From Verrucomicrobiota bacterium (GTDB lineage: Bacteria; Verrucomicrobiota; Verrucomicrobiia; Opitutales; Coraliomargaritaceae): a DNA stretch of 64,000 nt. A program made the translations under genes and the position numbers. The stretch is from NCBI GenBank assembly GCA_039815375.1, contig JBCBZJ010000004.1, forward strand, positions 160,001 to 224,000. The letters are read 5' to 3'. Shown here piece by piece: positions 1 through 64,000 of the stretch (position 1 is the stretch's first letter; every line of letters starts with the position of its first letter). The notes under the pieces are model-generated. The model ran no database searches, had not been told where the DNA came from, and saw only the letters and a list, made by a program, of their open reading frames with translations.

Positions 1-403
1 GCTTACTGCCTTCTACTTTAGGCAGGGTTACGGTAAGCAGCCCGTCTTTTAGTTCCGCGCTGACCTTGGCGCTGTTCACATCATCAGGCACTGAAATCGA
101 GCGCCTGAAGCTGGAACAGGTCTCCAATACTTCGGATTTTTCGTTCTTCACACTGCTGATTGCCAGGACTGCGTTCTCCAACTCGAGCTCGAGCTCATCC
201 TTCTTAAAGCCCGGCAGCTCAAGGCGAGCGTAGTAATTGTGCTCGTCCTCATAGAGGTCGGCAGCAGCCTGAACGTAAGCGGGCGGATTCGAGAACAGAT
301 CGTCGAAGATCGAACCAAAGCGGCCGAATGCAGGGCTGCCAAAGTCAAATAAACGATCAAGGGCAGTTGAAGCCTGTGGGTATTGATAACGTATGAGTTT
401 CAT
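1..403 (-). CDS. Small heat-shock protein, Hsp20/alpha-crystallin family (3' end runs off the window)
   Basis: Not in the ORF track. Manual translation from ATG at 403: MKLIRYQYP...DLYEDEHNYYARLELPGFKKDELELELENAVLAIS...FRRSISVPDDVNSAKVSAELKDGLLTVTLPK, an alpha-crystallin signature. AGAAAGG RBS upstream. Confidence 0.93.
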   Translation of the reverse strand, partial: MKLIRYQYPQASTALDRLFDFGSPAFGRFGSIFDDLFSNPPAYVQAAADLYEDEHNYYARLELPGFKKDELELELENAVLAISSVKNEKSEVLETCSSFRRSISVPDDVNSAKVSAELKDGLLTVTLPKVEGSK

Positions 404-442
404 GATGTTTCCTTTCTTTTATGGTTGTTTACCACCTCGGAA

Positions 443-458
443 TGCAGCCTTAGTGCCA
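443..458 (-). promoter_or_regulatory. Sigma-54 (-24/-12) promoter upstream of hsp20
   Basis: Minus strand TGGCACTAAGGCTGCA: GG-N10-GC spacing with a TGGCAC -24 element, about 40 nt upstream of the ATG. Confidence 0.7.
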
Positions 459-522
459 GAATCCAGAAGAACCTTATCCTATTGACGCACAGTGCTATAG
501 GAAATTAGGCTAAGCTACATAA

Positions 523-588
523 TGAGACATTTAGGCGCAGTTTATGCGCCACAACAACACAGGCGCATCAAAGCGTCACAATGTCTCA
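523..588. promoter_or_regulatory. Inverted pair of 17-bp candidate enhancer (bEBP UAS) sites
   Basis: TGAGACATTTAGGCGCA (523-539) and the reverse complement of 572-588 (TGAGACATTGTGACGCT), with TGCGCC/GGCGCA half-sites between them; at enhancer distance from the sigma-54 promoter. Confidence 0.5.
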
Positions 589-589
589 A

Positions 590-1543
590 CTAAGCAAACT
601 GCTCGAGGATGTATTCCTTCGAGGCAACTACTTCTTGCGATGTAAGCGAAGGACTAAGCTCAAGAACGAGGGTATGCTCCGGCCTCACATGCCGGGCAAT
701 CATCTTGAAATCGATTGTGCCGGTCCCGGGCACCCGATGGTCTTTTCCGGACTCACTCACATCATGAAGGTGGAAGCCGACCAGGCGTGGCGCCATCTTC
801 TCAAGATGCTCCGTGTGATCAAGCAACCCATACTGGTGTTTGATCTGGGCATGCCCGGTATCATGCCAATAACCAATCGGCGCGTCTTCGTCATACTCCC
901 CAAGGAAATCTGAAAACCCGCCATCAAGTGGCAGCTCTTCAAAACCCTCTCGATTCTCAATTCCAAGAACCAGACCGCGTTCACGCACCTCTGGAAGCAG
1001 GCTCTTGTAATTTTCATGAACACGCTTGAGCCAAGGAGCTGCTGAAGCAGAGACACGTTTGATACCTCGGTCGCAGCGCTTGCGGAAGGTTTTGCTATCA
1101 GCAAACTCATCCGCCTTCAGTCCAGACTTTTCGATCCATCGATCCAAGCGTGCCTCCGGCGACCAGAAGAAAAAGTGCACGCTCCCCGAGTGCATCACCA
1201 CCCGACTGGCCCCAACCTTGGACGCGAAGTCCAGAGTCTGCATTGAGTAGCGGTGCCAGAGGTTAAGCTCACGGGAATCCACCGAAGATGGCTCGTAAAG
1301 ATTCGGAGCTGCATGCTGAACGCTATTCGGCAGCGGACAGAAGTTGTGAACAGAGGAAATCTCAACAATACCCTCCTCGACCGCCTTCAGAATACCAGGC
1401 ACCAACGAAATACGGATACCGTGACTCAGCTCAATGCGCTTGAAACCAAGCGCAAGTATCTCCTCAACCATTTCATAACCGTCCTTATGCCGAGAGGAGC
1501 ACCAGCAGGAGGAGAGTGAAAGGCGATCAGTCAGGTCAGGCAT
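590..1543 (-). CDS. Sugar-phosphate isomerase/epimerase family (AP endonuclease-2 TIM barrel)
   Basis: IELSH, SVHNFCP, VVMHSG, GIENRE, YWHDTGHAQ, FHLHDV, PGTGTIDF, VLELSP metal-binding pattern. Start set at MPDL (1543), downstream of the rpsU terminator. Confidence 0.82.
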   Translation of the reverse strand: MPDLTDRLSLSSCWCSSRHKDGYEMVEEILALGFKRIELSHGIRISLVPGILKAVEEGIVEISSVHNFCPLPNSVQHAAPNLYEPSSVDSRELNLWHRYSMQTLDFASKVGASRVVMHSGSVHFFFWSPEARLDRWIEKSGLKADEFADSKTFRKRCDRGIKRVSASAAPWLKRVHENYKSLLPEVRERGLVLGIENREGFEELPLDGGFSDFLGEYDEDAPIGYWHDTGHAQIKHQYGLLDHTEHLEKMAPRLVGFHLHDVSESGKDHRVPGTGTIDFKMIARHVRPEHTLVLELSPSLTSQEVVASKEYILEQFA

Positions 1544-1546
1544 ATG

Positions 1547-1583
1547 AAACAAAAATCCCGGCTCAGACAAATACGGGCCGGGA
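1547..1583 (-). terminator. Rho-independent terminator after rpsU
   Basis: Minus strand TCCCGGCCC-loop-GAGCCGGGA followed by TTTTTGTTT. Confidence 0.6.
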
Positions 1584-1629
1584 CTCTGGGAGAAGTAGGT
1601 GCCAAAGCACCACTCAAATCAACTCAACA

Positions 1630-1830
1630 CTACATGTTCGAATAACGAACGCGAAGCATATTGTTAAAATCAAGCTCCTTCTTCTTGCGGCGCTTGGCCT
1701 GCGAAGGCTTTTCGAAATAGCGCTTGGCACGCACATCACGAATCACTCCTTCACGGTCGAGGCGCTTCTTAAGGCGGCGGAGCGCACGTTCCATGGGCTC
1801 GCCTTTGCGGACTTTAACATCAAGTGACAT
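1630..1830 (-). CDS. rpsU: 30S ribosomal protein bS21
   Basis: VKVRKGEPMERALRRLKK...RYFEKPS, typical S21. Confidence 0.96.
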   Translation of the reverse strand: MSLDVKVRKGEPMERALRRLKKRLDREGVIRDVRAKRYFEKPSQAKRRKKKELDFNNMLRVRYSNM

Positions 1831-1923
1831 AAGAAAAGATAAGTTCTAAAGTTAAAAAAGAGTTGGGAAAATGCCGCCTGTCATCGTGCCGTCAACCCTT
1901 ATTTGAAGGCAAAATCACTGCTA

Positions 1924-2622
1924 TCAATCGTAATCCCGGGCGCCGTAGAGCGCCGTCCCGACTCGAATTTGAGTCGAACCTGCGGCGATCGCAATTTCGA
2001 GATCACCAGTCATCCCCATCGAGAGCTCGGACAATGGAACGCCAAACTTTGCGGCAAGGCGGTCACGCAAATCCCGCAAACTCTCGAAAGCCGCCTTGGC
2101 CACATCCGGATCATCATCGAGGGGGGCAATCGTCATTAGCCCATCGAGCCGTAGGTGCGATGCCTGAAGGGCATTCTCCACCGCTACGTCCATCGCATCT
2201 ACAGGAAAGCCATATTTATTCGGATCCTTGCCGGTATTACACTGGATCAGAATAGGCAGAACCTTGTCGGCTTCCTCGGAGAAGCGTTGCAGCCGGTTCA
2301 GGATTTTGGCCGAATCGACCGATTGAATACGGTCGAAGTTATCCACTGCGAGCTTGGCTTTATTCGACTGCAAATGCCCGATTAGCTCCCAACGCACGCC
2401 ATCGGCGTATGAGCAGCGCTTATCAGCAGCTTCCTGCACCCGATTTTCGCCTACCGCAGGCAATCCGGAACGGACTGCATATTCAACTGCATCAACGGGG
2501 TGGTTCTTCGTCACTGGAAGCAGGGAAATCTCATCCAAATCGCGTGAAGACTGGTGACTGGCCGCTCTGATCCTGGCCATCACCTTGGTAAGATTTTCTG
2601 AAAACTGGTCGTATGAAATCAT
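1924..2622 (-). CDS. yggS: PLP homeostasis protein, YggS family
   Basis: VTKNH (PLP lysine), GENRVQE, IGHLQSNK, GLMTIAP, LSMGMTGD, RVGTALYG. Confidence 0.95.
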   Translation of the reverse strand: MISYDQFSENLTKVMARIRAASHQSSRDLDEISLLPVTKNHPVDAVEYAVRSGLPAVGENRVQEAADKRCSYADGVRWELIGHLQSNKAKLAVDNFDRIQSVDSAKILNRLQRFSEEADKVLPILIQCNTGKDPNKYGFPVDAMDVAVENALQASHLRLDGLMTIAPLDDDPDVAKAAFESLRDLRDRLAAKFGVPLSELSMGMTGDLEIAIAAGSTQIRVGTALYGARDYD

Positions 2623-2659
2623 CCTTATTAAGCAAAACTGTTAGGTTCTAAAACAAATG

Positions 2660-2706
2660 ATAAGATTTACTTTTAAATATATTGCAATCCGATTAGCTTT
2701 GGTTAT
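2660..2706. promoter_or_regulatory. Candidate LysR-type operator sites in the divergent yggS/LysR promoter
   Basis: ATTAGCTTTGGTTAT (2692-2706, T-N11-A/TNA-N7-TNA) and the related ATAAGATTTACTTTT (2660-2674). Confidence 0.4.
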
Positions 2707-2717
2707 ACAAATGTCTC

Positions 2718-3620
2718 ATGCACGTCGAAAACTTCAAAATCTTTTCCGATCTCGTCGAGAGCGAAAGCTTTTCCCGCGCCGCTAAATTAAATGGAATCAC
2801 CCAGTCTGCAGTCAGCCAGCAGCTAAGGGCAATGGAGAAGCATTTCAACATTCTCATCGTTGATCGCAGCCAGAAGCAATTTCGCCTCACGCGCGAGGGT
2901 CAAAAGCTCTACGAATCTGCCAAAGAGATGCTTTATCTTTACGACAAGCTCAACAGCGAGCTACAGGAAATGAAAAAGGTCATCAGCGGCACGATCCACA
3001 TTTCCACCGTTTACAGTATCGGCCTGCACGAGCTTCCTCCATACGTGAAAGCATTCCTTACGAAATACCCCGAGGTAAACATCCGGGTGGAGTATCGCCG
3101 GGCCAACAATGTCTATGAAGACATCCTGACAAATTCGATCGACCTCGGACTCGTCGCTTACCCACAAAAGCACAAACAGCTCGAAGTTCTACCCTTCCAC
3201 GACGATATCCTAATCCTCGTCGTCAGCCCGGATCACCCTCTGGCAAAGAAAAAGACCGTTGAGCTGGACGAGATCGCGGGTCAGAAATTTGTTGGTTTTG
3301 AGCCGGACATCCCCACTCGAAAAGCGACCGACGCGCTATTTCGCGAAGCCAATTTCGACATCGAGCCAGTCATGGAATTCGACAATGTTGAAACGGTCAA
3401 ACGCGCCGTCGAAATCAATGCCGGTATCGCAATTTTGCCTCAGACCACAGTTACTCGCGAAGAAGCGCAGGGATTGCTAAAGGTCCTGAAGTTTAAGAAC
3501 AAGGTCTACAAGCGACCACTTGCTCTGATTCACCGAAAGGGCCGCGTCTTAACACCGGCTATGAAAAAGCTGATCGACCTGCTGACTTCGAAGGACCTCA
3601 ACGCCTTCGAGGGTCAGTAG
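2718..3620 (+). CDS. LysR family transcriptional regulator
   Basis: N-terminal HTH SFSRAAKLNGITQSAVSQQLRAME plus substrate-binding domain; 300 aa. Confidence 0.95.
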   Translation: MHVENFKIFSDLVESESFSRAAKLNGITQSAVSQQLRAMEKHFNILIVDRSQKQFRLTREGQKLYESAKEMLYLYDKLNSELQEMKKVISGTIHISTVYSIGLHELPPYVKAFLTKYPEVNIRVEYRRANNVYEDILTNSIDLGLVAYPQKHKQLEVLPFHDDILILVVSPDHPLAKKKTVELDEIAGQKFVGFEPDIPTRKATDALFREANFDIEPVMEFDNVETVKRAVEINAGIAILPQTTVTREEAQGLLKVLKFKNKVYKRPLALIHRKGRVLTPAMKKLIDLLTSKDLNAFEGQ

Positions 3621-3623
3621 TAA

Positions 3624-3747
3624 AGAGAGCTGGCCGTCTAACCGCTGGTGGATCTACAGATTCACTACCCTGACCGAATCAATAGGACCCGCAAGCGCTT
3701 CGGCGGCAGCCGGGCTTCTCTCAGGCGGTCGGCAGCGACGGATCCGC
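3624..3747. other. Structured intergenic element (candidate small RNA or repeat unit)
   Basis: Closing stem 3624-3638/3705-3721, internal hairpin GGTGGATC/GATTCACT, second hairpin 3725-3747; no RNA family recognised. Confidence 0.3.
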
Positions 3748-3831
3748 TCAATTGATCGAAGCATTTTTCCATTGCTACGCTTGCAGTGCAGCAAGCGGAA
3801 CATTTACTCCGCCCTTACTGACAATTTCTTC

Positions 3832-6800
3832 ATGCAATCGATACGACTTTTTCTTTGCCTCATAATCGTCCCCATCGCAGCTCTAGCGAAAGACACCCAC
3901 GAAGCAATTCAGCACATCCAGACGCTGGGTGGAATCGAAGAATATGAGCTTAAATCAAATGGCCTGCGGGTTCTGCTCATGCCTAACGAAGGGCTACCCG
4001 TTGCGACTGTGATGGTGACTTACAAAGTTGGCTCGCGTAACGAGGTCCCCGGCACAACCGGTGCCACTCACATACTCGAGCACATGATGTTCAAAGGCAC
4101 CCCGAGCTACAACCAGGCTGATAGCACAGACTACTCCAGCACAATGGAGCGCATCGGCGCTCGCTCCAATGCCACCACCTGGTTCGACCGGACGAACTAC
4201 TATGCGACCATGCCCAGTGAGCACGTGCCCTTGACGATCGCACTGGAAGCCGACCGCATGCGCAACCTTCTCATTAATGAAGACGCCCTTGCCTCAGAAA
4301 TGACCGTCGTGCGAAACGAATACGAACGTGGCGAGAACAGTCCGGTGCGCACCCTCATCAAAGAGCTCTTCGCCTCCGCTTTCGTCGCTCATACTTACAG
4401 TCACCCGACAATCGGCTGGCGCTCTGATATAGAAAACACAACGACGGATAAACTTCGCGCCTTCTACGACACCTACTACTGGCCCGAGAATGCCGTGCTT
4501 ACCATCATCGGCGGCTTCGACCGCGAGGCCACGCTTGATGCCCTCGTCGAGCACTACGGCCCGATCGAGAGAGCTCCGCAAGCCATCCCTCAAGTCGAGA
4601 CTGTCGAGCCCGAACAAATCGGCCCGCGTCGCGTCACGATTGAGCGCGCCGGACAAGTCGGCGTGGTCATGACCGGTTACAAAGTGCCGGAAGCGACTCA
4701 TGAAGACTGGCCTGCACTGATTCTTATCGACCAAATCGTCGGAGCTGACAAAACTGGACGGCTCTACCGCGCACTGGAAGACAAGGGCAAGGCCAACGCC
4801 ACCTTTACCTTTGCCCCCGAACTGCACGATCCGGGCCTCTTTATTTTCGGCGCCTACCTCACACCCGACGCGACCCATGAAGAGGTTGAAGCCATTCTCA
4901 TCAGCGAAATCGAGACCCTCATCGGTGGCGGCGTAACCGACGACGAACTGCGCCGTGCAAAGTCCGTTATCGGTGCCAACACCATCTACGGCCGGGATGG
5001 GCCCTTCGCGATTGCCAGTCAGATCAATGAAGCCATCGCAATGGGCGACTGGACCAGCTATATTAACCGACTCCCCGAAATCGAAGCCGTCACTGCAGAA
5101 CAAGTCCAGGAAGTGGCCACCCGTTACTTCCTCAAGAACAAGAGCACAACCGGCTGGTTTGTTCCCCAACTGAAAAACACGCTCGCGCTCCGAAGCAGTG
5201 CCCCATTCGGGCCGAACTACTATCGTGATCCGGCCATCTACGGGCCCCAGCGCAACGAGCCCAAGGGAGACGACGAGGGCGTGCCCGCACTAGTTGATTT
5301 CGCTTCTAAAATGAAGCTGGAGACCGTTGCCGGCATCAACCTGATCACGATCGACATGCCGATCGAAGGAGTCGTCTCCTTTGTTGGCAGCTTCGCTGCG
5401 GGTGACACCCTGAGCCCGACAGACGCCCCCATGCTTGCCGGGCTCACCGCCGCCATGCTGGATAAGGGCACTGTCCAGAAAGACCGCTTTCAGCTCGCTG
5501 AAATCCTCGATACACTCGGAGCTGACATCGGTTTTAGCGCCGGTTCACACAGTCTCTCTTTCAGCGGCAAATTTCTTCGCCCTGATGCCGGCGCCGTTCT
5601 CGAGTTGCTGGCCGAGCAGCTCCGCGAACCAGCCTTCGACGAGCAGGTCTTCGAGACCGTTCGCAGCCGTCAGAAAGCCAACCTTCTTCAAGCCGTTGAT
5701 AATCCCGATTACCGTGCCGGCAGTCAGCTCGCCCGACTACTCTATCCGAAAGGACATCCCAACTACAGCGCTCCCCTGGAAAAACTGCTCGAAGATCTCG
5801 AGCTGACTAGCATCGAGGCCATTCGCGACTTTCACAGCAAACACTACGGCCCTGAATCCATGCTCCTTGTCTTCGCGGGCGACATCGATTTTGAGCAGCT
5901 TAAGGCCGCCGTTGCCAATGCCTTCGAAGGCTGGGCTGGTGGTGTGCCTTACCCGACTAAACATCCCGGTCAGATTACAAACGAGTCCAGCGAGGAACGC
6001 ATCCATATCGCCGACAAGACCAGCGTTGCCGTCCGCTACGGATTCAACACCGGCCTGCAACGCACCCAACCCGACTATCTTCCATTTATGCTCGGCAACT
6101 ACATTCTCGGCGGCAGCTTCCACTCCCGACTCATGACCGAAGTGAGAAAAAACAAAGGCCTTACCTACGACATACGCTCCTCCCACAGCGGCGACATTCT
6201 AACCCCCGGAAACTGGGGCCTTAGCGCCAGCTTCTCCCCCAGCCTGCTGAGCGACGGCCTTGAAGCCACCCAAGCAGTGGTCGGCAAGTGGTTTAACGAA
6301 GGCGTCCGCGGCGAGGAAGTCCGTGCTGCGATTGAAACTCTCAGCGGTTCCTACCTTGTAGGTCTCTCTACCACCGGAAGCGTCGCCGGCCAAGTCCACA
6401 GCTTCGTGCAGCGCGGCTTCGACGCCACTTACATCGACGAATATCCCCTCAAACTTCGCAGCCTGACAAAAGCAAAAGTCAATCGCGCCATTCAGGAACA
6501 CATCGATCCGGCAACCGCGCGCCTGGTCATCGCCGGTTCTCTTGGCCCCGCCAATGCCGCACCCGAGATCACCCCGCAAACACAGAGTGTTACCGTGCGC
6601 ATCGATGCGCCTAATGCCGGATGGAAGATCACGATCGATAAAATCTATCGCAGCACCGAAAGCATCATCGCCATTTCGCAGCTCACCCCCGCCGATGGGC
6701 CTGCCGCGCAAGTCATCACCACCGTCAGCGACAGCGCCAGCATCCCCGCAGATATCGACTTACCTGTACGTCACTACATACTTGGCAAAGCTTGGAATTG

Positions 6801-6888
6801 GGGCGATACCGGCGAATATAACTTCATCGAATCCATCGAAGACCTGGGAACCGCCCTCGACGGCACCGAACTTCTCTATTCGAGATAA
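3832..6888 (+). CDS. M16 family (pitrilysin/PqqL-like) zinc peptidase with signal peptide and extra C-terminal domain
   Basis: HILEH (HxxEH) zinc motif, NATTWFDRTNYY, duplicated M16 halves, RLMTEVRKNKGLTY. Start at MQSIRLFLCL. Confidence 0.92.
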   Translation: MQSIRLFLCLIIVPIAALAKDTHEAIQHIQTLGGIEEYELKSNGLRVLLMPNEGLPVATVMVTYKVGSRNEVPGTTGATHILEHMMFKGTPSYNQADSTDYSSTMERIGARSNATTWFDRTNYYATMPSEHVPLTIALEADRMRNLLINEDALASEMTVVRNEYERGENSPVRTLIKELFASAFVAHTYSHPTIGWRSDIENTTTDKLRAFYDTYYWPENAVLTIIGGFDREATLDALVEHYGPIERAPQAIPQVETVEPEQIGPRRVTIERAGQVGVVMTGYKVPEATHEDWPALILIDQIVGADKTGRLYRALEDKGKANATFTFAPELHDPGLFIFGAYLTPDATHEEVEAILISEIETLIGGGVTDDELRRAKSVIGANTIYGRDGPFAIASQINEAIAMGDWTSYINRLPEIEAVTAEQVQEVATRYFLKNKSTTGWFVPQLKNTLALRSSAPFGPNYYRDPAIYGPQRNEPKGDDEGVPALVDFASKMKLETVAGINLITIDMPIEGVVSFVGSFAAGDTLSPTDAPMLAGLTAAMLDKGTVQKDRFQLAEILDTLGADIGFSAGSHSLSFSGKFLRPDAGAVLELLAEQLREPAFDEQVFETVRSRQKANLLQAVDNPDYRAGSQLARLLYPKGHPNYSAPLEKLLEDLELTSIEAIRDFHSKHYGPESMLLVFAGDIDFEQLKAAVANAFEGWAGGVPYPTKHPGQITNESSEERIHIADKTSVAVRYGFNTGLQRTQPDYLPFMLGNYILGGSFHSRLMTEVRKNKGLTYDIRSSHSGDILTPGNWGLSASFSPSLLSDGLEATQAVVGKWFNEGVRGEEVRAAIETLSGSYLVGLSTTGSVAGQVHSFVQRGFDATYIDEYPLKLRSLTKAKVNRAIQEHIDPATARLVIAGSLGPANAAPEITPQTQSVTVRIDAPNAGWKITIDKIYRSTESIIAISQLTPADGPAAQVITTVSDSASIPADIDLPVRHYILGKAWNWGDTGEYNFIESIEDLGTALDGTELLYSR

Positions 6889-6987
6889 CCACACACAACC
6901 TTTTAACTTCACTGCTCCGAGCATGTCTGCAATAAGCCAGCAGAACAATCGAAGGGGCACTTCTTGCTATCTTCTAACTTTCCTTCA

Positions 6988-7437
6988 ATGCCTAAGATCG
7001 ACGTCGAAACCCTAAAATTCATCCTTCAGCGCAACGAGCCTGACATCCGCAAAGTCACCGAAATCATGCAAGAGGTCGAAATGGAGCTCAAAGCCGAAGA
7101 AGAAGAACGTGCTAACCGTCCGCCCCCGGTTAAGAAACAATTTTCCATTGTCCTTGCCGACAACGAAGGCGTGCTTGAAGACAAGGACCTTACCGGATGG
7201 GTCGTCCAGATCCCCGAGGACGACAGCGTGACCGTAGCACCGGAGCGCATCATCCGCGCCGCCTATGAATACAACACCACACCCAAAGGCCGCCGCATGC
7301 CCGTGCAGACCATTGGCGAGGCCTGCGAAGCCGTGACCGCCAAACTTTTCAAAGAGCAAAATGTCTGGGTAAAGACCAAAGTCCCCGTTCTCGCAGTAGC
7401 GACCCACAACCAGATTCCCACCGAGACTGTCGAATAG
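6988..7437 (+). CDS. Hypothetical protein
   Basis: Host-like codon usage from MPKIDVETLK; no recognised domain. Confidence 0.75.
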   Translation: MPKIDVETLKFILQRNEPDIRKVTEIMQEVEMELKAEEEERANRPPPVKKQFSIVLADNEGVLEDKDLTGWVVQIPEDDSVTVAPERIIRAAYEYNTTPKGRRMPVQTIGEACEAVTAKLFKEQNVWVKTKVPVLAVATHNQIPTETVE

Positions 7438-7445
7438 CCCTCTCT

Positions 7446-7529
7446 GTGGTGCGCGAGCTTGTCTCGCGAATCTCTCTGCTGTAAGCCTCGGCAAGTTAAC
7501 AAAGAGCGCTCAAAAAGCGAGCACGCTAC
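7446..7529. repeat. Inverted REP-like doublet (REPIN-like)
   Basis: GTGGTGCGCGAGCTTGTCTCGCG (7446-7468) and the reverse complement of 7506-7529 (GTAGCGTGCTCGCTTTTTGAGCGC); each is a GTRG foot plus hairpin. Confidence 0.45.
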
Positions 7530-7616
7530 GATGTGATCTGTTTATTGCCTTTGCCACCTCCCACGTGTCAACTTAGGCAGCAAGAAACGGGTGGCAGGCT
7601 GGTGTATGATTCTCGC

Positions 7617-8447
7617 ATGACTGATTATGAACGAATCGAAAGGGTGATCTGCCACGCCACAGAGCACTACCGGGAACAACCGAACCTGGAAGAACTTGCC
7701 GACGTTTCAGGACTGAGTGTTTCGAGGTTTCACCGGCTTTTCAATTCATGGGCTGGTGTGACTCCAAAACAATTTCTCAAGTTCTTAACCGCGGAAGACG
7801 CGAGAATCCGGCTGCGGACCTCGGCAAGTGTTCTGGATACTGCTCTCGATGTTGGCCTCTCAGGCCCAGGGCGCTTGCACGATCTTTTTGTCACGGTTGA
7901 TGGAGCGACTCCGGGCGAGCTCAAGAGTGGCGGCGCAAACTTGAGAATCGAATGGGGCTTTGCTGATACCTCCTTTGGCCAGTGCAGTTTAGGATGGACT
8001 CAGCGGGGAGTTTGTCACCTCGCGTTTTGGAATACCGGAGTGGTGGACTCAACGCCTCCCAATCTACTCAAGGATTGGCCTCATGCAGAAATCCGCCGGA
8101 GCGATGATCAGGCCGCGACTTTGTGCAAACGTATTTTCGTCGAACCGGGGATGCCGAATGAGCCACTGCAATTATGGGTTCGAGGCACGGCGTTTCAATT
8201 GAAGGTTTGGCAAGCGCTTCTTCGTATTCCGGAGGGGCGGCTCTGCTCCTACGGGCAAATTGCCAAAGCTATCGGTCATCCACGTGCCTCACGTGCAGTG
8301 GGAACCGCATGTGGCTCGAATCCTGTTGGCTATCTCATTCCATGCCATCGCGTTATCCGGGAGACGGGAATTGTGGATGGCTACCGATGGGGTAGTCCGC
8401 GCAAAAAAGCGATACTGGCGAAAGAGGCTGCGCTTTGTGCCAGATAA
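7617..8447 (+). CDS. AraC-HTH / methylated-DNA-protein-cysteine methyltransferase fusion (Ada-like, no N-terminal Zn domain)
   Basis: LEELADVSGLSVSRFHRLFNSWAGVTPKQF HTH; GTAFQLKVWQAL, RAVGTA, IPCHRV active site. Confidence 0.92.
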   Translation: MTDYERIERVICHATEHYREQPNLEELADVSGLSVSRFHRLFNSWAGVTPKQFLKFLTAEDARIRLRTSASVLDTALDVGLSGPGRLHDLFVTVDGATPGELKSGGANLRIEWGFADTSFGQCSLGWTQRGVCHLAFWNTGVVDSTPPNLLKDWPHAEIRRSDDQAATLCKRIFVEPGMPNEPLQLWVRGTAFQLKVWQALLRIPEGRLCSYGQIAKAIGHPRASRAVGTACGSNPVGYLIPCHRVIRETGIVDGYRWGSPRKKAILAKEAALCAR

Positions 8448-8556
8448 GGGCAATGACATCGGATCAGATACTTCGGTAATGGATCCAGATCCGTGCGCCT
8501 TTACAATACCCGCTCAAATGCCGAGGAAGCCGGGAGGCTCAACCCTGATGTTGACC
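8439..8556 (+). mobile_element. Degenerate attC-like recombination site
   Basis: Overlaps the stop codon of the upstream gene; left AGGG..TGA pairs with right TCAACCCT; ends in GTTGACC (8550-8556). Left core is degenerate. Confidence 0.4.
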
Positions 8557-8632
8557 GCTGACAGGCTAAATGTATTCTTTTTTGTTCAGGATTTTTTAGC
8601 GGTATCAGCTAATCATTACCCTAGATAAAGAA

Positions 8633-9394
8633 ATGAAACTTTCACCCAAAGAACTCACCGCAATGAAGAGCAATGAGCAGATTGCGATGCTCACCGCTTA
8701 TAATTGTCCAATTGCTCGATACATTGAGAAGGTCGGCGTTCCTGTCATTTTGGTTGGAGACACATTGGCGATGGTCGAAATGGGCCACGACAGCACTCGA
8801 CCGATCACCATCGAGAACATGGAGTATCACGTTGGGGCGGTTCGAAGAGGAGCACCGGATACTCATTTGATAGGAGACCTGCCTTACCTTACTTATGAAG
8901 AGAAAGGGGATGCTCTGAGGAATTCCATTCGTCTGCTTGAGGCAGGAGCGGACAGCGTAAAACTCGAGGGTGGGAAAATTGAAATTATCTCCCATCTTTG
9001 TGAAAATGGAATCGACGTAGTCGGACACACAGGTCTGACACCACAAACCGCCTCGAATTTCAGGAGAGTTGGCGGAAGCCGAGAAGAATACCTGAGGATA
9101 CTGGAGGAGGCGAAGCAGATCACAAAGGCCGGGGCATTCATGCTCGTGCTGGAGCACATCCCGGAAGCACTGGGGAAGGAAATCACCGATAGCATTTCTA
9201 TCCCTACCATAGGTATAGGAGCAGGAAGCGATTGCGACGGGCAAGTCCTGGTTACGAACGATGCTCTTGGCATTGGTGATTCATGGCCGCCTTTTTCAAA
9301 ACAGTATGCATACCTTGGAGAAGTGATCGTTGATGCGCTTTCCACATTCAAGGAAGAGGTCGAATCGAAATCTCAAATAGCGAAACAGAGCTAA
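8633..9394 (+). CDS. panB: 3-methyl-2-oxobutanoate hydroxymethyltransferase
   Basis: MLTAYN, LVGDTL, GDLPY, VKLEGG, GHTGLTPQ, VLEHIP, TIGIGAG..CDGQVLV. Confidence 0.92.
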   Translation: MKLSPKELTAMKSNEQIAMLTAYNCPIARYIEKVGVPVILVGDTLAMVEMGHDSTRPITIENMEYHVGAVRRGAPDTHLIGDLPYLTYEEKGDALRNSIRLLEAGADSVKLEGGKIEIISHLCENGIDVVGHTGLTPQTASNFRRVGGSREEYLRILEEAKQITKAGAFMLVLEHIPEALGKEITDSISIPTIGIGAGSDCDGQVLVTNDALGIGDSWPPFSKQYAYLGEVIVDALSTFKEEVESKSQIAKQS

Positions 9395-9473
9395 TCCTTC
9401 AAGAAAGGTGAGGCCCCGGCTGCGCCTAGTCCTTTGCCCTCTTCAAATTGTGCGAAGATGCAACCTGTTCACG
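9380..9473 (+). mobile_element. Degenerate attC-like site after panB
   Basis: GCGAAAC...ATC(C)TTC pairs with GAAGAT...GTTCACG (9467-9473); inner AAAGG..AGGC/GCCT..CCTTT hairpin; next ATG at 9481. Confidence 0.4.
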
Positions 9474-9480
9474 GAACAAA

Positions 9481-9624
9481 ATGGAAAAAGGAAAGAAATT
9501 AGCACTTTGGGGTGCATGGCTTCAGTTAGGACCAGTATTTGGTCTCCTCGGCACGGTGGTCAGCGAACAAGAACAAATATCAAGGCGAACAAGGCGCTGC
9601 ACTCAACGTCGATCCGCGCCGTGA
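9481..9624 (+). pseudogene. Truncated MotA/TolQ/ExbB-like cassette ORF (47 aa)
   Basis: Manual translation MEKGKKLALWGAWLQLGPVFGLLGTVV..., then runs directly into an attC. PxxGLLGTV is the proton-channel motif. Confidence 0.5.
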
Positions 9625-9643
9625 GTGAGCTTGAACGTTGGCT
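9584..9643 (+). mobile_element. Integron attC recombination site
   Basis: GGCGAAC...GCT(G)CACTC / GAGTGAGC...GTTGGCT: AAC and GTT cores, L-box pairing with an extrahelical G, 60 bp, next gene starts at 9650. Confidence 0.78.
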
Positions 9644-9649
9644 AAGGAA

Positions 9650-10501
9650 ATGAAATACAGATCAATCAGTATTTGCCTGTTTTTTTTAGTATCTATGTAT
9701 GTCTCAGTGGGCACTGAACCAAGAGAAATTAGTATCGCTAGCCCATATCCAGAAAGCACTCCATTTTACAACCTTATCATGATTGCGCATATGGAAAAGA
9801 ATCATGAGCGCATGAGAGAATTAGTAGTATGGAAGCTAGAAGAAAACCCTCAACACCCACTGGCTCTTATGGCAGGATACTACGTCGCACTAATCTCTGG
9901 TGACGGTAACAAATGCGAGCAGTATTCGACTCTCATTTTTTCTTTAGAATCGGAAGCTGGACTTAATGAGGACTACTCGCAGTTTATGGATCTGTTTAAG
10001 CTACACCAGCAGATTGAACCTGAAGAGTTCGCGTCAGCACTTGCCCAAGAAGAAAAACAGCCTTCGCAAGACACAAATCCTTACGCGGCGACTAATTGGC
10101 TCGGAAACATCGCCGTAGCCGTTTCATCCGAATTGGCTAGAAATGATCCGAACTACCAAGAGGAAATGACGAAAGTTGGAGAGTCGTGGATAGAGACTAG
10201 AACCAAGCACATTCTTGATAATTTAGACGACGATGAGCTGGTGTCGATCGCACGGCAATTGATCGAAGAAGAAAGAAAAGAAGGAGCAGTAGACATGAGG
10301 AATCTTCCGCATCCCTTTTCCGAGCTGTTTCCAATAGAAGTTGTCTGTGTTCAGTCTGAGGTTCGAGTGTTATTATGGAAGATGGTGAACGCGAGTGTAG
10401 GTCTCATCATAACGCTAGAAAAGAACACCGAAACTGTGAATGACTACTATCCCACTAAAAGGCTTTCAGAAAATCTACTATGGTTCCAAACGCAACCATG
10501 A
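9650..10501 (+). CDS. Hypothetical exported protein (gene cassette)
   Basis: Signal-peptide-like N-terminus MKYRSISICLFFLVSMYVSVG; AT-richer codons; flanked by attC-like sites. Confidence 0.75.
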   Translation: MKYRSISICLFFLVSMYVSVGTEPREISIASPYPESTPFYNLIMIAHMEKNHERMRELVVWKLEENPQHPLALMAGYYVALISGDGNKCEQYSTLIFSLESEAGLNEDYSQFMDLFKLHQQIEPEEFASALAQEEKQPSQDTNPYAATNWLGNIAVAVSSELARNDPNYQEEMTKVGESWIETRTKHILDNLDDDELVSIARQLIEEERKEGAVDMRNLPHPFSELFPIEVVCVQSEVRVLLWKMVNASVGLIITLEKNTETVNDYYPTKRLSENLLWFQTQP

Positions 10502-10730
10502 GGCAATCAGGCGGTCGTTGCAAAGTCGCTAGCGCGCCGTCGCCACACCTTACCGATGGATGGTCGCTTCGCTCCTGTCCATCGTGCCCCGAGCTGGGCA
10601 AGCCCAAGCGAGTTTTCGTCCGGCGCGAAGCACCGTCCATCAAACCGCTTGGGTCAACGGCGTGATTGCACTTGCGCAAGCAAGCTTGCTCAAGTTCCAT
10701 CACTTGTGACCCAGCTCGGGGCGCATTCTG
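10502..10730 (+). mobile_element. attC-like site interrupted by a multi-hairpin palindromic element
   Basis: GGT(C)GTTGC/GCCACACC L-box-like pairing, then a CGATGGA/TCCATCG hairpin and a perfect 13-bp inverted repeat GCCCCGAGCTGGG (10586-10598) / CCCAGCTCGGGGC (10710-10722). Confidence 0.5.
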
Positions 10731-10744
10731 AGAAGAGAATTCAC

Positions 10745-11212
10745 ATGAAACTGAAAAACATAAACCTATTCATAACAATAACTGCTCTAGTTCTCTTTGG
10801 ATCTGGCTGCGCCTCTGTCACGCGGGGCACTATGGACGCCCTCGAAGTAAATTCGGAACCTGCGGGCGCACATGTGGAGGTCGAAAGAAAAAAGAAGCCA
10901 CTGGCAAAAAAAGAACTTAAAGAAAATGTCCTAGCAGAGGAATCAGACGAATTCGGACCTTTAGTAGGTAAGACGCCTGCCGTCTTTACTCTTAAAAGAT
11001 CAGGTGACTACAAAGTCACCATCAGCAAAGAAGGCTACGAAACAGCGACAGTTGACGTCACACACAAGATCGCAGGAGCAGGCGCAGCAGGCATGGCAGG
11101 GAACGCACTAGTAGGTGGAGTCATAGGAGTAGCTGTAGATGCAAGCTCTGGAGCGACACTCGACCTAGTGCCGAACCCAATCAATATCACTCTAGAAAAA
11201 ATCGAAGAGTAA
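10745..11212 (+). CDS. PEGA-domain lipoprotein (gene cassette)
   Basis: Lipobox FGSGC; ASVTRGT..LEVNSEPAGAHV, KTPAVFTLKR...ISKEGYE, GNALVGGVIGVAVDASSGA. True start MKLKN. Confidence 0.8.
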   Translation: MKLKNINLFITITALVLFGSGCASVTRGTMDALEVNSEPAGAHVEVERKKKPLAKKELKENVLAEESDEFGPLVGKTPAVFTLKRSGDYKVTISKEGYETATVDVTHKIAGAGAAGMAGNALVGGVIGVAVDASSGATLDLVPNPINITLEKIEE

Positions 11213-11216
11213 GAAG

Positions 11217-11341
11217 TCAGAACCAAGCGAGTTGATCAACGTCGAGCCAGCAATCAATTTCAGACGAGAGCGTCCACTTACCTCTTGAGCGATCGGGCGG
11301 CGTAGATCACTCTCTATGTAGTCGTACACTACGCGTTCACC
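11217..11341 (+). mobile_element. attC-like site (degenerate right end)
   Basis: TCAGAAC 4 nt after the stop; GAGT(T)GATC pairs with GATCACTC, ACGTCG with CGGCGT; a small GTAGT/ACTAC hairpin precedes GTTCACC (11335-11341). Confidence 0.6.
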
Positions 11342-11354
11342 GAGAGTCAAAAAG

Positions 11355-11891
11355 ATGGATGACACACTAGAGTCTTTGTATCAGCAAATCTCCGCATTTG
11401 ATTTTACTTACTGCGGGATGGCTCATGAAAGAATTCAACGAGTCAAAGAGGGATTGGAACCGATTCGAAACGCTTCAATAGATCATGGCTATCAGCGATC
11501 TGAATACTGCTGTAGCACGACTCGAGCACAACGATTGGGCTGCGCGCATACAACAGGGCGAATTAGGTTTTGCGAGTTCCTGGACGCCCTGCCACGACCA
11601 ATGTTTGATGAGGAACGGATCACGAAGTGGAAAGAAGAGCTGCAGAAACTGGATCTATTGATTGTCAAAGTGGACTGGCAAAAGAGCGATGCCGAATTAG
11701 ACCACGCCAGACAAAGCGACGCGCTCTGCCAAGGCACCCAAGAGAGTCCAGAGCGGAATGCGCAACTGGCAAACACAAGCCAGCTTATCCGAGAACTGAT
11801 TGATACCCACACAGACTACATCGAAAGGCTAAGGCAATTGAGGAACGAAGTCTTGGCAGAGATTCGGTTCGCCCAGGCACATAGGGTTTAA
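11355..11891 (+). CDS. Hypothetical protein (probable gene cassette)
   Basis: 178-aa ORF starting just after the attC-like site; coiled-coil-like C-terminus; no recognised family. Confidence 0.6.
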   Translation: MDDTLESLYQQISAFDFTYCGMAHERIQRVKEGLEPIRNASIDHGYQRSEYCCSTTRAQRLGCAHTTGRIRFCEFLDALPRPMFDEERITKWKEELQKLDLLIVKVDWQKSDAELDHARQSDALCQGTQESPERNAQLANTSQLIRELIDTHTDYIERLRQLRNEVLAEIRFAQAHRV

Positions 11892-12010
11892 GAGGATTCG
11901 TTTCTGCCCCTGTTTGGCTTGGTGAGAACTAAAGGAACCAAGCAAAGAAAATAGTCCCACGTGCGCTAAAGTCGTTTCGAAGTCGGATTTTATCCAGGCT
12001 CTAAGAAATG

Positions 12011-14929
12011 TTAAGGCTTTTCACGTTCTATGCCTTTCGAATCACCTTTAGCAATGAGTTCTAGAATCGCTTTTCCCATCGACTCTCCCATCAGGTATTG
12101 AGTCTCTCCATTCCAGTGCCAATGGTAGCCTTGTCCAAGAGCGGGTATGCCTTGGCGGTAGAAGGGACGGGTATCGATCGCGGCCACGTTGTCGGCAAAA
12201 TCCGGATAGCGAGTGGAATCGCTCATGGCTAGTTGCGAGAGAAGTACTTTGTGACGGCGCCCGCTCTTAAGATTGGCTCCTCCAATACCGGTGCCAGCGA
12301 TGACAAACGGGAGTTCCGGGTTGCCCAACTCACGGCGCACATCGCGAATGAAATCGGCAAGATTGGCTTCGTATTCGTCGACACTGACGATATTGCCCCC
12401 GTCGTTCCAACCCTGGTGCCAACCGAAACCTGCAAACTCGAACTCTCGACCTACAAGTTCGGGGAATAAGCTGTCTCTGTCGATTAGGGTATCGCGGATA
12501 TGTTTCAGTATGAGCTCATAGTATGCTCCAATCTCTCCACCTCGCTGGGCAACCGCACTGGGCGGGCGGAAATCTTTGGCTAGAGATTTTCCACCCCACG
12601 CCGTTTTGATCAGCAATACCGGTTGCTCGAATGTATCGCCCACGACAAAACCAAATCCAAATTCTGGGCCGATTGTATGGCTCTTAGCACCAAAACCGAT
12701 AGTCAATGGACCTTGAATAGACGAATTATTGCTCAAATAACGAATCCAGACATCATCGCGAACCACCCAACTTCCATCGGCCTCCACCAGGTGGGCATAG
12801 CGCTTGGGCTTGGTGTTGACCTCGAAGCGAAGGCTTCCGCGACCGTCCTGAATGTGCCGCTCTCCACCGTTTTGTTGAAGCCACTCAATACTGCGTTCGG
12901 GATTGGCACCTAGTTCAGTATGCCCATGCCCTTGCATATTGGATTGTCCTGCCAGAATGAATACTTTGATCGGGCCCTCATTGTCATCCAAGCTGCTTTG
13001 TTTTTTGCTCTGAAGAACTGATTTTTCCTCCGCTGGCGTTGGTGGCATGGAGGACGGGCTGAGCACAAACTTCTTGATCGAACATCCGTAATTGGGAAGG
13101 TTTCGCTCGAATCTCAACGTATTTTTACCCTTGGCGAGTACTACCCTTACCGGGCTGGTTGTTTCCCAAAGGCCAATGGTGTGGGGTAATTGAATTTCTG
13201 TGGACCGCGAGTCGTTTACTGAAAGGCTTAATTGCTGTGCCGTGTTCACAGTCGCTACCTGACTTGTGAGTGAATATGCGGCCGTTGAAGGAACGTGGAC
13301 TGTGTACTCGAAGTGTTCGGGATTGCCGGATTTCGTTCTCGAGTAGTGAAGTTGCTGACCGCCACCGAAGCTTGGCATGAATCGAACCAACTTCGTACTC
13401 TCAAGAGGGAAACTGCAGTTAGCAGCCGGAATGGTGATAGTTCCATTTTTCGCGTAAACGATGCTTTCTTCAACTGAGTTGTTGTTCAGGTCGATGGTCG
13501 GCCAGGTCAGGGCCTGCTTTCCAGCTTTAATTGCATCGAAACGGGTGCCATGATCAGCGATAATGGCTCGTTTCTTATAGAGAGCTAGTGCGCTCCAGAG
13601 ACCTCCGGTTCCCAGCTTGCTTCGATCTCGCTCTTCTTCACCGACTGCCTGTGCCACCCACTCGGCGCGGAGGACTTTGATAAAATCAGCGGGGTGTTCC
13701 CGGGCCTGTGTTTCCAGTAGAAAATCGCTACCGCTACGTTCATGGCCTGGGCGATTCCACCAGCTCCAGTGCCAATCGGCTCCAAGATTTGTTTGCCAGC
13801 CATTGGGAGTCCAACGACCTAAAGCTGCATGCTTAGGCTGTTTTACGCCAAAAGACGGGTTGCCAAAGGCTTTGAGAATGAAGCGGCCAAAAAAGGCACG
13901 TCTTCCACAAACGCCGCCCATGTTCATGATATCCTGAAAAAAGCCCAGTTCGGGTATCGATGGATTCTTCCCTCCATATTGAACTTCAGTTCCGACGATC
14001 TTTGAATATCGCCACCGGTCCTCAATTGATACGGCTAGATCCGGTCGATAGGTTTTTAGCATTCTGCGCCCCCAAGCCAACTCCTCGTTTGGAGCATCGC
14101 TGTCACAGACAAAGCGACATTCCCAAGTGCTGAGAGTTTCGAATGCGGGGTCCAGTTCTTCCTTTAGGTAGGCTGCTTCATAATGAAGATATCGTTGGAC
14201 AGGATCGATCGTGCTTTGCTGGTCGGGGTCGATTTTCGTGTGAGCGCGCTTGACGGTTGGAACCGCCAGTTCGAGGCTCAAACCAAGCGCAAATCGTTGC
14301 AGTATACCTGGTTTACGAGCGTGCTCACTTTCTTGTAGAATTTGGGTATAGATTTGTATGGCCTGGCCGTAATTGCCGGATTTTGCGCCACCCGCCTTGA
14401 GCATTCGGATCATCAAGTCGGTATCGCCGAGTAACTTCTTCACCAGCAATTCCTGCTCCGTGCTTTCCTCGGCAAACCTTGCCAGACCGGTAGGCGTAGC
14501 GCTTGTGATTATGTTGTGTTTAGCTAAGGCTGCATCCAATTCGCCGCTTCCGAGAAATTGATCGAGCTGGCTAAGGATGGGACGTGACCGCCTGAGCGCT
14601 TCTGCTTGCGCCTCAGCAACTGGAACGAAGGTCGCTTTATAGGCCTCCTTGTCGCCATATTTTGCCGTGCCTCTAACTTTGCCAACCTGGACATAGGCGT
14701 CCATGAAGGCGTCGCAGTCCTCCTTGGAAAGAACAGGCAGGGCTGGTTCAATCTCATTCTGGAGCGAACGTAATTCCGCATCAAAAGTGGCTTGGAGCGC
14801 GACCCCATTTTCACTGAGCGGGTCCTCTGAGGAAGCAGATAGATGGTTCGTCGGGAATGGGAAACAAAAAAGCAGAATCAATAGGAGTCTCTGGATGCCG
14901 CTAGTGCCAATGGTTGATACTATATTCAT
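12011..14929 (-). CDS. Secreted multidomain protein: Cys-His transglutaminase-like region, CBM-like module and sialate O-acetylesterase (SASA/SGNH) domain
   Basis: Signal peptide; GGVCGRR...HAA...W; FEYTV...LAKGKNTLRF; KVFILAGQSNMQG, GPEFGFG, IKTAWGGKSL, WHQGWND, GYHW. Confidence 0.8.
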   Translation of the reverse strand: MNIVSTIGTSGIQRLLLILLFCFPFPTNHLSASSEDPLSENGVALQATFDAELRSLQNEIEPALPVLSKEDCDAFMDAYVQVGKVRGTAKYGDKEAYKATFVPVAEAQAEALRRSRPILSQLDQFLGSGELDAALAKHNIITSATPTGLARFAEESTEQELLVKKLLGDTDLMIRMLKAGGAKSGNYGQAIQIYTQILQESEHARKPGILQRFALGLSLELAVPTVKRAHTKIDPDQQSTIDPVQRYLHYEAAYLKEELDPAFETLSTWECRFVCDSDAPNEELAWGRRMLKTYRPDLAVSIEDRWRYSKIVGTEVQYGGKNPSIPELGFFQDIMNMGGVCGRRAFFGRFILKAFGNPSFGVKQPKHAALGRWTPNGWQTNLGADWHWSWWNRPGHERSGSDFLLETQAREHPADFIKVLRAEWVAQAVGEEERDRSKLGTGGLWSALALYKKRAIIADHGTRFDAIKAGKQALTWPTIDLNNNSVEESIVYAKNGTITIPAANCSFPLESTKLVRFMPSFGGGQQLHYSRTKSGNPEHFEYTVHVPSTAAYSLTSQVATVNTAQQLSLSVNDSRSTEIQLPHTIGLWETTSPVRVVLAKGKNTLRFERNLPNYGCSIKKFVLSPSSMPPTPAEEKSVLQSKKQSSLDDNEGPIKVFILAGQSNMQGHGHTELGANPERSIEWLQQNGGERHIQDGRGSLRFEVNTKPKRYAHLVEADGSWVVRDDVWIRYLSNNSSIQGPLTIGFGAKSHTIGPEFGFGFVVGDTFEQPVLLIKTAWGGKSLAKDFRPPSAVAQRGGEIGAYYELILKHIRDTLIDRDSLFPELVGREFEFAGFGWHQGWNDGGNIVSVDEYEANLADFIRDVRRELGNPELPFVIAGTGIGGANLKSGRRHKVLLSQLAMSDSTRYPDFADNVAAIDTRPFYRQGIPALGQGYHWHWNGETQYLMGESMGKAILELIAKGDSKGIEREKP

Positions 14930-15189
14930 TATTCTAACAGTCGTTTGCTTTTACTGGGTACCCGATTTTAAGTAGAAAGTTTCCTACACTTATATGGAGG
15001 TTTTTATGGTTTTTTACTGAAGCAAGTGTTTCTCTAATGGTCGGTAGGAAATCGCTTCTTGATACGACCTGTATTTTCAGCGTTTTTGGTGAGGATGCCT
15101 AACTCATCTTGGAGTGCAGGAAGCCAAAGCAGAATGATTCATCAAAGTAGGCAAAAGAATTCTGCTAGTTATCTCGATCCTGATCCTCA

Positions 15190-15350
15190 CTTTTCCCTTT
15201 TCATGACCATTTATGCAGGATTGATCTTCCTCGGTTTTCCGAACAGTGATCGGAGCAATCATCTTTATTTACATCATTCACCGCAAAGAAGAATTCAAAC
15301 GTGAACCAACCGGCATAGTAAACGACGAGACTGCATCCTATAGCGACTAG
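15190..15350 (+). pseudogene. Frameshifted remnant of a small membrane-protein cassette gene
   Basis: SLFMTIYAGLIFLGFP continues in another frame as TVIGAIIFIYIIHRKEEFK; followed by and overlapping an attC-like remnant (15300-15392). Confidence 0.3.
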
Positions 15351-15399
15351 CCTCGGCGAAAACGTCTCCTAACTACAGGCTGCTCTTTACCTAAGCAAA

Positions 15400-15786
15400 A
15401 TGACAAACCGAATTAGCACTATCGCAATCGTCGTGCGGGACTACGACGAAGCCATCGACTATTTCACCGGATCGCTCGGCTTTGATTTAGTCTGCGACGA
15501 ACGGCTTTCTGAAACGAAAAGATGGGTCAAAGTAAAACCTGAGGGCTCGGAATGCGCGATCCTGCTGGCAAAGGCAAAGAACGACCAAGAGCTCGGGGCA
15601 GTAGGCAATCAGACCGGTGGACGAGTTTTTCTTTTTCTTTCAACCGACAATTTCCAGGAAACATACCAACGCTTTAAAGAAAAGGGTATAAAATTCACGG
15701 AAGAACCACGAGACGAAGCATATGGCAGGGTCGTGGTCTTCGAGGATCTTTACGGGAATCTCTGGGATCTCGTCGAGGCCCGGTGA
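15400..15786 (+). CDS. VOC/glyoxalase family protein
   Basis: IAIVVRDYDEAIDYF, RWVKV, GNQTGGRVFLFL, EAYGRVVVFEDLYGNLWDL. Confidence 0.93.
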   Translation: MTNRISTIAIVVRDYDEAIDYFTGSLGFDLVCDERLSETKRWVKVKPEGSECAILLAKAKNDQELGAVGNQTGGRVFLFLSTDNFQETYQRFKEKGIKFTEEPRDEAYGRVVVFEDLYGNLWDLVEAR

Positions 15787-15814
15787 TTGCCGCCCGACGC
15801 ACTGAAATCCTTTT

Positions 15815-17407
15815 CTACCTCGGCCGGAACTGAACCGCCTTGAGATTGTTCTCGAGGCGGATGTCTTCGTTGAGGTCCTCAGGGAGAACACGAGCAACCA
15901 GGCTAAGGGCATCGTCGCTACCGAGTGAAGGGATCTGAGTAAACACCTTGCGCGTCGTGATTTGGCCCGGGCCAAGCGTCCCGATGCTGAAGCTCAATGG
16001 ATCGGCATCTTCAATCATGACTTCGAGCTCCGCGTCGTTAAACCACTTGGTGCCTCGATTCTGCACAGTGACCTCGACTGGCATGGTGGTGCCGGGTAAG
16101 GCATCCTGGCTGAGGTAGATATCGGCCAGGGCGATGTCGAGAATCCCGGTTTGCGAACGTTCTCGCAGACGATCCCAGTCAACCGCCCCATCTCCATAAA
16201 CAGGATCGGTGCCAGGCGCGCCTGCATCGTTAAGATAACGCTGCATGAGTTCAACTGCAGCAGAGGTCGTCATCGCGTTGTCTCCGGACATCAATGAAGC
16301 AAGCGTGCCACTCACAAAAGGTGCCGCGGCCGAGGTGCCGGAAAAGAGTGTTGTGCCCTCGTCCTCATTGGCGGTGCGAATGCCGACGCCGGGTGCGGCA
16401 AAGTCAATCTCGTCCGACTGATTTGGGAAAACAGCCTGCCGACCACCTGCGTCGAGGGCAGTCACGGAAAGGACCTCATCGTAAGCAGCCGGGTAAGGCA
16501 TTCTCGCGTAACCATCATTGCCCGCGGCAGCAACAAGTATGACGTCATTCTGTGCCGCATATTGAACGGCCTGACGCAAGAGAGGTGTGTCCTGATAAAC
16601 GCCGAGGCTAAGGTTGATGATCTGAACGCCGTAGTCGACGGCTTGCACAATGCCCTCCGCGACATCATAACTGTTGCCTAGGCCCTGGTCATCGAGAACA
16701 CGGACGACGAAGAGCTCGGCATTCGGCGCAATGCCTTCCTTACCTGCGATAATCGAGGCGACTGAAGTGCCGTGTGCAGCACCAGGGCCGGACACGCCGC
16801 TGCCGGCCAGATCCATGTTCACAATGTCGACGTCACGGAACTGAGGATGCGCTTCGATCCCGGAATCGAGAATCGCAACGACCACGTCGGAGCCGTCACC
16901 TTCAGGCAGGCCATTCACAATTTCACGGGCAGAGAAATCAAAAGGGCGAAGGCTCGCCAGAGCAGCCGGATCCAACTGAACGGGCGGCAACGGGCGCTCT
17001 ACCTCGTAGGAGTAGCTGACCCGAGCATCGTATTGGTCTAAATTGACCGAAAGCAGCGCACCTTCCGGAATGCGAACGGCGAACAGCTCATCGATTTGGC
17101 CCAGCGGCTTCGTTCCGGTGGCGTTGAGCGCAGCGATATAAGCCAGATAGTCTTCGCGGTTGGTTAGGTGGACCACGAGTTCGCCATCCATGGCACCTTT
17201 CGGAAACTTCAAGTCAATGCCAACAGGGCTTTCAGGGGACATCTCAGGAAAGTCAAAAACCACTTGCTGACTTTCTCCATCCCCAGTGGAAGCGTCCGGT
17301 TCCGACCGTTCGATGCTCAAGGAGCCTTTGTTCGAGATGTAGAACCCGATGTACCCGCCGAGGATGGCGAGAGCAAAAAGAACCCAAAAAGACTTTGGCA
17401 GCTTCAT
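15815..17407 (-). CDS. S8 subtilisin-like serine peptidase, N-terminal membrane anchor, C-terminal CARDB/Ig-like domain
   Basis: Catalytic triad ILDSG, HGTSVASII, GTSAAAP; AAAGN oxyanion motif; VTVQNRG at the C-terminus. Confidence 0.9.
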   Translation of the reverse strand: MKLPKSFWVLFALAILGGYIGFYISNKGSLSIERSEPDASTGDGESQQVVFDFPEMSPESPVGIDLKFPKGAMDGELVVHLTNREDYLAYIAALNATGTKPLGQIDELFAVRIPEGALLSVNLDQYDARVSYSYEVERPLPPVQLDPAALASLRPFDFSAREIVNGLPEGDGSDVVVAILDSGIEAHPQFRDVDIVNMDLAGSGVSGPGAAHGTSVASIIAGKEGIAPNAELFVVRVLDDQGLGNSYDVAEGIVQAVDYGVQIINLSLGVYQDTPLLRQAVQYAAQNDVILVAAAGNDGYARMPYPAAYDEVLSVTALDAGGRQAVFPNQSDEIDFAAPGVGIRTANEDEGTTLFSGTSAAAPFVSGTLASLMSGDNAMTTSAAVELMQRYLNDAGAPGTDPVYGDGAVDWDRLRERSQTGILDIALADIYLSQDALPGTTMPVEVTVQNRGTKWFNDAELEVMIEDADPLSFSIGTLGPGQITTRKVFTQIPSLGSDDALSLVARVLPEDLNEDIRLENNLKAVQFRPR

Positions 17408-17458
17408 ATTCGTTAAAAACTAGACTCAATCGGAATAAAGACAACCTTCTATCGTGTA

Positions 17459-18148
17459 ATGCACATCGTATGTTTCAAACATGTTCCTTTCGAAGGTCCG
17501 GCTGCCATCGCCGATTGGGCTCAATCGCGTGGGCACTCTATCGAATGCATCGAGGTCTATGCCGAAGATCCGCTCCCTGATGCAAACCGGTATGAGATGC
17601 TGATCGTGATGGGTGGGCCGATGAATATTTATCAGGAGGGACTCTACCCCTGGCTTGCAGTAGAGAAACAAGCGATCCGCAAGGCGATTGACGGCGGCAA
17701 AATCGTGGTCGGTGTATGCCTCGGCGGGCAACTGATCGCCGATGTGCTGGGGGGCTCTGTGACTCGCGGCGATACAGTCGAGATTGGATGGCTCCCGATC
17801 GAACGAAGTCGAGACTGCCCCAGCGAACTGCCCCTACCCGATTCGCTGCACGTCTATCACTGGCATGGTGATACCTTTGCCCTGCCCGATAATGCGGTGC
17901 GGATTGCTTCAACGAAGGGGTGTGCGAACCAGGGCTTTCTTTACAATAAACGCGTGCTGGGCCTGCAATGCCATCTGGAAACGACGCGCGAAAGTATGAA
18001 CGCACTTATCGAAGCTTGTGAGGAAGAGAGTAGCGAAGGGCCTTTCATACAGAGCGCAGAAATGATGCGGGCCGAACCGGACGAAACATTCGAAAAGATG
18101 CAGGCCGTTCTCTTCGAGATACTGGATCAGATTTCAAGTCATGGGTGA
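17459..18148 (+). CDS. Type 1 glutamine amidotransferase
   Basis: HVPFEGP, MGGPM, GVCLGGQLI, HWHGDTF, QCHLE. Confidence 0.9.
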   Translation: MHIVCFKHVPFEGPAAIADWAQSRGHSIECIEVYAEDPLPDANRYEMLIVMGGPMNIYQEGLYPWLAVEKQAIRKAIDGGKIVVGVCLGGQLIADVLGGSVTRGDTVEIGWLPIERSRDCPSELPLPDSLHVYHWHGDTFALPDNAVRIASTKGCANQGFLYNKRVLGLQCHLETTRESMNALIEACEEESSEGPFIQSAEMMRAEPDETFEKMQAVLFEILDQISSHG

Positions 18149-18794
18149 ATTCGAAATCATCGACTGGGGTCGCACCGTCTACGCGGAGGCTTTCAATAAA
18201 CAAAAAGAGCGCGTCGAGCTGCGAAAGACCGACGCCTGTGCGGACGCTCTCATCTTCACCGAGCACGATCCGGTGTTTACCATGGGGCTACGCAAGGGTG
18301 CCGACCAACATCTGATTTGGAACAGAGCCCAGCTTGCTGAGCAAGGCATCGAGGTTTTCCAGAGTAACCGCGGTGGCGATATTACCTATCATGGGCCGGG
18401 GCAAATCGTGGGATACCCCATCCTTTCGCTCACGCACCAAAAAGACCTGCATGCTTATCTACGCAACCTCGAAGAAATCGTTATCCGCACTCTGGCAGTC
18501 TTTGGCCTCGAAGCTACACGCCGCGATGGCAAAACCGGCATTTGGCTGGAGGCACGCAAGATCTGTGCAATTGGGGTAGCGGTCAAGAGCTGGGTCACTT
18601 ATCATGGATTCGCTTTAAATGTGAACCCGGACCTGAGCCATTTCGATGGAATCGTGCCATGCGGCATTACCGATGGCACGGTCACTTCTTTGGCCAATGA
18701 ACTCGATCACTCGGTCGAATCGACCGAAGTGAAAGCGGCTTTAGCAGTTGAATTTCAACGTGTTTTTGCAAACAGTGGCGTAGATAATGATTGA
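18141..18794 (+). CDS. lipB: Lipoyl(octanoyl) transferase
   Basis: EHDPVFTMG, RGGDITYHGPGQ, KICAIG, HGFALN, IVPCG. Confidence 0.96.
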   Translation: MGEFEIIDWGRTVYAEAFNKQKERVELRKTDACADALIFTEHDPVFTMGLRKGADQHLIWNRAQLAEQGIEVFQSNRGGDITYHGPGQIVGYPILSLTHQKDLHAYLRNLEEIVIRTLAVFGLEATRRDGKTGIWLEARKICAIGVAVKSWVTYHGFALNVNPDLSHFDGIVPCGITDGTVTSLANELDHSVESTEVKAALAVEFQRVFANSGVDND

Positions 18795-19716
18795 ACGAAA
18801 ACCAGATTGGCTGCGCGCTAAGCTCCCTACGAGCAAGGAATACAAGGAGGTCCGCAGCATCGTGGACTCCCATGATCTACACACGGTCTGTAAGAGCGCA
18901 CAATGCCCGAACCTAGGCGAATGCTGGTCGCGCGGCACCGCAACGGTCATGATTCTGGGTAATATCTGCACACGCTCCTGCCGTTTTTGTGCTATTCAAA
19001 CCGGTCGTCCGACGGAGCTTGACCTGGGCGAGCCGGCCCGTGTGGCCGAGTCCATTGCAAAGATGAATCTGCAGCACGCAGTCATCACTTCGGTGGCTCG
19101 CGACGACTTAAAAGACGGCGGTGCCTCTGTATGGGCCGCAACGATTCGTGCAATTCACCACCGGATGCCCGAATGCGCGGTTGAGGTGCTGACGGCCGAC
19201 TTCCGCGGTCAACAGGAATATCTGGATCTGGTGCTCGACGCCTGCCCTGATATTTTCAATCACAACCTCGAAACGGTCAAGCGCCTCCAGCGCCCGATCC
19301 GTAAAACCGCCCGCTATGACCGCTCACTCTGGGTGCTCGAACATGCGAAGTCGCGCGGATTCATCACCAAAACCGGCATCATGCTTGGCATTGGTGAGAA
19401 GGAAGACGAGATCAAGGAAGTCCTGCAGGACATGGTCAATGTCGGGGTTGACGTGTTAACCATCGGACAATACCTGCAACCGACCAAGGAACACCAACCG
19501 ATTGATCGCTGGGTGCACCCCGAGGAGTTTCAGCGCTGGAAAGAATACTCGCTCGAAATAGGTTTTGGAGTTTGCGAATCCGGGCCGTTAATTCGTTCTT
19601 CCTACCACGCAGAGGAGCAGTCAGCAAAGTATGACGTACAGGCCCGCCGTAGAGCGATGCAGGCAGAGGTGAAAGCCGCCAAAGAAGTTGAAGCCCTGAT
19701 GGGCGTTTCGGCCTAG
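18787..19716 (+). CDS. lipA: Lipoyl synthase
   Basis: CX4CX5C (CKSAQCPNLGEC), radical-SAM CTRSCRFC, RSSY. Confidence 0.97.
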   Translation: MIERKPDWLRAKLPTSKEYKEVRSIVDSHDLHTVCKSAQCPNLGECWSRGTATVMILGNICTRSCRFCAIQTGRPTELDLGEPARVAESIAKMNLQHAVITSVARDDLKDGGASVWAATIRAIHHRMPECAVEVLTADFRGQQEYLDLVLDACPDIFNHNLETVKRLQRPIRKTARYDRSLWVLEHAKSRGFITKTGIMLGIGEKEDEIKEVLQDMVNVGVDVLTIGQYLQPTKEHQPIDRWVHPEEFQRWKEYSLEIGFGVCESGPLIRSSYHAEEQSAKYDVQARRRAMQAEVKAAKEVEALMGVSA

Positions 19717-20777
19717 ATCCAGTCTTCGCCTCTTGACTTGAGGGCCTTGGCCAGCACCCGGGCAAAAAACGGTCCACGGTACACCCATCCGGTGTAGAGT
19801 TGAATCATAGAAGCACCTGCGTCGATTTTCTCACCGGCAGACTCGGCCGAATCGATGCCACCGACACCGATAATCGGCAGTTTACCCTCGGTCGAACGGT
19901 AGATATAGTTGATCACATCATTGGAACGCCGACGGATAAGCTCACCACCGCTTAGGCCACCCGCCTCCTCACTGGAAAATCCATCAGGTCGTTGGATGGT
20001 GGTGTTTGTCGCAATGATCCCATCGTATTCGAGCTCGAGCAGGACCTGAAGGATGGAATCAATCTCACGGTAATCGAGGTCCGGCGCAATTTTGAGAAGT
20101 AGTGGATGTGGCTCTCGACCCAGCTTCTTGGCATGGCTCAGATTCTCATCGCGTATAGTGGACAATAAGTCGCGTAGGTAGACTTCGGACTGCAGTTCAC
20201 GCAAGCCAGCGGTGTTCGGGCTGCTAATGTTGATGGTGAAGTAGTCCGCCTGTTCGGCGAGCTTGCGAAAGCAGGCGAGGTAATCGTCAACCGCCTGATC
20301 GAGCGGCGTCGTCTTGGCCTTACCGATGTTGACCCCGACAGGCATTCCGCGTTTCCCTTTGGGATAGTGCTTCACCAGGGCATTGAGCATGGCATCGGCA
20401 CCTTTGTTGTTAAAGCCCATCCGGTTAACCAGTGCTTGGTATTCTGGATAACGGAAGAGGCGCGGCCGTGGATTGCCCGGCTGGCTCTCAGGTGTCACCG
20501 TGCCCACCTCAGCATGACCGAAACCGAGTGCTTCAATCGCCCGGGGAAATTCGCCGTCCTTGTCCATGCCGGCAGCGAGACCGACCCGGTTGGGAAACTC
20601 GAGGCCGAAGAGCTTTACAGGCTTATCTTCGCGGACCTGATTGTAGGCCCTAACAAGCTTACAAAGAGTCGGCATTGCACCAAGTGCCATCAGGGCAGTG
20701 CGGCCTCGGTCGTGTGCTTGCTCCGGTTCCATGCGAAACAACGCAGGCCGTAAAATGTTTTCGTATACAAATCCCAT
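19713..20777 (-). CDS. pyrD: Quinone-dependent dihydroorotate dehydrogenase
   Basis: GLAAGMDK, NRMGFNN, NISSPNT, LKIAPD, TNTT, GGLSG, IGVGGI. Confidence 0.96.
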   Translation of the reverse strand: MGFVYENILRPALFRMEPEQAHDRGRTALMALGAMPTLCKLVRAYNQVREDKPVKLFGLEFPNRVGLAAGMDKDGEFPRAIEALGFGHAEVGTVTPESQPGNPRPRLFRYPEYQALVNRMGFNNKGADAMLNALVKHYPKGKRGMPVGVNIGKAKTTPLDQAVDDYLACFRKLAEQADYFTINISSPNTAGLRELQSEVYLRDLLSTIRDENLSHAKKLGREPHPLLLKIAPDLDYREIDSILQVLLELEYDGIIATNTTIQRPDGFSSEEAGGLSGGELIRRRSNDVINYIYRSTEGKLPIIGVGGIDSAESAGEKIDAGASMIQLYTGWVYRGPFFARVLAKALKSRGEDWI

Positions 20778-20963
20778 ATGTTTCTGGTAAGAAACTTAGG
20801 CAAGCTAACAGCGCAACTATTCAAAACAATGAAAAAGAAGCAGTAGGATTTTTTCTGACAAAGCACTTTACAAAGCCGTTAAGGTGCATTTACCCCTAGA
20901 GAATCAAGCAGTTTTCAAATCTGCAACAGCCGCGCATCGGCCATCATCCCACAACCCAATACA

Positions 20964-21692
20964 ATGCCTAAACCAACTTCCAAACTTACTTGGTGCAAAG
21001 CACGCTTCGGCGAAGACATGAACTGGTGGGTCCAAGAGACCAGCGATCCCGTGCACTGGGATGTCGATGGACTCGGCATCATCGACCCGCGCCAGTTCCA
21101 ATACATCATTGACCTACTCGAACCCCTTCAGGACTACGGTCTTCAGAACGAGCTCGTCGACGATGCCTTCTACTCGTTCAGCATTGATAAGGTAGAAGAG
21201 GACAAGAGCGTTCTCCTCAAGCGAGTCAAAGACAGCATCCTCGAAAGCGAAGATCAACTCTTTGCGCTGCCTGATGTGCTTGACGAGGAAAAAGGTCCAT
21301 ATGCCGATTTGCTCGACCATGTTACCAAGCTTCGCATCAAGATGCTGAATGACCTGATCGATTTCTCCCAGACCCTGACCGTCGAAGAACTTGAAGAGGA
21401 AATCCGCGAAGCACAAAACGGGGATTTCATGGAAGGCCGTGCGACACACTTTTTTACCGAAGTCACTTCCATCCTCGAATATGTGCCCGATGGATTTGAG
21501 CTCGAGGAAGAGGGCGGCGAGCCCAAGTCCGAGGACGAAGAACTCGAAAAAGACCTCGGCGATATCGCGACTGACGAAGTCGACGAGAAGATTGAGGAAG
21601 ACGACACGATGAAGTGGGACGAAGAGGAAGAGGAGGAAGAAGAATACGAAGAAACCACGGCACCGCCCGACGAGCAAAGGGAAGAGAAGTAG
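20964..21692 (+). CDS. Hypothetical highly acidic protein
   Basis: 242 aa, host-like codons, D/E-rich C-terminal third. Confidence 0.8.
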   Translation: MPKPTSKLTWCKARFGEDMNWWVQETSDPVHWDVDGLGIIDPRQFQYIIDLLEPLQDYGLQNELVDDAFYSFSIDKVEEDKSVLLKRVKDSILESEDQLFALPDVLDEEKGPYADLLDHVTKLRIKMLNDLIDFSQTLTVEELEEEIREAQNGDFMEGRATHFFTEVTSILEYVPDGFELEEEGGEPKSEDEELEKDLGDIATDEVDEKIEEDDTMKWDEEEEEEEEYEETTAPPDEQREEK

Positions 21693-21726
21693 CAAGCGAA
21701 AGCGACGCCTCACGAGGGATCCAACG

Positions 21727-21795
21727 AAGCCCCGGTTTGGACTTAGTCTACCTGCCCCGAGCATGTAGAAGAGGTCGAAGTCTCCCGGGGCTTTT
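21727..21795 (+). terminator. Long interrupted hairpin / terminator upstream of ffh
   Basis: AAGCCCCGG...CCGGGGCTTTT outer stem with nested GACTT/AAGTC and TCTAC/GTAGA stems. Confidence 0.5.
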
Positions 21796-21839
21796 CCATT
21801 GCCAAGGCTGAGGCACTATCTTTCATCAAACTCTTTAGC

Positions 21840-23201
21840 ATGCTTGAAAACCTGACAGATAAACTCGGCAACGCCTTACGCAACCTGCGTGGAACAGGCA
21901 AGCTGACCGAGGAAAACATGGCCGAGGCCTTAAAGGAAGTCCGGCAGGCTCTGCTCTCAGCTGATGTGCATTTCAAAGTGGCCCGGCAGTTTGTGGCCGA
22001 CGTTAAAGAACAGTGCGTCGGACAGGAAGTGTTGAAGTCGGTCACCCCTGGCCAGCAGGTCGTTAAGATCATCAACGACGAGCTTGCTAAACTACTCGGT
22101 GAGGGAACGACCGAGTTGGAAGATAAAAAGCCACTTCGCATCATGATGGTGGGGTTGCACGGCTCAGGTAAGACAACCAGTTCCGGAAAGCTCGCGCGCT
22201 ACCTTGCGAAAAAGCGCGACTATCGCCCCGCCCTAGTCGCATGCGATGTTTACCGACCCGCAGCGATCGATCAGCTCGAACTGCTGGCAACGAATGAGAG
22301 CTGCACATTCTACGGCGACCGAGAAGAGAAGGATGTCGTCAAAATCGGGAAGCGCGGTCTCGACGCAGCGAAGTCAGCCGACGCCAATCTCGTCATTTTC
22401 GATACCGCCGGCCGCCTGCAAATCGATGAAGACCTGATCGAAGAGATCAAGCAGCTGAAGCATGCCATCCAGCCCGATGAGGTGTTGCTCGTTGCCGATG
22501 CCGCGCTCGGTCAGGAAGCAGTGAATGTGGCGAAGCATTTCCACGAAGCCGTTCAGTGCACGGGTATCATCCTGACCAAGCTTGACGGCGATGCACGTGG
22601 TGGTGCGGCCCTCTCAATGAAGTCGATCTCCAATGTGCCGATTAAATTCATGGGCATTGGCGAAAAGCCGGATGAATTCGACGTCTTTCACCCGGATCGG
22701 ATGGCCTCCCGTATCCTCGGGATGGGTGATGTGGTATCTCTTGTTGAGAAGGCTCAGGAAACCATCGACGAAAAGGAGGCCGAGCGCATGGCTGAAAAAA
22801 TGCGCAAGGCAGATTTCAACCTCGAAGACTTTCTAGCCCAAATGCAGCAGGTTAAGAAAATGGGCTCCCTCAATTCGATCATGGGCATGATGCCGGGTAT
22901 GAGCGGTGTCGAAATCGGCGATGCAGAAGAAAAGAAAATGGCGCGGACCGAAGCCATAATTCAGTCCATGACCGTGCAGGAACGCCGGATGCCCCGTCTA
23001 CTTCGTGGCAGCCGCTTGAAGCGTATCGCCAATGGTTCCGGCGTGCAGGTCCGTGATGTCAACGCCCTACTAAAGCAATTCAATCAGATGCAGAAAATGA
23101 TGAAGATGATGCGGGGCGGCAAAGGCCGGAAGATGATGAAGGCAATGAAGGCACAAATGGGAGACGGCGGCGGGTTACCCGATCTCTCAGGACTAAAATG
23201 A
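21840..23201 (+). CDS. ffh: Signal recognition particle protein
   Basis: [32 protein letters not shown], Met-rich M domain. Confidence 0.97.
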
Positions 23202-23244
23202 TTTGATTTACTAATACTAATACCATTTAAGCTTAATATAGCTT

Positions 23245-23525
23245 ATGGAATTAGCCCTTTTACTCTTCATTTTCGTGCTTGCGGCGTTCCTCGGCTTTGA
23301 GCTCATCTCCAAGGTGCCCTCGCAGCTGCATACCCCGCTGATGTCGGGTTCCAATGCAATTTCCGGCATCACTGTGGTCGGTGCGATTCTCGCCGTCAAT
23401 TTGGGCTCCGATCCGCTCAGCACTTGGATTGGTTTCGGTGCGATCGTTCTCGCCACAATCAACGTTGTCGGCGGCTACATGGTCACCGACCGCATGCTCG
23501 GTATGTTCAAGAAAAAGGACAGGTA

Positions 23526-23526
<1 letters not shown>
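23245..23526 (+). CDS. pntA: NAD(P) transhydrogenase subunit alpha, membrane part (alpha2/PntAb)
   Basis: VPSQLHTPLMSGSNAISGI, NVVGGYMVTDRMLGMFKK. Confidence 0.93.
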
Positions 23527-26107
<2,581 letters not shown>

Positions 26108-26714
26108 TCACGCTACCGGGACAAGCGGGCGAAGACAGTGCTCCGTTCATGCTCAAGCCGGTAGATTTCACTGCAGACATGGCGACAGAAGGCTCCAAAT
26201 TCGTTTTCGGTTATATCCGTCTTTTTACAAACGCGGAGGTTTTTGCCAAATTACTTACAACAACTGGATCGCACTGGCCCGGTGCCTGGCAGCTTATGCA
26301 AATGCTCTTTTGGACGATTGATAGTTATCTCCCAATCAACGGTATTTACACATCATCACGAACATCCCCAGCGAAGCAAAAGACAGACTAAATACTCTAT
26401 AAGACTGAGTCTGGGTGATACTACTGAGGAACCAAGCTAACAAACAGCAAAAACATACGGATATAAAGTATGAGCGACCGATCTGCATACGCTTTTTATT
26501 TCATTTTAATAAGGTTTAATGCCTACTTTCGGAATTCCAAAATTCAATTTTTAAATAGCGTTAAAAGTGGATAACTACGGCTTTAATACTGGAAACCTCG
26601 ACGATTAAGCCGACTACTCTCTTTAAGCAGGCTCGAACAAAGCCGGTTCGTAGCATATAACTATCAAATTTCACATTGCCAGCTGCAGCATCGAAGGACT
26701 TGTTTATCGCCTTC

Positions 26715-27194
26715 ATGAGCCTGTCGTCACCCAGTCAAACCAAGCTCGATGGTAGCAGTCTACGGATTGCGATCGTCGCTGCTCGCTACAATGAGACCTT
26801 GGTGGATGCTCTGGTTGAAAACGCCAGCAAGCATCTGCAGGACTCCGGCTGTGAGGTGCCAGTGATCCAGCGCGTGCCAGGCTCCGCCGAGTTGCCCTTT
26901 GCAGCCTCGATCATAGCAAAATCAGGTGCGTTTGATGCAATCATTGCAATCGGCATCGTTATCGCGGGTGACACGAACCACCACAACGTGATCGGAGATA
27001 GCACCGCCCGAACGCTCCAACAGCTGAGTATAGATTCCAGCCTGCCCATCATCAACGGGATCGTCGTAGTGGAAAATCAACAACAGGCCGAAGCCCGTGC
27101 AGGACAGGAAATTAATCGCGGCAAGGAGTTTGCCGAGGCAGCACTGGAGATGGAGGCCTACACAAGACAATGGAAGACCAAGAAAAACCCGTAA
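26715..27194 (+). CDS. ribH: 6,7-dimethyl-8-ribityllumazine synthase
   Basis: IAIVAARYN, VPGSAELP, IVIAGDTNH, PIINGI; ribH-nusB synteny. Confidence 0.93.
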   Translation: MSLSSPSQTKLDGSSLRIAIVAARYNETLVDALVENASKHLQDSGCEVPVIQRVPGSAELPFAASIIAKSGAFDAIIAIGIVIAGDTNHHNVIGDSTARTLQQLSIDSSLPIINGIVVVENQQQAEARAGQEINRGKEFAEAALEMEAYTRQWKTKKNP

Positions 27195-27631
27195 AAAAGA
27201 CACCGCAACGGCGCGAGAACCGAAAGTGCGCGGTGCAATTTCTCTATCAGTGGGAGCTGAATAAACCGGAACAGCTCAACGATGCTTTGCGCGTCTTTAT
27301 CGAAAGTCAGGATCAGCCGCGTGACTATTACGCCTTTTCCGAAGAGCTCGTCCACGGCACACTGGAGAACATCGATATAGTCGACAAAGAGATTCTCGAA
27401 CATGCCGCCAACTGGAAGTTTGATCGTATTGCAAAAGTCGATCTGGCCATTCTGAGACTAGCCATCTACGAACTCTTGAATCGCAAAGACATTCCTCCAA
27501 TTGTGAGCATCAATGAAGCCATCGAGCTCGGTAAGATTTTCTCCAATCCAGACTCAAAGCGCTTCATTAACGGAATCCTTGACCAGATGAAGAACAAGAT
27601 CAACCGGCCCCTCCGGGAAGCAGCCGATTAA
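27170..27631 (+). CDS. nusB: Transcription antitermination factor NusB
   Basis: RRENRKCAVQFLYQ, DLAILRLAIYEL, INEAIELGK, FINGILD. Confidence 0.95.
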   Translation: MEDQEKPVKKTPQRRENRKCAVQFLYQWELNKPEQLNDALRVFIESQDQPRDYYAFSEELVHGTLENIDIVDKEILEHAANWKFDRIAKVDLAILRLAIYELLNRKDIPPIVSINEAIELGKIFSNPDSKRFINGILDQMKNKINRPLREAAD

Positions 27632-27633
27632 AG

Positions 27634-28560
27634 ATGCGCGGACTCTTCAGGAAATTCAAGGAGGGCCTGAAGCGGCAAACGCCGACCTTCCAAAAGGCTT
27701 TTGATGGCGTCTTCACGGGTGCGAAGCTGGACGGCGATGCGCTGGAAGCCTTGGAAGAGGCTCTCTATACGGCAGACTTCGGAACCGAAACCGTTGAAGA
27801 GATCGTCGAAGAGATCGAAGTCGCCTACAAAGCCGATAAATCCATGCGCGGCGAAGACGCGGCCCGCATCGGCGCGAAGGTTCTACAACAGGTGCTCGAA
27901 GGCTCTGAAGGCCGTATTGATGTCGGCATGCACAAGCCCGAAGTCATTTGCCTCGTCGGTGTAAACGGTTCAGGCAAGACAACAACGTCAGCCAAGCTCG
28001 CAAACCTGTATCAGCAATCCGGATACAAAGTTATACTTGGTGCCTGCGATACGTTCCGTGCTGCGGCCAACGAACAAATCAAGCACTGGGCCGAACGCCT
28101 GAGCATCGACATTGTCGCAAGTCAGCACGGGGCTGACTCTGCAGCTGTTGCATTCGACGCCTACGAGGCGGCTCGAAGCCGTGCGTGTGACATCGTAATT
28201 CTGGATACAGCGGGGCGTCTTCACACCAAGAGCAACCTGATGAAGGAGCTTGAGAAGATGGGTCGCGTCATCAAAAAGCAGGATGAAAGTGCGCCACACC
28301 ACAGCTGGCTGGTGGTCGACGGAAGTCTCGGCTCCAACTCCATCGAGCAGGCACGAATCTTCCATCAAAGCTTTCCGCTTACGGGCCTCATCGTTACAAA
28401 ACTTGATGGAACCAGCCGCGGCGGTGCCATCGTTGGTATCTATCGCGAGCTCAGGCTGCCGATCTATTTTGTAGGCCTGGGAGAGCAACCGGATGACTTG
28501 CAACCTTTCTCTGCATCTGAATATGCTCAGGCTATCTTTGGAATCACCGATGAAAACTGA
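27634..28560 (+). CDS. ftsY: SRP receptor FtsY (short NG form)
   Basis: GVNGSGKTT, DTFRAAA, DTAGRL, TKLDGTSRGG, GLGE. Confidence 0.96.
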   Translation: MRGLFRKFKEGLKRQTPTFQKAFDGVFTGAKLDGDALEALEEALYTADFGTETVEEIVEEIEVAYKADKSMRGEDAARIGAKVLQQVLEGSEGRIDVGMHKPEVICLVGVNGSGKTTTSAKLANLYQQSGYKVILGACDTFRAAANEQIKHWAERLSIDIVASQHGADSAAVAFDAYEAARSRACDIVILDTAGRLHTKSNLMKELEKMGRVIKKQDESAPHHSWLVVDGSLGSNSIEQARIFHQSFPLTGLIVTKLDGTSRGGAIVGIYRELRLPIYFVGLGEQPDDLQPFSASEYAQAIFGITDEN

Positions 28561-29638
28561 GTCGCTCACCGTTGAACTCGCATCGCGCGCCTACCCCATC
28601 CATTTCGACGGAGCTGTGGATGCTTTGAAGATGGACGTGCAGGCACTCCGCTCGGCCGGACGCAGCGTCCGCGTAATCAGCGATGCAAGGGTCCTCAATG
28701 CCCAGCCGGAATACCTCGCCCAAACAGGTTTCGAAGATAACGAAATCCTTTCCCTGCCTTCCGGAGAGAAAACCAAATCGGTCGAGCATTTCAGCCAAGC
28801 ACTAAGCTTCCTCGCCGAGCAAGCTTGCAGCCGTGACTGCGCTCTATTCGCTTTTGGCGGTGGGGTGATCGGAGACCTCGCGGGCTACGTCGCGGCCAGC
28901 TATCTGCGCGGCATTGATTTCTACCAGATCCCGACCACCTTGCTCTCAATGGTAGATAGCTCGGTAGGCGGCAAAACCGGAATCAATCTGCCCGAGGGCA
29001 AAAACCTCGTCGGCGCCTTTTGGCAACCGAAAGCCGTCTACATAGATACGGTGCTTCTGAAAAGCCTGCCCGAACGTGAATTTGCTGCCGGAATGGCCGA
29101 AGTGATTAAATATGGCCTACTCGCGGACACCGAGTTGCTCACTGAAATAGAAAATTACGGAGGGCTCAAAGCCGAATCGGCGGAGTTGTCTGACGTCGTG
29201 CGCCGTTGTTGTGCAATCAAGGCTCAGGTCGTCGCTGACGATGAAGAGGAAACCGCCGGATCCAACGGACGTGCCCTCCTGAACCTCGGTCATACATTTG
29301 CACATGCGATTGAAAATGTTGCCGGCTATGGTGAATACCTTCACGGCGAAGCAGTTGCGATCGGCTTGGTCCTCGCAACGCACCTCTCAGTCGAGCTCGA
29401 ACAACTCCAGCCTGAATCGGTCGAGCGCGTCGAGAACATTGTCGCCAGCTACAACCTGCCGATCCGTCTGCAAAGCCACCTTCCAGTGGATCAGCTTATG
29501 GCAGCGATGCAGCGAGACAAGAAAACGCGCGCCGGAAAGCTTCGATTCGTGACCATGAAGGCCATGGGCGAGGCAATGACCAACGATGATGTCGATCCGA
29601 AACTGATCGAAGAAATTTGGGCAAAAGCGACCGCCTAG
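28550..29638 (+). CDS. aroB: 3-dehydroquinate synthase
   Basis: GGGVIGDLAG, PTTLLSMVDSSVGGKTG, LNLGHTFAHAIE, HGEAV. Confidence 0.96.
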   Translation: MKTESLTVELASRAYPIHFDGAVDALKMDVQALRSAGRSVRVISDARVLNAQPEYLAQTGFEDNEILSLPSGEKTKSVEHFSQALSFLAEQACSRDCALFAFGGGVIGDLAGYVAASYLRGIDFYQIPTTLLSMVDSSVGGKTGINLPEGKNLVGAFWQPKAVYIDTVLLKSLPEREFAAGMAEVIKYGLLADTELLTEIENYGGLKAESAELSDVVRRCCAIKAQVVADDEEETAGSNGRALLNLGHTFAHAIENVAGYGEYLHGEAVAIGLVLATHLSVELEQLQPESVERVENIVASYNLPIRLQSHLPVDQLMAAMQRDKKTRAGKLRFVTMKAMGEAMTNDDVDPKLIEEIWAKATA

Positions 29639-31089
29639 AGCTTAATCACAACAAATCGCTTGCTCCCCTCGAACCAGATATAGAGTCGGTTAATACCTTC
29701 TTTAAGCAGGTTCTCTACATCCTCGGGCTGATCTACTTTTTCCCCATTTACTTCAAGGATAACATTGAGTCGCTCAAGCTTTTCGAAGAATGGTGAGTCA
29801 CCTTCCACTACGGCGACAAACAAACCTTCGATTTCGTCTGGAATGGAGAATTCCTCCCGTATCTCTTCGTCGATCTCACGAAGCAAGACACCTTTGATAA
29901 GATCAGGTTCGGCATCTACAGGGTTTCCATCCAGAGAACCAAGTGTTACCGGAATCTCCATTGTTTTGCCCTGTCGGATCAAAGTGACCATGACTTTGCT
30001 CCCAGGCAGCATCTGTGAAACTACGAGACGGAGCTGCTGAGCCGATTCAATTTCGATTTCGTCAATAAATGTAATGATATCACCGTGCTCGATCCCAGCC
30101 TGCTGGGCCGGTGAATCCTCTTGAACCTGATTGACCAATGCACCCTTCATGCTCTCGCGACCGAAAGCATCGGCGAGATCACGATTCAGATTACCTGGAA
30201 ACAAGCCCAACATGCCACGCGGCACTGCTCCACTTTCCACCAGATTCTCTGTTACATTTAACGCCATGTTGACAGGGATCGCAAAACCGATGCCGATGCT
30301 GCCGCCCGTTCCCGAGACGATTGCCGTATTGATGCCGATGAGCCGTCCCCAAGCATCGATTAAAGCACCTCCCGAATTACCAAAGTTAATCGCTGCGTCG
30401 GTTTGAATGAAATTCTCGTAAGAGCCGGGCCCAAGAACTCGACCTCCTTGATCACGACCGACTGCGGAAACGATTCCTTGCGTTGCCGTCATCCCGATGT
30501 CGAGGGGGTTTCCAATCGCAAAGACCACGTCGCCAACGCGAAGCTTATCGCTATCGGCGAGGGTCAGCGCTGGTAAAACTTCTTCAGCTTCAATCTTCAG
30601 GACAGCCACATCGGTCTTTTGATCTGAACCAACCAATTCTGCTTCATACTCGCGCCCATCGCTTAGTTGGACCCGAATCTCATCAGCCTGGCGACCACGC
30701 ATCCCCTGAACAACGTGATGATTCGTGATGATGTAACCCTCCGGAGAAATCACCACACCGGAGCCAGCACCGAGCTCCTGTCGACGCTCGCGTGGCGCTT
30801 CATCCTCTTCGCTACTATCAGATTCGGGCAATCCGAACTGGCGACGCCAGAAATCAGGAAGCTGTTGTCGACCGGAAGGTCTTCGGTCTGTGATAATTTG
30901 AGCGGTATAGACAGCAACCACCGAAGGCGTTGCCTTGTCCAGGACGTCAGCATACGAAACAAGCGGACCGTTCTTGCCAGAATGAATCTGTTTATCATCG
31001 ACATCCACGCGCAATTCCGGGGCGTCATCTCCATGGAGTAGTTGAAATGCGGATACGACAATGAGCGTGAGATAGACCTGAATCTTCAT
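29635..31089 (-). CDS. HtrA/DegP (Do family) serine endoprotease with PDZ domains
   Basis: GSGVVI, TNHHV, DVAVLK, IQTDAAINFGNSGG, two PDZ-like regions, signal peptide. Confidence 0.94.
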   Translation of the reverse strand: MKIQVYLTLIVVSAFQLLHGDDAPELRVDVDDKQIHSGKNGPLVSYADVLDKATPSVVAVYTAQIITDRRPSGRQQLPDFWRRQFGLPESDSSEEDEAPRERRQELGAGSGVVISPEGYIITNHHVVQGMRGRQADEIRVQLSDGREYEAELVGSDQKTDVAVLKIEAEEVLPALTLADSDKLRVGDVVFAIGNPLDIGMTATQGIVSAVGRDQGGRVLGPGSYENFIQTDAAINFGNSGGALIDAWGRLIGINTAIVSGTGGSIGIGFAIPVNMALNVTENLVESGAVPRGMLGLFPGNLNRDLADAFGRESMKGALVNQVQEDSPAQQAGIEHGDIITFIDEIEIESAQQLRLVVSQMLPGSKVMVTLIRQGKTMEIPVTLGSLDGNPVDAEPDLIKGVLLREIDEEIREEFSIPDEIEGLFVAVVEGDSPFFEKLERLNVILEVNGEKVDQPEDVENLLKEGINRLYIWFEGSKRFVVIKL

Positions 31090-31159
31090 TATTATTGATA
31101 TAAAGGTGTTTTGGCTATCTTCAACGACAGAGGACGGATAAAGAGGTTCCTGTTTGAAA

Positions 31160-31858
31160 TCAAAATGGATGACAAACCCAGTCTTCCGCCCCCTCGATAC
31201 CGAGCGTCGTCCTCAGGCGCCAGGCAACTACAAGGGCGGCGGCAAAGGCAACCACACGCTGAATCCTAAGTAGCGTGCCAGGTGTTACGCGTTTGTTCAT
31301 CCGCATAAACTGGCTCTGGGCCAGCCAAAGAAGTGGCAAAGTGCCCAAACCGAAGCCGAGCGCAAATTCTGCTCCCTTCAGAGTAGAACCGGAAAAAAGC
31401 GCGAGTCCGAAGATCATGTAGAGCGGACCACAGGGCAGTAGCGGACTTGCAAAGCCAATCAATCCGGCAGCTAGGGGTTTGCTCAACTTGCGAAAACGCA
31501 CAGTAGCTTGCCCGTAGAAAGTCCCCAGCCATTTCGGCTTAGGAAAGAAACGGTTCAGGCGAAAAGCTACAGTCAGGAAGAAAACAACTAAAATCCAGGG
31601 GAGTAAACTCAGCCAGGAGGCTTCGACGAACCGCAGCACGACCGATCCAAAGGCACCTGCCAAAGCACCGACAAGAGAGTAAGAAAGAAGCTTGGAGAGA
31701 TGGTAACTTGTCAGGATGACGGCAGGCTCCGAATCGCCGGGCCGATCGGGCGTAAACGCGCAGGAGAGCGGGCCGCACATGGCCACACAATGGACACTTG
31801 TGACAAGGCCTGCGACAAGCGCCGTGTAGGCGTTGTAAACTGTAAGGTGGTCAAACAT
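31160..31858 (-). CDS. DsbD_2 / TauE-SafE-like membrane protein
   Basis: SVHCVAMCGP and LLPCGPLY motifs, FGLGTLP, multiple TM segments. Confidence 0.82.
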   Translation of the reverse strand: MFDHLTVYNAYTALVAGLVTSVHCVAMCGPLSCAFTPDRPGDSEPAVILTSYHLSKLLSYSLVGALAGAFGSVVLRFVEASWLSLLPWILVVFFLTVAFRLNRFFPKPKWLGTFYGQATVRFRKLSKPLAAGLIGFASPLLPCGPLYMIFGLALFSGSTLKGAEFALGFGLGTLPLLWLAQSQFMRMNKRVTPGTLLRIQRVVAFAAALVVAWRLRTTLGIEGAEDWVCHPF

Positions 31859-32380
31859 CAAAAAACCAGAATCAAACCGTATAGAACACAAAGTGAGAAT
31901 TCTTGCGAGCCATCGAGCTATTCTGAAAAAAATCCAGAAGCGACTTAAAAATCCGCAACTTGAGCCACGACAAAGCTAACCTTATTAAGTTTATGCTATA
32001 CAGCTACTTGAACAACGCATACGTTATTTTACTTAATAAAGTAAGTGTTTCTATGGAAAATTTTCAGCAAATAAATTGAGTAAATTGCTGTTTTCTCCTG
32101 ATAGTAAAGAAGCTCTTTTCCAATTAAGTTCAGCTTTAAAAACCATCAATCTCTAAAAATCCAAGTCGTGCAACCTAAGCGTAACCATCCACTAACGCAT
32201 CTCAACTTATCAATTTCGCAGATTGGTTGCATCTTGTTCCTTTCACAAGCTCGATAAAAAGGGCACTTTCACACCTTTTATAAGAGACTTTTATTTACTT
32301 TATTAATCTGACCGGCCATGACACCATCCTTGACACTTCCCAAACGCGTTACCTCAATCGAAAAAAAATTCACCGAAGAA

Positions 32381-33046
32381 ATGAAAAAAGTCATCGTAAT
32401 AGAGGACCAAACGGTCATGCGAGACTTGATCTGTCAACTAGTAGAAGGCTACACCACAATGGAGGTTGCTGCTAGCTCTGGAGACGGCGCGGAGGGTTAT
32501 GAGCTCTGCCTCGAACACAACCCTGACCTCGTCATCCTCGACATCATGCTGCCAAACCTCAACGGCAGCGAAGTGCTTCGCCGACTTAAGGCTAAAAACC
32601 CCCGCATCAATATTCTAATTTTTTCGGCTGCATCTTCAAACTCGATGGTCAACCGCCTTCTGAAGTCTGGAGTAACTGGCTATATTGAGAAGGATGCAGG
32701 TCTCGTCGAATTAGAGAAAGCCATTAGTTTGGTAGCTGAGGGACGTTCCTATTTCAGTCCGCGTGTCGTCGAGGCAATGCGTGAACTCATGGTCAGTGGT
32801 GGACAAGACGATTCGCTGGAATCGCTCACCACGCGAGAGCGTGAAATCGTTCAGCTGATTGCCGAGAGCTACAGTAATAAGGAAATTGCCGCAAAGCTCG
32901 GCATGAGTGTGCGCACTGCGGACACCCACCGAACCAATATCATGAAGAAACTCGATCTTCACGATGTCGCCGCCCTAACCCGCTGGGCGATCGCCAACAA
33001 GTTGGTTGACCCGATGGGCACCAACATGAGTCCGGACGAAGAGTAG
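32381..33046 (+). CDS. NarL/LuxR family response regulator (orphan)
   Basis: IEDQ, LDIMLP receiver; LTTREREIVQLIAESYSNKEIA HTH. Confidence 0.94.
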   Translation: MKKVIVIEDQTVMRDLICQLVEGYTTMEVAASSGDGAEGYELCLEHNPDLVILDIMLPNLNGSEVLRRLKAKNPRINILIFSAASSNSMVNRLLKSGVTGYIEKDAGLVELEKAISLVAEGRSYFSPRVVEAMRELMVSGGQDDSLESLTTREREIVQLIAESYSNKEIAAKLGMSVRTADTHRTNIMKKLDLHDVAALTRWAIANKLVDPMGTNMSPDEE

Positions 33047-33097
33047 AACGCGGCGGCAGCATTGACTTCGCCTCTGGAGGCGTTGCATTCTGATGCC

Positions 33098-34192
33098 ATG
33101 GGTAACTCCTTTGGCACACTTTTCAAAATTTCCACATGGGGCGAAAGCCATGGAGGCGGCATCGGCGTCGTGGTCGACGGCTGTCCGCCTCGGCTACCCA
33201 TATCCGTCGCGGATATTCAATTTGAGCTGGATCGCCGTCGCCCCGGTCAGAGCGAAATCACCACGCCTCGCAAGGAAAGCGATACCGCAACCATCGTCTC
33301 AGGTGTTTACGAAGGTCTTACTCTAGGCACGCCCATTGGAATCTACGTACCGAATGGCGATCACCGTCCCTCCGCCTACTCGGAAATGAAGGACAAGTTC
33401 CGTCCTTCCCACGCTGACTTCACCTATCAGACAAAATTCGGCATACGCAATCACGAGGGGGGCGGACGTTCCTCAGCTCGTGAGACCATTGGCCGAGTCG
33501 CAGCCGGAGCGATTGCAAAAAAGATACTTAAGCTCTCCGGCGATATCGATATCAGTGCCTACATCACTCGGGTGCACGATATCGAAGCACCTGCCATAAC
33601 CATTTTTCCCAGCCTCGAAGAAGTTGAAGCCAGCCCGGTGCGTTGCCCCCATCCGGAAACCGCCGAGGCAATGGTGGAACGCATCAAAGCCATGCGCGCA
33701 GAGGGCGACTCGGTTGGTGGCTTGATCGAATGCCGTGTCCGGAATCTGCCAGTGGGTCTGGGCGTGCCCGTTTTTGACAGGCTTGAGGCAGATCTCGCCA
33801 AAGCCATGCTCTCACTGCCTGCCACCAAGGGTTTCGAAGTGGGCAGTGGCTTTGCCGGCACAGTTCTACGGGGCTCCGAACACAACGACGTCTTTATCAA
33901 CAAGGATGGAAAAATCGGTACCGAAACGAACCGCTCAGGCGGCGTTCAAGGTGGCATTAGCAACGGAGAAGAGCTCGTCTTCCGCGTTGCCTTTAAGCCG
34001 ACTGCAACAATTATCCAAAATCAGGAAACCGTCGACAAAGGGGGCAATGAAACCGAACTTATGGGGCGGGGACGCCACGACCCCTGCGTTGTGCCACGCG
34101 CCGTGCCGATCGTAGAGTCTATGGCCGCACTCGTGCTGGTCGATCACTGGATGCGCTACAAGGCACAGTGCACCTCGTTTGACTTTGAATAA
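33098..34192 (+). CDS. aroC: Chorismate synthase
   Basis: [33 protein letters not shown]. Confidence 0.97.
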
Positions 34193-34281
34193 ATCGAATT
34201 CGAACACTTAAAATCGAACTCTTCATACTAAAGTTCGAATCATTCGGTATTCGACCTTGGGGGTTCGGTGTTCACAGTTCA
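34193..34281. repeat. Inverted heptamer-periodic repeat
   Basis: TTCG/TTGG/TTCA at 34243, 34250, 34257, 34264, 34271 and 34278 (7-nt period), complementary to CGAA units at 34201 and 34215. Confidence 0.55.
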
Positions 34282-34285
34282 CATC

Positions 34286-35020
34286 ATGTCGGAAGCACCT
34301 CTAGTCTATCTGATTTATGGCATCCCAGACTCGGGACGCCGCGAGATTATCTTCGATTTGATCGAAGGCGGAATCGATCCAGGCGAGCAAGTCCTCTACT
34401 TTCGCCCAAATGCTGAAACTGTGTCTTCATACGACGAACAAATCGAAGCACTGGAAAATGTGAGTGTGGTTGGATGGGACCTGTTCGATTGCAAAGTTCG
34501 TCATGGAAAAATCACGGCAGCACCTGATAAAATCATCTTTATGGCACCCGGCACGGCCGACCCAGCAGATGTTGCCGAAGCTCTGAAAGCATGGAGCGAA
34601 CACAACACATGCCAGACCGCGCGCATCATCACAATAGTGCACTGCAGTTTTCTACGAGCCAGCGAAAAGGCACTCCCCTGGTTTGATGCCTGTATCCATT
34701 TTTCGGATATGGTGTTGCTCAATCGAAGGGAGGCCGGAGACAATAAATGGACCAAGAACTTTGAAGAACGATACCACAAAGACCGCTATCCTTGCCGTTT
34801 CGAACCGTTAAAGAAAGGCCGCACGAGTAATCCGGCAGCAGTCCTCGAACCGGAAGCCAGACGCCTGTCACTCTATTTCGACGAGCTCATTCCCATAGAG
34901 GAGGACGAATTTGAGGACGAGGAACAACCCGAGGACATTCGGCCTGATCGCTACATCGAACGAAACGAAAGCGGCCAGCGCATGCAACCTGTGGTAAATA
35001 TCACCCGCTTCCTCAGTTAG
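34286..35020 (+). CDS. Hypothetical protein resembling a degenerate CobW/COG0523 (G3E) P-loop GTPase
   Basis: YLIYGIPDSGRR, IIFMAPGTADP, IITIVH, FSDMVLLNRRE in G3E motif order. Confidence 0.6.
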   Translation: MSEAPLVYLIYGIPDSGRREIIFDLIEGGIDPGEQVLYFRPNAETVSSYDEQIEALENVSVVGWDLFDCKVRHGKITAAPDKIIFMAPGTADPADVAEALKAWSEHNTCQTARIITIVHCSFLRASEKALPWFDACIHFSDMVLLNRREAGDNKWTKNFEERYHKDRYPCRFEPLKKGRTSNPAAVLEPEARRLSLYFDELIPIEEDEFEDEEQPEDIRPDRYIERNESGQRMQPVVNITRFLS

Positions 35021-35212
35021 TCCAGAACTTAAACTTATTTCTAATTTTCTTGTAATTAGATTATCTTATCATATAGCTCTATTTGCGATGCGAGAAAAAC
35101 CAATTTGGTTCGGCTTGCATTTGATAGTAGTAAATAAGAATGAACCAGTGCCGAGGTAGGCTGACTACAGGGCGCTTTCAAATCCAAATCTGAAAACAAA
35201 CACAGTATCAAA

Positions 35213-38200
35213 ATGGACTTCAAAACTCAGCTCGGTCTTGATCCGCTCACCGCAGACTATGCGCACGAAGACGGTTCGCTCGTCGACTACGTAAATCTCA
35301 AGCTGACCTCAATCGGCCAACCGACTTACGGAGAAGGCTCGGATCCAGAAGCCTTTGGACTCGGGAAAGCCTTACTTGCCAGTTATCAGGAGAAGTCGCG
35401 TCTGCTGACTGATTATTTGCCTCCGTGCGATCAACGTCTTCAGCGCTTTCTGGTAGATTACTTCGGTGAACTGGGTATGGAAGAACTGCCTAACCTGCCA
35501 AACGATACGCTGGTTCTAGATCGCCATGGCATTGCACGGACACTCTCCCTTCCTGCAAAAGGTGACCACTTTTCGTCCGATGTACTTGATTCCTATCGAA
35601 TCAAGCAAGGTGTGCTTCACAATCCGAAGAGTGACCGACGCACCACCAAAGGCGTTTTCCATGTCGCTGAGGGCGGACTTCCAATTCCTAACGATAAAAA
35701 AGCAGTGCCCAAAATTGCTGCCGCTCGCCTTTTGAAGAAGGCCATTGAAGGGGCATCCGACGAGCTACTCACCCTTCCCTTCCTTTCCAACGAAGACATC
35801 AAGGCAAAATCCTGGGTATCTCTCCTCCTTCGTCCAGTTGTGGTCCCGGAGGTCGACGGCTTCACCAAGGAAAAAAGGATGGAAGTCCGTTTTTTCGTTC
35901 CCGGAAACCTGGTTAGTAATCTGGATTTCGTTGAATCAATCTTCGGTAATGCGGGCGACCCCTTCATTGCAGAAAACGATGCTGCGCTCAATCCAGAGCA
36001 CTGGACCGGAACCAGCGGTTGCCTAATTCTAGCCCCCCATCTCATGGGTACGACAAAGAAAGAACTCGGCTTGCCACATATCTCCGAAGCAACCGATCGG
36101 CAGAAGCGGGACGGCATGTGCTGGGAGGAAGAAGATGAGCTCTACAACGATGGTGGAGCCTTCAAACTGACCTGTCGTGACGCCTTGGGGCGCATAGTCA
36201 CGACTGTATCTGACAGTTATTTCGGCTATTGCAAAAAAGAGGTGAAGACCCAAATCGGTTTCTCAGCGAATCTGATCGGACTTGCCGAAGAGGAACATGC
36301 CGGAGGCACACTCGCCTTCACAGGTTATGACTTAGGTGAAGACTTTCAGCTCAACCAATACTTCCCGGATGTCGACCAAACCTTCGACGGCGTCGTCGCC
36401 CGGTATATCGATTTGATCGATGTCCAGAAGGAGGGCTACGCGATTGATAAAAAATACAAGAACATCGTCTATTTGCCTGAAGATGCACGCATTGAGCTAA
36501 ACACCCAGCGGATTTCCTGGATGAAGGATGGCATCGAGGAATCGATAAAACTCCTGCCCGAGCGCGCCTACGTGTATCCCTCTGGATACAAAGTTCAAAT
36601 GATGAAGCCGGCAGAGGGCCGCCGCTGGCGTTTGGTAGGCTACACTGCGGAAAGCCGTGTCTGCCACAAGCCTTGCACCGTTTCCGGTGGCGGTAAGTCT
36701 GAAATTTCCAAGCCAATCACGGATGCGATTATTTCCGGACCAGTCTTCGTCAGCGATTTCCACAAAGACTTCGATTTAGCCGAAGAGATCATAAAGAAGG
36801 AGTTTGGCGAACGCTTCATTGATAAATCGCAGAATAAGGAGCACGGACGCCCGCTCCTTAGCAAAGAACGTTCGCTTGGTTCAGTCGTGCAGCTGCTGAC
36901 TCCTTCCAAAAGTGAATACACTGAAGAATACAATACTTGGCTGAAAGACATCCCTCAGCATGTCAAAGAGCTCGTGCTTATCATTAAACGTTTTTATAAA
37001 GAGGACTGGGGCAATAACTGGCGTGAGCGTTTTACGGTCGACCTGATTAATGGCGAACCGGGCAACATCCTCCGTTATCGCGGCCAGCAGATGCTCACAC
37101 AGTATCTACGGGTCGGCTACACGGGCGATGGCTCCTGGCGAACTTTCGGCCTGCGTAAAGACTTCTTTCCAGCGCATAAGATTTCCCTGGAAGATGACAT
37201 CACTGCGTCAGTCGTGGCACCAACTAACAAGCTCAACAGCCTGCCTCCGGGTTGGAAGCAACTGTCCTCCAAATTCGTGCACAATTGCGAATACCGCTTT
37301 TTTCAGCGCCCTGACGATGCCATTATTCGCGGCTACGACAACCAGGCCGAAGCCGATCTCAGTTCCGATGGAGCCTTCCTAAGTAACTACGAGCCACTTG
37401 GCCAGGAATTCGCAAAGGACGAAACCGAGGATGCCATTCGTTTCGGTCAATACACCCACCCAATGAAAAGCATGGTGGAAGACTTCGTGGCCAAGGGTTC
37501 GCCCGATTACTACTGCACCAACGCCTATCCTCGTATCGTGGACGGCAAGCCGACGAAGAATCCGCGCTACCTGCAGACCCGTCCTGATCTAAAAAGCCCG
37601 CGCGACATCTACCTCGCAAATATGAGCTCACGTCTCTACCGCCGTCAGGATGCGCATTCAAAAATCCTTCGTCCGGTTACGTCCATCCTCCCTGGCCGCC
37701 GCAATAGCCCTGCAGACCCTGTCGCGGGCGTGAAGCCGCTTTGCGTGAACAACCCGATTCACTACATGGAGCTTCCTGAACTCTTCATGGAGTATATCGC
37801 AAGCATCACCGGTAAATCACCATCCACCACCGGTGCAGGATCAGAGGGTGCACTAACAAAGGCACCATTCAACGCGCTGCCTCCGATTTACGATCTGAAC
37901 AACGCACTGGTCTCCTATCTCGCGACTGAGCAGCCGGCTTTCATTACTGCCGCTGGCTACGTAGGGCCAAAGTTCCGCGTCGATCATGACATCAGTCTGC
38001 TCGTTCCGGAAATCTGGTGCCGCCTCAAGCCTGAGGAAGTGGACCCGCAATACCTTATCGAGAACGAATACCTCGAGAAGGTTGAAGACTTTGAACACAA
38101 TGGAACATTCGTACCAGCCAGCCGTATCGGCTATCGTATTACTGCCAAATTCGTTCGTCGCTTCTTTGCCCGGGTGTTCAACAATCCAAACTCTGTGCTC

Positions 38201-38671
38201 AGCGAGGAAATGCTCAAGCCAGAGCTCCAGGACATAGATACCTATGTGGAAGGCATGTTGACCATCGCAGCCGCACACAAGGAAGTGGCCGAGAACTACT
38301 TCGCTGACGAATCCGTCGAGGAGGCCTGCCCACCACTCAAGGCCCTCCTTCACATCATGGCTCATGGCGAATACGAAGGCAAAGGACTCAATGATCCTGA
38401 AATCCGCAGCCTCTTCAGTCGTGAATCGATGCTCGAAAGCGATTGGTATAAAGAGCGGCTCGCCAGCCAGCAGGAATGTGATTCTGAAGCGTGGAAAGGC
38501 CATGTCGAATATCTTGAGCAGTTCCTTACCCGAGAGAGCCATGCTGTGGTCGCACAACGGCTTGGTGTGGAACAACGTCTCACCGCGGCGAAGGAAGAAC
38601 TCGAAAAGGTTAGTGCACCCACTTACCTCGCTGAGCTTGTCGGGACGATCGGACGTCAGCCCATCAAGTAG
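35213..38671 (+). CDS. Pyrophosphate-dependent phosphoenolpyruvate carboxykinase (PPi-PEPCK)
   Basis: 1152 aa; HNPKSDRRTTKGVFHVAEGGLP, YFGYCKKEVKTQI, EEEHAGG, CHKPCTVSGGGKSEISK, TGKSPSTTGAGSEGALTK. Confidence 0.88.
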   Translation: MDFKTQLGLDPLTADYAHEDGSLVDYVNLKLTSIGQPTYGEGSDPEAFGLGKALLASYQEKSRLLTDYLPPCDQRLQRFLVDYFGELGMEELPNLPNDTLVLDRHGIARTLSLPAKGDHFSSDVLDSYRIKQGVLHNPKSDRRTTKGVFHVAEGGLPIPNDKKAVPKIAAARLLKKAIEGASDELLTLPFLSNEDIKAKSWVSLLLRPVVVPEVDGFTKEKRMEVRFFVPGNLVSNLDFVESIFGNAGDPFIAENDAALNPEHWTGTSGCLILAPHLMGTTKKELGLPHISEATDRQKRDGMCWEEEDELYNDGGAFKLTCRDALGRIVTTVSDSYFGYCKKEVKTQIGFSANLIGLAEEEHAGGTLAFTGYDLGEDFQLNQYFPDVDQTFDGVVARYIDLIDVQKEGYAIDKKYKNIVYLPEDARIELNTQRISWMKDGIEESIKLLPERAYVYPSGYKVQMMKPAEGRRWRLVGYTAESRVCHKPCTVSGGGKSEISKPITDAIISGPVFVSDFHKDFDLAEEIIKKEFGERFIDKSQNKEHGRPLLSKERSLGSVVQLLTPSKSEYTEEYNTWLKDIPQHVKELVLIIKRFYKEDWGNNWRERFTVDLINGEPGNILRYRGQQMLTQYLRVGYTGDGSWRTFGLRKDFFPAHKISLEDDITASVVAPTNKLNSLPPGWKQLSSKFVHNCEYRFFQRPDDAIIRGYDNQAEADLSSDGAFLSNYEPLGQEFAKDETEDAIRFGQYTHPMKSMVEDFVAKGSPDYYCTNAYPRIVDGKPTKNPRYLQTRPDLKSPRDIYLANMSSRLYRRQDAHSKILRPVTSILPGRRNSPADPVAGVKPLCVNNPIHYMELPELFMEYIASITGKSPSTTGAGSEGALTKAPFNALPPIYDLNNALVSYLATEQPAFITAAGYVGPKFRVDHDISLLVPEIWCRLKPEEVDPQYLIENEYLEKVEDFEHNGTFVPASRIGYRITAKFVRRFFARVFNNPNSVLSEEMLKPELQDIDTYVEGMLTIAAAHKEVAENYFADESVEEACPPLKALLHIMAHGEYEGKGLNDPEIRSLFSRESMLESDWYKERLASQQECDSEAWKGHVEYLEQFLTRESHAVVAQRLGVEQRLTAAKEELEKVSAPTYLAELVGTIGRQPIK

Positions 38672-38677
38672 GCCTCA

Positions 38678-39322
38678 TCAAGAAGGTTTCAAAACCCTGA
38701 AGAGCTCACGCAGCTTTTCGGGGTCTTTGATACCTGGTTCCGATTCGACCCCACTGGCCAAATCAACCGCATTGGCCCCCGTTTGAGCGATCGCTTCAAC
38801 GACGTTGACCGCCTTCAAACCACCAGCCAATATCCAGTTGGTTCGCGGGAATTGCTGCTTGAGTTCGGCAAAGCCGGACCAGTCGCCCGTCCTACCCGTT
38901 CCGCCGAACAGGTCTCCATGATAGCCATCCAACAAAACGGTATCAGCAAATTCCAAAACCAAATCCGGAAACTCCTCACCTGGTGAAAGCCGCGGTGCGA
39001 TCCAGAGCCGTTCTCTGCCAACCAACCCTGACCATGCAGCCAGGGAGGCCAACCCGACCTGAAGACCTGCATGAATCTGGAAATAATCAAAACCCGAATC
39101 GCGATAGCGTTCCAGTTCCTCGGTCCCGGTTTCCACATCAACCAAGACCCGCTTGCCCTCGGGCACGCGACTGGCCAACTCCAGGGCTCGATTGAAAGAA
39201 AGACCGCGCGGCGACTTGGGAAAAATGTTCAAGCCGATGTAATCGGCTCCCAGCTCAAGTGCCAGGTCGACATCCTCTTCACGAGTAAACCCGCAAATCT
39301 TTACTTCAACCGGCCGATACAT
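38678..39322 (-). CDS. trpF: Phosphoribosylanthranilate isomerase
   Basis: VKICG, SPR, LLDG, GGTGRTGDW, LAGGL, VDLASGVESEPGIKD. Confidence 0.93.
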   Translation of the reverse strand: MYRPVEVKICGFTREEDVDLALELGADYIGLNIFPKSPRGLSFNRALELASRVPEGKRVLVDVETGTEELERYRDSGFDYFQIHAGLQVGLASLAAWSGLVGRERLWIAPRLSPGEEFPDLVLEFADTVLLDGYHGDLFGGTGRTGDWSGFAELKQQFPRTNWILAGGLKAVNVVEAIAQTGANAVDLASGVESEPGIKDPEKLRELFRVLKPS

Positions 39323-39383
39323 TTCGGAGAGAGAACACCGGTTCAGAAAAACAGCAACTACCGTTTATAAGCTCTATCGACGG

Positions 39384-39968
39384 CTAGACAGTTTGCTGCC
39401 GAAGACGCAGATAAATCAGAAAGCTCGGGAACGCAGCAAACGCAATCAGGCAGGTTCCGAAGACAAGAAGTGAATATGGATGCTCAATTTGCAAAAGTAG
39501 AAAAGCGCAAAGGCACCATCCTACAGTACAACAGAGCGCCGGAGGCTCACGCCGGTAAAAATATTGGACACCGTAGCCAACCGCTAAGACCAAAGCGATT
39601 ATTCCAAGTAAATGCTTAATCGTAATCCAAGCGAAAGCAAAACTGGTGAGGGCAGTAACTACAGTGATTGCAATACATACCATCCAAACCTGCCCCGAGC
39701 GAGAATAGACCTTGAATTCACCATGCTCCCGCCGAATTAAATCCACATACACGATGCTCGCAATAGTAGCCATGAAGAGGGAAAGACTCCAGACATAGGT
39801 CACGGAATTGATCGGCACCGCATAAGCCACTACACAGTATTCAAGTATAAAGCACTTGGCGAACAAGAGGGCCCAGAAAAGCACGAGTATGTGGTGCCTC
39901 TTCCGCAGGGCCATATCAGGATAATCCGTGACGATTCTATCAATAGAGTTTGTTGGTAAATCCATCAA
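39384..39968 (-). CDS. Hypothetical multi-pass membrane protein
   Basis: About 6 hydrophobic segments; no recognised family. Confidence 0.65.
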   Translation of the reverse strand: MMDLPTNSIDRIVTDYPDMALRKRHHILVLFWALLFAKCFILEYCVVAYAVPINSVTYVWSLSLFMATIASIVYVDLIRREHGEFKVYSRSGQVWMVCIAITVVTALTSFAFAWITIKHLLGIIALVLAVGYGVQYFYRREPPALCCTVGWCLCAFLLLQIEHPYSLLVFGTCLIAFAAFPSFLIYLRLRQQTV

Positions 39969-40157
39969 TTTCAGTTTACACTTGATCAGCGCGGGTATCG
40001 GAAAGAAGTCCTATAATCAAAAAGATACCATCAGCCGGCAGCAAGCAGGCAATTTCAGAATTGCAGGTATTTCGGCTCAGTCCCGAAGCGAGCTGATCCT
40101 GAATTGAGTTTCGACCCTGCTTTAACACATGGAGAAATCGCGCACCATTATTCTAGC

Positions 40158-40691
40158 TTACTCACAAATTAGAGGCAGCTCGACTCCCTCGCTACTCAGA
40201 ATAGCTTGCTTGATACCTACGCCCCAACGATAGCCACCCAAACTTCCATCAGTGCGCAAGACCCGATGACAAGGTACAAGAAATGAGACCGGATTTGAAC
40301 CAATCGCGGTGCCGACTGCACGGGACGCACGGGGTCGGCCCACTGCTGCCGCAATCTGCGCGTAGGTGCGTGTTTCTCCTCTTGGAATCGCCTGCAATGC
40401 CGACCAAACCTCGGTTTGGAAGGGGGTTCCTTGCAACAAAAGCTCTAACCTCTCTGCCGAATCTGCATTTGGATCAAAGATCCGGCCGACCCATTCTTTA
40501 GCCAACTTCGGTCGATGCACCAGAGGGCCATAAGACCACACGGGTAAAGCCGTTTCACCCTCTGAAACCGGATGAAAACTCAGCCAGGCGACAGACCCGC
40601 AACAGAGCCCGACGACGCAATCGCCAAAGGGCGATACATCGCAGCCATAACAAAGCGTCTTGTCCGACAAGTCATTCAGAGCTTGATGCAC
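40158..40691 (-). CDS. ogt: Methylated-DNA-protein-cysteine methyltransferase
   Basis: GTPFQTEVWSAL, RAVGTA, VPCHRV, GGYRWG. Confidence 0.9.
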   Translation of the reverse strand: MHQALNDLSDKTLCYGCDVSPFGDCVVGLCCGSVAWLSFHPVSEGETALPVWSYGPLVHRPKLAKEWVGRIFDPNADSAERLELLLQGTPFQTEVWSALQAIPRGETRTYAQIAAAVGRPRASRAVGTAIGSNPVSFLVPCHRVLRTDGSLGGYRWGVGIKQAILSSEGVELPLICE

Positions 40692-40780
40692 TCGCTGGAG
40701 ATCTCACTCTGAGGGGTTTCAGGCGAGATTTTTCGCCTGTATTTGAACAACTTTTTACAAAAGCAGACTATTTTTGAGTA

Positions 40781-41797
40781 ATGGAGGACATCCCTAGCAT
40801 TCGCGTTCAGAACTTAACGCGACAATTTGGTGCCGTCAAAGCGATCGAGAATGTGAACTTCACTGTCGAGCGTGGTGAGGTCGTCGGATTTCTGGGGCCG
40901 AATGGTGCGGGCAAAAGCACAACCATGCGTATCCTCTCCGGCATTCTCACAGCCAGCTCGGGTTCCGCTTGGGTCGGTGGTGTCTGCGTCGCGCAGCACC
41001 CGCACGAGGTGAAACGGAAAATTGGCTACATGCCCGAGAACAATCCGCTGCCGGACGACATGCGCGTGGTTGAATACCTGCGCTTCCGTGGCCGCCTCAA
41101 GGGAGTTCCAGGCTCCAAGCTTCGCGAATCTGTGCAGGAAGCCATGGAAATCTGTGATCTTGCCCGGACCGCACGGCGTAAAATCATCGGCACACTCTCC
41201 AAGGGCTTCCGCCAACGCGTCGGTATCGCCGATGCACTTCTGGGTAGACCCGAGCTCATCATCATGGATGAGCCGACCATCGGTCTCGATCCACACCAGA
41301 TTCAAGGTATCCGTAAGTTGATCGACAGCCTGCGTGGTAAGCACACCGTCATCCTATCGAGCCACATTCTTCCCGAAATCGAACGCTGCTGCGACCGAGT
41401 CATCATTATTAACCGTGGCCGAATCGTTGCCGCCGGCACCAGTGTAGAGCTCCGCGACGAATTCCTCCCGGGCAATCGTTTTGAAATACAGGTCAGCGGG
41501 AGTGGAGAAGCTGTCATCCTTGCCTTGTCTGAATCAGGGATCGATGCTGCAGTTATCGATAGTGAAAAGACATCTGAAAACAGTGCCAAGCTACTCCTTC
41601 GGATCGAAGGGCAGGACGCATTTGGCAGTCGCCTGATCCAAAGCCTAAGCAAGCAGGATTCTTTTGAACTACTCAGTTTGGCCCCTTTCGATCCAACACT
41701 CGAAGAAATTTTCCTCGCAGCCACAAAACGCTCATGGGAAGAAACGATCGAAACAAAACCACAAAAGGAAGAAGCGGTGGCTGCCGCGACAGGTTGA
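40781..41797 (+). CDS. ABC-2 type transporter ATP-binding protein (GldA-like)
   Basis: GPNGAGKST, LSKGFRQR, MDEPT, SSHILPE. Confidence 0.94.
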   Translation: MEDIPSIRVQNLTRQFGAVKAIENVNFTVERGEVVGFLGPNGAGKSTTMRILSGILTASSGSAWVGGVCVAQHPHEVKRKIGYMPENNPLPDDMRVVEYLRFRGRLKGVPGSKLRESVQEAMEICDLARTARRKIIGTLSKGFRQRVGIADALLGRPELIIMDEPTIGLDPHQIQGIRKLIDSLRGKHTVILSSHILPEIERCCDRVIIINRGRIVAAGTSVELRDEFLPGNRFEIQVSGSGEAVILALSESGIDAAVIDSEKTSENSAKLLLRIEGQDAFGSRLIQSLSKQDSFELLSLAPFDPTLEEIFLAATKRSWEETIETKPQKEEAVAAATG

Positions 41798-41799
41798 GG

Positions 41800-42564
41800 A
41801 TGCGACATTTTCTAACTCTACTCAAACATGAGCTACGCATGCTTATGATCAGCCCTTCCACCTATGTGGCGGGTGTATTGTTTCTCTGTCTTATGGGCTT
41901 CCTTTACTGGGCAATTCTGCGAAGCATGGTCAATGCACCCTCGGAGACCCTGCCGACCGTTCAATTTTTCAGCATCTTCTGGATACCGGTTTTCTTTGTC
42001 GTGCCACTGCTAACGATGCGCAGTATTGCAGGTGAACGAAGCATCGGGACCCTGGACACACTCATGACCACGCCCACTTCGAGAGTCGCAGTCATTTTGA
42101 GCAAATTCGCGGGCGCGTATTTATTTTATATGCTGCTGTGGGCTCTGACACTCGGATTCCCACTTATTACCCAAGAGCTTTTCCCTCAGGCATCCGATAC
42201 CGGTGCTTTGATGGACAGTGCCTCAATCCTGGGAAGCTTCCTTTTCCTCGCGACCAGCGGTATCCTTTTCATCTCGATCGGCATATTCTCCAGCAGTGTA
42301 ACGCGGAGCCAGCTCGTCGCCGGCATGCTTTGTTTCACTACGCTTTTCGTCGTCATCGTTGGAGGTCAGCAACTTGGTAATTTGTCTTTCAACGCAGACG
42401 ATATGGTCGGCTGGCTGGAAGCCACCGTCAGCTACCTTCAAATCTTCCAGCACCTCGATGACTTTTCACGGGGTATCGTGGATACACGCCCATTCTTCTA
42501 CTACACCAGCACGGGCGCCCTCCTATTGGGCCTTTCTATTCTCGTGATTGAAGCAAAAGCATGA
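41800..42564 (+). CDS. ABC-2 transporter permease (GldF-like)
   Basis: PLLTMRSIAGERSIGTLDTLMTTP, FSSSVTRSQLVA, HLDDFSRG. Confidence 0.88.
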   Translation: MRHFLTLLKHELRMLMISPSTYVAGVLFLCLMGFLYWAILRSMVNAPSETLPTVQFFSIFWIPVFFVVPLLTMRSIAGERSIGTLDTLMTTPTSRVAVILSKFAGAYLFYMLLWALTLGFPLITQELFPQASDTGALMDSASILGSFLFLATSGILFISIGIFSSSVTRSQLVAGMLCFTTLFVVIVGGQQLGNLSFNADDMVGWLEATVSYLQIFQHLDDFSRGIVDTRPFFYYTSTGALLLGLSILVIEAKA

Positions 42565-44048
42565 TGCAAGACGGTCGGTTCAGTGAGTTTCGCAATGCCC
42601 GACGCTTTAGGGCAATCAATCGATCGGTTCAGATACTGTTGGGGCTCGGCCTGATCATTGCATTGAACTATCTCGCTGCGAAGTATTTCCAGCGCATCGA
42701 CCTGACTCAGGCAGGTAGCTACACCCTTGCACCGGAATCCAAAGCTTACATACGGGAACTGCAGGAGCCGGTAGAGATCATCATCACGATTCCAAATAAT
42801 CCTGATGTTCCCGAGCTCGTGCAGATTCACCAGCACTTAGCGAAACTGCTCCGCGAATATGAAGCGATGGGCATGCAGGACGGCAGGCACATGGTGAAAA
42901 TTGAATTCGTCGATATCTATCGTCAGCGAAAGCGTGCACAGGAGCTCGCCAGCACATACAAACTCACTCAAGAGAATATCATACTCGTCGCACAGGGCGC
43001 CCGGACCAAAGAGATCCGGCAGGCTGATCTCTATGAAATTGAGAATGAGGAAATAGCTGGCTTCCGTGGCGAGAAAGCCATCACCTCGGCAATCATTGAT
43101 GTCGCTTCCAACGATGAGGATAAGATCTACTTTCTGGTCGGGCACGGAGAGATGCGGCTCGACGACGTCAATCCACTTCGTGGCCTCTCTGAACTGGAGA
43201 GTTTTCTACGAGAGCGCAACTACACGCTCGCAACACTCGATCTAGCTGTCGATGCAGTCGTACCGGAGGATGCGGATGTCGTCGTGATCCCTTCTCCGCA
43301 AGCCAGCTTGCTACCGGAGGAAGTCGAAAAGCTTCGCCGCTACATGACCGAGCAGAACGGCAAGATGATCGTGCTGCTGGATCCAGGACGCCGTCATGGT
43401 ATGGAAGACTTGTTCTATGATTGGGGTGTCTTGGTTGACGACATGGCTGTCGAGGACGATGGCCCCGACTTTCGCTCGCAGGGCGGCGACCTCATCATCC
43501 GTCGCTTTGCCGAACACCCGATCACAAAACTTTTGGTAGATTACCAGATCACTGCACTCTTCGGAAAACCAAGACCCGTTCGCACTGATCCTGCTTCACT
43601 CAATGATGAGCGATTAACCGTGACTCAGTTTGTGGGCACATCGGAAGAAAGCTGGGGCGAACGGGATTTCCGGTCCCAGGGAGAACCGGTCTACGATGCC
43701 GCCCGAGACTTGCGTGGCCCGGTCAGTATCGCTACCGCCTCAACCCGTAGTGCAGGTTCGCAATTGGGTATAAACATACCCGGCGGACGTCTGGTCGTTT
43801 TCGGTAACTCCGATTTTATTGCCAACAACCGTCTGCGTGCCTTTGGCAACCGCACGCTTTTCTTTAACTCGGTCAATTGGGCTCTCACCAAGAATAGTTT
43901 ACTTAATATAGCAACCCGACCACTCGAAAGCTATCAAATCGTGATGAGTGAGCGTGACCTGAACCGAGCACTGGTCTACTTTGCTATCATGCCCTCCGGA
44001 ACCGCGGTTTTCGGCCTTCTAATCTTCCTGGTCCGCCGCCGCCAATAA
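42561..44048 (+). CDS. GldG family ABC auxiliary protein
   Basis: RIDLT..YTLAPES, IYFLVGHGE, LVVFGNSDF..N, N- and C-terminal TM. Confidence 0.88.
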   Translation: MMQDGRFSEFRNARRFRAINRSVQILLGLGLIIALNYLAAKYFQRIDLTQAGSYTLAPESKAYIRELQEPVEIIITIPNNPDVPELVQIHQHLAKLLREYEAMGMQDGRHMVKIEFVDIYRQRKRAQELASTYKLTQENIILVAQGARTKEIRQADLYEIENEEIAGFRGEKAITSAIIDVASNDEDKIYFLVGHGEMRLDDVNPLRGLSELESFLRERNYTLATLDLAVDAVVPEDADVVVIPSPQASLLPEEVEKLRRYMTEQNGKMIVLLDPGRRHGMEDLFYDWGVLVDDMAVEDDGPDFRSQGGDLIIRRFAEHPITKLLVDYQITALFGKPRPVRTDPASLNDERLTVTQFVGTSEESWGERDFRSQGEPVYDAARDLRGPVSIATASTRSAGSQLGINIPGGRLVVFGNSDFIANNRLRAFGNRTLFFNSVNWALTKNSLLNIATRPLESYQIVMSERDLNRALVYFAIMPSGTAVFGLLIFLVRRRQ

Positions 44049-44052
44049 CCTG

Positions 44053-46002
44053 ATGCGCTTCAAATTCACAATCTTTCTGGTCGTTCTGAACATCATTGTT
44101 TTTGGTCTCATCACCTACCTTAACAAGAGCGCAGAACAGCTCGACGATTCCATGGGTGGGCTTTCCGGACAAATCGGACGTGAGCTTGTTGAAGCAGACC
44201 AGATCGAGCTTCGCGGCAGTATGTCTGCTGAAAATTGGGTATTGCAAAGGGAGGGCTCGAACTGGCGTATCACTGAGCCGATACAGTGGGCGGCAAACTA
44301 CTTCGCCGTAAGTCGCATCCTGAATCAGCTCCAATTTATTGAGGAACAAGCGAGCTTCACGGTCGATGAAATCGCAAAATCCGGACAAACACTTGCGGAC
44401 TACGGACTGAAAGAACCAAGCCTTGAATTGATTATATCCGAGGGCGACGAATCACTCAAGCTGAGCATCGGCACAACCACTGAAATCGGAAACAACGTTT
44501 ATATGCTCGGCCCGGACCAAGAGCAGATTTTCGTGGTCAGCCGCAGAGTGCGAGATGGCCTTCTCGTTAATTTGGATGATCTGAAAAACCGAGAAATTTT
44601 CGACATACCTGTATTCGAAATTCAAGAGTTGAGCCTGCAGATCAACTCTTCGACGACTAGCAGCAATGGAGACCTCAAAGTTCGCCTCGCCAATACGGCC
44701 GGGAATTGGCGCTTTGAAACCCCTCTTGCCGCAGAAGCCGACCCAGCTCTCGTCTCCAATACCATTAATACCCTCGCTGCCGTTAAGGTGGGGCGATTTC
44801 TGGAGCCGGATGCAGGAGACCCGGTCACCCAAGGACTGGAGAACCCATTCATGCGTGTTACACTCCACGGTAATAAACGCCGCCAGACACTTTATATCGG
44901 AAACAAAGATCCATTTGCATCAGAGGGGCAGGCTCAATATTTTGCACGCTTTCAAGACAACCCCGCAGTCTTTACCGTAGAAGCAACACCCTTTGAGGAG
45001 TTAATGGAGGCTCAGGAATCGCTCCGTGAAAGAAATTTCATGGCTTTTGAGAGTGATGACTTGAACACGATTCACATTGCCGAAAACGGACGCCAGATAC
45101 GTCTACAAAAAATTGAAACCGGCGACTGGCAGGTCCTCGAAAGCACGGGAGACAGCGACGTTCAACCACGCAGAGCAGACCCAATTGTTATGCAAAAGAT
45201 TATCACCGACTTGCAGGATCTCAGAGCCAAGACTTTCGCATTGGATGCCCCAACCGGTGTTGATCTGGAGATTTATGGATTCAATCAACCCAGACGAGCT
45301 GTAACGCTCTACTTCGATAACAAACAGCCGCTTTTACTAGAACTCGCTCATCCTGGAGACGAGAATCTAAAGCTTTATGCACGCACCGGCCAGAATGATT
45401 TCATCTATGAAGTCGAACGGCGCCCTTCGCTCCAGCTGCTACCGCTAAACGCCCTGCATTATCGCAATCGAACGATTGATAAATTACCCCAAGCTGCCGT
45501 TATTCGATCCCTGACTCTGAAAAATCTACAGACAGACGAGCAAATCTTCGAATACCAGCTGGAAGAAGGCGGCATATGGGAAGCAAAGCTTGCCGACCTC
45601 GATGCCAAGACTGCTAAATCCATCAATACACTACTTAAAACCGTTCGCTCATTCGAGGTGGAAACGTATTTGTATAACCAATACAGCGATGCCTATCGAG
45701 TAGACTCCGAAAAAGAGTTACCCTGGGCCTTTAGTCTCGATGCAGAGATACTTCTGCCCGGTGGCGATGATCAACAAATACGGCGCATCCAATATGTTTT
45801 CACCGAACGGCTTTCCGGCACGGTACAAGTCGGCGGATCCAAAACTCACAATACCGTCTTCCAACTGACGCAGAAATCAATCGATGCACTCTACGACCTG
45901 ACTGACACAATGAAGCTACCTCCTGAGTCGTTAGGTGAACCCGTTCCCGACCCGGAAAGCATTGCGCCTGTTCCAGAACCTGAACCGCCATCCGACGGAT
46001 AA
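44053..46002 (+). CDS. DUF4340-like periplasmic protein
   Basis: N-terminal anchor; three repeats of W-R/Q...A-D...YGL/GL..P pattern; follows the GldG-like gene. Confidence 0.75.
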   Translation: MRFKFTIFLVVLNIIVFGLITYLNKSAEQLDDSMGGLSGQIGRELVEADQIELRGSMSAENWVLQREGSNWRITEPIQWAANYFAVSRILNQLQFIEEQASFTVDEIAKSGQTLADYGLKEPSLELIISEGDESLKLSIGTTTEIGNNVYMLGPDQEQIFVVSRRVRDGLLVNLDDLKNREIFDIPVFEIQELSLQINSSTTSSNGDLKVRLANTAGNWRFETPLAAEADPALVSNTINTLAAVKVGRFLEPDAGDPVTQGLENPFMRVTLHGNKRRQTLYIGNKDPFASEGQAQYFARFQDNPAVFTVEATPFEELMEAQESLRERNFMAFESDDLNTIHIAENGRQIRLQKIETGDWQVLESTGDSDVQPRRADPIVMQKIITDLQDLRAKTFALDAPTGVDLEIYGFNQPRRAVTLYFDNKQPLLLELAHPGDENLKLYARTGQNDFIYEVERRPSLQLLPLNALHYRNRTIDKLPQAAVIRSLTLKNLQTDEQIFEYQLEEGGIWEAKLADLDAKTAKSINTLLKTVRSFEVETYLYNQYSDAYRVDSEKELPWAFSLDAEILLPGGDDQQIRRIQYVFTERLSGTVQVGGSKTHNTVFQLTQKSIDALYDLTDTMKLPPESLGEPVPDPESIAPVPEPEPPSDG

Positions 46003-46005
46003 GCA

Positions 46006-48699
46006 ATGCCTGCCAGCGGAAAAGCCCGGGCTCAAGTATTTGTCGAAATTTTCCTCGATGCGGCCTTGCTGGTTCTGTTTGTCGGGCAAGCGTTTCTACT
46101 TTCTTGCCTACTGCTTTTTGGCCACATTCCACTGCCAACTTCCTGGACGAGTAAAATAGTCAGTCGGCAGTTGCCTGCGGACCTTACATTGGATGCTGGC
46201 AGCTATAACCTTACATTGGACGGCACAATTGAAATTGACAGCCTTTCCCTACACGCGAATGGCTTTAGCCAAGCCATTTTTGTTGCTGATGGCGCAATCG
46301 TAAGCCTTGGCGGCTGGTCGAATCTCAAACCAGGTCTGGAGGAGCTGGTTCTCTCCAATGGAGAGCTTAAACTGCCGGCAGTTTACTCACCCAGTGGGCA
46401 GAACGAGAGCATGCTTGAGCGCATCGCGTTTAGCCTCGGATATGAGGACGGGATGATTCAGATCGAGTCTTTTGCGGCATTGCATCAGGATATTCGGTTG
46501 CGAGGCAGCTTTGAATGGCCCTTTTCCATGGAAGGCGGTGGCAGTGGCGATATCGATGATGAATCAGAGCCATTCATCAACGGCTTCTTTGAACAAGCCG
46601 CCTTCATCATAAAGCAAAAGTCCCGTATCGAAGGCCTGAATCAACCAACCTTGCTATTTCAAATTGCAGGAAACGAAGACAACTCCTTCAAGATCCAAAC
46701 CACGATCGGTAGTCGTGAGCTAAAGCTACCTGGACTCGAAGCAAGGAACATCACCCTCGATGCAGACTTGATAATGAGTGGCGCTAGTCTGGTAAACCGA
46801 TCCTCGCTCCTGTTTGAAGCTGACTACATTGAGATACCCGAATACGATATTCAAGCTCAGGCGATTCAAGCTCTAATCGACAGTGAGGAATGGGAGGCAC
46901 TGCTACAAGGCGATTGGCCAAATATGGAGATTGCGGCTCGCCAGTTAAGCTTCGATAAAATCGAACTCGATTCGCCCCAGATCACCGTGGCGCCACAAGC
47001 TTTCCAAGAAGTAAATTTCCGGGGAACCACCAGCGGGCTGGATGGAGTCATTGAGTTTTCCGGTGGATTGAATATAAAAACGCGAAGCGCAAGAGTGAGA
47101 GCTGCCGGCAGTGTAGATCTCTTATCCATCGCCGGTGAAAAGACAACTGCCCAACTCCCGCCGATAGAGTTGTCGAGTGCGCCCTACTATAACCTATCAT
47201 TGCAATTCGGAGAGGGCTTTGCCCTGGAGTCGGCCCGATTAAAAGCGCGAATCGATGATCTAGACATAAAAGGTATTCCGTTTGGCCATATTCGAGTAGA
47301 AGGCAGTTTCTCGAATGGCGTCTATGATATCGAAAATCTATACTTACGTCGTGATTGGCAATGGCTGAATCTCGGTTTCAATTTAGATAGCTCGACCCAC
47401 GACTACCGAGTACGTCTTGTCGGTTTTGCAAAACCATATGATTACAACGACATATTACCTCACTGGTGGGCCGGGATTTTTCGCGATTTCAGCTTTGAGG
47501 AAATCGAAAGCGGCCTTGGAGATTTTATTATTTATGGGAACACCCGAAAAAGAGCTGCCGACCTCTTCTTCGGGCATGCCCGGGCAACCAAGGTAAGCTA
47601 CAAGGACGTGATGATCGATGAGGGCGAACTCATCGTTAGAGGCCGAGGCCCGTATGCCGAGGTGCATCGTCTGAATGGGCGAAGTGGAAAAGGCTATGCC
47701 CGTGGTGATATACGATTCGCATCGCGTCTGGACTATATACGAGGGCCCATGTCGCTGCGCATGGACCTCGAGACCAAGCTTCCTCTCAATGACGCACAAA
47801 AACTGTTTGATGAGAACATCGCCGGGATCATCGCAGATTTTTCAACGGACGCACTTCCGGAAACCAGATTGCAGGGAGCCATTTTCAATAAGGCCTATCA
47901 GGAATATACCGGCAAGAGCTACATTGATTTATCAGCGAGCTGCCCCTCGCCAGTCACTTACAATGGCATCCCACTCGACTCCATTCAATTTGAACTATTT
48001 GGGCGCAACCAGATTACATATCTTAGAAATATGAGAATCGGCTATGCCGATGGTGATGGAGTCGCACAGGTTGATATTCTAACTCCTGAGGGGAGCGATG
48101 CTCAGGCGCGCTTCAGCTTTGAGCTAAGCGGCGCCGATCAGGCAAAAACCATTCAAGCTCTCAATAGCCTGGATGACGAACCTGAAGCTAGAGAGGAGCT
48201 AGATGAGGTAAAGGACTCCGAGGGAGTCATCGCACTAAGACTCAATGCGAAAGGTCCTGTTGACGACCCTCTACAGTTCCAAGGATATGGCGAATTTAGC
48301 ATTTTTAACAAAGCGCTGTCTTCTATCGATCTTTTCGGGCCGCTTTCCAGGCTGCTGAAGAACACACGGCTGGGTTTCACATCCTTTGCACTACAAGAAA
48401 TGGATGGTGAATTTAATCTGCAGGAGAATATCATAGAGTTCACAAAACTCGAAATCAATGGTCCGAGGACTAAGATTGAAGCACCTGGAACCCTTCAGCT
48501 TGAAAACCTTACGCTAGCGATGCGCGTCAGTGTCTATCTCTTTGGAAACGCAGGTAACCCGAACTCAACCATAAGAAGAATCAGTGATATGATTACAAAG
48601 CCGATTCCAAATCTACTCGAGTTTGAACTCAGCGGCACGCCCGACAGCCAAAAGTGGCGCTCACTTTACGATCCGCGCAAACTGATCCCGCAGTTTTGA
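46006..48699 (+). CDS. AsmA-like (bridge-like beta-groove) envelope protein
   Basis: N-terminal TM, long beta-rich body, C-terminal FELSGTPDSQKW resembling the AsmA-like C-terminus. Confidence 0.65.
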   Translation: MPASGKARAQVFVEIFLDAALLVLFVGQAFLLSCLLLFGHIPLPTSWTSKIVSRQLPADLTLDAGSYNLTLDGTIEIDSLSLHANGFSQAIFVADGAIVSLGGWSNLKPGLEELVLSNGELKLPAVYSPSGQNESMLERIAFSLGYEDGMIQIESFAALHQDIRLRGSFEWPFSMEGGGSGDIDDESEPFINGFFEQAAFIIKQKSRIEGLNQPTLLFQIAGNEDNSFKIQTTIGSRELKLPGLEARNITLDADLIMSGASLVNRSSLLFEADYIEIPEYDIQAQAIQALIDSEEWEALLQGDWPNMEIAARQLSFDKIELDSPQITVAPQAFQEVNFRGTTSGLDGVIEFSGGLNIKTRSARVRAAGSVDLLSIAGEKTTAQLPPIELSSAPYYNLSLQFGEGFALESARLKARIDDLDIKGIPFGHIRVEGSFSNGVYDIENLYLRRDWQWLNLGFNLDSSTHDYRVRLVGFAKPYDYNDILPHWWAGIFRDFSFEEIESGLGDFIIYGNTRKRAADLFFGHARATKVSYKDVMIDEGELIVRGRGPYAEVHRLNGRSGKGYARGDIRFASRLDYIRGPMSLRMDLETKLPLNDAQKLFDENIAGIIADFSTDALPETRLQGAIFNKAYQEYTGKSYIDLSASCPSPVTYNGIPLDSIQFELFGRNQITYLRNMRIGYADGDGVAQVDILTPEGSDAQARFSFELSGADQAKTIQALNSLDDEPEAREELDEVKDSEGVIALRLNAKGPVDDPLQFQGYGEFSIFNKALSSIDLFGPLSRLLKNTRLGFTSFALQEMDGEFNLQENIIEFTKLEINGPRTKIEAPGTLQLENLTLAMRVSVYLFGNAGNPNSTIRRISDMITKPIPNLLEFELSGTPDSQKWRSLYDPRKLIPQF

Positions 48700-49658
48700 T
48701 AAACGGCCTGAGCTGCTTCGATTCCTGACAACGCGGCGCCCTCGACCCGAGCTCCCCCGAAAGCGTCACCAGCAAGTGTTAACCTCAGGGCTTGATTCGT
48801 AAATTGCTTCTCATGCCAGGGATTGAGTGGCGTGGTAAAGCCCCAGCGGTGGCAACTGTATTCAATGACTCTGGAGCCAAGATAAGATTTCGCCGCATCA
48901 AGCATGATCGGGCCCCGGAGCTCGTCCGCAGAATCCCAATGCTTTTCTGCAAAGGCTGCATCAGCGTGAATCGTAACCGCACAAACATCAGGCGAAATAC
49001 CCTTGGTCTGGTTGTCTGCGACCCACGCAAGCGGGCTATCCAGAACCTTTGCGAAGCCTTTACCTTCAAGTGCACTTGGACCATCGAGTAACGCGAGGGT
49101 CGCGAGACCTTTGGCATATCGAACGCGGCGCAATGCTGTTTCATCTTCGCCTGCATAAGTGAGACCCGTGGTGTCAAGCAAAGCCAATGCTTGAGGCAGA
49201 GGCGCGGAGACAACCAGATAATGCGCCGTGAACAAGGCGCCACTTTCAGCAGTGGCAACCCATGTATCGATGTTGCGCGAGAGCTCGATGATCCGCTCGC
49301 CGCGCACTGTATCAAGACCTGCAGCCAAGTGTTTCGGCACGTCAGTCATGCCATTCAATCCACAATAACGCGAATAGCCATCCGGATTCGTATCTTCCGG
49401 CGAGTGGCGAAACCATTCCTTGATCACTCCGCTCGAGATCCACTCACTGACGTATGCCTGCAAACGTGAATCACGGACTGTGAAAAACTGTGCGCCATGG
49501 TCAAAACGGCCTGCCCCCATACGGCGCGTCGCCATCCGTCCGCCGAAACCACGCCCCTTGTCGACGACACGAACGGTCAACCCCGCGCGCTGCAGTTCAG
49601 TTGCGCAAAGCAAACCTGAAATGCCGGCACCTATAATGAGAACATCAGCGTGATTCAT
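48666..49658 (-). CDS. Renalase-like NAD(P)/FAD-dependent oxidoreductase
   Basis: IIGAGISG, DKGRGFGGRMATRR, DHGAQFFT, HRW, AGD..GARVEGA..SG. Confidence 0.88.
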   Translation of the reverse strand: MNHADVLIIGAGISGLLCATELQRAGLTVRVVDKGRGFGGRMATRRMGAGRFDHGAQFFTVRDSRLQAYVSEWISSGVIKEWFRHSPEDTNPDGYSRYCGLNGMTDVPKHLAAGLDTVRGERIIELSRNIDTWVATAESGALFTAHYLVVSAPLPQALALLDTTGLTYAGEDETALRRVRYAKGLATLALLDGPSALEGKGFAKVLDSPLAWVADNQTKGISPDVCAVTIHADAAFAEKHWDSADELRGPIMLDAAKSYLGSRVIEYSCHRWGFTTPLNPWHEKQFTNQALRLTLAGDAFGGARVEGAALSGIEAAQAVYQNCGISLRGS

Positions 49659-50545
49659 TCTTTGAGAGTGTTTCTTAATGCGCTTTCGATATCCGGAAAA
49701 TTCCACTGAAAATCGAGAGCCGTGAGTTTTGCAGGAATGACCTTGAGATTGGAAAGGATGGTTTCATTGCCCATTTCTCCGAACAAAGTTTTCACTATTG
49801 CTGTGGGCAAAGGAAAGATCGTCGGGCGCCCCAATACCTTACCAAGTGCTTTTGTGAACTCAGCATTTGTAACTGCCTCAGGGCTAACCGCATTCACTGG
49901 ACCCTCGATCTCACAATCCACAATACAGCGTTCAAAAATGCGAACAAGGTCGTCCAACCCGATCCAGCTCATAATTTGCCTGCCGCTACCAACACGGCCG
50001 CCAAGGCCGGCTTTGAAAGGCGATAGCAGTTTTTTCAAGGCGCCGCCCTCCTTACTCAATACGACTCCAGTTCGGAGAAAGACACACCTTAGACCAGCTT
50101 TTCGAAGCGGATCCGCCGCGCCTTCCCAGCCCTGAGTTACTTTCGCGAGGAATCCGCCCCCCAAAGGCATCGATTCGTCCAGTGCGTCCGGTAAATCCAC
50201 TCCGTAGTAGCTGATACCTGAGGCAGAGATATAATCAATCGCTCGGTTCTGCTTGAGTATCTCACGAACCAGCAAATCCGCACTTTTGACACGACTGTCC
50301 AGAATTCTCGCCTTGGCGGATTCAGTCCATCGCTGGTCTACAGATTCGCCCGCGAGATGCACCACCACATCGATGCCATCCAAAGACCCACTATCGATCT
50401 CGCCGGCTTCGGGATTCCAGCTGATGTCGCCGGAGGAACGGGATAGCCTGCGGACAACATGGCCATTGGCCTGCAGACAGGCACAAAGCGAACGACCAAC
50501 CAGACCGGTGGCACCACTTACCAAAACCGTTTTCTGTTCACTCAT
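49655..50545 (-). CDS. TIGR01777 family NAD-dependent epimerase (YfcH-like)
   Basis: VSGATGLVG, HLAGE, LRTGVVL, GSGRQIMSWI, GPVNAVSP. Confidence 0.92.
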   Translation of the reverse strand: MSEQKTVLVSGATGLVGRSLCACLQANGHVVRRLSRSSGDISWNPEAGEIDSGSLDGIDVVVHLAGESVDQRWTESAKARILDSRVKSADLLVREILKQNRAIDYISASGISYYGVDLPDALDESMPLGGGFLAKVTQGWEGAADPLRKAGLRCVFLRTGVVLSKEGGALKKLLSPFKAGLGGRVGSGRQIMSWIGLDDLVRIFERCIVDCEIEGPVNAVSPEAVTNAEFTKALGKVLGRPTIFPLPTAIVKTLFGEMGNETILSNLKVIPAKLTALDFQWNFPDIESALRNTLKE

Positions 50546-51972
50546 GATTTAAATGCTTCAAAGGCTGCAAGCGCCCGTCCACGACCTTCCTTATGTTCAA
50601 CAATGGGCAATGGATAATCATTACCCAGCTCAATACCAGCGTGTTGTAGGATTCCCGGAGGAGCCTCCCATGGCGCGTGGATGAATTTTGCCGGGAGTTT
50701 CTCCAGCTCGGGAACATAGCTTTTTACGTACGCTCCGTCTGGATCGAACTTTTGCCCCTGAATAATCGGATTAAAAACTCGAAAATACGGTGCTGCATCC
50801 GCACCGCAGCCACCACTCCATTGCCAGCCGAGCGTATTACTCGCAAGGTCAGCATCCAGTAACGTATCCCAAAACCATGCGGCCCCATCTTTCCAACTGT
50901 GGAGCAAATGCTTCACTAGCAGCGAGGCCACAATCATGCGAACGCGATTGTGCATCCAGCCGGTTCGCCAAAGTTGCCGCATGCCGGCGTCTACAATCGG
51001 GTAACCAGTCTCACCACGTTGCCAACGTCCCAGCACCTCTTCGTTACGCTCCCAGGGGAATTCGTTAAACTCCGGCCTAAGGGGCGCATCCGCGGTGTGG
51101 GGGAAATGATAGAGCACATTATAGGCAAACTCGCGCCAGTAAATCTCCTTAAGATAAACAAATGGACCGTCGCCGGAAAGATCGGTCCTTTCCTTCAAAG
51201 CCGCAACAATCTGCCTGGGGCCGATCAGTCCAAAGTGCAGATATGGTGATAGCGCAGAGGTCCCGTCAAAGTCCGGTCGGTCTCGGTCCACATCGTATTT
51301 TTGGACTGCACTTTCCAGGAAACGCTCAAGACCGGACAGAGCTCCTTCCTCCGAAACATCCCACATCGTTTCCATTTCGGAATGCCAGTTTACTTTCGGG
51401 AGCAAGCCAAGCGCGTCCAGCGGAACAGACTCAGGAAAGGTATCAGGGAATTTCAACTTACTGAAATCAATTTCAACCGGCTCTTTAACCGGCCGGTCTT
51501 TAACCGCTTTGAAGAAGGGCGTGTAGACCTTGTAGGGTTGACCACTACCCGTACTCACCGTGTGCGGCTCCACCAGCAAACTACTATTGAAGCTCTTCAC
51601 CTCGATACCGATATCGACCAGGTCCCTTTTGATGGAGGCATCCAATTCACGCAAATGCCCCTCGTATCGACGATTCCAATACACACGCCCGGCTCCGGTT
51701 GTTTCGATCAGCTCACGCAAAACCGAAAGGGCCTCTCCATTTCTAAGGACGATTTTTCCCCTCAAATTCAGGAGCTGTCTATCGAGACTTTTTAAAGCCT
51801 GATGCAGCCACCATTTTGAGGCGCCTCCGAGCTTCCACTCCCCATAACTCTCGTCGTCGTTGATGTAGATCGGGACTATGGGCTCTCCTACATGGATCGC
51901 CTCAGCCAGAGCCGCGTTATCGGAAAGGCGCAAATCGTTTCGGAACCAAAGAATCGTAGGTTTTACAGACAC
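50542..51972 (-). CDS. phr: Deoxyribodipyrimidine (CPD) photolyase
   Basis: WFRNDLRLSDN, LSPYLHFG, WREF, GYPIVDAGMRQL, MHNRVRM, WQWSGGCGADAAPYFRVFNP. Start placed at GTG 51972. Confidence 0.94.
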   Translation of the reverse strand: MSVKPTILWFRNDLRLSDNAALAEAIHVGEPIVPIYINDDESYGEWKLGGASKWWLHQALKSLDRQLLNLRGKIVLRNGEALSVLRELIETTGAGRVYWNRRYEGHLRELDASIKRDLVDIGIEVKSFNSSLLVEPHTVSTGSGQPYKVYTPFFKAVKDRPVKEPVEIDFSKLKFPDTFPESVPLDALGLLPKVNWHSEMETMWDVSEEGALSGLERFLESAVQKYDVDRDRPDFDGTSALSPYLHFGLIGPRQIVAALKERTDLSGDGPFVYLKEIYWREFAYNVLYHFPHTADAPLRPEFNEFPWERNEEVLGRWQRGETGYPIVDAGMRQLWRTGWMHNRVRMIVASLLVKHLLHSWKDGAAWFWDTLLDADLASNTLGWQWSGGCGADAAPYFRVFNPIIQGQKFDPDGAYVKSYVPELEKLPAKFIHAPWEAPPGILQHAGIELGNDYPLPIVEHKEGRGRALAAFEAFKS

Positions 51973-52054
51973 GTAGAATAATGAAGTTTGGAGGGCTAAA
52001 CTTACAGCTCGAGACACTCTTGCTTTAGTGAAAATTCCAGTCATTTTGAAAGAC

Positions 52055-52663
52055 ATGGATACTCTATCAGCCATACGTGAGCGGCGCTCTGTCAAGCGCT
52101 ACGATCCTACGCACGAAATGTCGGAAGCCGAGATCAACGGCCTCCTTGAGCTAGCGCTCCTCTCTCCTACTTCCTTCAACATGCAAAACTGGCGCTTCGT
52201 CGTTGTGACCGATCAGGAAAAAAAGGAGGCGATCTGCACTGCTTCCTGGAACCAGGTGCAGGTCAAAGAGGCTTCAATCACCATTTTGCTCTGCGCAGAC
52301 CTTGATGCACATGACGATGCGGACCGCTACTGGGTCAATGCGCCGCAACCGGTCCAGGACATGATCGTCCCCATGATTCCGAAATTCTACGAGGGTAACG
52401 CCGGTCTGCAACGAGACGAAGCCATGCGTTCGATTGGGATAGCAGGACAAACCTTGATGCTTGCGGCAAAGGCCATGGGCTATGACAGCTGCCCTATGAT
52501 CGGCTTCGATCCGGCCAAGGTAGCCGAAATAATTGAGCTGCCTGAGAACCATCTGGTCGGGATGATGCTGACGGTCGGAAAAGCAATCAAAGATGCCAAC
52601 GTCCGCGGTGGTCAGCTCCCTTACGAGGAAGTGGTCTTCCGTGACAGCTTTCCCGCTTCATAG
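52055..52663 (+). CDS. Nitroreductase family protein
   Basis: [38 protein letters not shown]. Confidence 0.93.
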
Positions 52664-52710
52664 ATAAGAAAAGTTTTGCTTCTGCCAACGAGCCCGACTT
52701 CACTCGCCGG

Positions 52711-53049
52711 ATGTATGAATTAAGCGGAAAAGTTAAGGAAATTTTCGAAGAGCAAACCTTCGGCAGCGGCTTTAACAAGCGAGAGTTTGTTGTCACCACT
52801 GATGCGGACAAATACCCTCAGGACATCAAGTTTGAGTGCGTCAAAGACAAAGTCGAGATGGTCAACAAGCTCAAGAAGGGCGACAAGGTAAAGGTTAGTT
52901 TCGATCTGCGCGGACGCGAATGGCAGGGCAAATATTTCGTTAATCTCAACGCCTGGAAGATCGACTACGGTGCAGCCGACCAAGCCAGCGACGCGCCTCC
53001 GCCTTTCGACCCGGCCGACGAAATTCTCGACGAAGAGCCTCCATTCTAG
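52711..53049 (+). CDS. DUF3127 family protein (OB-fold-like, acidic tail)
   Basis: [39 protein letters not shown], ends DEEPPF. Confidence 0.85.
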
Positions 53050-53103
53050 AATCTGTAAAGAGCGTTGCCAGAAGGGCTTTCGTTCTATCTGATCCATTCC
53101 GAA

Positions 53104-53541
53104 ATGAAGCGTATCGTTATTATCAACGGTCCAAATCTGGACCGGCTCGGTCTGCGTGAGCCGGAAATCTACGGTGACCAAACTCTGACCGACCTGGAGA
53201 ACCTACTCGTTGAGGAGGCTGCTTCGTTAGGCGTGGACGTTCAGTTCTACCAAAGTAACCACGAGGGCTTCATCATTGATGAAATCAATAATCAGTATGC
53301 CGACGGTGAAGTCTTTGGACTGATCATCAATCCGGGTGCGCTTACACATACCAGCCTCGCTTTGCGGGATGCACTGGCCGGCAGCGACCTTCCGGCTATT
53401 GAGGTGCACATCAGTAACATTTATAAGCGCGAAAAAATACGGCAGCATTCCATGACTGCGGAGGCCTGCCTGGGTGTTATCTCCGGTATCGGCTTCGATG
53501 GTTACCTAGCTGCCTTACGCTACCTTGCAAAGCTGGACTAG
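53104..53541 (+). CDS. aroQ: Type II 3-dehydroquinate dehydratase
   Basis: NGPNLDRLGLREPEIYG, QSNHEG, NPGALTHTS, EVHISN. Confidence 0.96.
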   Translation: MKRIVIINGPNLDRLGLREPEIYGDQTLTDLENLLVEEAASLGVDVQFYQSNHEGFIIDEINNQYADGEVFGLIINPGALTHTSLALRDALAGSDLPAIEVHISNIYKREKIRQHSMTAEACLGVISGIGFDGYLAALRYLAKLD

Positions 53542-56069
53542 TCGCTCGGTAACAACTGAGCGAGCTCCTCAAGATCGCCAAAGTGCTCGCTCATTTCTTT
53601 CGCGCTACCCATGTGACCCAGGGTATTCTCAAAAAGTTCACGTTTCTCCTTTTTGAGCTGCTGGATTCGCTGCTCGATGGTCCCTTCGGTAATCATACGG
53701 TAAACAAAAACACGGCGATCCTGGCCGATTCGATGCACGCGGTCGACAGCCTGATTTTCGACGGCAGGGTTCCACCAGGGGTCGAGTAGGAAAACATAAT
53801 CGGCAGCATGTAGCGTAATGCCAGTTCCACCCGCGCGAAGACTCACGAGAATCACCGCTGCCCCGCCTTCGTTCTGGAAACGTTCTACCGGTTTGGACCG
53901 GTCCTTTGTTTCTCCGGTAAGCTCATGAAGGGCGATATTGGGGAAGTTTGTTCTTAGAATCGGCTTAAGTCGCTTAAGCAATTGGACAAACTGGCTGAAG
54001 ATAACGATCTTACGCTTACCGTCTCCTTCGAGTGCCTCACCGAGCCGCGTCAGCAACATCTGCACCTTCCCACTTTGACTCACGTCCGCATCCACATCCG
54101 GAATCAACCCGGGATCACAGCATGCCTGGCGCAGTCGGGTTAACAGAGAAAAGAAATGCATCGCATTGGCTTGCATCGCGACCTGTAGATTCTCACCAAG
54201 CTCGTCGCGACCGCGCGCAAGTAGATTCTCGTAGGTCTGGCGCTGCAGTCCAGTGATCGGACAAATCAAATCCATCTCAACCTTAGGCGGGAGGTCGGTC
54301 CCAACCTTATCCTTTTGGCGGCGAAGAATAAACGGTGCAATCTGCTGGCGCAGCCGCTTTTCAAAGGTTTGCCTTAATTCAAGGTTGGGCGCATTGGCGT
54401 TGTCTTCGAAACGGCGACGACTACCCAGCAAACCAGGCATAAGAAAGCGAAAGAGTGTCCAAAGATCGAGCAGTCGATTCTCGATCGGGGTACCGGTCAA
54501 AGCGAGCCGGAATTCGGCACGGATTGCGCAGCAGGCCTGCGTTACTTTAGCCTCGGGATTCTTGATTTGCTGCGCCTCATCCAGCACCGCATAACCGAAA
54601 TCAACTCGTTCTAACAGATGCTTGTGGCGGCGAAGCTGAGTATAACTTGCAATCCAAAGAGTCGTTTCTCCAATCTGATTTCGAGAAAAGTCTTCTCCGG
54701 TCCGAAGCACTGCCGTTCGCATATTGGGATACCAACGACGGACCTCGTTTTCCCAAACCGGCACGACACTGGCAGGACAAACAATCAGGCTGTCCTTTTT
54801 CTCAAAAGGATGGGAATTCAAAAGAGTAAGAACCTGAAGCGTTTTCCCCAGACCCATTTCATCAGCGAGAAGGCCGTGACAAGCCTGAGCGCGAAGGTTA
54901 GCCATCCAACGCACCCCAGCTTCCTGATAGTCCCGCAAAAATGAAGGCAGTGATGGGCTCATCTCTCTCTCCACATCTCCGAGCAGCGCCGCCCGCCAGG
55001 ATTCAACCTCCTCTTCCAGATCAAGCTCAGCCCCACGCTCGCCGAAAAGGGACAAGACCATATAGCGCGGCCAGGTTTGCGGTTGGTCCGATCCGGTAGA
55101 CGCTGCGACGCGCCATTCCGCAAGCGCCTGAGATTGGTCGTCCGCAATGCGCACCAGGCCCAGTCCCTTCACAATGTGTGTGCCTCTACCTGCACGCGCG
55201 AGGCGCTCCGCATCTTCCGGATCGAGCCACTGACGCCCGAGCTTAAGCCGCCAATCCACTTGCATGCCATCTTCACCGACAGATTCAACCCGGCCAACGA
55301 TTTTGACATCGCGCACACCCTCAGCCATATACTGTGCTTCCAAGTCAAGATCAATGTAGCTAAACACTTCTTCCCAGCGAGGCGTTGTGTGCGAGAAAAA
55401 AGGTCCAACCTGCTCGGGATCGTTTAGAAGAAAGTCATTTGCTTCCGATCGATACCGGAAACCTGCATCCTTTGCCAAGCCTGTCAGTCGAACCAGTGCT
55501 TCACGCTCGGAACTGACCAACGGTTTTTCATCACTTCGAAAGGCAGGTTCCTTGGAAAAGTCGGGATTGGTCCAGTAGGCCGTAAGACGCAGACCCGAAC
55601 GCACACCCTCCACTTTCGGCGTCAGACGCCGAGCTGGCCGCTCTGCACGTTCAACAACAAATCTCTCGGCACGCCGACTTTCTCCAGCATGTTCGGAACG
55701 CTTATTCGCCTTCTTCACTTCATGAGGAACCGGTGCAATTTCATCCGCTACCAGCTCCTCAATCTCGTAAAGCCCGGCTACCGCCACTGCGCGTCCAAGC
55801 GCAAGGTCTTCAGTCGAACTACGGACTTTCGGTCCCTCCTTAGTCCATTCGATCACAGCGTAACAAGTATCCTTCCGCGAAAAGGCACAATTCACGATCG
55901 CTTCGCCATCTGCGAGCTCGACACCGGAAATCAGACCTTCGCGGTAAATCTCCCGGCCACGTAACAACGATTCCTGATCAAAACTGCCTTCCCATTCGAA
56001 TCCAACATTACCGAACCACACTTCAAGTGCGGCCTCATTGTAGACACGACTGGAGGCACGGGGCAGCAT
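53538..56069 (-). CDS. SNF2-family DEAD/DEAH helicase
   Basis: LADEMGLGKT, DEAQ, LTGTPIEN, FSQF, SLRAGGTG, WWNPAVENQAVDRVHRIGQ. Confidence 0.94.
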   Translation of the reverse strand: MLPRASSRVYNEAALEVWFGNVGFEWEGSFDQESLLRGREIYREGLISGVELADGEAIVNCAFSRKDTCYAVIEWTKEGPKVRSSTEDLALGRAVAVAGLYEIEELVADEIAPVPHEVKKANKRSEHAGESRRAERFVVERAERPARRLTPKVEGVRSGLRLTAYWTNPDFSKEPAFRSDEKPLVSSEREALVRLTGLAKDAGFRYRSEANDFLLNDPEQVGPFFSHTTPRWEEVFSYIDLDLEAQYMAEGVRDVKIVGRVESVGEDGMQVDWRLKLGRQWLDPEDAERLARAGRGTHIVKGLGLVRIADDQSQALAEWRVAASTGSDQPQTWPRYMVLSLFGERGAELDLEEEVESWRAALLGDVEREMSPSLPSFLRDYQEAGVRWMANLRAQACHGLLADEMGLGKTLQVLTLLNSHPFEKKDSLIVCPASVVPVWENEVRRWYPNMRTAVLRTGEDFSRNQIGETTLWIASYTQLRRHKHLLERVDFGYAVLDEAQQIKNPEAKVTQACCAIRAEFRLALTGTPIENRLLDLWTLFRFLMPGLLGSRRRFEDNANAPNLELRQTFEKRLRQQIAPFILRRQKDKVGTDLPPKVEMDLICPITGLQRQTYENLLARGRDELGENLQVAMQANAMHFFSLLTRLRQACCDPGLIPDVDADVSQSGKVQMLLTRLGEALEGDGKRKIVIFSQFVQLLKRLKPILRTNFPNIALHELTGETKDRSKPVERFQNEGGAAVILVSLRAGGTGITLHAADYVFLLDPWWNPAVENQAVDRVHRIGQDRRVFVYRMITEGTIEQRIQQLKKEKRELFENTLGHMGSAKEMSEHFGDLEELAQLLPSD

Positions 56070-56120
56070 AAGGATATAATGAACCCCATACCGTAGCTTT
56101 CTAAACCGAGTCGCCGCAAG

Positions 56121-57896
56121 TTATTTTGCAATCGATTCAGCACCTGTTTCCAAGTCAATCCGGCGACCAATCAAACGTAGCAACACAAATGCCAGGATTG
56201 GGAAAAGAAAATAGAATACAATCGGGGGCAGCCCAAAGAAGGCAATCAAGGTGTATCCGCTCACACTGGCTAATAACATAGTGCTTAGCGCATAGGGTAA
56301 CTGCGTCGCCACATGGTGCAAATGGTCGCAACCTGTCGCCAATGAAGAAAGGACCGTTGTATCTGAGATTGGACTACAGTGGTCTCCAAAAATCGCACCA
56401 TCCAAAACCGCAGCAGCAGTCAGCACAAAGATCATCATACGGGTAGGATCGTCCGCACCTAAAAGCCAAACGAAAGGCAGCATAATAGGAATCATCACAC
56501 CCATCGTGCCCCAGCTCGTGCCCATGGCAAAGGCCATGCCTGCAGCCAGCACAAAGGTCAATAAGGGGACAGCCGCCAAGGGCAGGGCTTCTCCCACCAT
56601 CGAAAGTAGATAATAGCTCGTGCCGAGCTCTTCACATATCGTTTTCATCGCCCAGGCCATCGGCAAAATGAATAGAGTCACGCCAAGTGTCGGCAAGGAG
56701 CCGGCATAGGCGCCGACAGCCTCGACAGGCTTGAGCAACCGCTGAAAAACAGGCATTAGAATTGCCACGATACCTCCCGCGACTGCAGCCCAGAAAAGCA
56801 CTAACGGCACACCTGGACCACCGTCGGGAAGACTTGGATCGTAGACCGTGATCCCGAAGATCTCACGGAGTCCGATCAAGGTGAAAAACTCGGGGCTCGA
56901 GCCATCACGCATCAAACGGCTAGAGCCCACATATAGAATGCCACCCAGCACACCAAACAAGACCGTCGCCAGAGGCACACCGGCATTCCACCAGCGAAAG
57001 GGAGTTCCTGCCGGTGGCTCGAGCCGCTCAGGATTTTCTCGAAGCAATGGCCTTGCATCCGGCGCAACCACTTGTCCTGTCTCTCGGGCTCTGCGCTCGG
57101 CTTTAAGCATCGGGCCGAAATCGCGTCGCGTCATGATGTTAATGATTAGGAAGATCAAGGTGCCCCAACAGTAAAAACGCACCGGAAGCATTTGCACAAA
57201 AACAGCGTAGCCTCCCGTCTCCATTCCCAAGGACTGTACCGTCGAGCCCAAGAGCCAGACCTCGTAAGCGATCCAACTGGAAATCACGGCAAGACCGGCA
57301 ATCGGCGCCGTCGTTGAATCAACGATGTAGGCCAACTTCTCCCGAGAAATTTTGAAGCGGTCCGTCAAGCTCCGCATGGTTTGCCCAACCACAATAGTGT
57401 TCGAATAGTCGTCGAAGAAAATCATCAACCCAGCCCCGAATGTGGCAATCTTCGCAGAGCGGGCACTCCGCGCGATCCTGCTGAAGACAACGACCAATCC
57501 TTGAATGCCGCCGCTCTTGTAAAGCACATGGACCATACCGACGAGAGCGAAGAGGAAACCGAAAATATAAAGAGAGAACTGGCCCGTCACATTAGCCCAA
57601 AGAAAGTCCCTCACCGAACTAGGCACAAAAACCAGCGGGTTGAAACCGAAATTCAAAACCGCCCCGGTAAGAAAGGCGCAACTCAAGGCAGCCACCAGTG
57701 AACGGAATGAGATCGCCAGAACCACGGCAACCAAAGGTGGCATAAGCGATGACCAATGCCCCTGGTCGCCACCGGCTGACTCCGGCAAGGGGCCCGTCGG
57801 CAAAAATTCCAGAATGAGACAAATCAGCGCCAATGAAGTAAGGCATGCGATCCAGCGCACGGGTTGTCTCCAAAGGTTAGTTCTCGAATTTGCCAT
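56121..57896 (-). CDS. NhaC-family (Na+/H+ antiporter-like) transporter
   Basis: FFDDYSN, SREKLAYIVDSTTAP, GTSWGT, GAIFGDHCSPISDTT. Confidence 0.9.
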   Translation of the reverse strand: MANSRTNLWRQPVRWIACLTSLALICLILEFLPTGPLPESAGGDQGHWSSLMPPLVAVVLAISFRSLVAALSCAFLTGAVLNFGFNPLVFVPSSVRDFLWANVTGQFSLYIFGFLFALVGMVHVLYKSGGIQGLVVVFSRIARSARSAKIATFGAGLMIFFDDYSNTIVVGQTMRSLTDRFKISREKLAYIVDSTTAPIAGLAVISSWIAYEVWLLGSTVQSLGMETGGYAVFVQMLPVRFYCWGTLIFLIINIMTRRDFGPMLKAERRARETGQVVAPDARPLLRENPERLEPPAGTPFRWWNAGVPLATVLFGVLGGILYVGSSRLMRDGSSPEFFTLIGLREIFGITVYDPSLPDGGPGVPLVLFWAAVAGGIVAILMPVFQRLLKPVEAVGAYAGSLPTLGVTLFILPMAWAMKTICEELGTSYYLLSMVGEALPLAAVPLLTFVLAAGMAFAMGTSWGTMGVMIPIMLPFVWLLGADDPTRMMIFVLTAAAVLDGAIFGDHCSPISDTTVLSSLATGCDHLHHVATQLPYALSTMLLASVSGYTLIAFFGLPPIVFYFLFPILAFVLLRLIGRRIDLETGAESIAK

Positions 57897-57898
57897 CT

Positions 57899-58435
57899 TT
57901 ACAACTTTCCCTCAACCGGCACTTCACGAGTGCGACAAATAACGGCATCCTTGAACTCTGGATAGTCCGAGCAGAGCGTCTCGCGTTCCCCGAGCTCGAA
58001 GTCAGACCACTCGAAACCAGGGACCATCATACAACTCCCGAAGAAGAATCCAGCCTCACCAGCCACCAGCTTGGTGCCCTGCCAACTGCCCATCGGCGTG
58101 GTCAGTTGCAACTTCTCACCGGCCTCAAGATTGGATCCGATCCTGAGCAGCTCGCCACGACCATTCTCATGCAGAAGTAGCATCTCGGCAGAATCGCCAA
58201 GGTGATGGAACCAATGCTCCGCTGTCGGAAGGCGATGCATCGCTGAAAATGAATCTGCTGTCAGCAGGAAGTAGATCAATGTGCCCATAGGATGGTCACC
58301 TTTTTCGGGATAGCGCGAACACAGCTCGCTATTCCGGACTCTTAAACCACTCCGCCATACCTGACGGAAGTAGCCACCTTCCTGATCGAGCGGTTCCAAG
58401 CCGTAGTGCTCGATAATGGCCTCTGCTGTCAGCAT
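57899..58435 (-). CDS. Cupin_5 / DUF985 family protein
   Basis: LEPLDQEGGYFRQ, TLIYFLL, SAMHRL..AEHWFHHLG, MVPGFEWSDFELG. Confidence 0.88.
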   Translation of the reverse strand: MLTAEAIIEHYGLEPLDQEGGYFRQVWRSGLRVRNSELCSRYPEKGDHPMGTLIYFLLTADSFSAMHRLPTAEHWFHHLGDSAEMLLLHENGRGELLRIGSNLEAGEKLQLTTPMGSWQGTKLVAGEAGFFFGSCMMVPGFEWSDFELGERETLCSDYPEFKDAVICRTREVPVEGKL

Positions 58436-58442
58436 ACGGGCA

Positions 58443-59435
58443 CTATTCAGCCATCAGCTCATCGAGCAAGGCAAAGAGCACAGCAGCCCCGCCGCGGGAC
58501 GCCTTCACATCATAGATATTCTCATCATTCTTACCTTCCTGGCCACCTGCCAAATCACTCACCGCACGAATAATCACCCAGTCGATGTCGTTGATGTGAC
58601 AGACCTGCCCGATTGCGGCCGATTCCATCTCTGTAACCTCTGCATTGAACACGTCACGTATCCATTTCCGGTATTCGCGGTTATCCACGAAAACTGATCC
58701 GGTCACACCATTACCTCCCACCGTGATCGCAGCCATCCGCCCTGGTAGAACCTCGATCTCAGGCATGGATTGAATCGCTGCAGCAGTCGCTTCGAGCAAG
58801 CGAGGCGTAGCAGAAAAGTAAGCAGTCTCTTTGGGCTCAGTCATGCCCTCTTTGATAATCAGCACGTCATCCGGGTGGATCATCCCAAAGGGTTTGTAAT
58901 TGGGAATGTTGGGATCTTTTGCTCGGCGTGCGTCCTTTCGACTGAGAAAGCCCTCGTAATAATCCGGCTCGATAAATTCACCCGTTTCATTCGGGTCGGG
59001 ATTCACATAGACGCTCTCATCGTGATAATACCATCGGGCCGGCACAGTCACGTCGCCCGGCTGCAGTTGTGGATTCACCGCGCCCGCGATTCCCATATAG
59101 ATCACTTCTTTGATCGGAAAATAGTCGAAGGCCATCTGCATACTCATCGCAGCATTCGCGATACTCATGCCGGTAGCAAAAACGATCACCGGCTCACCCT
59201 GATAGGTGCCGATTCGATAACGAACTCCCTTGATCGCGAAAACCTCACCCATCTCCGCATTTGGGTTCGCATCGATTGCTTCGACCAGAGCGATCATCTC
59301 CGGCTCGTAGGCCACCACAATCGCAGTCAAAGGTTCGGCATCAAAGGTCCGGGGACCGTAGGCTGTTTCCGTTGTAGCACATCCAGAAAACCAGACGACG
59401 GTAACAGTTATCAGAAGTGAAATAGTCTTATGCAT
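58443..59435 (-). CDS. MTA/SAH-nucleosidase-fold (PNP_UDP_1) lipoprotein
   Basis: Lipobox WFSGC; AYEPE, TGMSIANAAM, GIAG, EMESAA, RAVSDLAG. Confidence 0.85.
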   Translation of the reverse strand: MHKTISLLITVTVVWFSGCATTETAYGPRTFDAEPLTAIVVAYEPEMIALVEAIDANPNAEMGEVFAIKGVRYRIGTYQGEPVIVFATGMSIANAAMSMQMAFDYFPIKEVIYMGIAGAVNPQLQPGDVTVPARWYYHDESVYVNPDPNETGEFIEPDYYEGFLSRKDARRAKDPNIPNYKPFGMIHPDDVLIIKEGMTEPKETAYFSATPRLLEATAAAIQSMPEIEVLPGRMAAITVGGNGVTGSVFVDNREYRKWIRDVFNAEVTEMESAAIGQVCHINDIDWVIIRAVSDLAGGQEGKNDENIYDVKASRGGAAVLFALLDELMAE

Positions 59436-59440
59436 TTTTC

Positions 59441-60760
59441 TTATTTTTTAATTCGTATGCCCATACGCAGAGTCTTCGAGTCGACCTCGCCCGGGTAAGC
59501 GTAATTCTCCATCTCGGGAGGACTGGTTATCTCGTAATCGTATCCAGAAAGCAAATACCCAAGAATCAAAGGCATCTGGATGCGAACCAAGTTCATCCCG
59601 ATGCAGGTATGCGACCCACCACCAAAAGTGCCGTGTGCATTTCTCGGGTAGTTGTGATCCAACCAGCGGCCAGGATTAAAAACAAAAGGTTCCTCATAGA
59701 TCGAATTGTCGAAGTGCATCAGACTCGCCAGATGCAGGCAGTTTGTTCCTGCGCCTATCGGATAGCCGAGAAATTCAATGTCCTGGGCAGGCACTCGCGG
59801 TAGAACCGGAGCCGCCGGAAACATGCGCTCCGTTTCAAGCAAGGTCGCTTTAAGCAGCGGGAAATGCTTCATTCCTTCGGCCAGCCTATGAGCATCAAAG
59901 TCACCAATTTCTTCGCGCAGCCTGGCAGTCCACTCGGGATTGAGGCTAAGCGCATGCAAGAGATAGCTTGTCAGCTTCGAAGTATTGCCAGTGCCGGCAA
60001 TCAGCAGCAAATACGTATCATAGATCAGCTCTTCTTCGCTCAGTGGATCGATCGCAGAACTGGTTTTTTGCTGAATGACTTCGTCGAGTAAATCCTCAGG
60101 ATCGTCACGTTCCAGTCGCGCTTTGACGATTTCGTGCAGCTGAGTCAGGACAACGTTTTTCACGTCCAGATAGGAAGCGCGGTTGTAAATCAACTCACGC
60201 TCATGCCTCTTCATAAAGAGTGCACCGATGAAACCTTCTTCAAAATCCACCATCCGCTCGATTTCCTCTTCGGAAAAAACAGCTTTTACTGAGCTGCGTG
60301 CCTGCGCCCGTGTCAGCATTTTCATGAGCTCATGGTGCGATTCCACTTCCTTCCCTTCGATCGCGGCGAGTCCCTCTTGTATCGTCTCTGCGGTAGCGGC
60401 TATACTGGACATGACAGAAGAATTCTTGAAGCCCTTGTTGAGAAGGCGGCGCTTTCGGCGGTGCGGCTCGCGGTCCAGCTGAGTAAGATGCAGTTCGCTC
60501 AACTCCTCGCGAAAAACAGCAACGGCTTGACCATAGCTCCAGTTGTCCGGCGTGCGCCAAGCCACCTCATTGGCATCGAGTCCGGAAAGGATCACAAAAG
60601 TCTCACCGTTCACTTCGGTGGTAAAAACCGAGCCTGCTTCACGATAAGCCTCGAGAAAAGACTCAGCCGTATACCCACGAAACTGGATCGGCGTTTTCGA
60701 GCTCTCTTTACTGTGACGGACAAGTTTATCACCCGGAAAGTATGCAACTTCTTTGACCAT
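59441..60760 (-). CDS. Cytochrome P450
   Basis: FGGGSHTCIG heme motif, ETER (ExxR), FNPGRW, I-helix AGTGNT. Confidence 0.92.
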   Translation of the reverse strand: MVKEVAYFPGDKLVRHSKESSKTPIQFRGYTAESFLEAYREAGSVFTTEVNGETFVILSGLDANEVAWRTPDNWSYGQAVAVFREELSELHLTQLDREPHRRKRRLLNKGFKNSSVMSSIAATAETIQEGLAAIEGKEVESHHELMKMLTRAQARSSVKAVFSEEEIERMVDFEEGFIGALFMKRHERELIYNRASYLDVKNVVLTQLHEIVKARLERDDPEDLLDEVIQQKTSSAIDPLSEEELIYDTYLLLIAGTGNTSKLTSYLLHALSLNPEWTARLREEIGDFDAHRLAEGMKHFPLLKATLLETERMFPAAPVLPRVPAQDIEFLGYPIGAGTNCLHLASLMHFDNSIYEEPFVFNPGRWLDHNYPRNAHGTFGGGSHTCIGMNLVRIQMPLILGYLLSGYDYEITSPPEMENYAYPGEVDSKTLRMGIRIKK

Positions 60761-60761
60761 T

Positions 60762-62108
60762 CTATATGCCCTCCTCGTGAACCAACTCAGCGGGTTCGCC
60801 CTTTCTTAAATATACCAGATTCATAATGACTGCAGTTAGGCCGCCAGTCGCCACAGACGAGCTCAAGACGCCGCGCAAGAGCGGCGGCAGGCTCTCCACC
60901 AAGGCATCTTGACTGGGTATCCCGAAGGCCATGCCGAGACTGATAGCGAGAACCAATACTTCCTTACTGCCGATTGGCACCTGATTAATCATACGAAGAC
61001 CAGCTCCAGCGATCAGGCCAAAGAGCAGCAGAGTGACGCCGCCCAACACCGGTTTGGGGATCATCGAAAAGAACACTCCCGTCTGCGGCAGAAGTGCACA
61101 GAGAATGAGAATGCCCGCGACGTAAAAACCCACTTGTCGACTGCCAACACCTGTCAGTTGAATAACACCATTGTTCTGAGAGAACGTTGAGGTCGGAAAG
61201 GCGGAAATCAGCGCCGCCAAGGTCGAAGCAATCGCATCCGAAAAAATACCGCCGCGTAGGCGTTTCCAGAAACGCTCACCTGTGGTCTCCATTCCCGAAA
61301 GACTCGCCGTCGCACTCAGGTCGCCGATCGATTCGATCGAGGAAACCAAATAGATAATGGCAAAGGGCAAAAGGAGCTCCCACTTGAAGGCGAGTCCGGC
61401 TTTCAGTGGCTCGGGCACGATCAACCAGTTGCCCTCTCCAACATCAGGCCACTGCAGCAATCCGAAAAGCGATGCAATGGCGTAACCAATCGCAATCGCC
61501 AGCACAGGACCACAAATGCGAAGCATGGGCTTACCTAAAATCTGAGTCAGCAAAAGAATCCCGACAACGACGCCTGCGAGCAGGCAATTCTGGCTCCAGA
61601 TGATTTCTCCTTCAGCACTTGGTGACGCGATGTAGTAACCTGCGACCGGGATCAGTGTCAGACCAATCAAAAGGACGACGATCCCGGCAACCATGGGGGA
61701 AAAGAGTCGACGCATACCAGGCAAAAAGAAAGCGAGTGTAAACTGGAGCGGAACGGCCGCGAGCGTCATGCCACAGGCCAAAGCGATTCCGCCCTCACTG
61801 CCTGACCGAAGGAGCAAATCGAGGTAGGCAAAACTGGTTCCGTTAACCGAAAGAAGCCCGGACCCAATCGGTCCGAGGCGAGCTGCCTGCAGTAAGGTGC
61901 CAACGCCAGCCGTGAGGAGCGACATACTGATCAGATAACGCTGCATCTCCGGCGCAAGCTCGACCACGGAAATGAAAATCAAAGCTGGCGTAATACAGCC
62001 AATAAACATGGCCACGACCTGCTGCAAAGCCGCCAGTAAGGCTTTGGGTGCAGGCATAACACTATCGTGTGGATAGAGGAGTTCTGTCTTCGGAGAGGAA
62101 GCCTGCAC
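60762..62108 (-). CDS. NCS2/NAT nucleobase:cation symporter, xanthine-permease-like
   Basis: NAT motif TFSQNNGVIQLTG, GTSFA, ESIGDL. Start could be the ATG of MPAPK instead. Confidence 0.9.
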   Translation of the reverse strand: MQASSPKTELLYPHDSVMPAPKALLAALQQVVAMFIGCITPALIFISVVELAPEMQRYLISMSLLTAGVGTLLQAARLGPIGSGLLSVNGTSFAYLDLLLRSGSEGGIALACGMTLAAVPLQFTLAFFLPGMRRLFSPMVAGIVVLLIGLTLIPVAGYYIASPSAEGEIIWSQNCLLAGVVVGILLLTQILGKPMLRICGPVLAIAIGYAIASLFGLLQWPDVGEGNWLIVPEPLKAGLAFKWELLLPFAIIYLVSSIESIGDLSATASLSGMETTGERFWKRLRGGIFSDAIASTLAALISAFPTSTFSQNNGVIQLTGVGSRQVGFYVAGILILCALLPQTGVFFSMIPKPVLGGVTLLLFGLIAGAGLRMINQVPIGSKEVLVLAISLGMAFGIPSQDALVESLPPLLRGVLSSSVATGGLTAVIMNLVYLRKGEPAELVHEEGI

Positions 62109-62119
62109 AAGCCACTCTT

Positions 62120-62135
62120 AGCAGGTTCTTTACCA
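62120..62135 (-). promoter_or_regulatory. Candidate sigma-54 promoter for the minus-strand permease-P450 operon
   Basis: TGGTAAAGAACCTGCT (GG-N10-GC); imperfect -24 element. Confidence 0.35.
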
Positions 62136-62191
62136 GCTTAGCAGAAGAACTCTACCAACATCAAATGGCATGAAAACTGTTGTGTGCAGCT

Positions 62192-62962
62192 ATGCCCAAA
62201 AAAGCAAAGCGCCCCCTCATTCTCGTGCTCAGTGCGATGCCTTCGGAAATCAAAATCATTCAAGAAGCGCTGGTTTCGAGCAAAGCAGGCACTGTTTCCA
62301 TTTTCCCCTACCTTGGTGGCACACTGGGTGACTTTGACGTGATCAGCACTGTGACCGGAGTCGGCGTAACCAACGGCGCGATGTGTACTGCTCTCTTTCT
62401 TGAAGCGTTCAAGCCTGCTGCAGTCCTCGTCTCTGGCACGGGATCCCGCTTCAACCCAGAGGTCGATTGCGGCGATGTGATTCTCTCCAAACAGACCATC
62501 CATCACGCAGCGGGGAGCCTGACCGATGACGGAATGGTCTACCGCAAGGTGCGAGGGCCACTACCGGGCATGATGACGAACTACGCCTACAGGCCGGATC
62601 CTCATCTATTTAAGGAAGCCAAACGCATTGCCAAAGATTACACCGCTGAACACGTCACCGTGGATGGCGAACGCTACCGTCCCAAGGTCTATCCGGGCAT
62701 TGTCACGGCAAGCGATCTTTTCGGCATCAACCAAGCCAAGATCAATGACATGCGCACCAAACTGAAGCCTGACCTGATGGAGATGGAGAGTGCTGCAATT
62801 GCTCAGGTCTGCGACCACCTGGGCTACCCACACCAGATCTTCCGTGCGGGCAGCAACCGAACGCAACCCGACCCTGGCAACGACTACCGTAAATATGGTC
62901 AGAAAGCGGCAGCTTCGGCAGCACGTTGGACTGTGCACTACTTGAAGGAGCTGAAACTTTAG
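62192..62962 (+). CDS. MTA/SAH-nucleosidase-fold enzyme with Asn at the general-acid position
   Basis: SAMPSE, TGVGVTN, SGTG, MEMESAA, RAGSN. Confidence 0.85.
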   Translation: MPKKAKRPLILVLSAMPSEIKIIQEALVSSKAGTVSIFPYLGGTLGDFDVISTVTGVGVTNGAMCTALFLEAFKPAAVLVSGTGSRFNPEVDCGDVILSKQTIHHAAGSLTDDGMVYRKVRGPLPGMMTNYAYRPDPHLFKEAKRIAKDYTAEHVTVDGERYRPKVYPGIVTASDLFGINQAKINDMRTKLKPDLMEMESAAIAQVCDHLGYPHQIFRAGSNRTQPDPGNDYRKYGQKAAASAARWTVHYLKELKL

Positions 62963-62965
62963 CCG

Positions 62966-64000
62966 ATGTTGGGCCTCAACATACGACGCGGTGATTGGGA
63001 CGGATTTATCGCCGCTTTTATCAATAATCTGGTTCAGTTGCTGATCGTCGCACCGCTCTGCCTCGGAGTCCTCGGCTTTTCCGCCGAGCTCGTCATCGGT
63101 CGAATCCTTCCCGGTATGGCGGTTTCCTTTTTAGTCGGAAATCTGTACTACGCCTACCTCACCAAGAAGCTGCAGCGAGAAAACGGACGAAATGACATCT
63201 GTGCCCTGCCCTACGGGATCAGCACGCCGGCTGTGTTTGCCAACATCTTCCTCATCATGCTCCCAGCGAAGCTTATCGCTGAAGCCAACAATCTCCCGGA
63301 TCCTGAGCTTACTGCCTGGCGTGCCGGGCTACTCGCTTGCTTCCTTGGTGGCTTGATCGAATGCGCGGGTGCCTTTTGCGCGGCTGGACTACGCAAACTC
63401 GTGCCGAGGGTCGCCTTAATCAGCACGCTCGGCGGGGTGGGCCTCGGTTTTCTGGGTATGGCATTTCTCTTTCAACTCATGGAAGCGCCGCTAGCGGGCA
63501 TACCGGTCTTCTTTCTGGGCATGGCGCTCCTAATCCGACCCTTCAAATTACCCATCTGGCTACCCGCAACAGCCATCATCCTTGTTGCGGGGACTACACT
63601 CGGCTGGCTCACTCAAGCGGCCCCGGTATCGACCTTGGGCCTCGCCCCGCTCTCGCAGATAAATCTACATTTACCGCTACCAAACCCGAGCGACTTAATT
63701 GCTTCGTTTCAGGGCACAGAGCTGGCAACGACCCTCAGCGTGGTGCTTCCGATTTCGCTGCTGGGCGTGATCGCCTCACTCCAAAATATTGAATCTGCAG
63801 CGGCTGCCGGAGATGCGTTTCCCGAGCGCCCGTGCCTCATCGTGAATGGGCTCGGGACGCTTGCAGCCTCCTTCTTCGGATCACCTTTCCCAACGTCGAT
63901 TTACATCGGCCATCCGGCCTGGAAGAAAATGGGGGCAGGTTACCACTACTCCGTCCTCAACGGATTGGCTATCGCATTCGTCTGCCTGAGCGGGCTGCTC
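62966..64000 (+). CDS. NCS2-superfamily (xanthine/uracil/vitamin C) permease, runs off the window
   Basis: Not in the ORF track. Manual translation MLGLNIRRGDWDGFIAAFINNLVQL...ALPYGISTP...QNIESAAAAGD...GSPFPTSIYIGHPAWK. Confidence 0.8.
   Translation, partial: MLGLNIRRGDWDGFIAAFINNLVQLLIVAPLCLGVLGFSAELVIGRILPGMAVSFLVGNLYYAYLTKKLQRENGRNDICALPYGISTPAVFANIFLIMLPAKLIAEANNLPDPELTAWRAGLLACFLGGLIECAGAFCAAGLRKLVPRVALISTLGGVGLGFLGMAFLFQLMEAPLAGIPVFFLGMALLIRPFKLPIWLPATAIILVAGTTLGWLTQAAPVSTLGLAPLSQINLHLPLPNPSDLIASFQGTELATTLSVVLPISLLGVIASLQNIESAAAAGDAFPERPCLIVNGLGTLAASFFGSPFPTSIYIGHPAWKKMGAGYHYSVLNGLAIAFVCLSGLL

Follow-up and report, generated by a model that had tools for sequence, protein, structure and literature searches.

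The locus analyzed here has in common with bacterial nucleoside and nucleobase salvage loci the PNP_UDP_1 nucleosidases, an NCS2 permease and HGPRT, joined in related genomes by genes for ADA, adenine deaminase, NUP and IU-nucleoside hydrolase. It differs from them in that the operons also include a cytochrome P450, a 2OG dioxygenase similar to thymine-7-hydroxylase (T7H) and a DUF985 cupin; to our knowledge, these three proteins are part of no known salvage route. In fungal thymidine salvage, a free base is likewise recycled via oxidative removal of a methyl group, and the dioxygenase encoded here shares with the Neurospora crassa T7H (5c3p) the metal triad, the Arg/Ser that bind 2OG and the Phe and Tyr between which the free base is sandwiched (equivalents of Arg190, Arg286, Ser288, Phe292, Tyr217 and Asn87 are retained). 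However, Thr and Asp take the places of T7H Glu122 and Asn294, the genomic context is purine rather than pyrimidine, and one Amidohydro_2 query of the window's genome found no homolog of iso-orotate decarboxylase.

N-demethylation of caffeine and methylxanthines by the Ndm Rieske oxygenases, together with XDH, offers another parallel in that purine bases are oxidatively modified ahead of ring breakdown, but the present locus contains neither a Rieske nor a Mo enzyme, and XDH is encoded on another contig. Finally, plant CYP735A and FasA of Rhodococcus fascians are P450s of cytokinin metabolism. These systems resemble the locus by gene context, in the combination of a P450, LOG and a purine permease; unlike them, the locus has no isopentenyltransferase or CKX-type gene detectable with Pfam or NCBIfam.

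We conclude with moderate confidence that the locus serves the scavenging of purine nucleosides and is conserved in Verrucomicrobiota; its P450 would, on this prediction, oxidize a substituent on a modified purine of the adenine type. Such a P450 route to modified-purine tailoring would likely be one without prior description; a literature search found no paper describing a P450 in a purine-scavenging operon of this kind.

Organization of the locus

The window, that is, the whole 64,000-nt stretch of DNA analyzed, ends with two divergent units:

60762..62108, minus strand: NCS2/NAT nucleobase:cation symporter, 448 aa, first gene of the operon (Pfam Xan_ur_permease, 246 bits)
59441..60760, minus strand: cytochrome P450 of a distinct family, 439 aa (Pfam p450, 156 bits)
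58443..59435, minus strand: MTAN-like (PNP_UDP_1) nucleosidase with a lipoprotein signal, 330 aa (Pfam PNP_UDP_1, 111 bits)
57899..58435, minus strand: Cupin_5/DUF985 cupin, 178 aa (Pfam Cupin_5, 125 bits)
56121..57896, minus strand: NhaC-family (Na_H_antiporter) transporter, 591 aa, last gene of the operon (Pfam Na_H_antiporter, 139 bits)
62109..62179, no strand: divergent intergenic region, 71 nt, separating the two units
62180..62962, plus strand: second MTAN-like nucleosidase, 260 aa, without a signal peptide (Pfam PNP_UDP_1, 96 bits)
62966..64000, plus strand, continuing to G000:C40:224604: UraA-fold permease (7-TM inverted repeat), 545 aa (fold matches)

The gaps within the minus-strand operon are 1, 5, 7 and 2 nt in the ORF listing, exactly the five-gene arrangement of the original prediction, and the Pfam scores behind its gene calls are all far above the curated cut-offs, except for the last plus-strand ORF. 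The divergent nucleosidase and permease, described there as separated by 3 nt, are seen likewise, with the permease ORF open at the end of the window. Promoter-like sites in the 71-nt region did not exceed those in shuffled sequences, and scans of L002 and of six related loci gave no Rfam family, riboswitches included, at the gathering threshold.

The operon's NCS2 permease contains the motif SQNNGVIQLTG and exceeds the cut-off of the NCBIfam model TIGR00801 (ncs2; 298.5 versus 291.8 bits). Its score of 339 bits against the pbuX subfamily is under the cut-off of 414, and the NCBIfam ranking predicts a xanthine/urate-like rather than an adenine-type permease. The assignment of the 545-aa protein as a second NCS2-like permease held at the level of fold and not at that of family membership. 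This protein has no Pfam or NCBIfam match, and the hhalign probability against NCS2 is 4.6%; the nearest ESM Atlas clusters carry the names NCS2 and AGZA permease, and the AF2 model (pLDDT 74) matches prestin/SLC26, SVCT1, UraA, UapA and AZG1 in Foldseek with TM of 0.4-0.58, which does not separate NCS2 from SLC26. Homologs of the 545-aa permease adjoin P450 relatives in many loci, and the proposal of base permeases as such is supported.

Both nucleosidases fall just short of the TIGR01704 cut-off of 73.8 bits (69.7 bits for the 330-aa protein and 68.1 bits for the 260-aa one). The N-terminus of the former, MHKTISLLITVTVVWFSGC, contains VVWFSGC, and Cys-containing lipobox-like N-termini are present in the seven orthologs in which this region is covered, backing the periplasmic lipoprotein proposed originally. 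Its segments TEMESAA and RAVSDLAGG align with the MTAN catalytic region, and the catalytic Asp is retained in all 14 orthologs that include this region. The 260-aa nucleosidase has Asn in place of this Asp, with RAGSNRTQ aligned with RALSDIAG, RAVSDSAD and RSLSDIAG of three solved MTANs, as do all four of its orthologs.

The cupin is closest among solved structures to 3loi and 3lzz (E 1.9e-19); a table in PMC11594714 includes 3LZZ with bound GDP. The transporter scores only 40 bits against the NhaC equivalog TIGR00931 (cut-off 370). Its gene follows Cupin_5 in the window and in L008, L010, L011 and L020, and the pair also occurs apart from the P450, in L109; the two genes behave as a two-gene module added onto the operon.

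MTAN-like nucleosidases point equally to 5'-modified adenosines and to base-modified ones. In a reading that we consider rather unlikely, 5'- or 2'-modified adenosines would yield a fragment derived from the sugar (5-deoxyribose, 5-methylthioribose, 2-O-methylribose), and the P450 would hydroxylate or demethylate this fragment. The substrates of the periplasmic MTAN-like enzyme would then be methylthioadenosine, 5'-deoxyadenosine, S-adenosylhomocysteine or 2'-O-methyl nucleosides, with adenine taken up via the permeases, the cupin acting as a sugar isomerase and the NhaC-type protein importing the fragment. The best matches of both nucleosidases to MTA/SAH nucleosidase models and to solved MTANs are compatible with this scheme, as are the independent Cupin_5-NhaC pair and a gene for a DUF62 SAM hydrolase-like (SAM_HAT_C) protein located after an ADA gene 12 kb downstream (C40, about 236.3-237.5 kb); furthermore, a P450 from a marine bacterium is known to demethylate 6-O-methyl-galactose (PMC10033563). 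Nevertheless, in Pfam and NCBIfam searches the locus yielded none of the sugar kinases, isomerases or aldolases that act in the known MTR and 5-deoxyribose routes, and the commonest context of the P450 family (clade B3, see below) lacks any nucleosidase.

The original prediction called for the genes past 64 kb to be read; there, the plus-strand unit runs on into genes for HGPRT, LOG (TIGR00730, 192 bits) and, 7 nt downstream of LOG and 4.5 kb from the P450, the 2OG-FeII dioxygenase, for which fungal T7H is the best solved relative (E 6.8e-54). A 350-aa LOG-like gene also adjoins the operon in L008, L010, L012 and L020. This recurrence of LOG-family genes would fit the turnover of cytokinins, a special case of modified-adenine oxidation that we deem unlikely, in which algal or plant N6-isoprenoid adenines (isopentenyladenine, zeatin, their ribosides and ribotides) would be scavenged or inactivated: LOG would act on the ribotides and the nucleosidases on the ribosides to free the base, whose side chain the P450 would hydroxylate or cleave. 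AZG1/2 transport cytokinins, and the ADA family includes a cytokinin deaminase; the fold of the 545-aa permease matches, among others, Arabidopsis AZG1, and DNA of the stretch is contained in marine metagenomes. Yet LOG-family proteins are common housekeeping nucleotide N-glycosidases, the B3 clusters lack LOG, and the absence of isopentenyltransferase and CKX-type genes from the Pfam and NCBIfam matches at the locus also speaks against this possibility.

The cytochrome P450

The P450 contains the Cys-ligand loop FGGGSHTCIG, the ExxR motif ETER and the I-helix motif AGTGNTS. The closest solved relative by sequence is Synechocystis CYP120A1 (2ve3, 74 bits), and the AF2 model (pLDDT 90.5) matches the P450 BM3 heme domain, CYP97A3 and CYP120A1 in Foldseek with TM of about 0.75, although at 22% identity or less. 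It is a genuine heme-thiolate P450 whose family lies far from every solved one; by the 40% rule of P450 naming, it would represent a new CYP family. CYP120A1 and P450 BM3 have the fold, the Cys-ligand loop and the ExxR motif in common with it, but they act on retinoic acid and fatty acids, and differ from the present P450 in the I-helix acid, which is replaced here by Asn, so that oxygen activation may be atypical. No redox partner for the P450 is encoded in the locus.

Gene neighborhoods of the P450 family

The neighborhood survey covered 57 loci of P450 relatives, with 56 P450s placed on the tree. The case for a nucleobase-related P450 had been made to depend on linkage of its homologs to nucleobase genes elsewhere, and the survey supports this linkage: purine nucleoside or base genes were found within 6 kb of 41 of the 56 P450s, compared to only 3.9% of the window's genome lying within 6 kb of a match to the identical query set, a contrast that is inflated because the queries were taken from the P450 neighbors themselves. 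At least five P450 clades, differing in gene order, show this association. Purine linkage is not uniform across the family: the remaining 15 P450s lack a nearby purine gene, among them an entire clade of five next to EF-G.

In clade A, to which the window belongs, the NCS2 permease gene upstream of the P450 and the lipoprotein nucleosidase gene are present in 12 of 12 members, which argues against a chance arrangement, and Cupin_5 follows the nucleosidase in nine. The P450 and the lipoprotein nucleosidase co-occur in G182 and G081, and neither was found in the congener G198. Three of the four members of the sister clade combine an MTAN-like gene with ADA, permease, NUP and adenine deaminase genes. 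Clade B3, the commonest context of the family, has ADA directly downstream of the P450 in 16 of 19 cases and the T7H-like 2OG gene directly upstream in eight, with a convergent UraA-fold permease gene; no nucleosidase accompanies the P450 there, its partners being confined to the dioxygenase, a base-type permease and an ADA that resembles adenine deaminase. The structures closest to the P450-adjoining ADA are 3ou8, 3pan and 3pao, which we take to be the Pa0148 adenine deaminase, an enzyme acting on the free base. A 30%-identical P450 paralog in the window's genome (C63) likewise comes after an ADA gene.

MatE genes near the operon in L007-L011 and L020, and 12 kb downstream of the locus in the window's genome, could signify export of a purine-derived secondary metabolite or signal made by the P450; alternatively, the purine adjacency could lack functional meaning, as the 15 P450s without purine neighbors might suggest. 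We give little credence to either version: the loci contain no synthase, methyltransferase, glycosyltransferase or ligase, the partners being importers, glycosidases, deaminases and a phosphoribosyltransferase, and chance is difficult to reconcile with the recurrence across clades against the low background.

Predicted function

Under the favored reading, oxidation of a modified adenine-type purine, the P450 would most likely dealkylate or hydroxylate a substituent before deamination and salvage. Nucleosides would enter the periplasm, where the lipoprotein MTAN-like enzyme, with its catalytic Asp, would free a 6-aminopurine-type base, to be brought in by the NCS2 and UraA-fold permeases. The cytoplasmic P450 would then hydroxylate the carbon beside N of an N6-alkyl group (such as methyl or isopentenyl), or another alkyl group, yielding either an unstable carbinolamine that decays to adenine and an aldehyde, or a hydroxylated base. 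The product could be used by ordinary deaminases and phosphoribosyltransferases, with deamination, as the position of ADA right after the P450 in clade B3 suggests, followed by HGPRT-mediated salvage; the T7H-like dioxygenase might deal with methylated bases of another kind. Since N6-substituted adenines can also be handled hydrolytically, by N6-methyladenine and cytokinin deaminases, the scheme does not strictly require an oxidative step.

Relationship to canonical purine catabolism

Canonical purine catabolism in the window's genome is complete elsewhere: on C27, a gene for a PuuD-type urate oxidase comes after guaD-xdhC-xdhA-xdhB (791 bits), and C40 encodes HIU hydrolase, OHCU decarboxylase, allantoinase and allantoate amidohydrolase. 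The P450 is therefore no replacement for this pathway and does something additional, in agreement with the statement in the original prediction that characterized bacterial purine oxidation relies on enzymes other than P450s.

The 10 genomes with the 2OG-P450-ADA-permease cluster, which are MAGs of unstated completeness and close kin (ADA 71-99% identical), hence few independent events, yielded neither XDH (XdhB query) nor OHCU decarboxylase (0/10 each), whereas each of the other 10 P450-bearing genomes tested with the XdhB query has some Mo-hydroxylase match, four of them over the cut-off. This pattern, together with the xanthine/urate-like operon permease, raises the very improbable alternative of Mo-independent ring hydroxylation, whereby the P450 and the dioxygenase would hydroxylate hypoxanthine, xanthine or adenine at C2/C8, taking over from xanthine dehydrogenase or urate oxidase; in fungi, the 2OG dioxygenase XanA acts on xanthine. 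However, the window's genome possesses the canonical enzymes, and in the XDH-less genomes urate would have no outlet. Given that these 10 genomes gave no match to XDH or OHCU decarboxylase, the cluster there appears to serve salvage, not ring catabolism.

Organization of the locus

The P450 gene belongs to a minus-strand operon, next to which a plus-strand unit runs past the end of the window. The gene layout originally described, including order, strands and gaps of 1, 5, 7 and 2 nt, then 3 nt, agrees to the nucleotide with the ORF list:

60762-62108, minus: NCS2 permease, 448 aa (Xan_ur_permease, 246 bits; TIGR00801, 298.5 bits, cut-off 291.8)
59441-60760, minus: cytochrome P450, 439 aa (Pfam p450, 156.4 bits, cut-off 22.8)
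58443-59435, minus: lipoprotein nucleosidase, 330 aa (PNP_UDP_1, 111 bits)
57899-58435, minus: Cupin_5/DUF985 protein, 178 aa (Cupin_5, 124.8 bits, cut-off 25)
56121-57896, minus: NhaC-type transporter, 591 aa (Na_H_antiporter, 139 bits)
62180-62962, plus: second nucleosidase, 260 aa (PNP_UDP_1, 96 bits)
62966 onward, open at the window end, plus: 545-aa membrane protein, 3 nt after the second nucleosidase
G000:C40:226133-227050 (contig coordinates, past the window): 2OG-Fe(II) oxygenase, 7 nt after a LOG-family gene (PF03171 and DIOX_N)

In the assembly of this genome (G000; 3.56 Mb, 99.9% complete), the window corresponds to positions 160001-224000 of contig C40. Here, the 545-aa permease gene is followed after ~8 nt by a hypoxanthine phosphoribosyltransferase gene (TIGR01203, 98.8 bits, below the cut-off; start set at the second Met cluster) and, 326 nt further on, by the LOG-family gene (TIGR00730, 192 bits). 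The 2OG oxygenase gene is in turn followed by genes for a 418-aa protein, two histidine kinases, an esterase, a MatE exporter, an adenosine-deaminase family (ADA) protein and a SAM_HAT_C (DUF62) protein. The 418-aa protein (G000:C40:227159-228415; L002:11160-12416) matches no Pfam or NCBIfam model, and relatives of it were absent from all 57 P450 loci analyzed here. The DUF62 protein, which contains the SAM hydroxide adenosyltransferase C-terminal domain (G000:C40:236350-237540; L067:351-1541), is encoded 3' of the MatE and ADA genes, hinting at the use of S-adenosyl compounds.

To look for a riboswitch as a clue to the ligand, 142 kb comprising L002 and six related loci were scanned with Rfam at the gathering score, which returned a single tRNA. 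Promoter and terminator scans gave signals not above those of shuffled sequences. The stretch is carried by seven DNA datasets, all marine metagenomes from two studies, one possibly the source; no RNA dataset was listed.

The P450 family is linked to nucleoside and nucleobase genes

Homologs of the P450 down to 36% identity come almost exclusively from Verrucomicrobiota, with the next ones dropping to 24-28%. Scanning a single genome from each species yielded 57 P450 loci, in all of which relatives of the neighboring genes were sought by tblastn, with the window proteins and Pfam-annotated neighbors as queries. A quick IQ-TREE tree was built from 56 P450 sequences, comprising 54 from the loci, the window P450 and a paralog from contig C63 of G000 (30% identical); L047, L048, L049 and L054, in which the P450 is represented by pieces shorter than 330 aa, were excluded.

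The original prediction of a purine or modified-nucleoside scavenging system centered on the P450 supposes that homologs of this enzyme are linked to nucleobase genes elsewhere, and this proved to be the case for 41 of the 56 tree rows, which have a nucleoside or nucleobase gene within 6 kb. As a control, 3.9% of G000 lies within 6 kb of a match to the same query set, a contrast that is somewhat inflated because the queries were drawn from the neighbors themselves. The 15 rows without a purine gene within this distance (L013, L029, L034, L038, L041-L043, L045, L046, L055 twice and L056-L059) include some short contigs.

The window's own clade (12 rows, SH-aLRT 99) has the NCS2 gene upstream and the lipoprotein nucleosidase gene downstream of the P450 in all 12 cases; Cupin_5 is present in 9/12 and NhaC in 5/12, the rest being cut by contig ends or different. 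Many loci of this clade additionally encode a periplasmic NUP, Vut_1, a CDA-fold deaminase, an FAA-hydrolase, MatE, a long LOG-like protein, IU-nucleoside hydrolases, adenine deaminase and a TonB-dependent receptor; the G000 counterparts of these extra genes reside on contigs C10, C27 and C37. In the sister group, three of the four members encode an MTAN-like enzyme with a signal peptide (MTAN, 5'-methylthioadenosine/S-adenosylhomocysteine nucleosidase), ADA, a UraA-fold permease, NUP, NCS2 and adenine deaminase. In a 19-row clade, an ADA gene is located directly 3' of the P450 gene in 16 members, and a thymine-7-hydroxylase (T7H)-like dioxygenase, 51-54% identical to the one near the window, directly 5' in eight, with the UraA-fold permease gene convergent. 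The nearest matches of the ADA protein encoded after the P450 are 3ou8/3pan/3pao (Pa0148) and 3rys, ADA-family members that deaminate adenine as a free base. In the clade that includes the C63 paralog, the P450 is paired with ADA, NUP and an NMT1-type ABC transporter, and in a five-member clade adjoining EF-G, purine neighbors are absent. The association is thus seen in no fewer than five clades, which differ in gene order.

In two Pelagicoccus-like genomes, the P450 gene is adjacent to one for an Amidohydro_2 protein (L032:12934-14046; L049:8605-9834), Amidohydro_2 being the family to which iso-orotate decarboxylase belongs, with a Fur-family regulator adjoining.

Features of the P450

The AF2 model of the P450 (pLDDT 90.5) matches many P450s in Foldseek with TM scores near 0.75, among them P450 BM3, CYP97A3 and CYP120A1, which are no more than 22% identical, and the best solved relative by sequence is CYP120A1 (74 bits). 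The heme-thiolate loop FGGGSHTCIG and the ETER motif are present, and C386, E309 and R312 are invariant among 29 family sequences. P450s usually have Asp or Glu at the acid position of the I-helix acid-alcohol pair; in the I-helix motif of this enzyme, AGTGNTS, the Thr is kept and Asn occupies the acid position, so that the Asp/Glu-Thr pair is absent, and G258, N259 and T260 are nearly invariant in the same 29 sequences. All NCBIfam P450 equivalogs score far below their cut-offs (at best, 94.8 vs 525 bits). By the CYP naming rule, membership in a family takes more than 40% identity to one of its members. No such identity was found among solved relatives (22% for the best), and, on sequence comparison, the P450 appears to fit no named CYP family with a known substrate.

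No fusion to a redox partner was detected among longer proteins at E 1e-40, which is a weak test. A 464-aa protein from a metagenome contig (P0016), with a P450 part 68% identical to the window P450, carries in its last 40 residues the cytidine/guanine-deaminase zinc motif HAE...PCxxC, that is, the P450 is read through into a CDA-fold deaminase, by either fusion or frameshift. The second P450 of G000, of the same superfamily and 30% identical (G000:C63:51427-54046; L076:7428-10046), is encoded directly after an ADA-family gene and is divergent from genes for an ABC transporter with an NMT1/THI5-type binding protein, DUF1152 and an aldo-keto reductase; parts of this arrangement are common to L052, L053 and L057.

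Nucleosidases

Both nucleosidases are MTAN-like and score just below the TIGR01704 (MtnN) cut-off of 73.8 bits (69.7 for the lipoprotein and 68.1 for the second enzyme). The N-terminus of the former, MHKTISLLITVTVVWFSGC, is a lipoprotein-type signal, and the same Cys-containing box is found in the seven orthologs with the N-terminus covered. This enzyme contains an insertion of roughly 60 residues and retains the catalytic Ser-Asp (RAVSDLAGG), with the Asp, Asp197 in E. coli MTAN numbering, present in 14/14 orthologs that cover the site. The second, cytoplasmic nucleosidase has Ser-Asn (RAGSNRTQ), with Asn at the Asp position of three solved MTANs and in 4/4 orthologs. In trimeric PNPs, Asn at the equivalent place marks a preference for 6-oxopurines, and by this analogy, the Asn may, as a lead, point to such a preference here.

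The MTAN likeness of the nucleosidases, along with the DUF62 gene, would also suit the main alternative to P450 action on the base, namely, that the enzyme takes as its substrate the sugar moiety released from adenosines modified at 5' or 2', against which stand the P450 clusters that contain no nucleosidase.

Transporters and cupin

The operon NCS2 permease scores below the cut-off of the PbuX subfamily model (TIGR03173, 339.1 vs 414.15 bits). The 545-aa permease, originally described as NCS2-like, has no Pfam or NCBIfam match, and its ESM Atlas neighbors are automatically named NCS2/AGZA. Its AF2 model (pLDDT 74) matches prestin, SVCT1, SLC26Dg, BicA, UraA, UapA and AZG1 in Foldseek (E 1e-7 to 1e-4), and because of these matches, we assign it the UraA fold (7+7 TM inverted repeat). 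The original description thus holds for the fold; as to NCS2 profile homology, hhalign of its family against that of the operon NCS2 permease gives a probability of 4.6% and an E value of 0.0088, the alignment being colinear across 258 columns. Since the UraA fold is common to SLC26 and SLC4, it does not fix the family, NCS2 or SLC26-like. The NhaC-type transporter falls within the broad Pfam family only, scoring 40.1 vs 370 bits with the NhaC equivalog TIGR00931.

The closest solved structures for the Cupin_5 protein are 3loi/3lzz, with 3m3i, 1yud, 1znp and 1xe7 as other solved relatives. 3LZZ is tabled with bound GDP (PMC11594714), which is the sole hint of purine nucleotide binding by DUF985 proteins. 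Cupin_5 is found in 85/301 genomes of a phylum sample, and as a general purine marker, it was rejected, with a purine-set gene within 1.5 kb in none of the 30 best loci. In another genome (L109; G081:C13:10546-13971), Cupin_5 adjoins an NhaC-like gene, with the P450 operon residing on a different contig; being paired away from the P450, the two may form a module of their own.

The 2OG dioxygenase

The best solved relative of the 2OG enzyme is Neurospora T7H (5c3p, E 6.8e-54). The T7H paper names as key residues the Fe triad, 2OG-binding Arg286/Ser288, Arg190, the base-sandwiching Phe292/Tyr217 and Asn87, and describes water-mediated contacts of Glu122 and Asn294 to the uracil ring (PMC4787775). 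Judged by the residues named there and by a HMMER alignment to 5c3p (chain numbering equals the paper numbering plus 2), the 2OG enzyme keeps the metal triad, Arg190, Leu192, Tyr194, Arg286, Ser288, Phe292/Tyr217 and Asn87, whereas Glu122 is replaced with Thr and Asn294 with Asp. Several of the T7H residues are common to the wider IPNS-like family, and the match is therefore a weak indicator of specificity.

Canonical purine catabolism

Contig C27 of G000 encodes guanine deaminase, XdhC, XdhA, XdhB (791 bits) and a PuuD-type urate oxidase (Urate_ox_N with cytochrome c); a uricase (PF01014) was not found in this genome. The C27 cluster (G000:C27:13323-23318; L068:5324-15319) is compact and also includes genes for a class-V aminotransferase and an 8-oxoguanine-deaminase-like protein; 5' of it are IU-nucleoside hydrolase, adenine deaminase, NUP, long ADA and NCS2 genes. 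OHCU decarboxylase, HIU hydrolase, allantoate amidohydrolase and allantoinase are encoded at C40:241-245 kb, about 20 kb further on from the P450 locus. Between window position 56121 and C40:228412, no xanthine dehydrogenase (XDH), urate oxidase, HIU hydrolase or OHCU decarboxylase was detected. Because the canonical enzymes are encoded on C27 and C40 (XDH, PuuD, HIU hydrolase, OHCU decarboxylase and allantoinase), we reject for G000 the reading in which the P450 takes the place of the molybdenum hydroxylase or of urate oxidase.

Among 20 other P450-bearing genomes tested, 10 have the dioxygenase-P450-ADA-permease cluster (8 whole, 2 cut by contig ends). In these 10 (G004-G006, G008, G010-G014 and G016), which are close kin and MAGs with completeness not given, matches to the XdhB family and OHCU decarboxylase are absent, and the simplest reading is that the cluster feeds salvage rather than ring breakdown in this set of relatives. 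The other 10 genomes all have some Mo-hydroxylase match (4 over the cut-off), and 7 of them have OHCU decarboxylase.

Vut_1/YhhQ and a CDA-fold deaminase, which adjoin the operon in L003, L004 and L007-L011, suggested queuine salvage. MTAN-type enzymes require N7, and G000 encodes QueC and Tgt, which weakens this possibility; with both genes present, queuosine is made de novo in G000. The Tgt gene is located at 24935-26008 of the window (minus strand) and QueC on C11.

A proposed role in nucleoside scavenging

Quite probably, the substrate of the P450 is a compound that passes through purine-nucleoside scavenging. Beyond the identity of the genes, we infer the following course. Periplasmic nucleosides would be cleaved by the MTAN-like lipoprotein, and the freed adenine-type base would be imported via the two permeases, NCS2 and UraA-fold. 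In the cytoplasm, the P450 would then hydroxylate an alkyl substituent of the base. N-dealkylation, a textbook P450 reaction, is proposed because it fits a step placed just before adenine deaminase. The product would be deaminated and pass to HGPRT salvage or canonical degradation, and the T7H-like dioxygenase could perform the same task on methylated bases of a different class. The specific assignment, oxidative dealkylation of a modified adenine, is tentative and somewhat less likely than the alternatives taken together. It is rather unlikely that the new P450 family is an aerobic eraser of alkylated free purines which, beside the T7H-like dioxygenase, oxidatively removes groups such as N6-methyl and N6-isopentenyl from adenines obtained by scavenging, letting marine and freshwater Verrucomicrobiota feed on modified nucleosides left over from RNA and DNA turnover and destroying algal cytokinins as well.

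Literature searches turned up no account of a P450 taking part in the salvage of purines or nucleosides by bacteria, or of a function of bacterial DUF985 proteins. What appears new, so far as gene content indicates, is that a putative nucleoside scavenging locus includes oxidative tailoring enzymes, which are not known from loci of this kind. All turnover of RNA and DNA ends in modified nucleosides among its products, and their recycling by free-living bacteria is, to our knowledge, largely uncharted. If the roles proposed for the P450 and the T7H-like dioxygenase are correct, nucleotide salvage would gain an oxidative de-modification step, a new P450 family would have a function and DUF985 a lead, and the nitrogen cycling of dissolved organic matter would be affected; bacteria-alga signaling would also be touched if cytokinins are among the substrates.

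Distribution, gain and loss

At E 1e-30 or better, the P450 family is represented in 21/201 genomes and 11/103 genera in an even sample of the order (G000 included), and in one of the nine other genomes of the family to which G000 belongs. Neither the P450 nor the lipoprotein nucleosidase was found in the congener G198 (99% complete), and both are present in G182 and G081. DNA synteny between G000 and G198 extends through the photolyase-to-SNF2-helicase stretch and ends exactly at the operon edge, where G198 continues with a match to contig C12 of G000, placing the purine island at a rearrangement breakpoint. Joint presence or absence of the P450 and the nucleosidase, together with the end of synteny at this edge, indicates an accessory module that is gained or lost as a unit. 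The gene bordering the operon encodes the SNF2-family helicase (843 aa; 53538-56069 of the window, minus strand), with the edge at about 56100.
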